In this document: piece by piece, positions 1-64,000 of the stretch
Layout: each line of letters begins with the position of its first letter
Position numbering within the stretch: position 1 is the first letter of the stretch
Made by a program: the position numbers and the translations under genes
NCBI RefSeq assembly: GCF_000315625.1
Contig: NW_005434588.1
Location: forward strand, 1-64,000
Source: Guillardia theta CCMP2712
Lineage: Eukaryota > Protista > Cryptophyta
Length of the DNA: 64,000 bases
Reading direction: 5' to 3'
Notes under the pieces: model-generated
Database searches by the model: none
The model's input: the letters and a program-made list of their open reading frames with translations, nothing else
What the model was told of the DNA's origin: nothing

Positions 1-2486
1 AAGATCGTTGAGGGATGCCTGTAGAGATTCAAGATGATGAGAGGGTTGCTGAGGGATGCTGGATGGCAGTGATTTTTCCTCTTCTTCGATGAAGGACCAT
101 TCGCAGGGCTTGATGGGTGGTTGAACGAAGGAGTTATATGTTTCAAGCAGCGTAGGGTTATTCTGATATTCTTTATATAGTAGGTTAGGATCACTGCCAA
201 GGAGTTGTGAGAGGATATTGTTTTTTTGTTTTGTAAGTTCGTTGTAATCTACATGAAGGAGGTGAGGGTGCTCAGCATTGAATTCGTCTAGTTTCAGTTG
301 CCAATCAATAGCAAGGAATTCATCAACGTGAGAGGGTCCTTGTGAGAAGATGGGTTGAACATTGATATCGATAGATTCATATTGATTCTGTAACTGCTGT
401 AATTCAGCCGAGAGAGCTGTCATATTAGAGTTGGAAGCGACAAGCTCAGAAGAACCGGAGGATTCATAATCAGGTTGTAGGAGTTGAGGGGGGATATCAT
501 GAAGGAATGAGTTGATATTGGATTGAAGAACGAGGGCGAGGTCGGTGTATTTTTTGAGGGCAACCTTCAACATGTTCTCGAGAGAGTTGAGGTTGTCGAG
601 ACCGGCTGCATGATCGATAGTGTTGATAAGTTCAGTATTGTGTATGTCGAGGAAGCTACAGTCATTGGATTGTGTGATCATGGAGTTGCGGAGGAAGGAG
701 TGGAGTGTTCCGACGTAGGAGATGATAAGGTCATTAGCAGATTTTTTTGTTGAGTTTGAGTTGGAAGAGGTTTATAGGATGTTTCATTAAGGAATCGTTG
801 AAATTCGAGGCAAGAGAAGAGTGAGAGGGAGCATTCATTTTGTGTAGTGTTAGGTTGAAGGGTGCGGCGATGGAACTTGCGATGTATCTTGAGGAATTCG
901 CCAGAGTGGAGTTGAAGGACGATGGTGGTGGTAGCGGTGCGTTGTTTATCGCGGATGATGCTAGCGGTGAGGGATGTGAGGGAATGATTGGATGCGATAT
1001 CGCCCCAAATGGCAAGGGTGATAGCGTTGAAGATGGAACTCTTGCCACATCCATTGGGTGCGTTGATGGTGTAGAGTTTGCGGTGGAGTTGTTCGAAGTT
1101 AATCCAAGAGGGTTGATCAGAGTAGCAGGAGATGTTATTCCATGTGATGTATTTAATGCTGAAGGATGTGTTATGTGCGGCAGGGGAGGTATCAGTTAAG
1201 ATGGTGTTATATAGGGAGGTGATCTTAGAGTTGAGGTCATTGATGGCGGTATGTGCGATGGAAGGGAAAGACGAGGTGGATAATGTGAAGCGTGAAAGGT
1301 CATTAAACCAGAAGGTCAATCTATCGATGTGGGGGGTTGTGAGCTGTAGTTCTTGAGACTGAGTCTTGAAGAAGTCGATAAGGAGTTTAGGGTCATTAAG
1401 GTCAGTGACATGATTAACTTGTGAGGTGAGGAAGTCAGGCCCATTGGGTTCAGAGGGTGATGGTTGTAGTTCTTGTAGGAGTGTTTCATCTCGAAAGTCA
1501 TGGGTGATGTTGTGTTGATGCAAGATCTGAAAGAGGAGTTGTTTAGCTGCGGTGTCGCATTGGCCTCTGATGGTGATGGAGACCTGTTTAGGGAAGAATT
1601 GGTTGTTGATGAGGAGATTGAGTGGGATATATTTATTTTTGTATCGGATGTTCCATTCATCATCGAGGAATGAGAGGACAATGAAGCCGAATGGGTTGTA
1701 AACGTTAAAGTTGTGTATCTTGCGTTCACGGAGGTCCCAAAGTGAGAAGCCGTGGTCGATGATGTCTTCGCCGATGTTCTGTTGGATAAGACTGCCAGAG
1801 TAACCCCAGAGTGTGCCGTATTTGTTGGTGCCATTTTGACGGAGGTGGATATCGCCAAGGAGGAGGAATTGGAAGTCCTTAGTCCATTCGAAGGGGTAAG
1901 TATGAACGGTGTCGTTGTTATCGGAGAGCCTGGATTCATTGAGTTTAGTGCCACCGAATGTGCCGTGGAAGAGAGGGACAATGAACTCAGGGTTGCCATC
2001 GAAGTCGAGAGGGAATGGAGGGAGCGTGCTGTTCCGCCCTGATCCAGAGGAAGAATCAAGTGTGTCTCTAACACTAACGGTTGTGAAGCCTACATTATCG
2101 ATTGTGAGGGTGGTGGTGGAATCGAGGATATGTAGGTTGGGCAAGCTGAAAGCGATGGATGAGACGAGTGAGGGTGCCTGTTGATCTTGCTGGAGGATGT
2201 CGTGATTGCCGGGGATGACGATGACGAAGGTGATCTTGAGCAGAATATCAAGGAGTGTCCTATATAGATCAAGACTGTAGGTAGAGACAACATCCTTGTT
2301 ATTGAAGACATCACCGGTGATGACAATGAGGGAGTTGTGAGGAGTGATATGTGGTTGTTCATGGAAGACCTTAAGGATAGAGTCATGAAGATTCTGGAAG
2401 ACCTGTTTGTATTCAAGGAATCTGGAGGAGTGGATATCGCCCTTGCGGATGTGGATATCGGAGATGTGGAAGATGTATTGGACCAT
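1..2486 (-). CDS. Mre11/SbcD phosphoesterase fused to Rad50/SbcC ATPase-coiled coil; frameshifted at 742-748; C-terminus outside window
   Basis: Phosphoesterase motifs HISDIH, VITGDVF, IPGNHD, LFHG, LLGDIH, YSGSL, then Walker A APNGCGKSSIFNAI. A second frame read by hand is open from 741 to 1 (SANDLIISYVGTLHSFLRNSMITQSNDCSFLD...), an SbcC Q-loop-like region followed by coiled coil. Confidence 0.88.
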
Positions 2487-2745
2487 AATGAGATTATAGA
2501 TAGGTTTTGATTAAGTGTTAATGGAGTGAATAAGTTTCTAATCATTTTTTGTGAAGGGAAGAAAGGTGCTTATGAAATGGCCGAATGAGTGAGAGTTGAG
2601 AGGATGAGGTGATGGTATTGCAGAAGATATGATATATATAAAGGCTTGAAGGAGGGAGGAGGTGGTTTTAGTGAAAGGGGAGGACAGAATAGACTAGGGA
2701 ATGTCAACAAGGATGAAGAGAGTTATTGGGTGTTGACTATGTGAA

Positions 2746-4043
2746 GGGTAGGACATGGCAAGCTGCGCTTGCTCGCCTGCGTGCTTCGCACTTGGCTATG
2801 GCCCGAACGAGTGATACAGGCATCTTCCAATGGCATGAGAGCGGTAAGGAATACGAACGTGTACCAAGAGAAAATAGAGTAGAATGTGAAATATACATTA
2901 TTTTTGATTATGATCAGGAGATGATATGATAAATATTGTTTATAAGGAAGGTGACTGCCATGCTAGAATGGGTAGGATATGGCAAGCTGCGCTTGCTCGC
3001 CTGCGTGCTTCGCACTTGGCTATGCCTCGAACGAGTGACACTGGTATCCTCCAATGAATTAAAAATGAATGATGCGTGAAAAAGATCATGACAGCGAGAG
3101 GATATGACAGACTATCATAACAGCATAATTTACACAATAAAGTGTATTGATGATGAGAGCCTAGTATATGTAGGTTCGACAACGCGTCAGATGATGCAGC
3201 GATGGTCGGAGCACAAGAAAGATTGTTTATTAGAGAAATCGAAGACATACAATTGCTTATTGTACAAGACGATGCGTCAGCATGGTGTGGACAAGTGGAA
3301 GATAGAACTGTATGAACGGTTTCCATGTAGTAACAGAACAGAATTGAGGAAGAAAGAAGGTGACATCATAAAGCAGATAGGAACCTTGAATGGCAAGGTA
3401 GCGGGACGTGGCAAGAAAGAATATAGTGAGGAGAATGCTGAGTATTTGAAGGAGTATAAGAAGAAATATGCTGAGGAGAACAAAGAGAAGTTGAAGCAGT
3501 ATCGTGAGGAGAACAAGGAAAGATTTAATGAGAGGAAGAGGATGAATTGGAAGCCCTTGACAGGAGAAAAGCAAGAAGCGCACAAAGCGTATTGTAAAGA
3601 GTATCATTTAAAGAATGCAGTCGTGGAGAGGGAAAAGTACAAGAAGTTTTATGAAGAGAATAGAGATAGGTTAAATGAAAGAAGGCGCGAACGTAGGCGA
3701 ATCAAGAAAGAAGCGATGGGGGCAGCTTCAAATGAGAAGAAAGAATCTGATGAATTAGTGGAAGATATTGGTAGACTTGCTATCAATCAAAAAAATGAAA
3801 CTGATTAAGTATGTATTGATCTATTATATTTTTATTAGTTTATGCTATTATGATCATAGTGATTGGACTCGACATGGCAAGCTGTGCTTGAATGAGTGAC
3901 CCTGGTAGTTTTCAATGTATATTGAGTGTGTAGACTAACAATAACTTTGTTAGGAATCTTGTTTTAGTCATTACTATGATCATGTGAATAAGTAAGGATA
4001 TGGCAAGCTACGCTTGCTCGCCATCGTGCTTCGCACTTGGCTA
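2746..4043. repeat. Dispersed ~50-85 bp hairpin repeat, 4 copies (~2746-2832, ~2970-3056, partial ~3871-3917, ~3996-4043)
   Basis: Core ATGGCAAGCTGCGCTTGCTCGCCTGCGTGCTTCGCACTTGGCTA recurs in the intergenic DNA on both sides of the GIY-YIG gene. Confidence 0.9.
3104..3808 (+). CDS. GIY-YIG homing-type endonuclease with K/E-rich helical tail
   Basis: SIIYTIK...VYVGSTT...QRWSEHK...LYKTMRQHG...W.IELYE...E...I...LN is the GIY-YIG pattern typical of algal large DNA viruses; intronless. Confidence 0.9.
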   Translation: MTDYHNSIIYTIKCIDDESLVYVGSTTRQMMQRWSEHKKDCLLEKSKTYNCLLYKTMRQHGVDKWKIELYERFPCSNRTELRKKEGDIIKQIGTLNGKVAGRGKKEYSEENAEYLKEYKKKYAEENKEKLKQYREENKERFNERKRMNWKPLTGEKQEAHKAYCKEYHLKNAVVEREKYKKFYEENRDRLNERRRERRRIKKEAMGAASNEKKESDELVEDIGRLAINQKNETD

Positions 4044-4046
4044 CCT

Positions 4047-4161
4047 CTGACAAATTTAGGGTATATTTGTCAGGTACTAATTATTTATTTAGCCAAATTT
4101 AGGGTATATTTGTCAGACTAGTCTAATGAAATTCTGACAAATTTAGGGTATATTTGTCAGA
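4047..4161. repeat. Three copies of the palindromic unit (T)CTGACAAAT-TTAGGGTAT-ATTTGTCAG(A)
   Basis: Copies at 4047-4073, 4094-4116 (partial left arm) and 4133-4161. Confidence 0.92.
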
Positions 4162-4197
4162 TTGGTCATGTAGGGTAATCCAGCCGGTACTCTGAGA

Positions 4198-6516
4198 GTT
4201 GCCAGGGACGGGGTCGGGCATGGAGGAAGCGAAGGAGGAGCGCAGTCGAAGGCTCGCCATGTCCGGGGTTCGAAGCCACTCGGTGCGATGAGCCGCGAAG
4301 GAGAGAGACTAGTGGAGTGATGGTCTGACATTCTGCTGTAAGATGGTAGGGAAACAAACATACAGATGCTGGACCTGGTTGAAACGACCCGGATCCAGCA
4401 CATACATTCGAGTGTTGCTGGAGGTGACGAGGGGAAGCTATCGCTTGCATGAATCCTTACAAGATTCTTGACAGATGAGTTGGGAGGATAACAAGATACT
4501 TGTTTGTTCGTCAGAGTGAGAAAGATCACCTTCTGCTCTTGCTCAGAAGTAATCGTGCCGGTTATCAGGCATGCAGATACTGCAGAGGTAGTTAAGTTGT
4601 GGGAAGCGAATGGGGCAGAAGCAAGAAGTGCAATGGTGAGACCTGTGCACAAAAGATTTTCCATGAGTATCTTGGAGGATTCACAGATAATGTGAGAAGG
4701 TGATGTTCAAAGAGGACGAAAACGATCTATGCAAGTCAAGAATGCAAATCTCTTCACTCGAGGTTTACTGTTTCAAATTGTTGTGAGAGTGAGAGCTGTC
4801 GTGTGCAGGGCTTTCTCTATGTCATGTGCCCCCATAACCCTCAGGATAACTCCTCCGCACACCGTCACTGTCATGATGGTGGATGCCTTCAGAGCTTGCG
4901 AGAATGTAGACGATGGATACAAGTCTCGATTGATCGTCACAGAGAGGAGAGGGAAAGCGAAGAGAAGAGGAGAATGGTTGAGCCCCTCTCTTTTCTTGTC
5001 GTTCCCAACTCTCTCTCACCGTAGCCTTCAGATGGAGGAAGGTCGCTATTGTGGACCGGACGTCTTGCGGAGAATGTGTTATCAGGGGCCGTGCATTGAG
5101 AACTGGAACAGAAGTCGCCTGAGGTCAGCCACATGCGATGAGTCGCACTGCTTCTCCTTACGTCCAGTCAGTGCTCTTCCTCCCGCTGTGCTCAAAGTCA
5201 CGAGCATCAAGCGGCTCTTCCTCGAAAGCAACGATCTTGCTGAACTACCGCACCAGCTCCCTTCTCTGACCTCCCTCACAGAGCTCTGGCTAGGATACAA
5301 CAGCATACGTGATCTGGTCATACGATTCTTCTTCTTTCAAAGGGCTTGACGTCAGTCAGGATTGCGATGCTTTCAGCCGGATAGGAAGAGAGGTGCCCCT
5401 ACGCTTCCTCTCCCTCGAAGGAAATAGAATCGAGAAGGTTCCGAGAGCTTTGACGGACTTCACTTGCCTGCAAGAGCTCCGGCTCTCTGCCAATGGTTCT
5501 CCTCCTCCTCCTCCCCTTCCTCGCGCTCGTCTCACCCTCCTGTCTGCTCGCAGATCTTCAGAGCCTCGACGCTGGGAGCTGTTGTGGCCTGACAGCCTTG
5601 ACGGTGCTGGACTTGAGCAGCAACCGGCTCAAGGCTCTGCCCGAGGACTTGGCTTTGCTGACGTCGCTACGGTCTCTATCGCTCGACAACAATCAGCTGA
5701 AGGCACTGCCCTGCATGCAGGACTGGACCTCCTTGCTCAGGCTCTCAGCGTCAAACAATGAGCTTAACTGCCTTCCCGCGACTTTCAGCTCGCTCGTCTC
5801 TCTGCAGACCATGGTTGTCAACAANNNNNNNNNNNNNNNNNNNNNNNNNNNNNNNNNNNNNNNNNNNNNNNNNNNNNNNNNNNNNNNNNNNNNNNNNNNN
5901 NNNNNNNNNNNNNNNNNNNNNNNNGATAACGGACTGCACCAGCTTTCTTCTCTCACGTCGTTGGAAGCGAAGATGAACGAGATCGCGGAGCTATCTGTGC
6001 CGGGTCTCGCAGGGACATGCATGTTTGAGGGCCTGGAGGTGTTGAATCTCAAAGGGAACAAGCTTCTCTCTCTCCCGCAGGAAGTCTTGCACCTGCATCG
6101 CCTCAAAGAACTAGACCTCTCTTACAACCTCATCTGTGAGGCGAAAGATTTCCTCAGCCTGGGGGGCATGCAGCTGGACAAGGTGCTGCTGCAGGGAAAC
6201 CCGTTGTTCAAGGACAACGCTGAGCTGAGAGCGTTCGAAGATGATCATCAAGGTCTCGTCTCCTTCATTCGGTCGCAAGTTGAGATGCACATGGAGAGAC
6301 GGTCCTTGACAGATCTCCCTGCCCTCGTCTTGAAGAGCAGAGAGCTGCGACACCTCTTCTTGTCTCACAACCTGCTGCTCAAGTTGCCGGAGACCATGAC
6401 ATCTCTGACTAGTTTGCAAACTCTGCATGTAGACAACAACAGGCTCATCTTGTTGGAGCGATGGATCTCCGAGCTCCAGTCGCTCACGGATGTGAATCTC
6501 AGTGTTAACAATCTTC
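4198..6516 (+). repeat. Left arm of a ~2.3 kb inverted segmental duplication (partner 29188-31503)
   Basis: Identical ORF translations in mirror orientation. Breakpoints read at 4198/31503 and 6516/29188. Confidence 0.95.
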
Positions 6517-6680
6517 AGACCCTTCCCTCCACCTTCTCAAGTCTGCCGCGTCTTACACTGCTCAATGTCTCCAACAACCACATCTTCTCCCTGCCCAGGT
6601 GCTGCGACCTAAACACTCTGATGGGCGATGACGTTTGTTGCAGATTTCATGAGTCAGTCAAGGTCATAACCGGTCGTTAG
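4220..6680 (+). CDS. Leucine-rich repeat protein (multi-exon), copy 1 with intact 3' end
   Basis: Many LxxLxLxxNxLxxLP repeats in ORFs 4729-5349, 5309-5761 and 5493-6680; short GT-AG introns; start codon approximate. Confidence 0.85.
5825..5924. other. Assembly gap (100 N); the duplicate copy implies a true length of 97 bp (29780-29876)
   Basis: N run; flanks match the second copy. Confidence 0.95.
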
Positions 6681-7039
6681 CTGTTGTACTTGTGAATTCC
6701 ATTGCTACCTTGCGTATTCCGAGATACTTGTTGTAGTCGTGTATTCTATGTAAATGATCATGTGTTGCATGCTGAAAGATGATTGCTACTTTTACAACCT
6801 CACAGTCTTCAAATGTGCCTGCACAATCTCACAGCCTTCAGTTGGGATACACACTTGCAACAAGAGCTGTAGCAGCACTTGTAATCACCTGATTGTTGAC
6901 GAAGCCTGAGGCATCGATGAGAAGACCTGTTGAGCAGTGAGATGGGTCGAGAAGAACTAGATGGAGGAGAGGAGCGAGAGGGAGGAGAGGAGCGAGAGGG
7001 AGAAGAGGAGCGAGAAAGGTAAGAGGAGCATGGCTACCT

Positions 7040-10000
7040 CTAGTCGCCTGCGGTTCGTCTCTTGTTCTGAGGTTGGGACTTATCTCGGTGGATATGTCAA
7101 AACTGCTCGAGCATTCATGGTCAAACAGCTGGTCAAAACACGTCGGAGCTGACCTGCTGCCCAACGCATCATCCTTACAGAATGTTCCGTTCAAACTGCG
7201 AGCAACGCGAGGTGAGAACGAGGAAACACGAAGCGCTGAGCTGCTCAGACCTCCCGCCAGGTTGCAGAGCATCCTGAAGAAGCGTCAGTGACGGGCCGGA
7301 GGGGAGAAGCTTCGAGACCTTGTAGTTGTGATCGAAGAAGCGACTGCGCGCGTTGAAACTCGACTAAAGACAAGTTACGTCGCTCGCCTCCGCTCTCCTT
7401 GTCTCACCCGGATCCTCTCGATGCTGTCTCGTATGTCTGACAGCTGCTCGTCCAGCTCGACGTCCTCCTGTTACCCACGTGTGAGCTACTTGTGTCGTGG
7501 ACTTGTCGCTGACTTTGGTTGACAGGAGGTGATCGTGCTCTCGCTGCCGCAAGATAAGAGTCAGCCGTTGACAGCAGACATGCGAGCAGCACCTGACTGA
7601 CAGACACTTGCAGCCTCGTGCGGTCTGCGGACTGAAACCGTGTCAGGCCAGCCCCTCCCTCCACCTGCTCACCATCTGCGTCAAGTTGTTGCGGTCGGTC
7701 ATCGACATCTCCTCGTCCGGTTTTCGATTGCCGAGCATGTTGTCGAGGTAAACTGTGTGGTTCGCAATGGCTGAGGAGAACGTCGGTGCTAGCTCCTCTC
7801 TCCTGCCTTCACCTCGGTTGCTGCTGCCGCGGAGGCGCTCAAGCTCCTCCTGCAGCTGTGAGGCGACGATGAAGCGTCAGGAAGATGAAAAAGGGATCGA
7901 ATTCCATGAGTGAGATGCAAGAGCTTGAATGCTCACCTTGCATATCTCAGCCTGTTGCATTAAAGTCTTGTTGTCGGCTGATGAGATCTGGACTTGACCA
8001 TCACATGATTGACGAACAAGACGCTGAGACTGACCTTGTCCTGCAGCTCGCGGACCTTCCGCTCCTGGTGCTCCTTTAACTATTCTCCCGCAATAAGGAG
8101 ACGTCAAGTTGCAAGCGATGGAGGAGGTGAGATAGTCAGTGAACGTTGAAGACAAAAGCAAGGGGACTTGAGAAAGAGGACTCTGAAGATGAAGAGAAGG
8201 CGTGGGAAGAGACGGGGAAGGAGGACAAGCGAAGAGGAGGAGGTTGGGAGAGGAGCAAGAAGCGGAGGAGAGGACGAGAGAGCATGAAGAGAAGACAAGG
8301 CGAGAAGGAGGAGGAGGAGGCAAGCGAAAGGAGTTACCTCGCGCATCTCGCGACGGATCTTCACTTCTTTTGCTTCATAGAGCTTACAAGCTGCTGCTGT
8401 CAGGTGCTCACTCCTCTCCGTCCTCTCCTCACCTGTCGCAAGAGAGCTGACAAGGGACTTCTTCTCCTCCTCCAGCTCTCGCCGGTGTTTCTGCGCAACA
8501 ACTCAACAGAGGAGCCAAGGAATGAGGAAATGCGGAGACGAACCAACGAAAAAGACAAGGAGGAGGAGGAGGAGGAGGAGGAGGAGGAGGTGGTGGTGGT
8601 GGTGGTGGTGGGAGAATTCACTTACCTCGACAAGTTTTTGCTTCTCAGCCAAAGATTCGTATGACTTGTTGAGCCGATCCATATCACTCTGAAGATAACA
8701 AAGATGGTCTTAGTGAGGTAGGGAACGGAGAGATTGGAAAGGAAGAGGGAAGGAGTGAATGAATCAACAAGAATATACTTGAAGTTCTCGATTCTTGTCG
8801 AGGAAACGATTAAGAGTTTGCTTGTCAGTCTCTAGTTTGTTATTCTGTCTGAACGTTAGAACACGATGAGCGTGTTCAGATGTCCAACCTTTTCCGATAG
8901 AGAATGCAAAATATTCTTCATACCCTCTATCTCTTTTTTGTTCTGCTCTATCAGCTTTTGGTCCTGATGCGAGATCAACTGCATCCCAATTACAATATTC
9001 CTCACCTTGAAGTGGCTTTCCTTGTAAATGTTTGACATGTTGATGTCTTCTCGCTGTTTCTCACACTGCTCAAAGAAATGACGAACATTCTCGTGCCATC
9101 ATTTCTTACAAGTTGCTCCAAGTCGTGCACTTGTTTCTCAAAACCTTCAATCTGCTTTCTAAGAGCGGCGTTTGACGTCTGTTGACGTGTAAGAAGCAGC
9201 GCACATGAGAGGAGAGGAGGGAGAGTGTGTCAAGATATCACCTTCACGCCCATTAGCTCCTCCAGCAAACTTGTTTTCGAATGTTTCTCCATCTTCAAAT
9301 CTTCAACCTGCAAAAGGGAGGAGAGGAGCGGAGATAAGAGAGGCGATGAGAGATGGGGGAAAGCGGAGGACAGGAGAGGAAGGGAGAGGAGGAGTGAGGA
9401 GGGATGAGGGGAGAAGTAAAGAGAGGAGGCGAAAGGGGAGAGGAGAGTGAGAAGGGGAGAGGAGGACCATGAGAGTACAGCAATGAGGAGGAGAGGAGGG
9501 GGAACCTCTTTGTGTAAGGTCTCGACGTGTTGTTGAAGTTGGACTCTCGTGCTCTCATGCTCGTTCTTGTTCGCCTTCATCAACATCAGCTGCTCGTCAG
9601 CCCAGATGGAGTCAAACCGTGATAATGAGTTGAAGCGACGCGATGCTGTCTCTCAGCATTCTATTCTCCTCCTCCAACTTCCCTTTCGCGGCCTGTGCGA
9701 GTCAAGACGAAAGTCAATCGCGTCAAACCTGTCGACACCGACATGGTTACCTGCATGGCAGCATTTTCTCTTTCATCTTGCTGCTCTCTATCGTCATCTC
9801 TTCGCTCTTTCTGTCTGCAATGTTCTACAGAGTTGCGGCAGTCAGGTGCGCATACACGAGCAGACTTTTGTCAAACCTCGTTGAGCAGGACGACTTGATG
9901 CTTCAGCATTGAGTTTTCTTCCTTCAACTTCTGCAGGTTTGCAATCTGAAAGGCAATCATCTTCGCCGTCATCGATGTCAATATCATCATTCATATCATC

Positions 10001-11100
10001 ATCATCATTATCATCATCATCGTCGTCGTTGTCGTCGTCGTCGTCATCATCATCATCATCATTTCCTCTTCCCCCTCCTCCTTTCTAATCTTGGGTTGCA
10101 TCAGCAAAGACTTCACCTCCTCCTTCAACGTCGCAACCTCATTCAGAGACTGCAAACGAGTATATGAGACTTGGAAGACGCAGGTGGGTTATTTTGCAGA
10201 AGCCCAAGCGAAGGTATGATGGGGAGGAGTGGGAGAGCACAAGAGGGAACGTACAGCTTCAAGCTTATCCTTGAGGTTTCTTTGAAGATCAGATTCTGTC
10301 AGACAAGTCAGGGCTCGTCGAGGTCAAACAGGCTCATGTACGGCTGTCCTGCAGTTCGAAGAAAGTTTGCTGAGACTGGACCAGACGCTGCTGCATGTCT
10401 GACAGCTCCTTCTTCAAGGTCACGATCTCCTCGTTTAGAAGCTTTCCTTGCGCCTTCACCCTCACCCGTCATCCCTCCCTCCCTTCTCTCCTCCTCCTCA
10501 CCTCTGCTTCCTTGAGCTGCTTGACGTGCGAGCCCTCATTGGACACAACGAGCATGGCGGCTTCTAGTCGCTCCTGCACGCTCATCAGCTGGCACGAGCT
10601 CGCGCATGTGGTCGACCTGGAGCTCCTTGTTCTTCCTGCGCTCGTTTGCGAGGTCGTCGGAGGAGTGATGGGCCGTCAAACTTGCGGACCTTTTAGACTT
10701 TCAACTTCACACCTCCCTCTCTTCTCGCGCGCACCCGCCAGCTCCCATGGTTCGCCGCAAGTCCTCAAGCTGCCTGTCTCTCATCGCTACCTCTGCTTCT
10801 GACTTGGCCTGCAGCAGCGTCAGGCCTCAAGAGAGCGTCTCACTTCGCACCTTGAGCTCCTCGTAGAGAAAGGAGAACCGGTTCATCTCCCGCTCCTTAT
10901 CTTTGCTCAGCTGCGTCACGTGTCATGTTGAGCATCCGAGCAGGAAGACTCACAGCTTCCACTTGACGCTGGAGGTTTCCCAGGAGAATCTTCGCATGCT
11001 CGATGGTAGAAGGTTCCTGCACAGCTAGAGAAGGAGAAGAAATCTCTATGGGCCTGCAGCGCCAACAGCCATCATACAAGTGAGAATTGGAGCAGTCAAA
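7040..11100 (-). CDS. Multi-exon coiled-coil protein of unknown function
   Basis: E/K/Q/L-rich exons (e.g. LMKANKNEHESTRVQLQQHVETLHKE, LQEELERLRG, HAKILLGNLQRQVEA) separated by short introns; boundaries approximate. Confidence 0.6.
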
Positions 11101-11234
11101 CCTCACCTGAGAAACTCAGGAGGAACAGGTTTCAACCCAATAGCTTCCTCCGTTGCTGACATGCTAAACAGTCTTGTTCTTCAAAATCCAAACGATCTAA
11201 GCGATAAAAATCAATTCTTCAACATCTAGTTTTC

Positions 11235-11361
11235 ATCTCCAGTCCTCCAAGTTTTCTTTGATCTCCAGTCCTCCAAGTTTTCTTTGATCTCCAGTCCTCC
11301 AAGTTTTCTTTGATCTCCAGTCCTCCAAGTTTTCTTTGATCTCCAGTCCTCCAAGTTTTCT
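11235..11361. repeat. 26-bp tandem repeat x~5 (ATCTCCAGTCCTCCAAGTTTTCTTTG)
   Basis: Units start at 11235, 11261, 11287, 11313 and 11339. Confidence 0.95.
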
Positions 11362-11903
11362 GAACATTCTGTTTTCTTACACTTCTTTTTTGCTGACACA
11401 CCTCTCTTCACATTTCCTCCCTTTCTGATTCTTTTCTGTCCTCCCGAGTTCTCAACTTCTCTTGTTCTGATCTCTTCCTGCTCTCCTCCCCTCTTCTTTT
11501 TCTGTCCTCTTCTCCTGTCCTCAACTCGCTTTTTGTTCTCACTTCTCGCCAACAACCATTATGGCAGTTACTTCCAATACCCCCACCCCCCTCCCACACT
11601 TAGAAGACCCCACCTCTTTGTATGCTTTTTGTCTCGATGCGCACCCACCCCAACAATCTTTACTCAAAAAAGTTATCATAGGAGACTAGTGGTTTTTTTT
11701 TACTTTCAACAAACTTGAAGTGGCTCTATGGCCAACAAACTGAAGGAGAGTGTACAGGAGGAGGAAGGGAAGGGAGGCAGGGGAGGGTGAGGGGGGGAAG
11801 GGGAGGCAGGGCGATGCGAAAGGCGAGGAGGAGAGGAGGAGAGGAGAGCTGAGGGTGAAGAAGGGAGGAAGAAGGGCAGAAGTGGAGAAGTGCTGCATAC
11901 AAG

Positions 11904-12265
11904 GTGCTCATCACCGACGCCCAGCACCGCGTCGCCCACTTCCTCACCTTCAACCTCAACACCGGGGTGCTGCTCCTCCTCACGCAGGCCGTCTACCGCA
12001 CCCTCGCCGACCCCTACGTCGGGCTGCTGCTCGTCATGCTCGCCCTCCGGACGTTTTCTACAAGCTGCTCCAGCTCGAGGTTGGGCGCTGGTCCGCCGGC
12101 CGCCTCGAGCGCTGCGGCCAGCTCTGGCTCGAGACCCTCCTCATGGCCTTCGACAACGCCGTCCTCGTCTTCACCCACTACGTCGGGTTCCGATGGTCCT
12201 TCCTGTACCCGTTCGACGGGGACGCTTCGTTCGTCGTTATCTATGTTCAGCTGGTTCGTCTGTAG
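11904..12265 (+). pseudogene. GC-rich membrane-protein gene fragment, frameshifted
   Basis: Hydrophobic coding-like sequence switches frame (…GLLLVMLALRT to …LERCGQLWLETLLMAFDNAVLVF); no clear start. Confidence 0.4.
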
Positions 12266-12392
12266 GTTTGTTATTAAAGAATATTGAAAGATCGCGGGGC
12301 TGTAAAGGGTTGGGTTGATGCGGCCTGGGTGGTTGCTTGTTGTGTTGCTGCCGGTCGGATGAATAGCGGTTGATTTCAATCACGCAGCTCTC

Positions 12393-13090
12393 GTGTGTGA
12401 TGACGATTCATACAGTGTGGAATTTGAGGTGCCAGATGACAAGTGTGCTTGCGAGGATGGATACTTCAACCCAAATCCCAAATCAGTCGACAAATGTTAC
12501 AGCTGTATTCTGTACGAGGTCTTCACCCCGGACTATTACAACGAACCGCCATACGACAGCATTGTCAACGGTAACAATCACTACGCCCATGTGCCGTGTG
12601 ACACTGGGCAGTACAGAACCGGAAGTGGTACAAGGTGGTCAGTAGATGTAGGCGCGAACCGAAGGATCCAGCCTGGTTACGGGCCTGGGGTATGCGTCTC
12701 CTGCCCGACCTGCCCAACCGCGTTCCCGTACCCGGTCGAGTACCGGTCAGGCTGCTCGGGGATTGACGCCGGGACCTGCCAGCCCTGCACCACATGCACA
12801 CTGTACGACCCCGAGAAGCAATCGTCCCAGTACCCGCCGGCTGCGGCCAGCTAGACAACCCGGGCACGTGCACCTGGTGCTCGGACAAGGTGCAGCCGCA
12901 GCGATGCGGGTCCGCGGAGTGGCTCAGCGGGTGCGGGGGACATGCCCCGGGGCAGTGCATCGCCTGCAGCTCCGCGACGGGCAAGTTCTGCGCGGAAGGC
13001 AAGTCCCAATGAGGTCAGGATAGGTGGGGGACAACACCCTGTACGCGACCAGCCCAGGGGTGTGCGTGCCCTGCACCGTCGAGATGAAAT
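12393..13090 (+). pseudogene. Cys-rich (CxxC / EGF- or TNFR-like) surface protein fragment with frameshifts and stops
   Basis: CACEDGYF, CVSCPTCP, GCSGIDAGTCQPCTTC, continuing in another frame (PGTCTWCS...PGQCIACS) and interrupted by stops. Confidence 0.55.
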
Positions 13091-13395
13091 GGTAGTACCG
13101 CCATGACTGAGGGCAAGTTCTTCCTCGTTCCTCGTTCCGAATTGCCGCCGGCGCGCTACTAATGTCAACTGTGGCAGTGCGGTTCATAAGGAGGCGACGC
13201 CAGGCAACCCAACTAGGTTCTGAGACAACAATGGTCCTGGTGTGGGTCCACAAGGCCTCGCAGACATGCCGGAGGAGCTTGGCCACTCGCGCGTCTCGTT
13301 GTCATACTCCAATGTCTTCCTCATCGTCTGGCTTCTGCTCATCATCTTACACCAGGTGTCTTCCTGCATATGTTACATGCGATTTTCTAACTTGA

Positions 13396-14999
13396 ATGCT
13401 CAAGTGCATCTCATCAAGATGATTCCTCCAACAAAGGTGATACTTGTGCAGTGATCTTGTTTCATGATGTTTATGACGAGATCAATTACACGGTAGACCT
13501 AGCGCATCATTGTGAAGCATTTGCAAAGGTTGAATTGTCAAAAAGTATCTTGAATGATTGCTTTACAGGCTCGCCCTTCGGCGTATTTTCCACTGTTCAT
13601 TCCGAAGAAGCACAAACTCAAAACGTTGGAAACAGAAAAGTTTGATACGATCTCGGAATTCTGATTCTTGACATTTGTGAGATGCAGTCCAACAGAAATC
13701 AATCAAAAGCAACATAGTTCGTTCTTTCGTAGGCCATTATCAGACGGATTGATTGCATTCTCCTCTGACAAGGTTTCCTGGTGTTTTCTCTCTGCCATAA
13801 TATTGCTGATGAAACACAAGGGCAAGAAATTATTCAAAGATGTACTTCTAAATTCTGCGCTGAGAAAGAAAGGTTTTCATTTCCCTTTCAGTGATCGTCT
13901 TGTGAACTGACGAATGTGGTATGGAAGGCGGTCAGTATGTATTGCCAATTTTGTCAGGTTTTATCTGCAGAGACCATGCGTGTCGAAACGTGAAAGTGTA
14001 TGCTCAGCTTTTGAGATGCAGAAGCATCCTGTATCATGTGGATTAGCATCAATCTCCATTGCGTTGAACACTTTGAAGGTGTGTCCCATTTTTACTGTTG
14101 AAACGTTCTAAATATATTTCTAAACGTGACTTCCCAAATGAATGATAGATTGCAACTTGGAGGGATGCGACGGGGCCGACAGGGCCGACAGATCTCATGT
14201 CAGACGCTTTATTTAGGTCGAGTGATGATCTCAATGACGATTTTCATGCTGTGACTGAAGAAGAGGTGAGGAAATCTGTCAGCAGCAAATATTTTACGCC
14301 GCAATATCACAGGTGAACGGATTTCTGCTTGATGAAGAAGAAAGGACTAGAGCTGCAAGAAATGGGGTAACTCAGAACCTTTCAATCAATACGTTGAAAG
14401 TGAAATTTCAGGTATCCCTTCAAGACGTGGGAAACATTTCGAGGAAAGTACCGCATTTGAAGGTCGAAGTCGTGCATGCACATTCAAAACTTACTCTGGT
14501 AGACATCCAAAATGTTTAGGAAGAAATGTGATTGACTTTCCATCCTAGGATGATTTTAGAAGCAGAATACAAGAATGCATGAAAGAGTCGCTGGAAACAG
14601 AAAACCATTCGAATATGGTGAAGCGGCCGGAAAAAGTTATGATCGTGAATTTTAGTCGATCTGCCCTCCAACAGTCTGGATCTGGACATTTCTCGCCGGT
14701 AGACATTGAGAAAAGAAAATTACTTTTCAGACACTGACTTTACAAACAGATCGCATGTTGGCACGAAGCTGAAGACTTGGTCCTGTTGCTCGATACTGCA
14801 AGATTCAAATATCCTGGTACTGCTGTTTTGCAAGGCTTCGATGTCTGTTTAGTGGATTTCAGCCTTTTGGGTCTCAGTCGTAGATTTGTGGAAAGCTTGT
14901 GCGACATCGGATAGGCAAGTGCTATCTTCCTCGTTGTTTTCTGATACGATAGTCAGCGATAAGACTGATCCGCGTGGGTTCGTGATTCTTTCAAGATAG
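13396..14999 (+). CDS. PCS: Phytochelatin synthase-like protein (papain fold, multi-exon)
   Basis: SFFRRPL...IAFSS..GKKLF, catalytic Cys in QKHPVSCGLASISIALNTL, His in QSGSGHFSP, Asp in VLLLDTARFKYP, terminal PRGFVILS; start approximate. Confidence 0.88.
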
Positions 15000-15254
15000 C
15001 ATAATATTATCGCTCTCCCTTTTAGAACACTTCTACCAGTGTTTGGACTCGTCTTGCTCCGTGTTGAGTGGCACGACCAAAAAAGATCAGGGGTGGGGTG
15101 GGGGTGGAAATTCATTTATGGGTGAGGGTGGGGTGGGGTGGTCTTGAGGCACAAGCAAGGACGGCTTGGCGACGAGAGGATCAACAAGTGGAGGAGTCAG
15201 GGACGAGGTAGAGCGAACAGTCGACTAGAGCGAGGAAGAGTATCTCAAGACACG

Positions 15255-16287
15255 ATGACTCCAGCACAGAGACTCACACATGCATTCCTCGTCATAGAAC
15301 TCTGCGCCATCCCGTTTTCCCTTGCCTCGGGGTCCTCGCGCGTTCCTGAAACGAACTTGCGTCTGAGAGGTGGAAGTGGGACCATGCAATACACCTCTAC
15401 CCAGCCCAAGCAAACACAAGTAGACTCCTTGTTAGAAGGCGAACGGAAGCCGGACCTCAAGAAGACGTCCTCCAGACTTATTCTGGAGGAAATGCAAGTA
15501 TTCAAGTAAAGAGGGGAGCCGGTGAGATAACACTCTTTTACAGAACGTGTCGACTGCAGTAAACCAGACCAAGCCGAAATTGCTATATAGGATTGATGGG
15601 AAAGATGTGAATCTCTTGCCGTGCGGAATTCCTTTTGACGCAGCCACATAGGTGACGGAAGAAGAGTACATGGCCCGAGTCTCCTCCGTCGCAAACCGTG
15701 TAATTGACCCGTGGATTTCTCAAAGTGTAAGATGTAGTGCTGCTGGATCTTTTGCTCCCCAACTATGAAGCAGGACAGGGGAGGCTTCAAGGAAGGAGAC
15801 GTTCTCGTGCCGGATCACTGCTCCTCCATCCCCGAGGCAGTGGCGAGAGTAAGGTGAGTTTTTCTTTCAACAGACTTTGAATTGATAGGGAGTAAATCGC
15901 AGGCATGATGGCACAGTATACATAAGAAAAGGTTTGGCCAAATCACTACCAGGGATGCAGCTGCTCGCTAACCTTTCAGAAGGAACGTACAAATGGGATG
16001 GTGTATTGGTTGTACAGAAGCACATGCACTTAAGGGGGGAACCAAATCCAGATGAAGGAGACGGGTAAGACTTGACGTCTCTTGTGTTCTCATATATGAT
16101 TATTTTACCTTCGGCAGGCAAGGGAGACCGACTCTCGAAGGTAGGTGGTTGCTGGGTGAAAACAGCTCCGGATCCTTTCAACATGTGAACTGTGAGAATT
16201 CTCATATATAGTTCGCATTTTTCACCCTCTGAATTTTCAGGTATTGCACGATTTGATCAGAATAAGAAGGGTCCTGTCGAGGGATAG
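15255..16287 (+). CDS. Signal-peptide protein with LRLRGG motif and a probable beta-helix (pectin-lyase-like) entry motif
   Basis: MTPAQRLTHAFLVIELCAIPFSLASGSS...NLRLRGG; later VLVPDHCSSIPEAVAR; multi-exon; 3' end approximate. Confidence 0.55.
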
Positions 16288-16539
16288 TAGAATAAATGCT
16301 TGGGATTGAATGTCATGCTATTGTGGATTGGACTGATCATCTTTGAAGAAAGGATCAGTACATCTCGAAATGTACTACGAATGATGGAAATGTACTAAAA
16401 CACAATATACTTTCTTGAGCTGCCTTTCGTACACTTCTCATTCTAGAAAACAATTCATGTCAGAATGCATTATACAACATGAGTTATCAAAAAATCTGTA
16501 GGATCTGATACCTGTTGGTTTGAGATGGCATTAGTCTCT

Positions 16540-17718
16540 TTGTCCACAATGGGAACCTGGCTAAGTCTGCGTTGCATGTTTACGCGGGACATGTTTGCGC
16601 TGAATGGCAATCTCCTGGAAGCTTTGTTGGGAGTGACTGGCTTGTAGGGGCTTCAAATGAAGGTCAGGGTGAAGGACACATTATCACAAGATTACTTCAC
16701 AACTCCAAAAGGGTCATTACTTGGTCGACCTCCTGGACAAATCTGCAACAGACGTCAAGACGTATGATGATGTCAAGAAAGGAGAGATTACGAGATCTTC
16801 TTTCCAAAGTCCCTCATAAATATGTCCATCTGACCAGACCATTTTCCCATATCCATGACGAAGATTTTTTTTCAGTTGACCAATGTACCTGTCTCCGTTT
16901 GCATACCATACTGATCCCAAGCCATGCATCTGCAAGTCTAGACAAGTACCGAAGTATCGGTCACCATCGGCATGTAAAACTTTTCTGATTACGATACTTC
17001 CGTTATTGGTCGAAGACATTGATCTCAATGACGGAGAGCGGATTTTGCTTTTTGAGTGAGTGTTGGAATTGATCTTTTCATTTTGCACATTTTCAGACAC
17101 TTCGTTTTTCATAAAGTCATTGGATATCATCTCCACTGCAAACTTGCACTGTGTTGTGAAGCTTTCGAACATACTCGCAATATCGTCGAAGCCTTTCTTT
17201 GACGAGGTTCTGCGCTGATTCAATATTTTCATCATATCGCTCTCGGTTATAAAAGTTTCGGTAAGAACTAATTCCTGGACTGAAGTCCTTTGCTTTTTGC
17301 CCTGCTGCTCTTGATGTGAAATGGAGTTTGTTTGAATGCGACTGGACGCTGAACCAATATTTGGTAACTTGTTCTCCTGATTTTCTACCGAGAGAGAAAG
17401 TGTTGCAGTTTCCCGTTCTCTTTTTCGGTGTAAAGCTGATGGCTTTCCTGGTACATCGCAGGCCTCTTTGCGTAATTGGTGAGGAGGGGAGAGCATTCTC
17501 ATTTCGATTTTTTCCGATTTTGACGTAAAATTGTTGCAAATCGATTCAAGATAAGAAGAATGTGGGAGAATGATATGTTAGGTGTTGTATTGTAGTCTTG
17601 AATGTGAAAACAATATGATATGACCGATTACCTGTTTGAGTAAATGTACCTGTGCTGCATCATACATGCCAATGCTTTTTTAACGGCTGTTTCACCTCGG
17701 AGGGTCCAGGGTGTTCAT
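16540..17718 (-). CDS. MORN-repeat protein
   Basis: DGDRYFG...MHGLGSVWYANGDRYIGQLKKNLRHGYGKMVWSDGHIYEGLWKED in ORF 16717-17502; ends approximate. Confidence 0.8.
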
Positions 17719-17889
17719 ATTACTTTTATTATTAACTGAAAAAGAAAGGCAAACCGGAGCAAGGGAGGACGAGGATAAACCCTACAAACCCGCCTCAATA
17801 AAATACTAGGAAACGAAGGAGGCAGTGAAAATCGCTACTACAACCACGCAAGCGACGGCATGCTGAGCAGGGGAACAAGGATCAGGACT

Positions 17890-18414
17890 GTGACAAAGAG
17901 CACTGTAGATGCAAGGCCGCTGAGGTCGGCCTGCTCAAGGCAGGTCAGCGCCGGGCCGCCCCGCTGGCTCAAGGCAGAGTCAGCGGCCTGCTCAAGCGGC
18001 AGGTCCCGGAACCTGCTCAAGGCAGGTCAACCTGCTGAGTCAAGTTTAGGGTTTAGGGAGGCGAGACTCAGAGCGAGGAAGGAGACGGGGCGTGCCCGTA
18101 CCGAGCTTGAGCTGAGCCGCGGGGACCGTACCGTACGGGCGGCTTGACGCAAGACATCACGGCGAAGAAGCCTCAGTGAGACGGTGCCGCGGTGGCACTG
18201 CCGGCAGGCCGGGCCCCGGGGCCCGGGCCCGCCGGGCGGCGGCGCCCCGGCATGTCGGCCGCTAATGATTGCGCTGACCTCCTTTACTCAAAGTTAAGTT
18301 AAAAATCAGCAAGAGGACAAAATCCTGCCAATTATAAAAACAAAAAGGTGCTCATTTTAAAAAAGGATAATTCTAAATCAAGTCGTACGAAATTTAACTT
18401 AACCTCGAGTAAAG
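17890..18414. repeat. GC-rich palindromic island with CCTGCTCAAG repeats, TTTAGGG x2 and an inverted pair of the CTTTACTC(A/G)A(A/G)GTTAAGTTAAA motif
   Basis: Directly visible. Motif copies at 18282-18309 (+) and 18385-18414 (-). Confidence 0.7.
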
Positions 18415-19584
18415 AGAGGATCGCAACGTTTCGATATCTCGGTAAAAGCCGACGAGCGGCGCGTTCCACACAGCGTACACATGGCGTGCGCAGCCTAGTC
18501 CGACTTCCTTCTCGTGTGCCTCTGCCTCTCCATCTGACTGACAACATAATATCAATTATCATCCTGAGACAGCAAGATTGTGTTACTGAAAGCTTTCCTG
18601 TTGTGTGTTGAACGAGGACAATGATAACGAACACAAATGTATTTGTTCAACTGTACGTATGATTAACATACAGCATCTTTCCATAGTACATGCATATGTT
18701 CAAGAACAGGCAGAGGTGAAGAGGATATTCCAACGGGCTAACGTCACCGTTTCCTGTGCATGTGTCAAGCCAAGCAGATTCCAGTGAGTTCATCTGCGGT
18801 CACCATGGATTGGAGACATGAATCCTGAAGGGGACACAAATATCGTGAGCATTTGCTTGAATTTAGGAAGCTCATTCATAAAAGGTTTCATACTGTACGT
18901 TTCATGCTGTTGATTTCCTGCATTGACAGCATCAGGGCTCTCATCTCTCATGCAATATCCCTGATGCTGGAATCTCATCATTGTGAGTGCAACGCAACCT
19001 TCGCATACGCTAGGGTCATCTGCATTTTAACCTAGATCTTAAAAAAACCCTTTCTCCAGGTTAACTAAACTTGGAAAGACCTCTACCACAGTGAGACTTT
19101 TTGAGTACACAAGAGCTACAAATATATTTTTTTATAAATTAGTAGGATTTTAGCCACTTCGGCCGCTGCATAAAACTACTTTGACGCTACATAAGTAGGG
19201 GTACTCTCCCCCTCCGCGACTGTCAATACGATGGATCGGATATTTCAGATTACCACTGCGGACTCCTCGCAGCCAAGTATCATTCTACTAGTAAAGCATT
19301 ATTAAGTATACAATGTTTTAGCCCCTTTACTAAGAATGTACCCTCCTCTCCATTTCGACAGACGATCTGAGGAGGGGCAGGAGACCAGATGCTCGGAGGG
19401 TAGCAGTGAGGAAAGAACAGAGCAGAGACAGGTTGGGAGAGAATAGGAGAAGAGGGGGGAAGAGAGAAGAGTGAGAGAGGGGGGAGATGGCGAAGAGAGG
19501 AAAGGAGAGGAAAGAAAGGAAGAAGGCCGGAAGAAAGAACTTCAAGTAGGCGACGAATACAATTTTGCTCAACATCGAAATACG

Positions 19585-22500
19585 ATGGAAAGCAATCAGG
19601 TTTCTCCCGAAGTAGGAATGATTGCTGAAGACATCAGCGGCTCTGCTGGCTCGATCCGCGATGAAGACATGGAAGTATCCGTGGCAATCCAATCGGACTC
19701 CACTCCAGTTCTCATCTCCCCTGGGATCAACGACAAGATTTTACTTCCGACTTCGTCCGAATGTATACTCAAATGCCAGGGAACTACATGCAGCGAAGCC
19801 TCGAAAAGAGTGTCATTTTCCAAAAGAGACCATCGCTCGTCCTATTTTCGCAGGACCCCATCTCAGCAGCGATGGCGCTGATTGGGTTTCGGTTCTTGCT
19901 CTTTGCCGGAGGGTTTGCTTGGATTGTTGCAATAGCGCTCAAGGTAAAGGAGGTGCACGGGTCGAGGTATTTCGCGTACCTGATTGAGGAGAGAGTGCGA
20001 CAGTTTTCCATGGCAGACATGACGGAAACAGGAAAGCTAGCATGTGGTTGGGAGTCGTTCTTGGAGGTGTTTTCCAACTTCCTTGTTGGTGTGGTTGCTA
20101 TGGCTGCAGGAATATTGAGTATGGTGAGTGTGAGGCTGGTCAAGCAGGTGAGAAGTTGTGTGGAGAAAGATGTTGATTGCTGAAGTTCTTTGGCTTGCTT
20201 GCAGGTCATCGTGGTGGGTGGACTGATAGATGCGGCTTGCAACTTGTGTGTGTTCATACAGATGATGCTCGCGGTACGCAAAAGGACGGTGATGGGGACG
20301 TCATGGTATGTGTTCTTAATCGCCATGCTCACGGTGAGAAAGAGGCATGCAAGTTGTCAAGCATGTTGATTGAATCTGGTATTGGCAGGACTTGTTGATA
20401 TTTCCCCTGCCTCTGATCCGATGGGAAGCATACACAATTGAGCTGATAGCGGCGGGTTCGCTCATTCGAATCATTAGCATTGCTGCAAGCTCGACAGTAC
20501 CGTACAAGTGCCTTGCTATCTTTGTGTTCTTTTCGACGTTGCTTGGATTGCGAGAGGGGCTTCGGAGAAGGACGAAGAACAAGGCAGCGGGTCTCGGAGA
20601 GCAGTTCGACCAAGAATGGAGGCAGTTGAGAGATCTGGATGCGATACTGAAGCTCAAGGAGGCTGTCAGCCGAGCACAAGTTAGATCAAGAACGACTCAA
20701 GGAGGTGGAGAAGGAGGAGGAGGGGGAGCCTCGTTCACATGGCTCAGACGACAGTCCCTGCTGGCTCCTCTACCATCGACCTCTACGTCTTCGTCACAGC
20801 CGAGCATGATAGTTCAGTACGCGCAGGAGTGTCAGGGCAAGGATCTAGATCAGCTGTATGCCCAGGCGGTACTTGTGTCCCCCTTGTTCTTGAGCAAGGT
20901 ACAGTCGTGGGCGGAGGCGAGCGACGGATATTTTCTCATGAACATCCCGTCGGCAAAGAGGAAGCACTACCTTCGATGGCGAGACTGCAAAGGCGACAGC
21001 TCCAAGCTTTCTCGAATCAAATGGGCGTCCATCAAGAACGCTAACCGAGCCATCGAGAAGATTTTGCTGTTGTGCAATGGCGACACGTCGAAGCTGACGG
21101 ATATCGTGCGGCAGACGATCGTGTTCAAAGAGCTGCGGCAGCTTGTCGAGTGCGTGGAGGTCATCATCAATGACTCGGAAGTGGAGGTGGTGAGGATCAA
21201 GAACCGGCTCGACCCGGACTACGACGCGTCGACGTCGGGAGGCTACAGGGACGTGGGGATAAACTTGCGGGTGATCCACGAGGGGGCGAAGAGGTGGGGG
21301 GTAGCTGGGCACGTCTGCGAGTTGAGACTGACGGTACAGTCGCTTCATTCCCTCATGGACTCACAGAATCATACGCTGCATTTGTCGATGAAGAATGTTC
21401 TTCGTTTCAGGCAATCGCAAGGGGATGAGATAACCATGAAAGAACAGCAAGGAGAGAGAATGCAGGATAGGAGGAGACGGTCGTCGTCGACGTTGGAGAC
21501 ATTGCTTCCTACCCACATGTCAAGCTCCATGGGTTACTCAAAGTCCCTCGCGCAGGAGAAGTCCGACATTGCGCTGCTGATCTACAAGAGCATGTATCCC
21601 GGCAACATTCTGGACAAATACCTGACGTCGTCTGGTCATGGTGTAGCCAAAGCTGACACGACAAGCATTCTGTACTCGTCCCACCCGCTAAAGAATGTCC
21701 TGCACAAGACTCTGTTCCAGCTGCTGCTGCTGCTTGCGGGGATTGGTTTTATCATCCTTTGCAGCAACAACTTTCGTTTAAAATCACTCTTCACAAATCA
21801 CATTGTACCTTTTGGGCACGCAAGGATCACATTTGAAGGGTATGTGGACGCTAACGTCTCTATCAAAGACCGTGGTATGACGATCGAAGACTTCCTTCTT
21901 GTCAAAGATACATGCCACGTGTACAACTGGACTTCATCCGTGACAGTCGCGAACAAGGTCTTCTTTACATTCCCTCATGTGGTCTATCCCAATGGCTTGA
22001 AGTTTAAGCTGACTCCAGCGCTCATCTCGTACCTCAAGACAGATGCGCTCGCTATCGACTATCTGAGCGCGGAGGGCATTGATGACGTGACAGTTGCAAG
22101 AATGGAATGGCAATCAGTCTCTCCTTCTACGGTCAGCTGCAAACGGTTTCCCTCGTTGCCTCTTTGTCATTCAGAATTTTTGCTTCATGCCGACGAATCT
22201 CTTCTTATCGACTTGCGCTTCACCTGGCAAGCAATCTGCATATTCCTCATTGCGGTGTTTCAGATTTTATGCTGTCTAGGAGCCGCATTCTTCGCTCGGC
22301 TCGGAAAGGTTCGGCTTGCAAAGTTCGCGTTTACCTCGGCCTTCCACCTCGTCGGGCTTTGTGAGATCTTCACTGCTTTGTCCCCAGAGTCTCTGTATGG
22401 CAATTGGAAAGACTTTTACATGGCATGGGGAGTCCTCGACGTGTGGGTGGGTCTTGTGGTTCAGTTCCAAGAGCGCTACATGCTCAAGGCCTTCGTCGTC

Positions 22501-23493
22501 TACTGCACGATCACGGCGTTCTTGCCTCCTCTAGCTCAATACAATTGGGATGCGTCCAAGCTCAAGGAGTCAGACATCGGGTTGAGCAGCCTAGTCTTGC
22601 TTGCTCTGGTTATCTTCTTCGTGTTGAACAGAAGGTTCATCGTCTACAAGTCTCGGCGGCAGATCAGAGGAGACCAGAAGATGTACGACGACTGCTGGAA
22701 GGACTTGCTATCCCGGGAGCAAACTGAGCAGCTCTTGAGCTCCCTCAAGATCACCTGCGGATGGGTAAGGCCGCAGCCAGCGCTGCAGTTGAAGATCTTC
22801 GATGCCTTGTGCGAGGTTGAGTCGACGATTCTTGACCCGCTGGAAAGCGTTTTGAGAAGACAAAAGAACAGCAGCTTTGCTCGAACTTACTTGAAGCGTT
22901 CAAAGCTGACGGTCATGAGGCAGGACAGGGAGATTGAGTCCCTCGACCAGCTGTACGCTCAGGCGATTTTGTTAGAGCCCATGTTTTTGAGCAAGGTTCA
23001 GTCATGGGCAGAGGCTAGTGACGGATGCTTTCAGGGGTTGGAAGGAAGCCTCATTCGCTGGAGGGAGTGCGCAGAAGAGGCTGAAAAGGCGTCACAGGTC
23101 AAGTGGGCGTCCATCAAGAACGCTAACCGAGCCATCGAGAAGCTCGTCAGGTCTTACTTTGGGAGAGTCTCGAAGCTCACAGACGTGGTCCGTCAGACGA
23201 TCGTGTTCAAAGAGCTGCGGCAGCTTGTCGAGTGCGTGGAGGTCATCATCAACGACCCGGAAGTGGAGGTGGTGAGGATCAAGAACCGGCTCGACCCGGA
23301 CTACGACGCGTCGACGTCGGGAGGCTACAGGGACGTGGGGATAAACTTGCGGGTGATCCACGAGGGGGCGAAGAGGTGGGGGGTAGCTGGGCACGTCTGC
23401 GAGCTGCAGCTGCTGCTGGAAGAGTTTGTTGCGCTGAAATCAGCGGAGGGGCACAAGAGATACGTGATCTTTAGAAACTCTAGGTGTGAATAG
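19585..23493 (+). CDS. Multipass membrane protein with two RelA/SpoT-like (SYNTH-fold) nucleotidyltransferase domains
   Basis: 1033-aa final exon with two copies of IKNANRAIEK...D(I/V)VRQTIVF...RIKNRLDPDYD...GGYRDV.IN...GHVCEL(R/Q)L. Upstream hydrophobic exons are joined by introns ~20148-20204 and ~20334-20388. Confidence 0.8.
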
Positions 23494-24189
23494 CAACAGA
23501 GAATTGAGGAACAACAGGGAGGGAAGTGAAGGAAAGGATTGAGTCAACGGTAACCTTACGGTGACAATCTCTGCATATGATGTCACGGAATCAGAATAAA
23601 AAATCAGCGAAGAGTGTTTCACATGAGAAACCAAACAGATTCGAAAATCAACCGAATGATACTGTGATCTATTCGATACACTTCCACCTCCTTTCACTAT
23701 ATTCTTCTCTTCCACCTTCTCTCCATCCTCTCCTTTCCTTTTCTACCACCTCGTAGAATTGCTCCTATTTGCCTTTCTCTCTTCTCTAATCCCCTGTCTT
23801 AATTCCCCCACATGTAGACGATGAACCTTCTGTTCAACACGAAGAAGACAACCAGCGCAAGCAGAGATGAACGATGACATGCAGGAAAATCTTCTTCCTT
23901 CCCCTTCCTTTTGGCGTTCAGAATCGCATTTCTTTAAAAGATCAGCAAAACATATTGCAATGGAAAAAGCATTTCAGTAGTCATCAGTCCTCATAGAGAT
24001 TAATCAGAGCTGCTTCGAAAGAAGAAAATAAAACACGAATACTGCAAAAGCTTGGAATGCGGGAGAGTAGGGCTGTTGTTTGTTCTGTCAGTGGCCAAGA
24101 AAATGCTGTTGCTGATGTTTTCTCAAGAAGTTCTTGCAAGTCCAGTTTCATCTCTGCATTGTCCACGAGATCCGATGGTATTCCTGTTT

Positions 24190-25440
24190 TATTGCGTCAT
24201 CCTGCTCAAAAGGGTTTGAGTTCCCTGCAAGATTCAAACCAGATGAATGAAATCTTTGACGGAAGGCAGGGAGATTTCAGAAAATTGTACAACTGGATCG
24301 AGTCTACCAACCTCGAGAGGATCACAATGGAAGCCGGATCCCAGTCTGGCGCTGTGGATTTCCAGATCTTCATCGGGCTGAAGTGTTTGCAAAGGACGGA
24401 ACCAAGAGTGACGTTGAGCTGAGACAAGTGGCTCTCGTTGTGATGAGGTTGGCCTGTGTTATGTTTGCGTCCCGTGTGCCTCCGTCTTTTGCACTTTGGT
24501 TGCTCCGTCCATTTGCCCAGCGAAAAGGGTTCATCGTATCCTTTGTGCGATACACCAACGGGAGCATAAACCTCATCCTAAAGGGCTGCTTGTACTTCTT
24601 ACTGTATCTTCACAAGGAGAAACGGCAACCCAATTAATTGTTGAGATCTGACGTATTTCCCATTTATTTGTGAGACCTAAACCCTAAACCCTCATCATCA
24701 ACGGAGGTCGTGCAAGCAACGTTCATGTCAAACATCAAAGCAAATCATGCTGAAATTGTTCTTGAGCAGAAGGGGTTTAGGATTTAGTCATCATCAAGTC
24801 GACGGCGGCATCGGGTCGCTTCACGAGGAAGGAGATGGAGGGGCTGTGCAAAGGCGGCAACACGTCCATCGCAAGAGTCAAGAGAGTCTTGTTGGAGATC
24901 GCAATCAGACTCGAGAAAGTCGAAGGGATCGACATGGAGGAGGACTCGAATACCAAGTCATGGAACGGGTCCAAGCTATGCATCTTCCTTGGCTCCACGG
25001 AGGATGTTCGACGTATGATGAAGAAGCTGCCCTTCTTTCTCGAAGGAGCAGCAACCAAGCTCGAAGCAGTCGGCTTCGACATAGAGCGGCCTGAGGCAGC
25101 TGGTCAGCGGGGCACCAGCGACGCAGCGCAGCGACAGGAGGAGAGCGAGGGAGATTGGCTGGAGTTTACAGACCTGGAGAGGATCACAATGGAGGCAGCA
25201 TCTCCGTCAAGCCAAGAGGACATGCAGCTCGTCAGCGAGCTCTCAGCAGTACCCCAGAGGAGCAGGGAGTGAGACGCAATGTTCTCAAGGAGAGCGCTGG
25301 ACTCGCGTGCAAGGAGACAGCAAGAAGGCAAGCGCTGAAGGTGGACAAGAAGGACCGACTTCTTGCAGGATATAAGCATTTCATCTTGCAGGATATAAGC
25401 ATTTTAGTACCTACATGCTTGTCCCTGGCTACTCTTACCC
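24190..25440 (+). pseudogene. Two related gene fragments sharing W(I/L)E.T.LERITMEA.S.S
   Basis: ORFs 24057-24422 and 24835-25272 share the motif; both are broken by stops. Confidence 0.4.
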
Positions 25441-25997
25441 GATCAAACAACAGGCGAACATGCCTTCATACAAGTTGCCAACCAGCCGATTTCGGCAAAT
25501 CTGTTGCATGAAACTTTTGGGGATGATGCATGATCGCTCAAGCAGATAGAGAATTTGAGGGAGGAGAAGTTTGATGAGGGAGGAGAAGTGGAGGAGGGAG
25601 AAGTGGAGGGAGGAGAAGTGGAGGGAGGAGAAGTGGGAGGGAGTAGAAGTCTGAGGAACGAGAGAGACTGGGACAGGAACGACGGCAGAATTTTCCAACT
25701 TCGAGAGTTTGACAAGGGGGCCGAAAGGCCCCAAGGGAACGGCCAGCCGAAACAGAAATAGAAGGTAGAGAGACAAAATGAAAAAGAATGGAGAGTGACG
25801 GGCGGGATGACAGGGTGACAGTGGGGGGGGATTTGAGCCAGTCATGGCGTCAAAGCAGTACTCTGGCATAACTGATGGATCATGAAATCTTAAGTTAGAG
25901 CACACGATTTACTTTCACTCCTCACAAACAATTAAGTTTCTACCTTGGAATGCGCAAATATCAAACATTTTCCTTGTTCCTCATTCCCATGACACAT

Positions 25998-27912
25998 TCA
26001 ATCTGTGTGTGCTTGTATAGCTTCCGACAAAAACGAGATGAAGCTGTAGGTGTGCTTTACATGAACTCCGTCGAGTAGCTCAGACACTTCATCGAGCATG
26101 TCTTCATCAAGGTCATCCAATGTCATGCAATCTCTCAACTCCCAATCAGTTTTAAATGCACTTCCTTCGAGAATAACTGATTCTACAAATTGGACCAGGC
26201 ATTGGCGTAGTGCAGCCAGTGTTTCAGTATTTGAATCCGACAACATCTCTTTGAGCTCGTGCGAATTTTTCATTTCACATCTAAAAAGTTGCGGCAATTC
26301 TTCAAAGGAACATCTCCTCGAAGTTTCAAAGAAGTTCCGAAGAGCAATGAGATGCTTCAGTTTGAGAAACTTTTCACCATTGCTTGATTCACAACACAAA
26401 AACTTCATGAGCTGAGGCCACTCCTCAAAATTTTCGTAGAGAGAGATAGTTTTTGCAAAATCAAAGATCGTGATCACTGTAGAAGAATTTCCGAACTTCT
26501 TTACGCTCGAAATGAGAATCTCAATCACCTTTTTCATTTCTTGTACTTGCTCAAACTCTTTTGTTGCATTTTCTTCGATCCACAATTGAATTTTCTTCTT
26601 GATATACATTGGGAGATCTTAGATAGATTCAAAGTGTAATCGCTTTCCTCGCAATACTTCGGCCAACCTTCGATGTCAATTAGTGGGATCTCCTTTGAAA
26701 CTAGCCATTCTGATAACAAAAATTTAATCCATTGAGGAGATCGGAATTTCGAATTCGCAAGGGCAATATCAAGAAATTGTTCCATTTCGTCCCAAGGAAT
26801 AAGAATCTTGTCTATGTTGGTGGTTTTTTGTAATTTTTCAGAAGAAATGCTTTCACGATTCGTTTGCAACATCCGAGCACAATTGTTATGCCATTCTGCA
26901 AGGGAGCGGAATATGGTCTCAGTTCGAGAAATTTCACCTCCTGCATTGCTCTGCATCCATGGAAGAATTTCAGAAATTCTTCCATTTCCCCTCTTGTGAA
27001 TTCTCGTCGTGTGAGCGGGAGAGCTTTTTCATCAAGGATAGCTCGAGATTCCTTTCCTTCGTCAGCATCTTGAATCTTAACCAGTCCTCGAAAGATCACG
27101 GGAAACTTCTGGTACTTGTGTAAGGTTGAAGAATCGTTTTTCCGATCTGCAAAATATTTTAACAAACTTGTGACCAATTCTGAAGAATCTGGCTGAAATT
27201 CCATTTCTGTTATCAATTGGAAGGTTTTCAATTTTTCAGTATCATCGTGGGAACGAAGAGACAATATCTGTGGAGCAAAAGTCTCAGTCGCGATGACGTT
27301 GTCTAACTTTGCAATGGAGCTTTCTCTGTACTTTTGAAATGAGTCTTTGATCTGGTTGTTTTCTAAATTCGTTTGAACTTCAGTCAAGAACGAATAAATT
27401 TTGTCTTGGACTGTCTCTCCACCAGCAGTATTCAAGATTTCATCAACAGTCTTCATGAATGAATCTTCGCATTCTTTGCGGCACTTTGCTGTATGTAAGT
27501 CTCGTTCTGCCATTGCAAGGGTCTCAAACTGCTGTAAATTCGCTTTCTGAAGAAAACCGAACAAGAATTGTTGTGCTTCAATGTCGGATTCGAATCCGAA
27601 TACATCTCGGAAGCTCTTCCAGTGCTTTTTAAGTTGTTCGATTCGTTGAGAGGTATTCGGACTGTCAGAGAGCAAAGGGAACAAAACCAGGACACACAAA
27701 AGTCGATAATGATAATTCTTCAATCCTCGCTCTGCATGACTCCACCCTGGAGTGTACCATTCTAAGGGAATTCCTTTCAATGGTTGTGCAATTTGATCAA
27801 AAAGAAATTCCTGTTCTTGAACATTATCTGCATCATTTGGCAAGAACACGTTTTCAGCGTTCATTCTGTGGTGACCTAATCCTCCGATGCTCTGTCCACA
27901 TTCAATACATGC
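25998..27912 (-). pseudogene. C-terminal part of an RNF213/ZNFX1-like protein starting within an RZ-type zinc finger; frame-disrupted
   Basis: CIECGQSIGGLGHH matches the RZ-finger tail CxxCxxxIGGxxH. About 600 aa of helical sequence follows in three consecutive frames; the 5' part is missing. Confidence 0.6.
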
Positions 27913-27959
27913 TAGGAAGAACGAAGAAACGACGATCCTCTTCTTCTGCAAACAGTGTC

Positions 27960-29187
27960 AATCATTCACCTCCGTCCAACCACCGGAATTCAACTCTCCC
28001 GCGAACATTGATCAACACCCGACCAGGGAAATAGAAATTGCTTTTCCCCTGGAGCCAGGAGAAATTCAGATTTGGATTCAAAAAGTATCAAATCGCAAGG
28101 CAGCAGGCATGGATTTGATCTCAAACGAGATCCTGAAAGCTTTACCTGACAGCGCAAAGGAGGAGATAGGAAAAGTGATCAGTAGAGCGTTGACAGGAGA
28201 CAAAACGTTGTTGAACATGCTAGCACGAGTCAGACTCCTTCCAAAAAACGAGCTCTGTCATGTTCTGGAAAATATGCGTCCTATATGTATCCTCTCGTCG
28301 GTGACGCGAATCTTCCAAGCGGTGATAGCACACAGACTGGCAAAAGCAGCTGAGAGGCACAAGTAGTTAACAGATAACCAAGAGGGTTTCCGACCCGAGG
28401 GCGGGACGATCCGTCAAGGTCATAGACTACTTAACATCATCGAGGAGGCCCAGAGTAGTCAAAACAACATTATACTGTTATACCTCGACTTTGCCAACTT
28501 CTTCAATAACGTCGCGGTTGAATCCATCGCAAAAATCATGGAGGTATATGGATTCCACCAGCGCGATGTCGACGTCGCAGTCAGTCCAGACTGAGAGGTT
28601 TGATACAGCAGCAATCCCGCTCCTCCGGGGATTACCTCAAGGCAGCCCCGCGAGTCCACCAAAGACAAACCTCCTTCTCAGCATTTTGTCAAGACAACTT
28701 GATTACAAACAGGACAAGAACGCACCCCAACACCCAAACAACTTGTCATTCGCAGATAATCTGGTTCTGATAGCACACTCGGTGAAAGAAATGAAGCAAC
28801 TTGTCCAAGTGGTAGAACGATTCTGTAGATGGAGCGGATTAGAACTGAACACGAAGAAGTCAGAAATCACCAGCTTTGACTATCGGCTGAAGCGAGAGGT
28901 CCTGGGAACTGAAAACATCAGGAGAACAGGGGGAAGAGCGCAAATATGCCGCGAGTGCCCCCACACTTGGGGAGAGAAAGAACACATCTTTGAAAAAACG
29001 AAGGAACTCACCAATCTGATTGAGTCCTCCGCATACTCGGCAGCACAGAAGCATTACTTAGTGAAAGTAGGCATAGTCAACATCTTCAGATACTCGGCTG
29101 TACTGGTCAGCTGGTCTTGGAAGGATCTACAAACCTTAGATAACCTCTGAACCAGAGCATTCAAACGAGCTATGGGACTCAGCAGGA
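27960..29187 (+). mobile_element. Degenerate non-LTR (LINE) retrotransposon reverse transcriptase fragment
   Basis: KAAGMDLISNEILK, LLPK...NMRPICILS, NQEGFR, LYLDFANFFN, GLPQGSPASP, SFADN (catalytic YADD decayed), GLELNTKKS; internal stops and frameshift; truncated at 29187. Confidence 0.88.
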
Positions 29188-31481
29188 GAAGATTGTTAAC
29201 ACTGAGATTCACATCCGTGAGCGACTGGAGCTCGGAGATCCATCGCTCCAACAAGATGAGCCTGTTGTTGTCTACATGCAGAGTTTGCAAACTAGTCAGA
29301 GATGTCATGGTCTCCGGCAACTTGAGCAGCAGGTTGTGAGACAAGAAGAGGTGTCGCAGCTCTCTGCTCTTCAAGACGAGGGCAGGGAGATCTGTCAAGG
29401 ACCGTCTCTCCATGTGCATCTCAACTTGCGACCGAATGAAGGAGACGAGACCTTGATGATCATCTTCGAACGCTCTCAGCTCAGCGTTGTCCTTGAACAA
29501 CGGGTTTCCCTGCAGCAGCACCTTGTCCAGCTGCATGCCCCCCAGGCTGAGGAAATCTTTCGCCTCACAGATGAGGTTGTAAGAGAGGTCTAGTTCTTTG
29601 AGGCGATGCAGGTGCAAGACTTCCTGCGGGAGAGAGAGAAGCTTGTTCCCTTTGAGATTCAACACCTCCAGGCCCTCAAACATGCATGTCCCTGCGAGAC
29701 CCGGCACAGATAGCTCCGCGATCTCGTTCATCTTCGCTTCCAACGACGTGAGAGAAGAAAGCTGGTGCAGTCCGTTATCAGGCAACCCAAGATGTCGCAG
29801 ACAGTTATAGCTGATGTCAAAAGAGCGCAAGCTTGTCAGCCGACTGAGATTTGCTGGGAGCACATCAATCAGGTTATTGTTGACAACCATGGTCTGCAGA
29901 GAGACGAGCGAGCTGAAAGTCGCGGGAAGGCAGTTAAGCTCATTGTTTGACGCTGAGAGCCTGAGCAAGGAGGTCCAGTCCTGCATGCAGGGCAGTGCCT
30001 TCAGCTGATTGTTGTCGAGCGATAGAGACCGTAGCGACGTCAGCAAAGCCAAGTCCTCGGGCAGAGCCTTGAGCCGGTTGCTGCTCAAGTCCAGCACCGT
30101 CAAGGCTGTCAGGCCACAACAGCTCCCAGCGTCGAGGCTCTGAAGATCTGCGAGCAGACAGGAGGGTGAGACGAGCGCGAGGAAGGGGAGGAGGAGGAGG
30201 AGAACCATTGGCAGAGAGCCGGAGCTCTTGCAGGCAAGTGAAGTCCGTCAAAGCTCTCGGAACCTTCTCGATTCTATTTCCTTCGAGGGAGAGGAAGCGT
30301 AGGGGCACCTCTCTTCCTATCCGGCTGAAAGCATCGCAATCCTGACTGACGTCAAGCCCTTTGAAAGAAGAAGAATCGTATGACCAGATCACGTATGCTG
30401 TTGTATCCTAGCCAGAGCTCTGTGAGGGAGGTCAGAGAAGGGAGCTGGTGCGGTAGTTCAGCAAGATCGTTGCTTTCGAGGAAGAGCCGCTTGATGCTCG
30501 TGACTTTGAGCACAGCGGGAGGAAGAGCACTGACTGGACGTAAGGAGAAGCAGTGCGACTCATCGCATGTGGCTGACCTCAGGCGACTTCTGTTCCAGTT
30601 CTCAATGCACGGCCCCTGATAACACATTCTCCGCAAGACGTCCGGTCCACAATAGCGACCTTCCTCCATCTGAAGGCTACGGTGAGAGAGAGTTGGGAAC
30701 GACAAGAAAAGAGAGGGGCTCAACCATTCTCCTCTTCTCTTCGCTTTCCCTCTCCTCTCTGTGACGATCAATCGAGACTTGTATCCATCGTCTACATTCT
30801 CGCAAGCTCTGAAGGCATCCACCATCATGACAGTGACGGTGTGCGGAGGAGTTATCCTGAGGGTTATGGGGGCACATGACATAGAGAAAGCCCTGCACAC
30901 GACAGCTCTCACTCTCACAACAATTTGAAACAGTAAACCTCGAGTGAAGAGATTTGCATTCTTGACTTGCATAGATCGTTTTCGTCCTCTTTGAACATCA
31001 CCTTCTCACATTATCTGTGAATCCTCCAAGATACTCATGGAAAATCTTTTGTGCACAGGTCTCACCATTGCACTTCTTGCTTCTGCCCCATTCGCTTCCC
31101 ACAACTTAACTACCTCTGCAGTATCTGCATGCCTGATAACCGGCACGATTACTTCTGAGCAAGAGCAGAAGGTGATCTTTCTCACTCTGACGAACAAACA
31201 AGTATCTTGTTATCCTCCCAACTCATCTGTCAAGAATCTTGTAAGGATTCATGCAAGCGATAGCTTCCCCTCGTCACCTCCAGCAACACTCGAATGTATG
31301 TGCTGGATCCGGGTCGTTTCAACCAGGTCCAGCATCTGTATGTTTGTTTCCCTACCATCTTACAGCAGAATGTCAGACCATCACTCCACTAGTCTCTCTC
31401 CTTCGCGGCTCATCGCACCGAGTGGCTTCGAACCCCGGACATGGCGAGCCTTCGACTGCGCTCCTCCTTCGCTTCCTCCAT
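29188..31481 (-). pseudogene. Second, 3'-truncated copy of the LRR gene (right arm of the inverted duplication, arm 29188-31503)
   Basis: Identical to copy 1 up to VNLSVNNL, then runs into antisense LINE sequence. Confidence 0.85.
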
Positions 31482-31571
31482 GCCCGACCCCGTCCCTGGC
31501 AACCGTGAACTAAAAGCAAGTCTCTCAACCGTGCTACGAAAACAAGCCCGCCTCAGAGAGTGTTTGCAAGC

Positions 31572-32113
31572 GATCGAGCCTATCGAGCTGCTATCGAGCT
31601 GCTATCGAGCTGCTATCGAGCCTCTTTCGAGCCTCTATCGAGCCTCTATCGAGCCTCTATCGAGCCTATCGAGCTGCTATCGAGCTGCTATCGAGCTGCT
31701 ATCGAGCTGCTATCGAGCTGCTATCGAGCCTATCGAGCCTATCGAGCTGCTATCGAGCTGCTATCGAGCCTATCGAGCCTATCGAGCTGCTATCGAGCTG
31801 CTATCGAGCTGCTATCGAGCTGCTATCGAGCTGCTATCGAGCTGCTATCGAGCTGCTATCCGAGCTGCTATCGAGCCTCTATCGAGCTGCTATCGAGCCT
31901 ATCGAGCTGCTATCGAGCTGCTATCCGAGCTGCTATCGAGCCTCTATCGAGCTTCTATCGAGCCTATCGAGCTGCTATCGAGCTTCTATCGAGCCTCTAT
32001 CGAGCTGCTATCGAGCTGCTATCGAGCCTCTATCGAGCTGCTATCGAGCTGCTATCGAGCCTATCGAGCCTATCGAGCTGCTCGAGCATATCGAGCCTAT
32101 CGAGCCTATCTGA
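31572..32113. repeat. Minisatellite of interleaved 9- and 11-bp units ATCGAGCTGCT / ATCGAGCCT / ATCGAGCCTCT
   Basis: About 540 bp array, directly visible. Confidence 0.95.
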
Positions 32114-32278
32114 GCCCCGGGCCTGTTTGCCTTTCCTACGGTACTAATTTTTAACTTAACTTTGAGTCAGTGAGTAAAAGGTTTGATTATTATTTACCAG
32201 GAATCACCCCAGTTCCGAAATGTAACAAATAACAATCATGGACAATGATAACGTTCCTCAGTTCCAGTAGGGACCCCC

Positions 32279-32378
32279 NNNNNNNNNNNNNNNNNNNNNN
32301 NNNNNNNNNNNNNNNNNNNNNNNNNNNNNNNNNNNNNNNNNNNNNNNNNNNNNNNNNNNNNNNNNNNNNNNNNNNNNN
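32279..32378. other. Assembly gap (100 N) flanked by C-runs
   Basis: N run. Confidence 0.99.
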
Positions 32379-32970
32379 CCCCCCCCCCCCCCCCCTCACC
32401 AACCCCCCACCCCCTTAGCTGCCCTATCGTCAACTTCATGACCTCTGTGTGGGTAGGGGTATAGGTACAAACTTGGCATGGGATCACTGACTACCAGACT
32501 TGAATTTATTCTGATATTTTCTAAATTGATTTCAAATTTTGTCTGTGCCAAAGAATCATTCTAGCCTTCATTTGCAGCTTCATTTTTTTTTTTTAGATGA
32601 CACTTTTCAACCACTTGAACCGGAAAGGTTCCTCCTCCTCCTATCAATTTTGAATTTCATTGAAGCAAATAGATCAATTTTTTGAATATAGGCTCGCAAT
32701 CAAGTCAGGACCCCGTTCGGGAATTTTGTCTCTGTTGTGTTTCGGAAATGTCTGCGGAGTTGAAGGTGGGTGCAATGTCAGAAGGAGGGTAGGGTACTTG
32801 ATGGGAACACATGGGGGTAGGGATGTTTGGAGGGGAGGTGCTCGTCATGCGACCTAGGCGCAGATGCTACAAGGGGTCTGTCGGTGATGAGGGAGAGAAG
32901 AGAAGGAGGAGGAGACAAGGGATGATGGTACACGTGCTCGAGGCCTACTCATAATCTCTTAACTGTCTTG

Positions 32971-35900
32971 ATGGAGCGGGAAGACCAGGAGCACTCTCAC
33001 CACAGGAGTGAAACTGCTGTACTCGGACGTCTGGCAGCTAATGCTGCAGAGCTGTGGGCTGAAGATGCTTCTCATGAACCACAAAGCTCAAAGGTTCGCA
33101 AACGCAACTCCAGGCACAGCAGCTTATGGAGAGCAATAGGAAAATTGGACATCCAATCGGTTCGAAAGAACATCTTTGAATTGGAGAAACAATTCGGGAT
33201 GAACTTTTTGCATGGCGAAATAGCAGAAATTTTCGGACTGTACATGAACATCGCGGATCACAGCAATCTCATCTCCATTCAACAAGCCAAGAGCTTATTG
33301 GCAGAGATGAATTTTTTCAACAATCAATCAGAGGAGTTTGTGGATGGAATCATTCAAAGTTGCCTAACAAAGAAACAAATCATCTTTCAAATCCTTCAGG
33401 GCTCTCAAATTGAAATCCAGCATTGGTCTACAGGCGTGATGGCCGAGATACTTATTGGAAACTTCTCTTATCAAACACAACCAGCTGTAAACCATGACGG
33501 ATCGCCTATATGGAATGAATGCGTTTCTTTCTTTGTCGAAGAGAACCATGACGTCATGACGCTCAACCTCTCTTCATTGAAGCAGCGCATGGTTGGCGTC
33601 TCTAATGTACGATTGGGTTCTTTCAAGCTTGACTGCGCCAACGAGCGACACTCACGTTTTGCATGGAGAGCCATGTACAATGGTGAAGAGTGCGCCAGCG
33701 ATGAACAGCCTTGTGTTCTGACCTCGATCCACGCGTTTCAACCTATCAAGGAAAGAGGCAACGAGGTTCTCTTATGCTTTGAAGATCTCATACGAATCGT
33801 GTTTCATCTCAGGTATCTCTTGCTTGTATCCCTACCTTGCTCTCCCAGTAACAGAATATTTTTCAGGGCTCAGGGTGAACATTTCGAACGAATTATTCGG
33901 TCAAGTTTTCCAATCGACCCAGAGTCAAGCATGAAAATAGGATGGGATTTTCTAGTTATGATTCTCCTCATGTACACGTCCTTCTCAGTACCCTACACCC
34001 TTGCGTTCGATGACGGGCCAATGCAGAAGGATCACTATGGACCACTCGAGATTTGGGACCTCACTCTTGACGTCATATTCTGTCTGGACATAGCCATATC
34101 GTTCTGTACTTGTTACTTCGAAAATGGATTGTATGTCAGCAATCTGGGAAAGATATTCACCAACTATTTGAGAACATGGTTTTTCCTAGACTTGGTAGGA
34201 AGCGTGCCGTTTGACAAGATTATAGTAGCGGTTTCTTCCAGCCAGAGTACATCGGGAAGTTCTTTACGTGCACTCCGATTTATACGTCTCCTGAAAATTG
34301 TGCGAGCAATACGATTTGTCAAGAAACTTTCTCAAGTCGAAGAAAACGATACTTCCGGATACTTTCGAAACGTTATAAACATCTTCCGGGCAGTCTTTGT
34401 TGGCACATTTGCAACTCATTTCTTCGGTTGCATGTTTGTTTTGTTGATAGATCGAAGGGCAGAGAACAACTGGCTCTGGGTGTATGACCATGCCTTAATT
34501 TATGCTGACAACTTCAAACAGTATATTGCAGCGACCTACTGGGCTGTCTCTACGGTGATCCTGCAAGAAATTCTCTTTCCTGAATTGATTTTCTTTTTGA
34601 CAGGTCAACACGCTGGGTTACGGTGATGTTACTCCTTCAAATCACATTGAGAGAGTATACACTGTCTTTGTGATCATCATAGGTGCCGTGGGCTTTCAAT
34701 ACGCAAGTGGAAGTACAATCTTGGTAATTTTGCGGGTGAATAGTAGCGAATCTCGATTTCAAGAGATGGTCAGCACCCTGCTGGAGTATCTTGACTTCCG
34801 ATCTGCTCATGTATCCTTGAAGAGAAGGATAAATCGATACTTCGCAACTTGTTGGCGATGGAGTGGTGACCTCTACTCTGAAATCCCCATGATTCGAAGT
34901 CTTCCAAAGCAAATGCGATCCAGAATCTTTATGCAATTAGCAAATCTGGCGGAACAGAGGACTCCTCTCTTCAAAGGCTTCGATCATAACACGTTAGGCG
35001 AGTTGTGGACAAGAGTGCAGCTGCAAGATTTCATGCAAGATGAAGTTATCTATCATGCCGGAGAAGCTCTAAACCAGTTGTACTTTGTCTATGGAGGGAC
35101 TGTAGAGTTGCGCCTCACCATAGATATTGACTTGCATTCTGAATCGCAAACCTCAACTTTACGAAAGGTAACGTACATTTCGCCGGGCGAATGGTTTGGA
35201 CAAGAGAATCTCTTTCCTTCAGTACGTCGAACTTACTTTCACCAGGCACGAGCCACAGCCCCCACCACTTGCTACGTGGTGAAATACTCCACCTTAAAGG
35301 AGCTCAGGCCTTTGTTTCCTCAGCTTTATGACAAGCTGCATTCTTACTGCAGCGCCTATTACGCGATGCACCTTGCTCCCTACGATCAGCCAGACTCAGA
35401 CTTGCCTCCTCCGGCGCGTAACTTCAGCAAAATGGACCAGCTAATCGGCGAGCAGATGCAGGAACTGATTTCACGACATCAAGCGCTGTTCTCGGCGGCT
35501 CAGAATCCTAAACAGGTGGAGGCGAACATTCCTCAATTTGCTAAAGCATATTTCTCCTGGAGAGTCAAGAATAGTTTGACGTTGTTATCGAAATTTGACA
35601 GAGCAATTATCGTTGATACACGGAAGAGATGCGTCAAAGTTCTCCACGATGAGACGTCAAAGGGAGGGAAAAAACAATCTCATAGCACGGAAGTGCTTGA
35701 CGAGTTTTTGGTAGAAGATATCATCTTTGAGAGTGACCCCAAGTCATCGGACGCTAAGCTTCGATTCAGTCGGGAGAGCATCAAATATTGTTACGAGTTT
35801 GAATCGGTTGAGGACAAGCAAGCTTTCGGCGAGCTGCTCGTCCAACTCCTCAGCGCCAGAAAGTCCAACATGACCAAGGAGACGCCCAAGACCTTCACCG

Positions 35901-36616
35901 CCTGGATCCCCTTGAACGAGGCAGGAGCGGTCAGTCGAAACTTCATATACTCCAGGAACGTCACGTGGAACAGGGCGAGCGTTGGCTTCAGCCATGCTGG
36001 CGATCTGCTCTACTTTCTGCTGGACATCTCTGATCGATCTCAAGGACGTTTGACTTCACTCGGTTTCTTGACGTCCCTCCCCCAGCAGGATCCCGGGCAG
36101 TGTCAGCGTCAGATCCCCTCCCTCACTAATTTTGACTCCGGGGGTTGTGTGGTGACGATGAAGCTGGTGGGGGAGGCCTCAGGCTCGCAGGAAGGTTTCT
36201 TCCTTCCTCTGGGATTCGCTTCAGACGTGGAGGCGTCGGAGTTTGTTGATTGGATCAACGAGCATGGGATCATCGCGACGCGGCAAGGAGGGACAAAGAG
36301 AGCGCAAGCAAGAGTGAGAGAGTCGTCGCTGCTGCAGAGCATCTTGTCGCATCTCAACCTCCTTGAGTACCTCGACAACTTCACCAACGAGAACATCGAC
36401 GACAGTTCCCTCGAGCTCCTCACTCGCGACGATATCTTGCGCTTGCGCATCCCCTTCGGGAAGAGCCTCCTGATCTGGGAGGCGATCCAGTCGCTCTTCT
36501 CCTCTAAGAGGACGCGCGCCATGAAGGCTGAGGCTCAGGAGGAGATGAAGAAGCTGAGGAAGGAGGTCGCTTGGCTCCAGATGAGCTGCAGCAAGCGACA
36601 AGCTGTAGCCAAGTGA
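32971..36616 (+). CDS. Cyclic-nucleotide-binding-domain K+ channel (KCNH/HCN-like) with N-terminal C2-like and C-terminal SAM domains
   Basis: PIDPES...WD, YLRTWFFLDLVGSVPFD, S4 LRALRFIRLLKIVR, pore YWAVST-intron-VNTLGYGDVTP, CNBD (EVIYHAGE...LYFV..G...GEWFGQ...ARA), SAM LNLLEYLDNFTNENID...IPFG. Confidence 0.9.
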
Positions 36617-36689
36617 GGTTGTACTTTCACTATCGATGTCTTGTCCGTTATGTCTCTCATTCTATCAAGTGCTTCATTCCTAAACGTCC

Positions 36690-37950
36690 CTTCGCGTCAT
36701 CTCACCGGCTCTTCCTCTCAGAGTTGTCAGGCTCAATTTTTGCTTCCTCTCTAAACGCCAGTGGGAGAAATTCAATCCCTCCAAGCTTCGCACAAACTGC
36801 TGCGAGCATGGGAGGAAGAAGGCGTCACGAGCTCCCTCCTATTACAAGTGAGCAGCAGGGAAAGCAAACACTTGTCTCACCTGGCCCTCTCCTCCCACGT
36901 AGATCGCTTCCTCGATCTCGAACTCTACCAACGGAGTGACTCGAGTAGCAACAGCAACGATCGGACCTTCAGTCTTCAAATCCCCGACAGCCTGCAAGCT
37001 CTCGATAAAGGTAGGATAGCAGGAGCGATCAGGAGGTGCCAGATGGTAGAAGACGCTCCCTTGCTCTGCAAGAGAGGATCTCACTCTCGCCCTTGCTCTG
37101 GCTTTTTTTCTCACCTACACACTTAGCCACAAGTCCGCAAAGAGGTTTGATGGAGCTGAGGTGGTAGAAGAGGTCACTTCCTATCACAACATCGAAGTAT
37201 CCGAGCTCGGCACTGCAGACGTCTATCAGCACACGAGACGTCAGTCCACCTTCTCACAGCTTCTTTTCGTCATTCCAGTCAAACTCCAGCACTTGACATC
37301 TTAGTGGAGATGAGCGTTGTCAAAATACAGCATCGCACATACCGGCTCCCATGCTGTACAGCTTGTTTCACGTTCTCCTCGAGGTTCTTGATCAGCTCCC
37401 CTCCAGCTGAGGAGCCCAGCACGTTGGCATTTGCAGTGTCGGTCAGGACAACTTCCTTGCACCCAACTTGTGAGCATGCGATGCCGACCAGCCCGCAGCC
37501 GGCGCCGAGCTCAAGGATGCGCTTGCCCTGCAGCAGATGACGGTGACTGAGCAGCCACAAGCTCATGGCAACGGAAGAGGCGAACACATGCGATCCTCCC
37601 AACCCAGCCTCTGTGTAGCTTGCCTCCCGCACCTCCAACTCCAGCTTCCCCATCACAAATTTCCTGCCAACCGACTCACAAAACACCCGACAAGACGAAA
37701 GAAGACCTCAAGTTTCCTTCTGATGCTCTGTTCCAGTTAGATGGAAGAAAGAGGCCAGACGAGTGTTTGAAGAAAACCTCTCCTTTCTCCTCTTCTTCCG
37801 CATTCCCACGACTATACTCGATGCACCCGTGTGTCCCACTTGACCCATGCAGTGCGTATGCTCGCACTACCTTCCAGCTTCCTGAAGGAGGGAAGGCAAC
37901 TACGAGCAGGTAGAGTTGTATCCATACGGACAAGAATCTGAGCATTTCTC
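36690..37950 (-). CDS. Family-16 (METTL21-like) protein methyltransferase
   Basis: GKRILELGAGCGLVGI, VVLTD, FDVVIGSDLFY; multi-exon; ends approximate. Confidence 0.85.
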
Positions 37951-38310
37951 GCTGCTTTGTCTCCTGCTTCTCCTCTACTATTTCATCCCGTCCCTCTCCT
38001 CTCATTCACCTTCCACCTCCTTCCCATTCACCTCACTCTCTCTCTCCTCCCTCCTTCAAACTTGTGTCTTTCTTTCTCTTTTCGTCTCGTTCCTCCTACT
38101 GCTCCTCCTGCAGCCGCCGCCGCCGCCATTTCTGCTTTTCATCTGCCATGGATTCCCCACTTGCGTCTCCCCGACAACGATCCTGTAGCTTCAAATGGAC
38201 GGGTGGGGTGTCTCGATCACCCCTTAATCGTAATCAATTATTAGCTCAGATGAGGGGTAGTATAGAACGACAGATGGAAATGGAGGGTAGTGCTCGACTT
38301 CTCAAATGCA

Positions 38311-41300
38311 ATGCGCTGCTTGCCATCCAGAGTCTGCATCCTGCTGCTGGCGCTTGCAGCAGCGAGAGGAGGAGGAAGAGGAGTCGAGGAGAGTCGAGAT
38401 CATGTCGTTGAAACAGGGACAGGGGCAGGAGGGATCGTAAACAAGCGGGAGAGGGAGCGAGCGCTCGAGCAATGCTTGCGAGAGTTGGATGAAGACGTCG
38501 GCCATTCATGGCAGGGGATCGCAGGAACAATGGATGCTGCCTTCCGATCGCCAACTCCATGGTGGAGGAGAGCAGAAGATACTGACAGCAGCGTCTGCGC
38601 TCAGGTCAACCTGCTATGGTGGATGCAAAACGTTGCTAGGGGATTGCAAGGAGGATTGGCCGGGTGCAAGTTCAGCTATGGCAGCTCAAGGAGACGGGCG
38701 GGAGAGATGTCGCAGGTGGGACTTCGTCTCCGACCGCCTCTTCTCATGATCATCGACCCTCTGACTATCGACGATGCTTTGGTGACCCTGCAGTCGCTCG
38801 CTGGGGTAGAGGAGGTAGACGAAACAGTCCTATTCATCATGCTCGACGCCTGCGGCCCGCGTCAGGAAGGGTGGACACGAGGAGAGGAGGAGAGATGCAG
38901 CGAGGGACTAAGCGAAGCTCAGATCCGGGGGCTGGTAGCCATCAACTTCATGGAGGTGCGGGTGATAGGCTTCGATGCTCAAGGCGTGATGCTGGTTCCT
39001 CCTCCTCTCAAGAAGACGAGGTGGTCCTTCACGACATGGCAGCAGCAGCAGGATCGCAGCGCGTCTTTCTACAAAGTTAGAGCTCTACATGCCCTCCGAC
39101 ATGTTCTGGACGTGGAGGATTTCTACCACGCGATCCTTCTAGAGCCAGGGTGTGTTCTAAGAAACTCCTTCTATCTCTTTCATCGCTCCTCCGTCATGTT
39201 CGCTCACAGGACAGCTGTCCTTGCCGTCGTCTCCTCGCCTCCCGATGATGTCGAGCAGACGTTCGAGCATCCTTGTGAGGAAGAAGCTTTCAGCTTGTCG
39301 GAGCAGCTGCAGCTGAGAGCATCGCTCGGGTTGAATCGACGCGCCCTCCTAGAGTTGTACGAGAATTTGCACGCACAAGATCAGTTAGGTCGGCTCCTCT
39401 TCCTTCCTACCTGATCCCTACCTGGTCCTCTCCTCCTCTCTCCTCCCTTCTCTGCATGGTCCTCCCGCTTCAGTTTTGTCTGATGATTGTGACAGGACTC
39501 AAGGAGAGTCTTCGTTCGCTGAACAACATCAGCAGCAGCATCACGAGATATTTCTTGTACCCCTCGGCCGGTCAAGTTGTGGAGGACCCGAGGGTGGGGC
39601 AAGGCGATGGGACTGAGCAAGCGGCGCGAGGCTCAGACCCCCTCAAGTTCCGACGGCTGATCTTTGATGAGGAGAAGGAAGAAGGACCCCTAGGCCCTTT
39701 AGAGCCCCAAGGACCCCTCCACTTCTCCCACTGCTCCGTCCATGGCTGGGCTCCTCGCCTGAAGCCTAGGAGAGTCTACGACATGGTCACTTTCTTCCAG
39801 GTGGGAACGAGCTGGGGAGGTCGGTGACTGAGCGACTTGTGGCAGGAGACTCAAATGCTTCTGCTCCGCCTCCACGAGCTCAACTCCACGTGATCTCTCC
39901 CTCTCCACCCTCCCCAGCTGATGGCCGAGCAGGGTTGACGTTCACGTCGTGGTGGAGGGAGATCGGACGTTCAGAGGTGACGCGAAGCAGCGTCTCCTCC
40001 CCCGCTGGCTGCGTCGCTTCCAGTCCTTCAAGCACAAGCTCCGCCTCGTCTTCGCTCCTCTTCCTGCTCACCTCGACATCTCTCTCGACCCGTGCACCTC
40101 GGAAGGAAAATGCGCTCAAGGTCCTCAAACTTCCTTTTGCTCGTCCCTCCTCCTCTTCCACTGTCTGCCCTCCCCTCCTCCCCTCCTCCCCTCCTCCCCT
40201 CTCTCCGTCTTTCTTTCCTTCCCTCCTGCTTTCTTCTCCCCTCTCCCCTCTCCCTCGTCTTCTTGATGTCTTCTTTTGATCTATGATCCATATGCTGAGC
40301 CACCTTCCATGCTGTGCCAGATGTGTTCGATCAAGCACTCGCAAACTCTTGGACCTCAGGATATAGAAATTGGTTCAAGCGAGAATGGTGAGCAGCAGAC
40401 AAAACAACTTGAGGAAAGGAGGAGGGGACGAGAGCGGGGGAACAGTAAAGCAGGGCGGAAGAGCAAGAGGGCGGGAGAGAACGAGAGCAAAGTGAAAGGC
40501 TTATCATGGAGCGGCAGGTACAGTCGACATGCTCTCGCCTGGGGTTTATGGGATGCGCAACCCGACGACTTGCTGATCTTAGGCGATGTCGATGAGATTC
40601 CGCGGGTGAGCAGGGGAGGGAGGGGAGGGGGACGAGGACGAGGACGAGCTTGTGTTTTGACTACGACGAGGACGAGCTTGTGTTTTGACTAAGACGAAGA
40701 CGAGCTTGTGTTTTGACTAATCATGCCAGGCCTCGTTGGTACGAGCAATGAAGGAGTGTGAAGGGGTCGGAGATGCGGTGGGCATGTCGTCGCAGTGGTT
40801 TCAGTACAAGTGGTGGATGGTGAAGAAGGATCGCTACTTCTGGACTCCTGCCCTCCTCTTATTCCGCTCCCTCGCTGTCCCTGACATCGCTTTCTCACAC
40901 CCTCGTACTCGCCCCGGCGACGTGGAGCGAGGAAGAAGCATCTCCCTCAAGTCGTTGAGATGCTTCGGATTTTGGCGGCTCATACCTTGGATGGAGAACA
41001 AGGTTTCTCCTCCTCCTCCTCCTCCTCCTCTCCTCCCCCTCTTTTACTTCCTCCTCTCCTCCTCTCCTCCTCTCCTCCTCCTCTCCTCCTATTCCAATCG
41101 TGACCACCAGCTTCAAGGGTTGGCACTTCAGCTACTTCGGCAGCACCACCTCTCTCTTGCGGAAGATTTCCTCCTTCTCCGATGAGGTTGAGCTCTCTCC
41201 TCCCTGCTTCATCCTCCGGCTCATTCCCTTCTGCTCTATCCAGCTGCTCCTCTTGTCCTCCAACCAGAACACCTCTCCTGCTGCTCGAACCTTCCTCTGC

Positions 41301-42158
41301 CCGCCCTCCTTTCTGTCCTCCTCACTCTCCACCTCACTTTTCCCCTTCTGCCCATCCTCTACATCTACATCTACATCTACATCTACATCAGACCATTTGC
41401 TCACCTAGCTCGCAGGACTTTGGCTTGAGTGGGAACCTGACTCTCCTGGAAGAAGTAGTTCGATCGGGGTTGGACTTTCACTCTGTCTTGGAGACTCTCA
41501 ACAAGAAAAACTCGGTGAGAGTTTTGAGATGAGATGCTCTCTTTGTCGTCAACACTTTTGCTGCTGCTATTCATCCTTCTTCAGGACTCATTGCGCAAAC
41601 TGGACAAATGGACAGACATTTCTCGATTACCCAAGTATCTTCAGGTGCAGGAGCAATCGATGATAACTGAGTTGCTTCTCACTTCTTACAGGATCATCTC
41701 GACATGTTTGATGAGGATTGGAGCAACAATGAAGAGATTTCTCAACCGTTTCACTGCATTCCTTTCAATGACAAGACACTTCAGAGCGACTTCACGGCAT
41801 CGTCTCATGTTCTTGTTCCCTCGAGTGAGTTGTTCTCAGGGCGTCGAGCTAGAAACTTGTTCATCGGCAAACGAGTCAGCCACCTTCTCTTCTTCTTCCT
41901 TCACTTGTGATCTCGTTCTCATCGCAGCTCTCACCTCTCATTCCTCAACGTTCAAGTCAAAGGAGCCTGCGACGCTCCTCCTCGTCCTTGGCCGTCTCAG
42001 GACAACTGCGGCATTTCCCTTCCTCCTCCTCCTCCTGCGGACGAGGATGAGACTTGCAGGGCAGAGGCGAGGCAGCGGCCAGTCGTGCTCCTCTCGACGA
42101 TCCCACAAGACGTCGCGGTGGCATCGGGCAGATGTGACGATCAATGCGTGTGGTTGAC
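38311..42158 (+). CDS. Secretory glycosyltransferase: degenerate GT-A (GnT-I/II-like) region followed by a GT17 (GnT-III-like) domain
   Basis: Signal peptide; RRVYDMVTFFQ...LLRLHEL...HVVVEGDRTFRG, DDLLILGDVDEIPR and GWHFSYFG...KISSF are GT17 hallmarks; many introns; 3' end approximate. Confidence 0.75.
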
Positions 42159-42252
42159 GGGTGAGTGACTTGGAGCTGTCTTGCTCGACCTCTCGAGGAA
42201 GTACATTTGACATCTGGACATTTTCTCTTCGATGTCTCAACATATCTAAACA

Positions 42253-42384
42253 CTATCTCTTTGCTTCTTCTTGTTTCTATCTCTTTGCTTCTTCTTGTTT
42301 CTATCTCTTTGCTTCTTCTTGTTTCTATCTCTTTGCTTCTTCTTGTTTCTATCTCTTTGCTTCTTCTTGTTTCTATCTCTTTGC
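42253..42384. repeat. 24-bp tandem repeat x5.5 (CTATCTCTTTGCTTCTTCTTGTTT)
   Basis: Directly visible. Confidence 0.95.
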
Positions 42385-42479
42385 CATGTCTGATTCTTCG
42401 CCTTGGTGGCTCTAAGAGGCTACTGGAAGAGCCTGCGAGGCCAACGGGCTGGTGGACGTGAAACTTTTCTGGGCGGGGC

Positions 42480-43398
42480 GAATGCCTGAGAGGACGGAGA
42501 TGAAGCCGCAGCGACAGGTCAAATAAGAAGGCGGAGGAAGGGGGGAGGGAGGAAGTAGGAGGGAAGAGAGAGGAGGGAGGGAGGGGAGAGGAAGGAGATA
42601 GCTGGAGCAAGATGGAGAGAGCAGCCTTGACGTGCATGAGGAAGGTCTGGGGGTTCTACGACTTGTTCTCGGCACTACCAGAAGAGATGCAAGTGAGTGC
42701 AGGCGGAGGGGCGACATGGCGAGAGGAGGATGACGAGACAGGCGCAGGCGAACGTGCCGGAGGCAAACAAGTCCGTCGACGTCGACGCGTTTGACCTGAT
42801 CTTGTCAAAGGTGGATGAGCCTGAAAGGGGCCGAGTGATGACCGAGCTGCCGCAGGAGACGTTCCCTGAGATGTTTATCAGTCCTTTTGACTACTGCAAC
42901 GTGTGTCAAGTCGCCAGAGCAATGGTCCATGCTCCTCTTTGAAGGCTCTCCGCTGACCTCCTGGCCTCAGCTTCAAGATCACTGCAGTCGGGGACCGCAT
43001 CATCCGCTCCTCTCCTCCTCCTCCCCCCACCTCCTCATCATGATCCCCCAGAACGGCCATGCCTACAGCCAACTCCAGCTCCCCCTCATCTACCGGTGAC
43101 ATCTCCTGCAATTCCCTGCAGCATCTTAGAGGAAGCAGGACGATCAACGTGGAGTCCTCGGAGACATCTGCCGTGATCAAGCTGGTCGGAAAGCATGAGG
43201 AGGTATTGACATTGATGGTTGAGATGGAGAGGACTTGTTGATGATGACATTAGCGATTCTGGTGGTGATGATGATGATCATGATGATGATGAATGGGAGG
43301 AGAACTATTGGGAGTGGAAGTCCAGGAGCACGAAGAGGAGATGGAGATGGATGAAAATGTTGGTGACGATGACGATAAAAAGGAGGAGGATGTGAAAT
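42480..43398 (+). CDS. Hypothetical protein or fragments
   Basis: Coding-like stretches in successive frames (DVDAFDLILSKVDEPERG..., LRGSRTINVESSETSAVIKLVG) with an acidic tail; no recognisable domain. Confidence 0.3.
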
Positions 43399-43599
43399 AA
43401 AGATCATACGTACGAGATTCAGGGTTGTGACGTTTTTTTGTCTTCAGATCTTTTCGATCCCTGAAAGTCACCGTGAAGATCTCAAGGTCTTGTTCTGATT
43501 CTTATTCCTCTTCAGTCCTCCCCCTCCGCCTCCGCCTCCGCCTCTGCCACCGCAATCTCCTCGTCCTGAGAAATCTGTTCCTCCTTATCCTTTGAATAA

Positions 43600-43865
43600 T
43601 TTCCTCCTCCTCCTCCTCCACCTCCTCCTCCTCCTCTCCTCATTAGCCTCCTACTCTCTCCTCCTCCTCCTCCTCGCTCCTCCTCTCTCATCCTCCTCCT
43701 CCTCCTCCTCCTCCTCCTCCTCCTCCTCCTCTCTCCTCTCTCCTCCTCCTCCTCCTCCTCGCTCCTCCTCTCTCCTCCTCCTCCTCCTCCTCTCTCCTCC
43801 TCCTCCTCCTCCTCCTCCTCCTCCTCCTCCTCCTCCTCCTCCTCCTCCTCCTCCTCCTCCTCCTC
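43600..43865. repeat. (CCT)n polypyrimidine tract
   Basis: Directly visible. Confidence 0.95.
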
Positions 43866-44799
43866 TGAGCTGTATGTACAGATTGTCTCAACCAGTCCGA
43901 GGATAGAGGAGAGGAGGCTGATCATCCCCTACATCCCTCCAGGCTACTGGGAGGTCTTGCGATTTACCTGCTCCTCCTCCACTTACCCTGAGTCCTCCCT
44001 CCTCCCCTGCTCCTCCCCTGCTCTTCTCTTCTCCCTTCGTCCTCCTCTCTCCTCCATCCTTCTCCTCGCTCCTCACTTTCTTCTTCAGATCCATATCTCC
44101 ATCCTGAACAAGAAACGTCGGCCGTTGTCATCCGACCACATTCTCTTCTCCGTGTATTAGGTCGACCATGATCCCCAGGGATGGGAAAGCAAAGGAAAGA
44201 GCCAGCACGACGACCATTGGACGAGGACGAGGCAAGGAAGAGAACAAGGACGAGGGCGAGGGCAAGGGCGAGGGCGAGGATTCTGAAGGGGAAGAAGGAG
44301 AGGTAAGAGAAGAACAATAGGATTTCGTATCGTTCAAGCATACAGGAAATACCCGGGGGTAGATGGGCAGGAGCACGAGGAACAGAAGGAAAGAGCAAGG
44401 AAGACTGTCGGGTTGATCGGAGGTGAATGGTGCAGGAGGACGAGGAGGAGCAGGAGGATGAGAGGAGGGAAGAGCACGAGTAGGGGGAATCAGAGCATCG
44501 AATCAGAATCGAGCTACCTAACTAGATCACTAGAATAGACTTTTTACAAACATGCTGCATGGTCACATGCCCGAACACAGCATGTGGTAATCCCAACTCC
44601 TCCCTTCCCTTCCTTGTCTCCGCACTTCAATCTATCAGCCTCCACCTTCACCTTCCCATCGCATGCTCCTGCTCCTGCTCCATCCCTTGTCGACCTTCAG
44701 CCGTGTACGTCCTTCCCTTCCTCAAGCTTCATTGTGTCGCTGCCGTCAGACGTATTCCGTCCTATCCAAATTCTCGATGCTGGTGTATCCCCTAGTTCC

Positions 44800-45716
44800 A
44801 TGTCAGCCGCAAATCGTCTCATCTCTACTCCTCACCTGTTGTTCATGCAGAAACGGACGCACAGCAGGCAGGCGACGAGGAGGGAGAGGACGAGGAAGAG
44901 GCTGCAGGAGTGTCAGCGAGGCAGAGGCAGGTAGGATCGTACATGAAGGGGAATGCAGAGAGCCCCCATGCAACGGGAGGGCTCTGCGCTGCGATGGCGA
45001 GGAGAAGGAGCCGAGCGTCTACGACATGTCAGAGAATGGCGGAAGAGGGGGAGGAACCTACCCAGGGCTCGACCGTTCGAGTTGCTCCTGCTCATCGTCC
45101 AGGAGTCCCGCAAGTCTCCGAACGTGGTTGTCCTCATCAAAGTGACCATGCTCTTGCCGCTCGCCACGTCGTGCACGACCATCCCATCGCCCTTCGGGGA
45201 GGAGGAGGCGAAAACCTTCCCTTGAGCATCTGCAAAGGTGAAGAGGACTACGCTTCCCATTCCAGCAGACTGAAGCTCCTCCGTCACCTCCCCGAGCTGG
45301 TTTCCAGCACAATCCTCCACCACTATCACATCATGAGGGAAGAGTTCCCCGGCTCCAGTTCTCATCTCATGTCTGCTTGTCGCTATCGTTTCCCCCTTGT
45401 CGTCCTTCAACCGCACCAGGCTCGACCAGGACATGATGTCATACTCCATCCTCCCTCCCACCTTCTCTTGCCCGCCGCTGTTGCCAGTCCCCGCCTTCTC
45501 AAATATCCGGACAGTCTGCCTCCATGTCCACATCGCTTCTCGCACTGTCGCTGCCTCGAAGTTAAAATTTCCGCAAGTGGAGTTGGTTCCTTCAGCAGAA
45601 GACAACACGGACAGCAAACCTCGTCGAGCAACGCTCAGAGCCTCTCCTCCTACTCCCCTTCCTAACCCTCCTCCTGCTCCTCCTCCTGCTCCTCCTCGCC
45701 AGGCCATCGCCGCCAT
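44800..45716 (-). CDS. LURP-one/scramblase-like (tubby C-terminal fold) protein
   Basis: Repeated beta-hairpin units (LKDDKGETIATS, VEDCAGNQLGEVTEE, FADAQGKVFASS) in ORF 44913-45716. Confidence 0.45.
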
Positions 45717-45865
45717 GATTGCCGGTAATAGAGCAAACCCTCATCCTCAATTTCGGTTATTTTCTGGTTATTCTGAATAACGGCAGGGCGCATGCCAGTG
45801 AACAGTAGGTAAGGGGTAATATCATCATCTGGTAATATATGCCATGCCCGAGTGAAAGTTTTATT

Positions 45866-47448
45866 CTATTTCTTCATCAGGCCGAAAGAAAGTTTCGCTC
45901 GAGTCTTGTCCTTGGAGTTGGAGCCCTTCCCAAGAATGAGCTGCTGCTCCTTCTTCCTCTTCTCTTCCTCCTGATCAGAACCGTCACTGACCGTCAACTC
46001 AAACGATCCTCAGCGTGCAGCCACCTCCTGCTCTCTTTTCCTCTGCTCCTGCTGCAAGCGAGCTTTCTCTTCCAACTCTGGCGCATGGTTCAGCCGCAAG
46101 AAGTGAGGAAGGGAAGAGGGAGAGGGAGAGGGAGGGGAAGAGGGGAGAGGGGAGAGGGAAGAGGGAGGGGAAGAGGGGAGAGGGAAGAGGGAAGAGGGAG
46201 GGGAAAAGGAACCTCGCAGGCGTTTCAGCCTTTCCTCCTCCTCGTGGTCGATTTCCATCTCCACATCCCCCGGATTATGATCAGGAACCAATGCAGAGGA
46301 ACGCGAAGGTGCTGAGGGAGGGGCGGGTGGGGGAGGAGGAGCATTGGGCGTTTGTGAACTAGAAGATGACAAATGTGAAGATGTCTGCGAAGGAGGAGGA
46401 GGAGGAGGAGGAGGCAAACTTTTCGAATGCATGCCATTCGAGTTAGTGCTTGTCCTTGAGTCCTGGTGGATGGGGTGAGAGGAAGAAGGGCGTGAAGAAA
46501 AAAAGAAGAAGATGCCTGGGTCTCTCTTCTCGCCTCCTCCAAAACTTTTGCCTTCTGCTCTTGAAGTTCCTTCTTTATCTCGGCTGAAAATCATTCCAGT
46601 CAAGCAAGATTTCATCGGGGGTGCGATGGATATGTTTTCATCAAGGAGAAAGAACAAAAGAGAATGCAATGGATATGTTTCGATCGAAGAGAACGAACAA
46701 AAGAGAATGGAGTGGAAATGTTCAAGGAGAAAGAACAAAGGAGAAAGAATGAAGTCAAAGAACAACAAGAGGACGAGTGATCATTTCAAAGTCAAGGCAA
46801 GCAAGAGAAGAGAGGTTCATACCGAGCATCTTCTCGGTGAGCTCCTTCTTTGCTGTGTCGATTCGAACTTGAAGCTCTTGCAGAAACTCCTCACTCTCCA
46901 GCGCCGCATGCACCCGCTTCGAAATCTCCGCTTCAGTTCTCCGTATCACCTCATCTGCAACAATCCTTTCCTCTGTGTCTTTCCTGCTCCTATCGTAATG
47001 CGAGTTAGCGAGGGTTCAACGGCTTCCAGCTGCCATGTGAATGAGCATAAGGAGCGGAGAGGCTGAGGAGGAAGAAGAGAGATCCATGATGTATGCCTGT
47101 ACCACTGGTTCCCAACACAATGAGCCGTATGCTCTCGTCCTCGTCAGCTAATCAATAACTGCAACACATAACGATGCTGCCAAGACGAGATAGGATTGTA
47201 GTGATCAGCATGCTTGTCTATCGCCTCACGCTCGTCTCATGCTTTCCACCACCTCCTCTCTCTCCCTCGGGGTTCACATACTTGTAGCTGTCTTCGTAGC
47301 CTCGTGGAGAGCGCGACCGGGATCTCCTGCCTCTGCTCCTGCTCCTTGACCGGCGGCGGCTAGAATGTCGCCGGTAGCTCTCCGGGGGGGTGGGGCTTCT
47401 CCGTCGTGATGGACGAGGCGGCGAGCGAGAAGGACTTCTCCTTCCCAT
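45866..47448 (-). CDS. ARGLU1: Arginine- and glutamate-rich protein 1 (splicing-related)
   Basis: N-terminal RS domain MGRRSPSRS..., EAEISKRVHAALESEE, C-terminal QQLILGKG...RAKLSFGL; multi-exon. Confidence 0.8.
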
Positions 47449-47989
47449 CTCTGTCAAACTCCGTCAGGGTAAAGTCGAGGTGAACCTCCTACTCTTCTTC
47501 TGCATTCATCATTGCCCTCTCTTTCCATATGCTTGATTCGCAGCTCTTCTAACCTCCTCTCATCTCTCTCTCTTCTCTCTTCCTCTCACTCACTCACTCC
47601 GTCAACTCCTGTGAATGCTCGTGATTCCATTCCTGATCTCTCCAGCCTCTCCCGCTCCCTCCCCTTCCCCTCCTGTGCTTGCCTCTTGGCCTCTGCGCAT
47701 GCTTCGCTCGTCTCTGGCCGTAGCCCCTAGGGCCTCCTAGGACACAAGGGTCCTAGAAAGTGAAGGGAATCGGGACAAGAGAAAGATGGTGGAGGAGAAA
47801 TAGAGGGAAGAGAGAAGAAACAGAGAAGAGAGGATGACAGAGACGAGGCAGAACGATCGATGGCAGATAGAAGTTGGAAGGAGGTCGCAACAAGAATGAA
47901 AGAACAAGATGTTCAAATGTTTTAATCCTAGCAAGAGCGACGCATTGAAAATTGAAAATATCCTTCAGACTCACTATCATGAATCTAGT

Positions 47990-49837
47990 AACTTCAATGA
48001 ATTCCGCTGGGAGCCTCGAGCAGTTCTGCTCGTTCAAAAAGACACATCCAACGCATTTCCCTCGTGCACAGATCGTTCATCGGTTCTTGTTCCTCTCATG
48101 AGCCTCCTCGTCCGCGTTCGAAGGATGGTGCCACTCCCTCTGTTTATGAATAAACATCTTGAGAAGGAGAGCAGCACTCTCACCTGATCCACCGTCGTCT
48201 TCAGCATGAACTCGTCTGCAGGCCTCAGCGTAGACTTGTTCTTGCTGTCCCTACACAACCCTTCAGTGATAGCCGCACAGTGGAGTACTACACCGGAAGA
48301 TGCGATAGTGTGGGACCTGATCTATGGCGTAGGCAATCCCTCGAGACCCTTCGTCTCCTCGTTGATACAGCCTGGACTAGTCAGCAGGAATGCGCAGCAC
48401 GTGCAGGACTGACCAATCATCGCCGAACTGCTTCAGGTCCATAGGTTTCGAGTAGCACCTGGATCCAATCAGCTGTTCGTACACCAGAGGCTTGCCGGGC
48501 TACCGCAGGGTCCTCTTCCCCTCTCCATTCATGTAGTCGTCGAAGTAGGACATGACGAGCTCACGGATGCTGTTGTAGACGGAGTTTCTGAACCTTCACA
48601 CGCCGTCTGAGTTGGTGCAGGAGATATCAGTTAGCAAGCCACCTGAGCGACGAATGGTTGGAAACTGACAAGCATCCCCAAAGCCCGTTTCTCTACCATG
48701 AGCATGAACACGAAACCACAACCTTGTTTCTTCACACCTGGAAGGGAGTGACAACATGATCGTCGTCCCATTTTGAAGCTCGCAAATCTAGAAGTTGAGC
48801 AGGGAAGCTGAAGAACAGATCACCACCAACATCTCGGAATGCAGACCAACCCATGCAAGCTCAAAATGTATGCCCCTAGAAGTGCCCCCTCAAGACAGTG
48901 CGCATGATTTTGCCTCACCTGCCCTCCCATGTCAAATTTTGCAACGATGACGTAAACTCTTACACATTCTAGGGCCGAGAGACTAACGTCCTTGTCTACT
49001 TCGTGATTCATCGGGATAGAGTCGAGGTAGTCTTGTACCTTCTCAGGTGTGTTCTGAGGACCATGCATGAATCATTTGACGCCCGTCATGGATTGATCAT
49101 GGATTGGCTACTCACAAGTGACTGAAAGAAGGCCTCCTCCTCCAACGTCCACGCGTCCCCTCCCACACCTCTCCCATGTGCAGAGAAGTTTCTTCCACCG
49201 ACACAAAATGCCTGACTGAAGAACGACAAGAATGAATTCAAAAGATCGAGATGACGGATGGAAGAGAATCTTTCAACCTGGGCAGAGACCAGAACTTGTA
49301 GTGAGAGCAATTCTCAACTCGAACCCTGAACGTAACCCATGCGCCATGTTTCAGATCCGTTACAACCCATGAGCAAGAATGCAGTACTCCAAGTTCGTAT
49401 CCTGCGTGTTTGATCTGGTTGGGTATGTCCCTCCACTTTCCTTTAGTTTGCTCGTCAACAGGAAACGGGGACTTCAGTGGCTCGGGCACTTCAGCGAACT
49501 CCATACGATATCTGAAAAGATCTTTTCCGTATGCTCCTCGAGGCGGTCGCCAGGTGACAGTGACGGAAGAGTCTGTTGCAAAGCTAACTTGCACGTTCCT
49601 ACAGGATTTGTCGCCGGAAGGAGGAGGAACATTCTTAAGAAGCGCATCTTCGTCGTCGGCTGAGGGTCGGGACGAGTAGGCCTCTTCAAGGTGACCACTG
49701 CCATGTCGTCTTGAGTGAGTACAGAGAGACAAGCGTAACTTATCCTTCTCTTCTTCTGAACCCACAAACGTCATCTCCCCCTCCTCCTCTCCTACCTCCC
49801 TATCCTCCTCGTCACTATCCGTGCAGCTCCCCGACAT
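47990..49837 (-). CDS. Fibronectin type III domain fused to a vasohibin/transglutaminase-like cysteine protease
   Basis: FN3 (SVTVTWRPP...YRMEF...VTDLKHGAWVTFRVR) spliced to TPEKVQDYLDSIPMN...AHCLEGALLG...DDDHVV...LWGCLSVSNHS...RELVMSYFDDY; 3' end approximate. Confidence 0.7.
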
Positions 49838-50429
49838 GGCCCCCAAACAGCGCTCTGCTCACTGCCGGGCCGGCCGGGCCCGTCTCAAGTACGCACCGGG
49901 CGGCGTAATTCAAGTAGAGGCCGCACTGCACCGAGAGGACCATTTGACTAGTTTTATTTAGTTGAAAAAAACGTAACGGGACCAACTTTGTGATCAGACG
50001 AGAGGGGTGGGGTGATTCTCAGTAGTGAACTTGAGGGGTCCAAACAGTACCAAGTCAGTGTGATTGACTGGGGTGGTGTCCTATGGACCCGATGAGGTGC
50101 AATGAAGTCATCGGTGGGTGGGTGTGGAAGCGCAAGGGGCGAAAGATATGGCTTGTGAGGAATTTGAACTTGAAGGGCTCAAAGATGACTGCGACTGTGA
50201 TGCAGTGAAGGACTTGGTGAACTTGAGATGAAGAATGAACAGCGGCTAGTACTTACGATCGTGAGAGTCACGGGTCATCCGCTGTGACTGTCGTGACTGC
50301 CATGCAGAAGTGAGAAGCGACTCGGACAAGAAAGTGAGATGCTTGATGGGAAGGTTAAAAGCTAATAATAGAAATATCGAATTCAAGTTGTAGCCTAACA
50401 TGAGAGAAAACTTGTTGGAAACTACGGTT

Positions 50430-50934
50430 GTCTCAAATTGATGACCGTACGAAATATTTGACTAATCGTGGCACGATCAAATGAATACTGTTCATGATGT
50501 CGGCTTTGGACAGGAATACATGAAGTTTTGGTGACTCATCATACATCGTCGGGCCTTCAACTGAGACGGTCAGGTAATACAGATGCGCTGGCATGTATCC
50601 AGGTTTACACTGCGGCACAGATATTCTACAAAAGTGTTACTATGTCGCACCGTGACATTGATGAAGAGACGACGAGATGTTGCTTTGGATTCATCAAGTG
50701 AGAGAATTTATTCTCTTGTTTCGTTACATTCGATGTCAGACTCATTCTGAACAGGAGTAGAAGCAAACCAAAGGAAGGTGGAGCAACTAAGACTAAGATA
50801 AATGCACAAGCGGCAGAAGCAAAACCTCGACGATCAAACACAGATATCCAGAAGGATGAGCTTGCGAGGGCCTTTGAGGAAGCCAAGAGGAACGGATCCA
50901 TTAAGGAAATTACAGGAAACTCAGAAGAATAAAG
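50430..50934 (+). CDS. Hypothetical multi-exon protein fragment
   Basis: Short coding-like exons ending ...DELARAFEEAKRNGSIKEITGNSEE*; no domain recognised. Confidence 0.25.
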
Positions 50935-52082
50935 CGGTGATCCCGGCTAAAGTTTCAGTGTTTGCCACTGGTGGCAAGTACGGTGCCGGTTGAAGGACGT
51001 GGCTGGCCCCTTCATCTTGACCGTACGGCTCTGAAGATATTTATGATTACTTCTGTGGCGGCAGCTTAGTATATATGAGTGAGGCGTTGGAAGAGGCTCA
51101 AATCAAGGACAGAGCTGTGAGCCTTTGCTCAGCCCTAAGGAGCGGAAGCACTGGAGGCATGCGCTTCTTCATACTTGGCTGTGGCTGAAGTTACATGCAC
51201 TGCTAGTGCTGAAAACCTTCTTGTCTCCTCAACTATCTTGACCCTCGTCTAGGGTCGACGTGTTTTTCTGAAAGCTGCTCCTGAAAGTACCGTGATGTCT
51301 CACCGTAGGTAGGAGGAGGAGAAGGAGGAGGAGGAAAGAGTGCCTGTTGGGTTGGAGGTGCTTCTGAGCATTTCGAACATCTCCGAGAGGGAGTCCTTGG
51401 ACATCTGAAAGGCGCCGACAAAGGCTCCTTTCTTGCCCCCCCCAGTTCTCGGGCAGTGAGTCTAAGCGCTCAAGCACGTCGAAGGCCTACAAGAGGATGA
51501 GGACGATCACTGAGATGGACAAGTGCCAAGGACGAGGCTGCGCAATGATCGCCGCTTCACGACATGGAGACTGAGCCTGCAACGCTCCTACCCTGGGGAC
51601 CAGTGTAGAAGGCTGCTGTGTGTTGTGCTTTGTCTACGGCAAGGAGCGGTTCAAGAATGTATCAGTATTGGTCAAGCAGCTGGTTTACAGGCACAAGAAG
51701 ACACTGACGATCGATCAAGTTTCAGTTTTGGGGTGTGCAGGCGTTGCAATGACTCTGGGAACTTAGGTTCTAGACGTGATCGTAAGAGACGATATGAATC
51801 ACTGCGTCTTCAGCTACTACGTGTACTACGTTGATACCAGGGCGAAATCAAGGTGCTATCTCAGTTCTTTGCGACATCAAACATCAGTGTGGAAGCTGGC
51901 ATCGTCACGAAGCTCATCAGTCGAGGTTTTCGCTGCCTCTACCATTTCCTAGTTGTCGTTGAGGCGGATTCGTTGATTTACCATTGCCTCCTTCGTTCGC
52001 TCGGTTTGCCTGTTCCATTATTAAAAATAATTTTATTTTTTTAAAAAGAAAGAGTAGTCAATCAAAGTATTTCAGGGGATAT

Positions 52083-52976
52083 GAATGGCGGCGATGATAG
52101 CGTTGGTGTCTCCGTACCCCACGAGAAGTGTACATGGCGTGGGTATGTGTTAAAGACCACTATTGTGCTACTGGTGCAGACCCATATTTCTGCTTCAAGT
52201 ATCATGAGCAAGAAGAAGTCTTCGTGCCGTGGGGAGAAAATCAGATGCTTGGGCTCGTTGTCTCCTCGCAATCAGCATTGGAGAAGAAAGTAGATGAGCT
52301 TACCAACAGCATCACGAACCTGCAGATGGAGATGGCAGCTATCAAGGGAAACCTTGATGACCTCCAAAGAAACCATTCACTATGTCAGAAGAAAGTTGAG
52401 GTGCTGCAGTCTCAGCAGTCGGAATGGCAAAGCGAGATCGAGGTCGTCAGAGCTGGGAGCGTGTCTGCACTGAGGCGGCTAGAGAGCCTTGGAGAAAACA
52501 CGAGCCAAGCGATCAAAAGCCTCTCATCATCTTTCAGCAGCGAGCTGAGGTCGCTTAACTCGTCACTGCATCACTTGGCGTTCACGGGGCAGTGGTCAGC
52601 GCTCGAGGAAAAGCCCAACTTCAGTCTAGTTGCGACATCTGGAAACTTTTCGGACATTGTAGGAGTCCCAGCATTTGTCAAGGATGTGCAATTGAGTATG
52701 CAGTACATCAACAGGGACATTGCTTATGTAGAGACTGGATGCGAGGGAGACGTTGGTGCTGATAAGACATTTTCCAATCTTGGATCAGCAACCGATAGAC
52801 TTTGTGTCCTGAGTTACGTGCAATTCACAGAAACGGACTCATGGGACGAGACTTTAAGATGTTGGGTGTATGAGTATGGGGGGCAATGGTACCTTGAAGC
52901 CTGGTGCGATACTCGCAATTCGGATCAAGATGCTTACTGCAGAGCAGTATGCTTTAGTTGGACAGTCAGTAATTAG
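52083..52976 (+). pseudogene. Inverted, signal-peptide-deleted copy of the gene at 53341-54342
   Basis: 52140-52966 is the reverse complement of 53354-54180. 52083-52109 matches the start-codon region, followed by 30 bp of filler replacing ~137 bp. Confidence 0.85.
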
Positions 52977-53340
52977 TTCTCTCAAGTTTTCGATGTATTC
53001 AGACTTTTGATTTTTTTGATTGAATGAAGTAAGGTTGAATGAAATCAACGACTCATGCAAGCAGTCAGGGAACACCTGTTCATCCGTTCGAAACAGCATG
53101 CGATTGCAAGTTGAATGTTTTCATCTTTGTAATTTGCATCTCGATGATCATGACCTGAGCACTCGGGACAAGCACGGTTGCACTTACTAGAATACAAATC
53201 TTGTGACAAGCAGCAGACTTCGGCTTCTCATTTGGATGAACAGGTGTTCCCTGACTGCTTGCATGAGTCGTTGATTTCATTCAACCTTACTTCATTCAAT
53301 CAAAAAAATCAAAAGTCTATCGAGGGCTTGTCCAGAAAAG

Positions 53341-54342
53341 CTAATCTTTCGTTACTGTCCAACTAAAGCATACTGCTCTGCAGTAAGCATCTTGATCCGA
53401 ATTGCGAGTATCGCACCAGGCTTCAAGGTACCATTGCCCCCCATACTCATACACCCAACATCTTAAAGTCTCGTCCCATGTGTCCGTTTCTGTGAATTGC
53501 ACGTAACTCAGGACACAAAGTCTATCGGTTGCTGATCCAAGATTGGAAAATGTCTTATCAGCACCAACGTCTCCCTCGCATCCAGTCTCTACATAAGCAA
53601 TGTCCCTGTTGATGTACTGCATACTCAATTGCACATCCTTGACAAATGCTGGGACTCCTACAATGTCCGAAAAGTTTCCAGATGTCGCAACTAGACTGAA
53701 GTTGGGCTTTTCCTCGAGCGCTGACCACTGCCCCGTGAACGCCAAGTGATGCAGTGACGAGTTAAGCGACCTCAGCTCGCTGCTGAAAGATGATGAGAGG
53801 CTTTTGATCGCTTGGCTCGTGTTTTCTCCAAGGCTCTCTAGCCGCCTCAGTGCAGACACGCTCCCAGCTCTGACGACCTCGATCTCGCTTTGCCATTCCG
53901 ACTGCTGAGACTGCAGCACCTCAACTTTCTTCTGACATAGTGAATGGTTTCTTTGGAGGTCATCAAGGTTTCCCTTGATAGCTGCCATCTCCATCTGCAG
54001 GTTCGTGATGCTGTTGGTAAGCTCATCTACTTTCTTCTCCAATGCTGATTGCGAGGAGACAACGAGCCCAAGCATCTGATTTTCTCCCCACGGCACGAAG
54101 ACTTCTTCTTGCTCATGATACTTGAAGCAGAAATATGGGTCTGCACCAGTAGCACAATAGTGGTCTTTAACACATACCCATATAGAGTTTTGCAACTTCT
54201 TTCCAGTCTTAAAGAAAATTTGATTGTTTTTGTATTTGACAACGAGCTCCTGCCAAGAGAAGGGAAGTTCACAGTGGGTGTAATTGGCTCTGCTTTGGCT
54301 GGCAACCATCAAGAAAAACACCAACGCTATCATCGCCGCCAT
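53341..54342 (-). CDS. Intronless secreted protein: coiled-coil stalk, fibre-like repeats, Cys-rich head
   Basis: Signal peptide MAAMIALVFFLMVASQSRA; heptad region; AFTGQWSALEEKP / VATSGNFSDIVGVP; Cys-rich C-terminus. Confidence 0.8.
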   Translation of the reverse strand: MAAMIALVFFLMVASQSRANYTHCELPFSWQELVVKYKNNQIFFKTGKKLQNSIWVCVKDHYCATGADPYFCFKYHEQEEVFVPWGENQMLGLVVSSQSALEKKVDELTNSITNLQMEMAAIKGNLDDLQRNHSLCQKKVEVLQSQQSEWQSEIEVVRAGSVSALRRLESLGENTSQAIKSLSSSFSSELRSLNSSLHHLAFTGQWSALEEKPNFSLVATSGNFSDIVGVPAFVKDVQLSMQYINRDIAYVETGCEGDVGADKTFSNLGSATDRLCVLSYVQFTETDTWDETLRCWVYEYGGQWYLEAWCDTRNSDQDAYCRAVCFSWTVTKD

Positions 54343-54399
54343 TCTATCTTGTCGGACTCCAGGAACCCTGAGCCAGGAAACTGAGGGCCGGAAATAAAA

Positions 54400-54868
54400 A
54401 AATAGTCACTTCGCACGGTGCGACGCAGCACTGAGCGGGCCGGGGTCGGATTTCGGCGGCGTTCCTCGGAGATGCGGCCCGCTGTTTCAGCGGTACCGTA
54501 CGGTCACGTCGAGTCCCGGTCTGCACGGACCCCGGATCTGAGACTGGCCCGCTGACTGCGGGCCGCCCCGCCGGAAGTTGAAGGCCCGGTGGCGGCCTCC
54601 GAGGCTCTGCCAGGGAGCGCGGCCCGGCGGCGCGCCGCCGGGGCAATGTGACATCATGCGGCCCGGTGCGGTGCCCGGCCCGGCATGGCGGCCCCCGCGG
54701 GGCCGCAGCCTGTGCCGAGTCGGCGCCGCTCCAGACTGAGGCCGCGGCGCCGGGCCTTCAATTTCGGAGTCAAAGCCTTGAGATCCGACCACTCCGCCAG
54801 TGCCCGTGGCAAAGATAACAATCTAGTACTACACTTTCTTTACTCAAAGTTAAGTTAAAGATCAGTAC
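54400..54868. repeat. GC-rich palindromic island ending in CTTTACTCAAAGTTAAGTTAAAGATCAGTAC
   Basis: Shares CGTACCGTACGG-like and GGCCCGG words and the terminal motif with 18100-18310. Confidence 0.7.
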
Positions 54869-56245
54869 GAGTACTACAGGTCGATTTGGATCTCGTACGA
54901 ATAATTTCAGTTAATAATCCCGTCCCTCTAAGCAAATATCATTTAACAACGGTATTTTTAGTCCCTGCACTACCCCCTACCCCCTACTAGTTTTCTATGG
55001 TTAACTGTGGGGTCCTTGACCATTCTTCTGGACACCCCCTCTTAGAGCCTCTGGCCCCATGACCCCTGTATGTCTACCCCACCGTTCTACCAACTTCGCC
55101 GCACGATCTCTTCTTCGTACCCCACAATTTGATACAAATTGCCTAGGTGGGGTATATGCACCTACCCATGGCCGATCCGGCCTTGTTCAGAATAAAGTAC
55201 CGGTAGTGGAAGATTCCCGTAGTATACTACCCTACCCTATCCTCATTTGAGACCCGTGAATGCACATGCACCCCGACCCACCCTGTCGATTTCGATGAAA
55301 TACCCACCCATTTCATTGAGTAACCCTACCCTCAATCCTTCCTTGTGAACCCACCCCTTCACATTTCTACCCTACCAACTGATAATCCTGTCGCGTTATG
55401 CCTACCCCTTCCTCTCAGATCTTCCTCAAATTGCACTCAAATTGTACCGGTACTGCTTCTTCCTGTACCCTGAATTTGAACTCTCAAAGAACATTCTGGT
55501 ACCGGTACAACAATGTACCTGACCCTCGTACTTGGAGGACCCTAATATGTAACGGCCTTGCCGTACCTGCACCCTTAGTTCACAACTACCCCACCTTTTG
55601 AGGATCCTTCGATTCACCCCCTACCCCACATGTACCAGCCACCTACCCCACTTTTTGTGCTCCCTCATCCTCCTGCCCCCCTTCCGCTCCCCTTCCCCCC
55701 GCTTCCTCCTGCTGCTGCTCAAGCTCTCGCGTCCTGGGTGCTGGAACTAGGCTTTTTACCCTAACTTCAGGCAGCTAGCTTCTCTACTTCCTCCTCGTGT
55801 CTCCCTCCTGTGCCTTGTCTAGCTCTACATCCACATAACGCTTGCTGCTCTTGGCTTGGTTCCTTGATTTGTCGTTGGCCCCCGGCTACACTATCGGCTT
55901 CACTCCTCCTCGTGAAGTATTCGAGTTTCAACTCCCAAAATTCTCTACCCTACCAACATCTCGTGAAATAGAGTTCAGGTCTCCTTGCTTTCGTTCAGCC
56001 CCCGCCGCATTCTACCTCCTTTCAGGCCAACAAACAGATACGGCCGCTTAACTTTGACCTCGGATCGAGCTTGTTTACAGCTAATTTCTGCTCTCGGGTA
56101 GCCAGACTCAGTTGCAGTCTTGCTGGGTATCGCTTGGAACGGGAAAGGGAGGGGTTAGGGGAAAGGATCTTCAAGATTTTGAGTTAGATGAAGCAGAGGA
56201 TCTAGCAGGACAAAGGTTTCTAGTCTACTGCACCCGCGCGCGAGG

Positions 56246-59206
56246 ATGCAGTTGGGAGCCGACGCTGCAGTTAGCAGCTTTCAAGCATCAAGGAAGATGC
56301 AGGATGTCGATGAAGTTCGAGCGCCTCCAGGAGCAGGGGAGCTCAATGGGGATATCGAGATGGCTCACGAAGATGGGTTCATCCCTGTGGGTGGAGGAGG
56401 CCACAACTACAACCCTTCTCCTATCCATCCTGAAGTCCTTGCTGCCGTCTCGTCGTCCGTGTGTGCTGTCCGAACCGATGAACCGCATGGATATTACAGG
56501 AATGGAAATCTCTTAATGATCACAAAGAGGGATGGCAAGAAACAGCCATTGAAGCGATTCAAACTCCATGCAAGGATTGCGCGGTTGGTGGACGGGCTGA
56601 ATGCAGACTTTGTGGACATCGATCAGATAGTTGACAAGGTTGATCACTGCGTTGATTACAGAAAGATTCACTGATGGATGCTGTGCTGCAGGTGGTGGCG
56701 GGGACCTGTCAAGGGATCAAGTCGCAGGAGATAGATGAGCTAGCGGCGGAGACCGCTGCATATCTTGCAACAGATCATCCAGACTACAGTCAAGTAATTT
56801 TAAATGGAAAGTTTTTCAATCCTGATGTTTTTTGCAGCTAGCAGCAAGAATATCTGTATCAGCACTACATAAGGTGACGCAGCAAACTTTTTCTCAAAAA
56901 ATCAAAGCACTGTACAATCATGTTCATTCGAAATCAGGTGCTCTTGGCTTGGGTTTATTCTTTCTTTCTCATCTATGTACAGGCGCAAAGGGACCTAAGA
57001 TAGCAAGTGATGTGTATGAAATAGTTATAGAGAATGCAGAAACCCTGGATGCCGCAATCGACTACTCAAGAGATTTCACTTTCGATTATTTCGGGTATTA
57101 CCGCTCTACTGCAGTTCTGTTGTCCTTGCTTATTGTATTGCTTTCAGATACAAGACGCTTGAAAGATCTTACTTGCTGAGGATCGAGGGACATGTGGTCG
57201 AGAGGCCGCAGGACATGTTCATGAGAGTGTCTGTTGGTATTCACAAGCAGGACATCGATGCTGCAATCCAGACGTACAACCTAATGTCCCTAAAGTTCTT
57301 CACTCATGCGACTCCGACGTTGTTCAATGCAGGGACGCCGAGAAATCAGCTTTCCTCTTGCTTCTTGCTCCAGCTCAAAGATGATTCCATTGAAGGCATC
57401 TACGAAACGGTTGGCAAGTGTGCGACGATCTCGGCACAAGCAGGAGGCATCGGCATCTCTGTCCATAATGTCAGAGCCCGTGGGTCGTACGTTGAGAACT
57501 CGAGCGGCATTGCAAACGGTCTCATTCCTATGCTCAAAGTTTTCAACTCTACCGCACGGCTGTGCTCGCAGGGAGCAGGCAAGCGACCTGGAGCTTTTGC
57601 AGTGTATCTGGAGCCATGGCACGCGGAGATTTTTGAGTTCTTGGAGCTGAAGAAGAACTTTGGGTCGGAGGATCTCCGAGCGAGGGACTTGTTCTATGCG
57701 CTTTGGATGCCAGACCTTTTCATGAAGAGGTGCGAGGCGGACGGAGCTTGGTCCCTCTTCTGCCCTGTCGAAGCTCCGGGGTTGTGCGAGACTTATGGCG
57801 AGAAGTTTGAGGAGCTGTACGAGCGATACGAGAGAGAAGGGAGAGCGCGGAAGACCATCAAGGCCCGTGAGCTCTGGTTTGCGATACTAGAGGCGCAGGT
57901 GGAGAACGGCATTCCGTACCTGCTGTACAAGGATGCAGCCAACGAGAAGAGCAACCAGAAGAACCTCGGCATCATCAAGTGTAGCAATCTCTGCACTGAG
58001 ATTATGGAATACACGTCCAAGGATGAGGTGGCGGTCTGTAACTTAGCGTCGATCTGCCTACCGAGGTTTGTGGTGGAGGGACAGTTCGATCACAAGCTTC
58101 TCTTTGAAGTCACCATAGTGATCACGCGCAACCTTAACAAGATCATTGACATCAACTTGTACCCAGTGAAAGAGGCCCAGACGTCCAACTTTAGGCATCG
58201 ACCCATCGGCATCGGCGTGCAGGGCTTGGCCGACGTCTTCCTCCTCCTCCGCCTTCCGTTTGAGAGCGAGGAGGCCCGGCAGCTCAACCGCGACATCTTC
58301 GAGACCATCTACTTCGCTGCCATGACGGCTTCCAACCAGCTCGCCAAGGACCATGGAGCATACTCGAGCTTCCGCGGTTCTCCCGCAAGTATGGGGCTCC
58401 TGCAGTTCGACCTGTGGGGAGCAGAACCGTCGCCTCGGTGGGACTGGACGAGCTTGAAGGAGAGCATCAAGGAGCATGGGTTGCGGAACAGCCTGACGGT
58501 CGCGCCCATGCCAACGGCATCGACAGCTCAGATCATGGGGAACAACGAATGCTTCGAGCCTTACACGTCCAACATCTACAACAGACGAGTGATGGCTGGA
58601 GACTTTCTCGTTCTCAACCCTCACCTGCTCAAGGATCTTATCGCCCTTGGCCTCTGGTCACAGAAGATGAAGCACCGCATCATGGCCTACGACGGCTCCA
58701 TACAAGACATCCTGGAGATCCCCAAGGACATCCGCGAGCTCTACAAGACGGCCTGGGAGATCAAGCAGCGCTGCCTCATCGACATGGCGGCTGATCGCGG
58801 GGCCTTCATCGACCAGAGCCAGTCGCTGAACCTCTTCCTCGAGGCCCCCGACACCGCCAAGCTCACCTCAATGCACTTTTATGCATGGAGGAAGGGACTC
58901 AAGACTGGCGTCTACTACCTGCGCACGCGAGCAGCAGCAGACGCCATCAAGTTCACGTTGGATCACAGTACGGTGGTGGAGGCAAGGCTGAGCCGCTCCT
59001 CGCTCAGCCCGGACAGCAACAGCTCGGAGGAGGTGGACGAGAGCATGCCAAGGCAGCGGCTTGACGACCCGACAGATGTGGGGGCAGCCAAGGCACCACG
59101 GGTCGACGCGAGGGACAGTGCCTCGAGTATCGAGAATTTTCGGAGGATGAAGCAGCGGGCAAGAGCAGCCGCAGGAGAGGGCGATTGCCTCATGTGCAGC
59201 AGCTGA
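56246..59206 (+). CDS. RRM1: Ribonucleoside-diphosphate reductase large subunit (class Ia)
   Basis: ATP cone [65 protein letters not shown]-terminal CLMCSS; 5' introns; start uncertain (56246 or 56297). Confidence 0.97.
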
Positions 59207-59333
59207 GGAGGGAAGACTGACGACCACCCAGCTACCGTGTCTATATGTCAAAAGAAGCCGCAAAGTGCCGGCGAATTTTCCCATACCCAACGATTTTCGT
59301 GTCAAGAGTAAAGCTGAGAGGATATAGAAAAGC

Positions 59334-60774
59334 TCAGCTCTTCCTAGTCTCAAGCTCGGTGACGACTTGACTTTCCTTCACGGTCGTGACGAACCTGGCG
59401 AGACAAGTCAGATCAAGGTCAAAGAGTGAAGCCTCTGCTTACTTCTCCGGAATGATGATTCGCTTCTGCGAGAATCAGTCAGTAGATTACCAAGGGACAA
59501 GAGAATGTTCAAATAATCAAGGACGAGGAGGTAGGAAGAAGCTTATGGGTAGAGGGGGAAAGTGGGGAGAGGAAGAGGGAGGAGGAGATACCTTGTTAGG
59601 CGCGTTAATGAGGTCGTTAGGGAGGATAGGGCGTTGGAGGCCCGCAAGAGGGACAGCAAGGACGACGACCCCAGCTGAGGCCTTGGAGATGATCTCGGCG
59701 TCCATGAGCTCGGCACAGAGAGTGACCTCGCACTTGGCGCACTTATCAACGCTGATGCGCCTGACGCTCTCCCCGACTACCAGCTCCAAGTTGCGGCAGT
59801 TGTTGACTGACACCCCGAGCGAGACTTGCTCGATTAAGATCCTGACGTTGAGACAGTCCTCCACCGTCACACTCCTCACGGTACCGCGCACAGACACCGT
59901 GGTCATGCTGGAAAGCCCTTCACAGCTCTTGACGACCACGTCGTTGGAAGGAGATGAGTTGTCGACCCGCACTCGTGGGTTGTCGACGAAGCCCTCCTGA
60001 GCAAGGAAAGGAAGCGCGTGTCAGAGATGAGATGAGAACATGTAAGAGACGAGATGAGATGAGATGAGACGAGATGAGATGTGATGAGATGGGATGGGAT
60101 GGGATGGGATGGGATGGGATGGGATGGGATGGGATGGGATGGGATGGGATGGGATGGGATGGGATGAGATGAGATGGGATGGGATGGGATGAAGGGGAGA
60201 TAGCATCGTAGCTCACCACATGCCAACAAGATGCCCGCAGCTCGAGGTTCGCCGGCACTCTATTGAAGCTAATCGGCTTGTAGCTGTCGTCGGGGGAAGG
60301 AGCATCCACAATCGCCCCGGTGAGGAAAGGGCAGGAAGCATTTGCCTCTCTGTGGCTGGAGAGCGCGATGTCTGCGTCCTCCCATCCTCCCAGCTCGAGG
60401 CCACAGTAGGCGCAAGTCACACGGTCCTGGTATTGCGTGGAGGGAGAGAAGAAGAATCCAGCTTGCGCCAGATCTCGCACTTTGAGCTGCCGGTAGTGCT
60501 TATGCGGCCAGAGCTTGAAAGTCTTGATCCTTCCATCCAACCTCCTCACGTCGAACGCACTTCCCGGCGGGGGTAACGATGTTGGTGTGCGCGCAGAATG
60601 AGCGCCAGGCTGGGAAGGTGGAGCAGGTATGAGGTAGGAGGGAGCGTGATGGGGAGGGACTCGAGGAGGAGAAGAGGAAGAGGAGGGTCTCTGTGAGGGA
60701 GAGGGAGCAAGCAGCGACGCTCGTGCATGCTCCGCGAGCGCTATTGCTCCATGCCGCTCCAGCTGATCCTGCAT
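59334..60774 (-). CDS. BIR domain fused to a CAP C-terminal (CARP beta-helix) domain
   Basis: BIR: RIKTFKLWP...LAQAGFFF...DRVTCAYC...W...H...CPFL. CAP-C: VSVRGTVRSVTVEDC...ISVDKC...AEIISKAS...IPEKFVTTVKESQVVTE. Confidence 0.8.
60051..60191. repeat. Intronic (GGGAT)n/(GAGAT)n pentamer microsatellite
   Basis: Directly visible. Confidence 0.95.
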
Positions 60775-61054
60775 CAGCTCAGATCCGCTGAGTGTAAGAC
60801 GACGCTTCAAAACTAGTTCACTTTTAGAACAAATCTAGGATGAATCTGGGGCACGTCTAGAACAACTTTCGACGAATCTGGGACAAAATGTTGTACGAGA
60901 CGAGAGGAGACAAGAGGAGGGGAGGGGAGGGGAGAGAGAAGGGGAGGAGAAGAGAGAGGAGGGGAGGGAGAGGAGAGAGAAGGGGAGGAGAAGAGAGAGG
61001 AGGAGACATGGTAAGAGAGGAGAAGGCTGTCAAGCGATGTGAGGGTGTGAGAGG

Positions 61055-64000
61055 ATGAAGGTGATATTCTTGACCCTCCTCTGGTTCTGCTCCCTTACCG
61101 TCATCGTGTCGCCCTCTCCTGCTGGCAGTGAGAGCGGAAACGACCATTGCGCACATGACAGCGAGCGATGGGAGAAGTGGATGTCGCTGAAGCATGCGTA
61201 TCACTGGGGTGTCATGTACAGCAACATGTATGTCACTGAGACTCTCAGGGCGTCGCAAGAGGAAGTCACTCAGCTATCCTCCTCCCCACTGCACGACATA
61301 CCGGTGTTTGTCCACAACAAACCGAGCAGGACAGACAGGAGGGCACATACCCAGCAGCTCTTGAAGGTCGTGGGTTTCTCGCGCGTTGAGTTTCCTCCCG
61401 ATGGTTCGCTGCACGAGCTGGAGGAGCGGGAGATGCTGGAGAAAGGACTCATCGCCCGGGAGGCAGTGGAGGTCATGAAGGCGTCGGCTCAGATTGGTCC
61501 ACAAGGCTTCTTGCCGTACGCGAGACACGCCATCAAGCAGCTGTCTGTGATCCGATCAGCAGCTGAGGCGAACCTGAGCTTCTTCGGGGTACTGGAAGAC
61601 GACTTGATGCTGGCCTACCCCCCCGCTTCCATCCGACGCAACGTCTTTCAAGCACTTGAACGCCTCCCACCCTCCGCTGACCTCCTCTACCTCGAGATGT
61701 GATGCCGATGATGCATATGATGATGAAAGAGGATGAAGATGATGATGAACAGAGGATGAAGATGATGATGAACAGAGGATGAAGATGGTGATTCTGTGGT
61801 GTGCTGATGCTTTATGTGTTGATGAGTGGGATACTGATGAAGATGTCGAGTACAAGGACGGCAGAAGTCAGAGGAGGTTTGACTTGCATGGCAGGTGTTT
61901 TGAGAACTGCAGTCACCTCTGCTACCTTGAGGGAGAAGATCTCATAGCAAGGTCAGCGTCTCCAGCTTGCAGCGCGGCTATCCTCTACACCCTCAAGGGT
62001 GCGAGGAGGATCCTGGAGGTGGGTGAGAGGAACAGGGTGACAGGAGAAGGAGGGTAAGGAGAAGCAGAGGGTTCAAGGCGAGTAAGATGAAGTGGAGGGA
62101 GGCAAGAGGGTGAGGGTGGTGGAAGGCAGATGACGTGGCATGTAGCTTTGCGATCCAGTCTTCCACGCTATCGACATCATGCTGCCTTCGCTCATTTCTT
62201 CTGGAAAGCTTGAGGCGTACGCCATGACGCCTCCTCCCTTCTACCAGGATGGGTTAGCACTTCTTCCACCGCCCTCCTCCGCCTCCTCCTCCTCCTCCTC
62301 CTCCGCCCTCCTCCTCCTCCTCCTTCTCTCCCCCCTTTCCTCCTTGATTTCTTCTGTCATGTTTTCAAGACCTCCTCCCACTACTCTCTCCTCCCTGGCT
62401 CTCTTCGTCACGCTTGTCCCGCAGGTCGCTGGGCTCGGACGTTTGGAGGAAACGAGACTTCAGGGCGTCGGTTCCAGTCGCCTGGCCGGTCTGTGCAGAG
62501 CAGAGTGAGGCACTGCGAGGAGAGAGCAAGTTTGACAGCAGGTTAACGGTCGGTCAGCTCCTGGTACAGGAGGATGCGCAGTACCTTGTGAGCATGCTCG
62601 AGATACTTCGCAGTCCTCTGCCCCACCAGGAGAGCATCGAGAGGAGCGTGAGATCAGGAGGAGGCCTCCTTGTCCTTAGCGACACTCTGGAGCGATGGGA
62701 GGAGGAGGAGCTGCAAGGGCTGGCGGGCATCAAATATTTCTTGTGCTCGGACGAGAGCTGCGAGGAGGGAAAGGAGGTGGGGGTCACCTTGGTGATGCGA
62801 GCGAGGAGGGTGGAGGGGTACATGTACCAGTTCGTTCGGGTCTTCCGACGGTCCATCCTCCTCCTCGAGGATGTAGCTCAAGTGCCCTGCCTGCGTGCCA
62901 AGACCTGCAGGATGAGAATGACGAGGATCACTATCAACAACAAGAGAACCTCGGCCCTCCGAGACGTGGCCATCTCCACCGACCGCCCAATGCAGGTGCC
63001 GGTATGCTTCCTCCTCCTCAACGGCAGCAGCGAGATACTGAAGGAGCAAGCCGTCATCGAGCTCTCCTCTTCTCCTCGCTCCCTCCTCTCCTCCTCAGCT
63101 CAAGGAGCAGCTACCAGCAGGCGCTTGCTCTTGGAGGGATTGGTCAGGTTCCTCTATCCCCTCGTTCGCTTCTCTTTCATTGCTCTGTGCAACGGAACGT
63201 CAGTGCAGGACGGGGCATGTGCAGCAACAGCGTCCCGCTGTGTCGAGCAAGGGGAGCTGCTTCCCGAGCTCTGCTCTTCTCCCCACCTGGACCCGCAGAA
63301 GGCAGTTGCCGTCTCAAAGTGGTCAGCTCTTTCCCAGCTGATCAGCTCAAGGCCTCCCGTTTCCTTCTCAGCTCTGCTGGATGGGAAGCACATGAACAAC
63401 CTACACGTCAGTGTCGGTGCCCACAAGGTGAAGATCCTTGTGTACGAGGGAGGAGGGGCGATGGCCGCAGGCCTGTCGTTCCTTGCCCAGCAGGTGAAGT
63501 ACGTCTGCGTCCTCGACCCTCTCCGTGTCACCTCCTGCGACTTGGAAGTCAGTGTTGAGGACGGGCTGAATCACTACATCATCGAGCTCAACGATCACGA
63601 GGAGGAGGTGCTCTACAGCAGCGCTGGCGTTGTCTCTGCGCACCCGCACGCCCCGTCCCCTCCCATCCTCCTTCCCTCCTCCGTCAGTCAGGACGTCTGC
63701 GTCCACTTCCTCAGCCCGGCACATGACGATCTACTCCAGCTCTCGCCGGCCTCGTCTTGTGTCCCCGTCCTCCTGCAGATCGAGGAGGGCTGTCTCGCCT
63801 CGCATGCCCAGCCGCAGCTGTTCCTCCTGCAGAACTCCAAGAGGATCGTCGACTTTGAACTGCAGACGGGAGGAGGAGGCTGGCAGCTTTGGTTCCCCTG
63901 CGTCGCCCTGGAGGAAGGATACAACCTGCTCGAAGTTGTCTCCTCCTCTGACTTGACTGCTGGACCCATCGTCCTCCTTGCCGACCTCTCCCTGCATGTT
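61055..64000 (+). CDS. Secretory GT25-like glycosyltransferase with extended C-terminal region (may run past the window)
   Basis: Signal peptide; FVHNKPSRTDRR, GVLEDDL, ADLLYLE, AILYTLKGARRIL, AIDIML, PPFYQ; downstream exon linkage uncertain. Confidence 0.65.

Follow-up and report, generated by a model that had tools for sequence, protein, structure and literature searches.

The window analysed, a 64,000-nt stretch of Guillardia theta CCMP2712 DNA, carries a gene annotated as GUITHDRAFT_115559 (19585-23493, 1250 aa) and labelled "hypothetical". A first-pass annotation, made from the letters and their open reading frames, had read it as a receptor-like membrane protein with two internal RelA/SpoT-like synthetase domains. 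The locus raises two questions: whether these repeats belong to the RelA/SpoT-homologue (RSH) synthetases, and what an enzyme of that kind would do in a protein of this architecture.

Locus and gene model

An open frame of 1033 codons, free of interruption, was read on the forward strand at 20392-23493 and corresponds, at 100% identity, to the C-terminal 1033 residues of the 1250-aa annotated protein. The 5' end was modelled by comparison with paralogues (Table 1). The annotated start at 19585 is uncertain. The annotated intron at 19810-19853 would cut into the 5' exon and delete part of an N-terminal stretch conserved among paralogues; the ATG at 19761 is a possible true start. The main open frames of most paralogues start just upstream of an FPxP motif, consistent with the intron at 20334-20388 being common to them. 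RNA at the locus amounted to 24 short reads from a single RNA run, mostly at 23269-23562 and with no splice junctions; most of the locus was covered by contigs of independent public runs.

Table 1. Features of GUITHDRAFT_115559 and its domains, in positions of the window
Feature	Position	Strand	Basis or remark
GUITHDRAFT_115559 as annotated	19585..23493	+	100% protein-to-window match; 5' end uncertain
5' coding exon, same frame as ORF 19761; N-terminal motif FVRMYTQ..LFSQDPISAAM, TM1-TM2	19728..20147	+	tblastn of paralogues
Intron, 57 nt, GTGAGA...CAG	20148..20204	+	paralogue comparison and sequence
Exon for TM3-TM4	20205..20333	+	paralogue comparison, hydropathy
Intron, 55 nt, GTGAGA...CAG	20334..20388	+	paralogue comparison and sequence
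Main exon, 1033 codons plus stop, uninterrupted	20389..23493	+	ORF
TM5-TM6 of M1, then basic REGLRRRTKNK and juxtamembrane motif QFDQEW	20425..20574	+	hydropathy, AlphaFold, alignment
D1, first RSH/SAS-fold domain: K..R..EK, D..R, IKNR, GGYRD, CELRL; lacks GHKRY tail	20830..21414	+	
D1 core, intragenic conversion tract; DNA 96% identical to 23170-23406 (237 nt)	21088..21324	+	
TM7	21709..21771	+	hydropathy, AlphaFold
Beta-rich loop of ~147 aa with the sequons NVS and NWT and three conserved Cys; presumed extracellular or lumenal	21778..22218	+	AF2 strands, alignment
TM8-TM12 of M2	22225..22662	+	hydropathy, AlphaFold
Basic juxtamembrane segment (NRRFIVYKSRRQIRGDQKMYDDCW...) and linker to D2	22663..22929	+	alignment; GD...[FY][DN]..W motif repeated from after M1
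D2, second RSH/SAS-fold domain: K, R, EK, D..R, IKNR, GGYRD, CELQL, GHKRY..FRNSRCE-stop	22930..23490	+	
D2 core, partner of the conversion tract	23170..23406	+	

Assignment of the repeated domains to the RSH synthetases

The two repeats, D1 (ORF residues ~145-335) and D2 (~844-1033), are ~190 aa each and 67% identical (BLASTP, E 3e-86). Direct single-sequence searches were empty: the ORF had no RelA_SpoT match in the Pfam scan and none of any kind in phmmer against the PDB, so that the fold was revealed by profiles and structure alone. In structure comparison, the predicted models of both domains have the SYNTH fold, a pol-beta-like nucleotidyltransferase core with RSH-specific helices; the matches include RelQ, RelP, Tas1, CapRel and FaRel2, with RelQ and RelP scoring highest. 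A family profile searched against the PDB had two matches and no others, Tas1 (E 5e-4) and YwaC/SAS2 (E 7.6e-3). In its alignment with YwaC, K60 pairs with the K of RVKS, K68 with K, D82 with the D of HDIAG, KNR with KDY, GGYRD with NGYRS and CELQL with AEIQI. The Pfam model itself (RelA_SpoT, PF04607) matched 5 of the 29 members weakly (best E 0.002), and none of the 29 reached its gathering score. Short members of the family are already named 'RelA/SpoT domain-containing protein' in UniRef.

All of the motifs quoted in the first-pass annotation were found, with CELRL in D1, CELQL in D2 and the two tails as it described them. K..R..EK, D..R..I, IKNR, GGYRD and CEL(R/Q)L are conserved columns among 23-34 homologues and line up residue for residue with Syn1-Syn4 of a solved small alarmone synthetase (SAS), including the catalytic Asp of Syn2 and the Glu of the Syn4 ExQ. 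By fold and by profile, D1 and D2 are therefore divergent members of the RSH synthetase superfamily, of the SAS type, as had been claimed. HD_4 is absent from GUITHDRAFT_115559 in the Pfam scan, which makes it synthetase-only like the SAS class, although at 1250 aa, with ~12 TM and two domains, it is not the small soluble single-domain protein by which that class is defined. The canonical Arg of RxKS is missing from Syn1, and D-x-x-R takes the place of D-x-x-G-x-R in Syn2; substrate or chemistry may therefore differ from those of (p)ppGpp synthetases.

Differentiation and concerted evolution of D1 and D2

Thirty columns are invariant in D2 against 12 in D1. D2 is invariant, in 23-34 sequences, at every position that aligns with the catalytic Asp and Glu, with the Syn1 lysines and with GYR. 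The Asp and Glu are also kept in every copy of D1, where the Syn4 Gln is almost always R and the GHKRY tail is missing (NHTLHLSMKN, against GHKRYVIFRNSRCE-stop in D2); D1 of some paralogues lacks the Syn1 Arg or the GGY Tyr. Estimates of dN/dS were 0.07-0.17 for D2, 0.15-0.19 for D1 and 0.24-0.26 for the whole gene, and both domains are under purifying selection. The proposal of a catalytic and pseudo-catalytic pair thus holds in part: D2 is far more constrained, but inactivity of D1 cannot be concluded because its Asp and Glu are present in every copy and it is under purifying selection.

Core identity between D1 and D2 is 0.69 within a protein, against 0.47 (D1) and 0.53 (D2) between proteins, and the tails of D1 and D2 within one protein share an identity of 0.24. 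Judged from these sequence comparisons, the cores are homogenised inside genes by intragenic conversion while the tails are kept distinct, which makes the gene a clear example of concerted evolution within one gene, ending exactly where D1 and D2 differ functionally. Prediction of a complex of D1 with D2 returned a score of 0.00, evidence neither way.

Membrane architecture and ectodomain

Hydropathy and AlphaFold helices predict the order 6TM-D1-TM-ectodomain-5TM-D2, with ~12 TM in all. This agrees with the M1-C1-M2-C2 layout first proposed (a multi-TM block, a TM helix, a ~150-aa beta-rich Cys-containing loop and five further helices), and paralogues with 28-85% identity, as well as a Hanusia phi sequence (EukProt), retain the architecture. 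Since six helices lie between the domains and basic clusters follow TM6 and TM12, D1 and D2 are predicted to share one side of the membrane, the cytosolic face. Duplication of a whole membrane-plus-domain unit is suggested by one piece of evidence, the repeated juxtamembrane motif. M1 and M2 were compared directly (BLASTP, E 0.16) and homology between them is not claimed. Structural matches of 7TM-like type fall below the noise level stated for helical bundles.

In the beta-rich loop, aa 462-608, AF2 strands were placed at pLDDT ~85, and the conserved cysteines are C507, C582 and C591. This is the fastest-evolving folded part of the protein (dN/dS 0.34-0.41). Language-model features gave a weak, sub-threshold lead (score 0.85) to F5/8-type-C (galactose-binding-like) domains.

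The family in Guillardia theta and other cryptophytes

Searches of the G. theta genome gave 109 matches to the domain, including 29 same-strand pairs spaced 2.05-2.19 kb apart. The count was at least 29 loci with two domains and about 20 with one, at least 50 such genes, and 26 of the 29 paired loci have the two-domain layout in a single frame. The catalytic Asp and Glu, on whose conservation the first reading depended, are invariant in both domains across the aligned homologues. Canonical plastid-type RSH genes, with HD_4 and RelA_SpoT, occupy only two loci, which bears out the contrast first drawn between them and GUITHDRAFT_115559; HD_4 was found nowhere else, and no stand-alone RSH-type hydrolase was found in the genome. 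The family is present across cryptophytes. In the open-access literature, no paper was found that pairs Guillardia with RelA SpoT, and none on a eukaryotic membrane-bound SAS. The evidence points to GUITHDRAFT_115559 as a member of a eukaryotic family for receptor-type nucleotide signalling that has yet to be described.

A distant RSH-like class is encoded in the same genome, whose N-terminal region was assigned to TIR by language-model features (score 0.93). This is a lead only; the region had no Pfam or PDB HMM match.

Proposed function and alternatives

We consider it somewhat more probable than otherwise that GUITHDRAFT_115559 is a receptor-like membrane enzyme in which D2 is an ATP-dependent pyrophosphokinase and D1 a divergent, probably regulatory copy. 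The protein would consist of two units, [6 TM - juxtamembrane motif - D1] and [TM - beta-rich ectodomain - 5 TM - juxtamembrane motif - D2], with both domains in the cytosol. D2, which keeps every residue aligned with the SAS catalytic core and adds an invariant tail specific to the family, would most likely attach the beta,gamma-pyrophosphate of ATP to a purine nucleotide at its 3'-OH and so yield a product of the (p)ppNpp type. Adenine nucleotides may be regarded as a serious candidate acceptor, a weak inference, because the solved protein nearest in sequence is Tas1, a (p)ppApp synthetase. D1, partly degenerate yet selected, would probably bind nucleotide and regulate D2, or have an altered chemistry, and gating of the enzyme would fall to the variable ectodomain and membrane block, so that the protein would be a receptor-type nucleotide synthetase. 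Several points stand against this: the family stays under the PF04607 gathering score, Syn1 and Syn2 deviate from the canonical motifs, RNA support for the gene is thin, and the genome has no stand-alone HD_4 hydrolase of RSH type that could switch off a cytosolic alarmone signal. Tentatively, the proposal may be extended to cryptophyte receptor-type alarmone synthetases in general, in which the ectodomain and membrane block would sense an extracellular or lumenal ligand, the SAS-like domain would make (p)ppNpp as a cytosolic second messenger and D1 would serve as an allosteric pseudo-site.

The lack of a dedicated hydrolase would suit a defence or suicide effector, an unlikely reading. Here a membrane sensor, on infection for example, would trigger either an ATP drain into (p)ppApp, as with Tas1, or pyrophosphorylation of the tRNA 3' CCA, as with CapRel and FaRel2, stopping translation. 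Tas1 is the best sequence match, and the structural matches include CapRel and FaRel2; structural scores, however, do not separate toxic from housekeeping SAS, the highest being those of RelQ and RelP. Large, clustered, fast-diversifying families with concerted evolution are typical of immune-type receptors, and the present family is of that kind, yet dN/dS gives no sign of positive selection. The TIR-like region of the distant class would also fit an effector, although its assignment lacks HMM support, and no cognate antitoxin or immunity-like partner is known for the G. theta family.

Rather improbable is a non-catalytic role, in which both domains would be pseudoenzymes for sensing nucleotides of the cytosol and the effector would be the membrane part (a transporter, a channel or a 7TM-like unit). 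Pseudoenzymes seldom retain all catalytic residues, and the invariance of the catalytic Asp/Glu, the Syn1 lysines and GYR in D2 argues against it, as do 7TM-like matches lying below noise.

Very little probability is given to a composite enzyme of the adenylyl cyclase kind, in which a head-to-tail D1-D2 dimer would form one shared active site and one degenerate regulatory site at its interface. The 6TM-C1-6TM-C2 layout is alike, a conserved domain is paired with a degenerate one, and RelQ-type SAS form oligomers with an allosteric nucleotide site. In solved RSH enzymes (the RelP and RelQ structures), though, each active site lies inside one domain, and the cyclase analogy of the first-pass annotation is supported for topology only, not as a mechanism. 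Further against it, the protein shows no class III cyclase homology and no cyclase Pfam match, and single-domain paralogues exist.

An error of annotation or assembly that joins two neighbouring genes into one, or a decaying copy such as a pseudogene, as the doubtful 5' model and very low RNA coverage might suggest, is scarcely credible and largely refuted by the 3.1-kb frame without a stop, the same single-frame layout at most paired loci and in Hanusia phi, the whole-gene dN/dS and the independent contigs over most of the locus.

Comparison with known systems

The RSH enzymes known in eukaryotes are the soluble ones of plastids, the Mesh1 hydrolases and the products of a few scattered, divergent SAS genes (PMC3153485). 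G. theta alone has at least 50 genes for membrane-anchored SAS-fold domains, most of them tandem (6TM-C1-6TM-C2) and apparently facing the cytosol. Should these be active, receptors outside the plastid of a eukaryote would have pyrophosphorylated nucleotides, or a pyrophosphorylated tRNA or other target, as their output, and the family would be a new enzyme class for receptor-coupled nucleotide signalling or protist immunity. It bears on the question of which enzymes make alarmones in the eukaryotic cytosol and supplies concrete, expressible domains for testing the receptor-output idea.

RelQ/SAS1 and RelP/SAS2 (YwaC) of Firmicutes are only 12-16% identical to the G. theta domains and are small soluble tetramers, in contrast to a tandem pair on a eukaryotic membrane protein of ~12 TM with a GHKRY..RCE C-terminus. 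Tas1/Apk1 of Pseudomonas aeruginosa (PDB 6ox6) is the best sequence match, over an HMM alignment of only ~43 residues, and shares the motif K-x-x-x-R-A-x-x-K-x-x-x-x-Y-x-G-D-x-x-x-x-x-D-x-x-R-x-x-I; together with an exported SAS (PDB 8vx3; PMC12691689) it has the highest structural identity, 20-22%. Unlike Tas1, the G. theta protein is eukaryotic, membrane-integral and tandem, and its architecture has no secretion-system delivery domain. The toxSAS tRNA pyrophosphokinases CapRel and FaRel2 have a pseudo-ZFD, an antitoxin element and a toxin-antitoxin context, none of which is known for the G. theta family.

The plastid long RSH (RSH1-4/CRSH) are of the same superfamily but are soluble, contain HD and lie clearly over Pfam thresholds, whereas the G. 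theta family lacks HD, is integral to the membrane and outnumbers them about 25-fold in the genome. Sporadic single genes for divergent eukaryotic SAS ('divRel[S]') are reported from Dictyostelium, Aspergillus, Gibberella and diatoms (Atkinson et al. 2011, PMC3153485); like the G. theta proteins, these SAS are synthetase-only and outside the plant RSH clades, and no transmembrane or tandem architecture is described for them there. Transmembrane class III adenylyl cyclases have two 6-TM blocks, each followed by a homologous cytosolic nucleotide-enzyme domain, one more degenerate than the other, as here. The likeness is of layout only, since the catalytic fold is unrelated, RSH have no interfacial active site and M2 bears a large ectodomain. 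By analogy, the transmembrane adenylyl/guanylyl cyclases would have their RSH counterpart in a family of receptor-type alarmone synthetases.

Gene model and transcript evidence

GUITHDRAFT_115559 (contig C86; 1250 aa; "hypothetical protein" at NCBI, "Uncharacterized protein" in UniRef) contains a 1033-codon frame open without interruption across 20392-23493 of the + strand, to which its C-terminal 1033 residues are identical; exons upstream of this frame encode four further hydrophobic helices. Annotated exon 1 and intron 1 leave out a stretch at ~19728-19853, in the frame of ORF 19761, that is conserved at the protein level among paralogues (FVRMYTQ.PG..MQR...LFSQDPISAAM). Because a one-base frame change near 19722 cuts this stretch off from ATG 19585, ATG 19761 is an alternative start, and the 5' end of the public model is probably incorrect. 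The 24 short RNA reads on the locus, from one run and mostly at 23269-23562, do not decide the 5' end. One contig (X7, depth 14) of a public run from 2011, at 21022-21321, carried 10 mismatches to the window at 21093-21175, within the D1 core; these are probably reads of the near-identical D2 core or of a paralogue collapsed by the assembler, not an allele.

Coordinates of gene-model features and of two distant-class loci (window positions unless a contig is named)
Feature	Position	Strand	Remark
Annotated exon 1, GUITHDRAFT_115559	19585-19809	+	public model
Annotated intron 1, GUITHDRAFT_115559	19810-19853	+	public model
Short GT..AG intron	20148-20204	+	links main frame to upstream exons
Short GT..AG intron	20334-20388	+	links main frame to upstream exons
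Distant-class locus L026	C229:6500-13500, ORF 1046-4195	+	
Distant-class locus L028	C100:13000-19500, ORF 3031-6264	-	

Domain fold

The two domains, D1 (ORF residues ~145-335) and D2 (~844-1033), were 67% identical (E 3e-86), with a 237-nt DNA core 96% identical, and every synthetase motif listed for them in the first-pass annotation was present. A Pfam search of GUITHDRAFT_115559 gave no RelA_SpoT match, and among relatives matches were weak (5/29, best E 0.002). A profile built from 34 domains and searched against all PDB sequences matched exactly two proteins, the Pseudomonas aeruginosa (p)ppApp-synthetase toxin Tas1 (E 5e-4, spanning Syn1-Syn2) and Bacillus subtilis YwaC/SAS2 (E 7.6e-3, spanning 114 residues). 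In the YwaC alignment the family's invariant residues paired with motifs of small alarmone synthetases (SAS): K60 with the Lys of RVKS, K68 with the second Syn1 Lys, D82 with the Asp of HDIAG, KNR with KDY, GGYRD with NGYRS and CELQL with AEIQI. The AlphaFold model of D2 (pLDDT 85.5, pTM 0.81) was searched with Foldseek, and the best 50 matches listed were all RelA/SpoT homologue (RSH) synthetases (E 4e-5 to 1e-2). Since profile alignment and Foldseek both returned RSH synthetases, the synthetase fold first proposed from motifs has a clear structural match, and D1 and D2 are both SAS-type RSH folds. Domain-level homology is not wholly new to databases, because UniRef tags a few short family members "RelA/SpoT domain-containing protein"; GUITHDRAFT_115559 itself is unlabelled.

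Membrane architecture

Hydropathy scans and the helices of the structure model placed about six TM helices before D1, followed C-terminally by one TM helix, a beta-rich segment modelled with confidence (aa ~473-606), five TM helices and D2. This bears out the proposed alternation of membrane blocks and domains, which is kept in paralogues; the ~1250-aa layout recurred in five Guillardia theta proteins at 29-85% identity and, at 28%, in a EukProt sequence of Hanusia phi. Six helices separate D1 from D2, which puts both on one side of the membrane. From the basic clusters after TM6 (REGLRRRTKNK) and TM12 (NRRFIVYKSRRQIR), the positive-inside rule would make both domains cytosolic and place the beta-rich loop, with its three conserved cysteines and N-glycosylation sequons, outside. 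The motif GD...[FY][DN]..W..L trails both membrane blocks, which suggests that the whole unit of membrane block, juxtamembrane segment and domain was duplicated. By feature comparison the ectodomain (21778-22218) reached only 0.85, below threshold, against F5/8-type-C (galactose-binding-like) domains.

Family size and distribution

Relatives numbered 34 in a word search with D2 and 130 in a profile search; named sources were Guillardia, Hanusia, Hemiselmis, Rhodomonas, Cryptomonas and one green alga, Cymbomonas, the remainder being sequences from metagenome and other archive collections (JGI, ENA, Logan). The green-algal record, from Cymbomonas tetramitiformis, is a partial homologue (P0136, 35% identical); either the family may extend beyond cryptophytes, or this could be prey or contaminant DNA.

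The domain profile gave 109 matches in the G. theta genome, 80 of them strong. These included 29 same-strand pairs spaced 2.05-2.19 kb apart, or 29 two-domain loci, at 26 of which both domains lay within one open frame of ~1020-1500 codons. A further ~20 loci carry a single domain, and their products resemble the second half alone (TM, loop, five TM, domain). Paralogues were clustered at C30:477000-530000 (three two-domain genes and one single-domain gene in ~50 kb); two at C206:46000-57500 stand head to head as an inverted pair and have ORFs of unusual length (~1500 codons), and two copies lie 6.4 kb apart at C1:833000-843500. About 20 weaker matches belonged to a class further removed: membrane proteins that carry the canonical E[VL]QVR motif and end in an RSH-like domain interrupted by an insert of ~110 aa. 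The N-terminal part of one of these, L026 (aa 86-330, 'FFLSYRVSTDG'), matched TIR-domain clusters by language-model features (0.93) and had no Pfam or PDB HMM match; a TIR-TM-RSH-like protein is possible.

Divergence and selection

Column conservation across 23 proteins gave 30 invariant columns in D2 (including K, R, K, D..R, KNR, YRD, N, CEL, GH and the terminal R..E), with the Syn4 Gln present in 90% or more of the sequences, and 12 in D1. The catalytic Asp and Glu are thus conserved, being invariant in D2 and retained in D1 as Asp and CE. D1 also keeps both Syn1 lysines and RD; its E+2 residue is Arg in 19/23, Gln in 3/23 and Val in 1/23, it has no GHKRY tail, and some paralogues have lost the Arg of Syn1 or the GGY Tyr. 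The first-pass pairing of a catalytic with a pseudo-catalytic domain is partly borne out by D1 divergence and the far greater invariance of D2, but with its lysines, Asp and CE kept D1 is no more than a candidate pseudoenzyme.

Core identity between D1 and D2 within one protein averaged 0.69 (up to 1.00), against 0.47 for D1-D1 and 0.53 for D2-D2 between proteins; because cores are more alike within than between proteins, repeated intragenic conversion is indicated. Tails after CE stay distinct (D1-D2 0.24 within a protein, D2-D2 0.56 between proteins), so the last ~40 residues seem to carry the functional difference. Estimates of dN/dS (D2 0.07-0.17, D1 0.15-0.19) place both domains under purifying selection, the ectodomain (0.34-0.41) being the fastest-evolving folded part. 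From its conserved residues and this selection, D1 is thus a maintained divergent partner. Among L001-L025, 23 of 24 recovered long frames end GH[KRQS][RNL][YH].....R[ND].R[CGA]E and then stop (23449-23493 in the window), 17 of them with terminal RCE, whereas L019 ends IGE; such invariance suggests a functional role in active-site closure, docking or sorting.

Proposed activity and relation to known systems

A few eukaryotes are known to have divergent RSH genes with a synthetase domain only (Atkinson et al. 2011, PMC3153485), and none of these was described as tandem or attached to a membrane. No paper tying Guillardia or cryptophytes to such proteins was found in the open literature. What is new here is therefore the arrangement: an enzyme superfamily already known, built into a receptor-like tandem membrane architecture and massively expanded in a eukaryote.

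The family is large and combines a SAS-type fold and conserved catalytic-core residues with conserved membrane architecture and purifying selection. As a putative pyrophosphokinase, D2 would move pyrophosphate from ATP to a 3'-OH acceptor, which may be GTP/GDP, adenine nucleotides (the acceptor of Tas1) or tRNA (that of CapRel and FaRel2); D1 would be regulatory, and ectodomain and membrane block would gate activity. A role as effector of immunity or suicide, acting through ATP depletion or a block on tRNA, is an unlikely alternative to this gated pyrophosphokinase, and a non-catalytic nucleotide sensor joined to a membrane effector is less likely still. Against an artefact or pseudogene stand the open frame, the signature of selection and the recurrence of this architecture at other paired loci, which together largely rule one out. 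A composite enzyme with an interfacial site is highly improbable; RSH active sites lie inside a single domain. The comparison with transmembrane adenylyl cyclases made in the first-pass annotation holds for the two-block, two-domain layout and not for mechanism or active-site arrangement. In the G. theta genome canonical RelA_SpoT and HD_4 always occurred together, at two loci only (C47 and C24), which are plastid-type long RSHs, and the HD_4 search found no stand-alone RSH-type hydrolase; the present family is far more numerous there. With Tas1, the nearest solved sequence, it shares the unusual signature K-x3-RA-x2-K...Y-x-GD...D-x2-R-x2-I.
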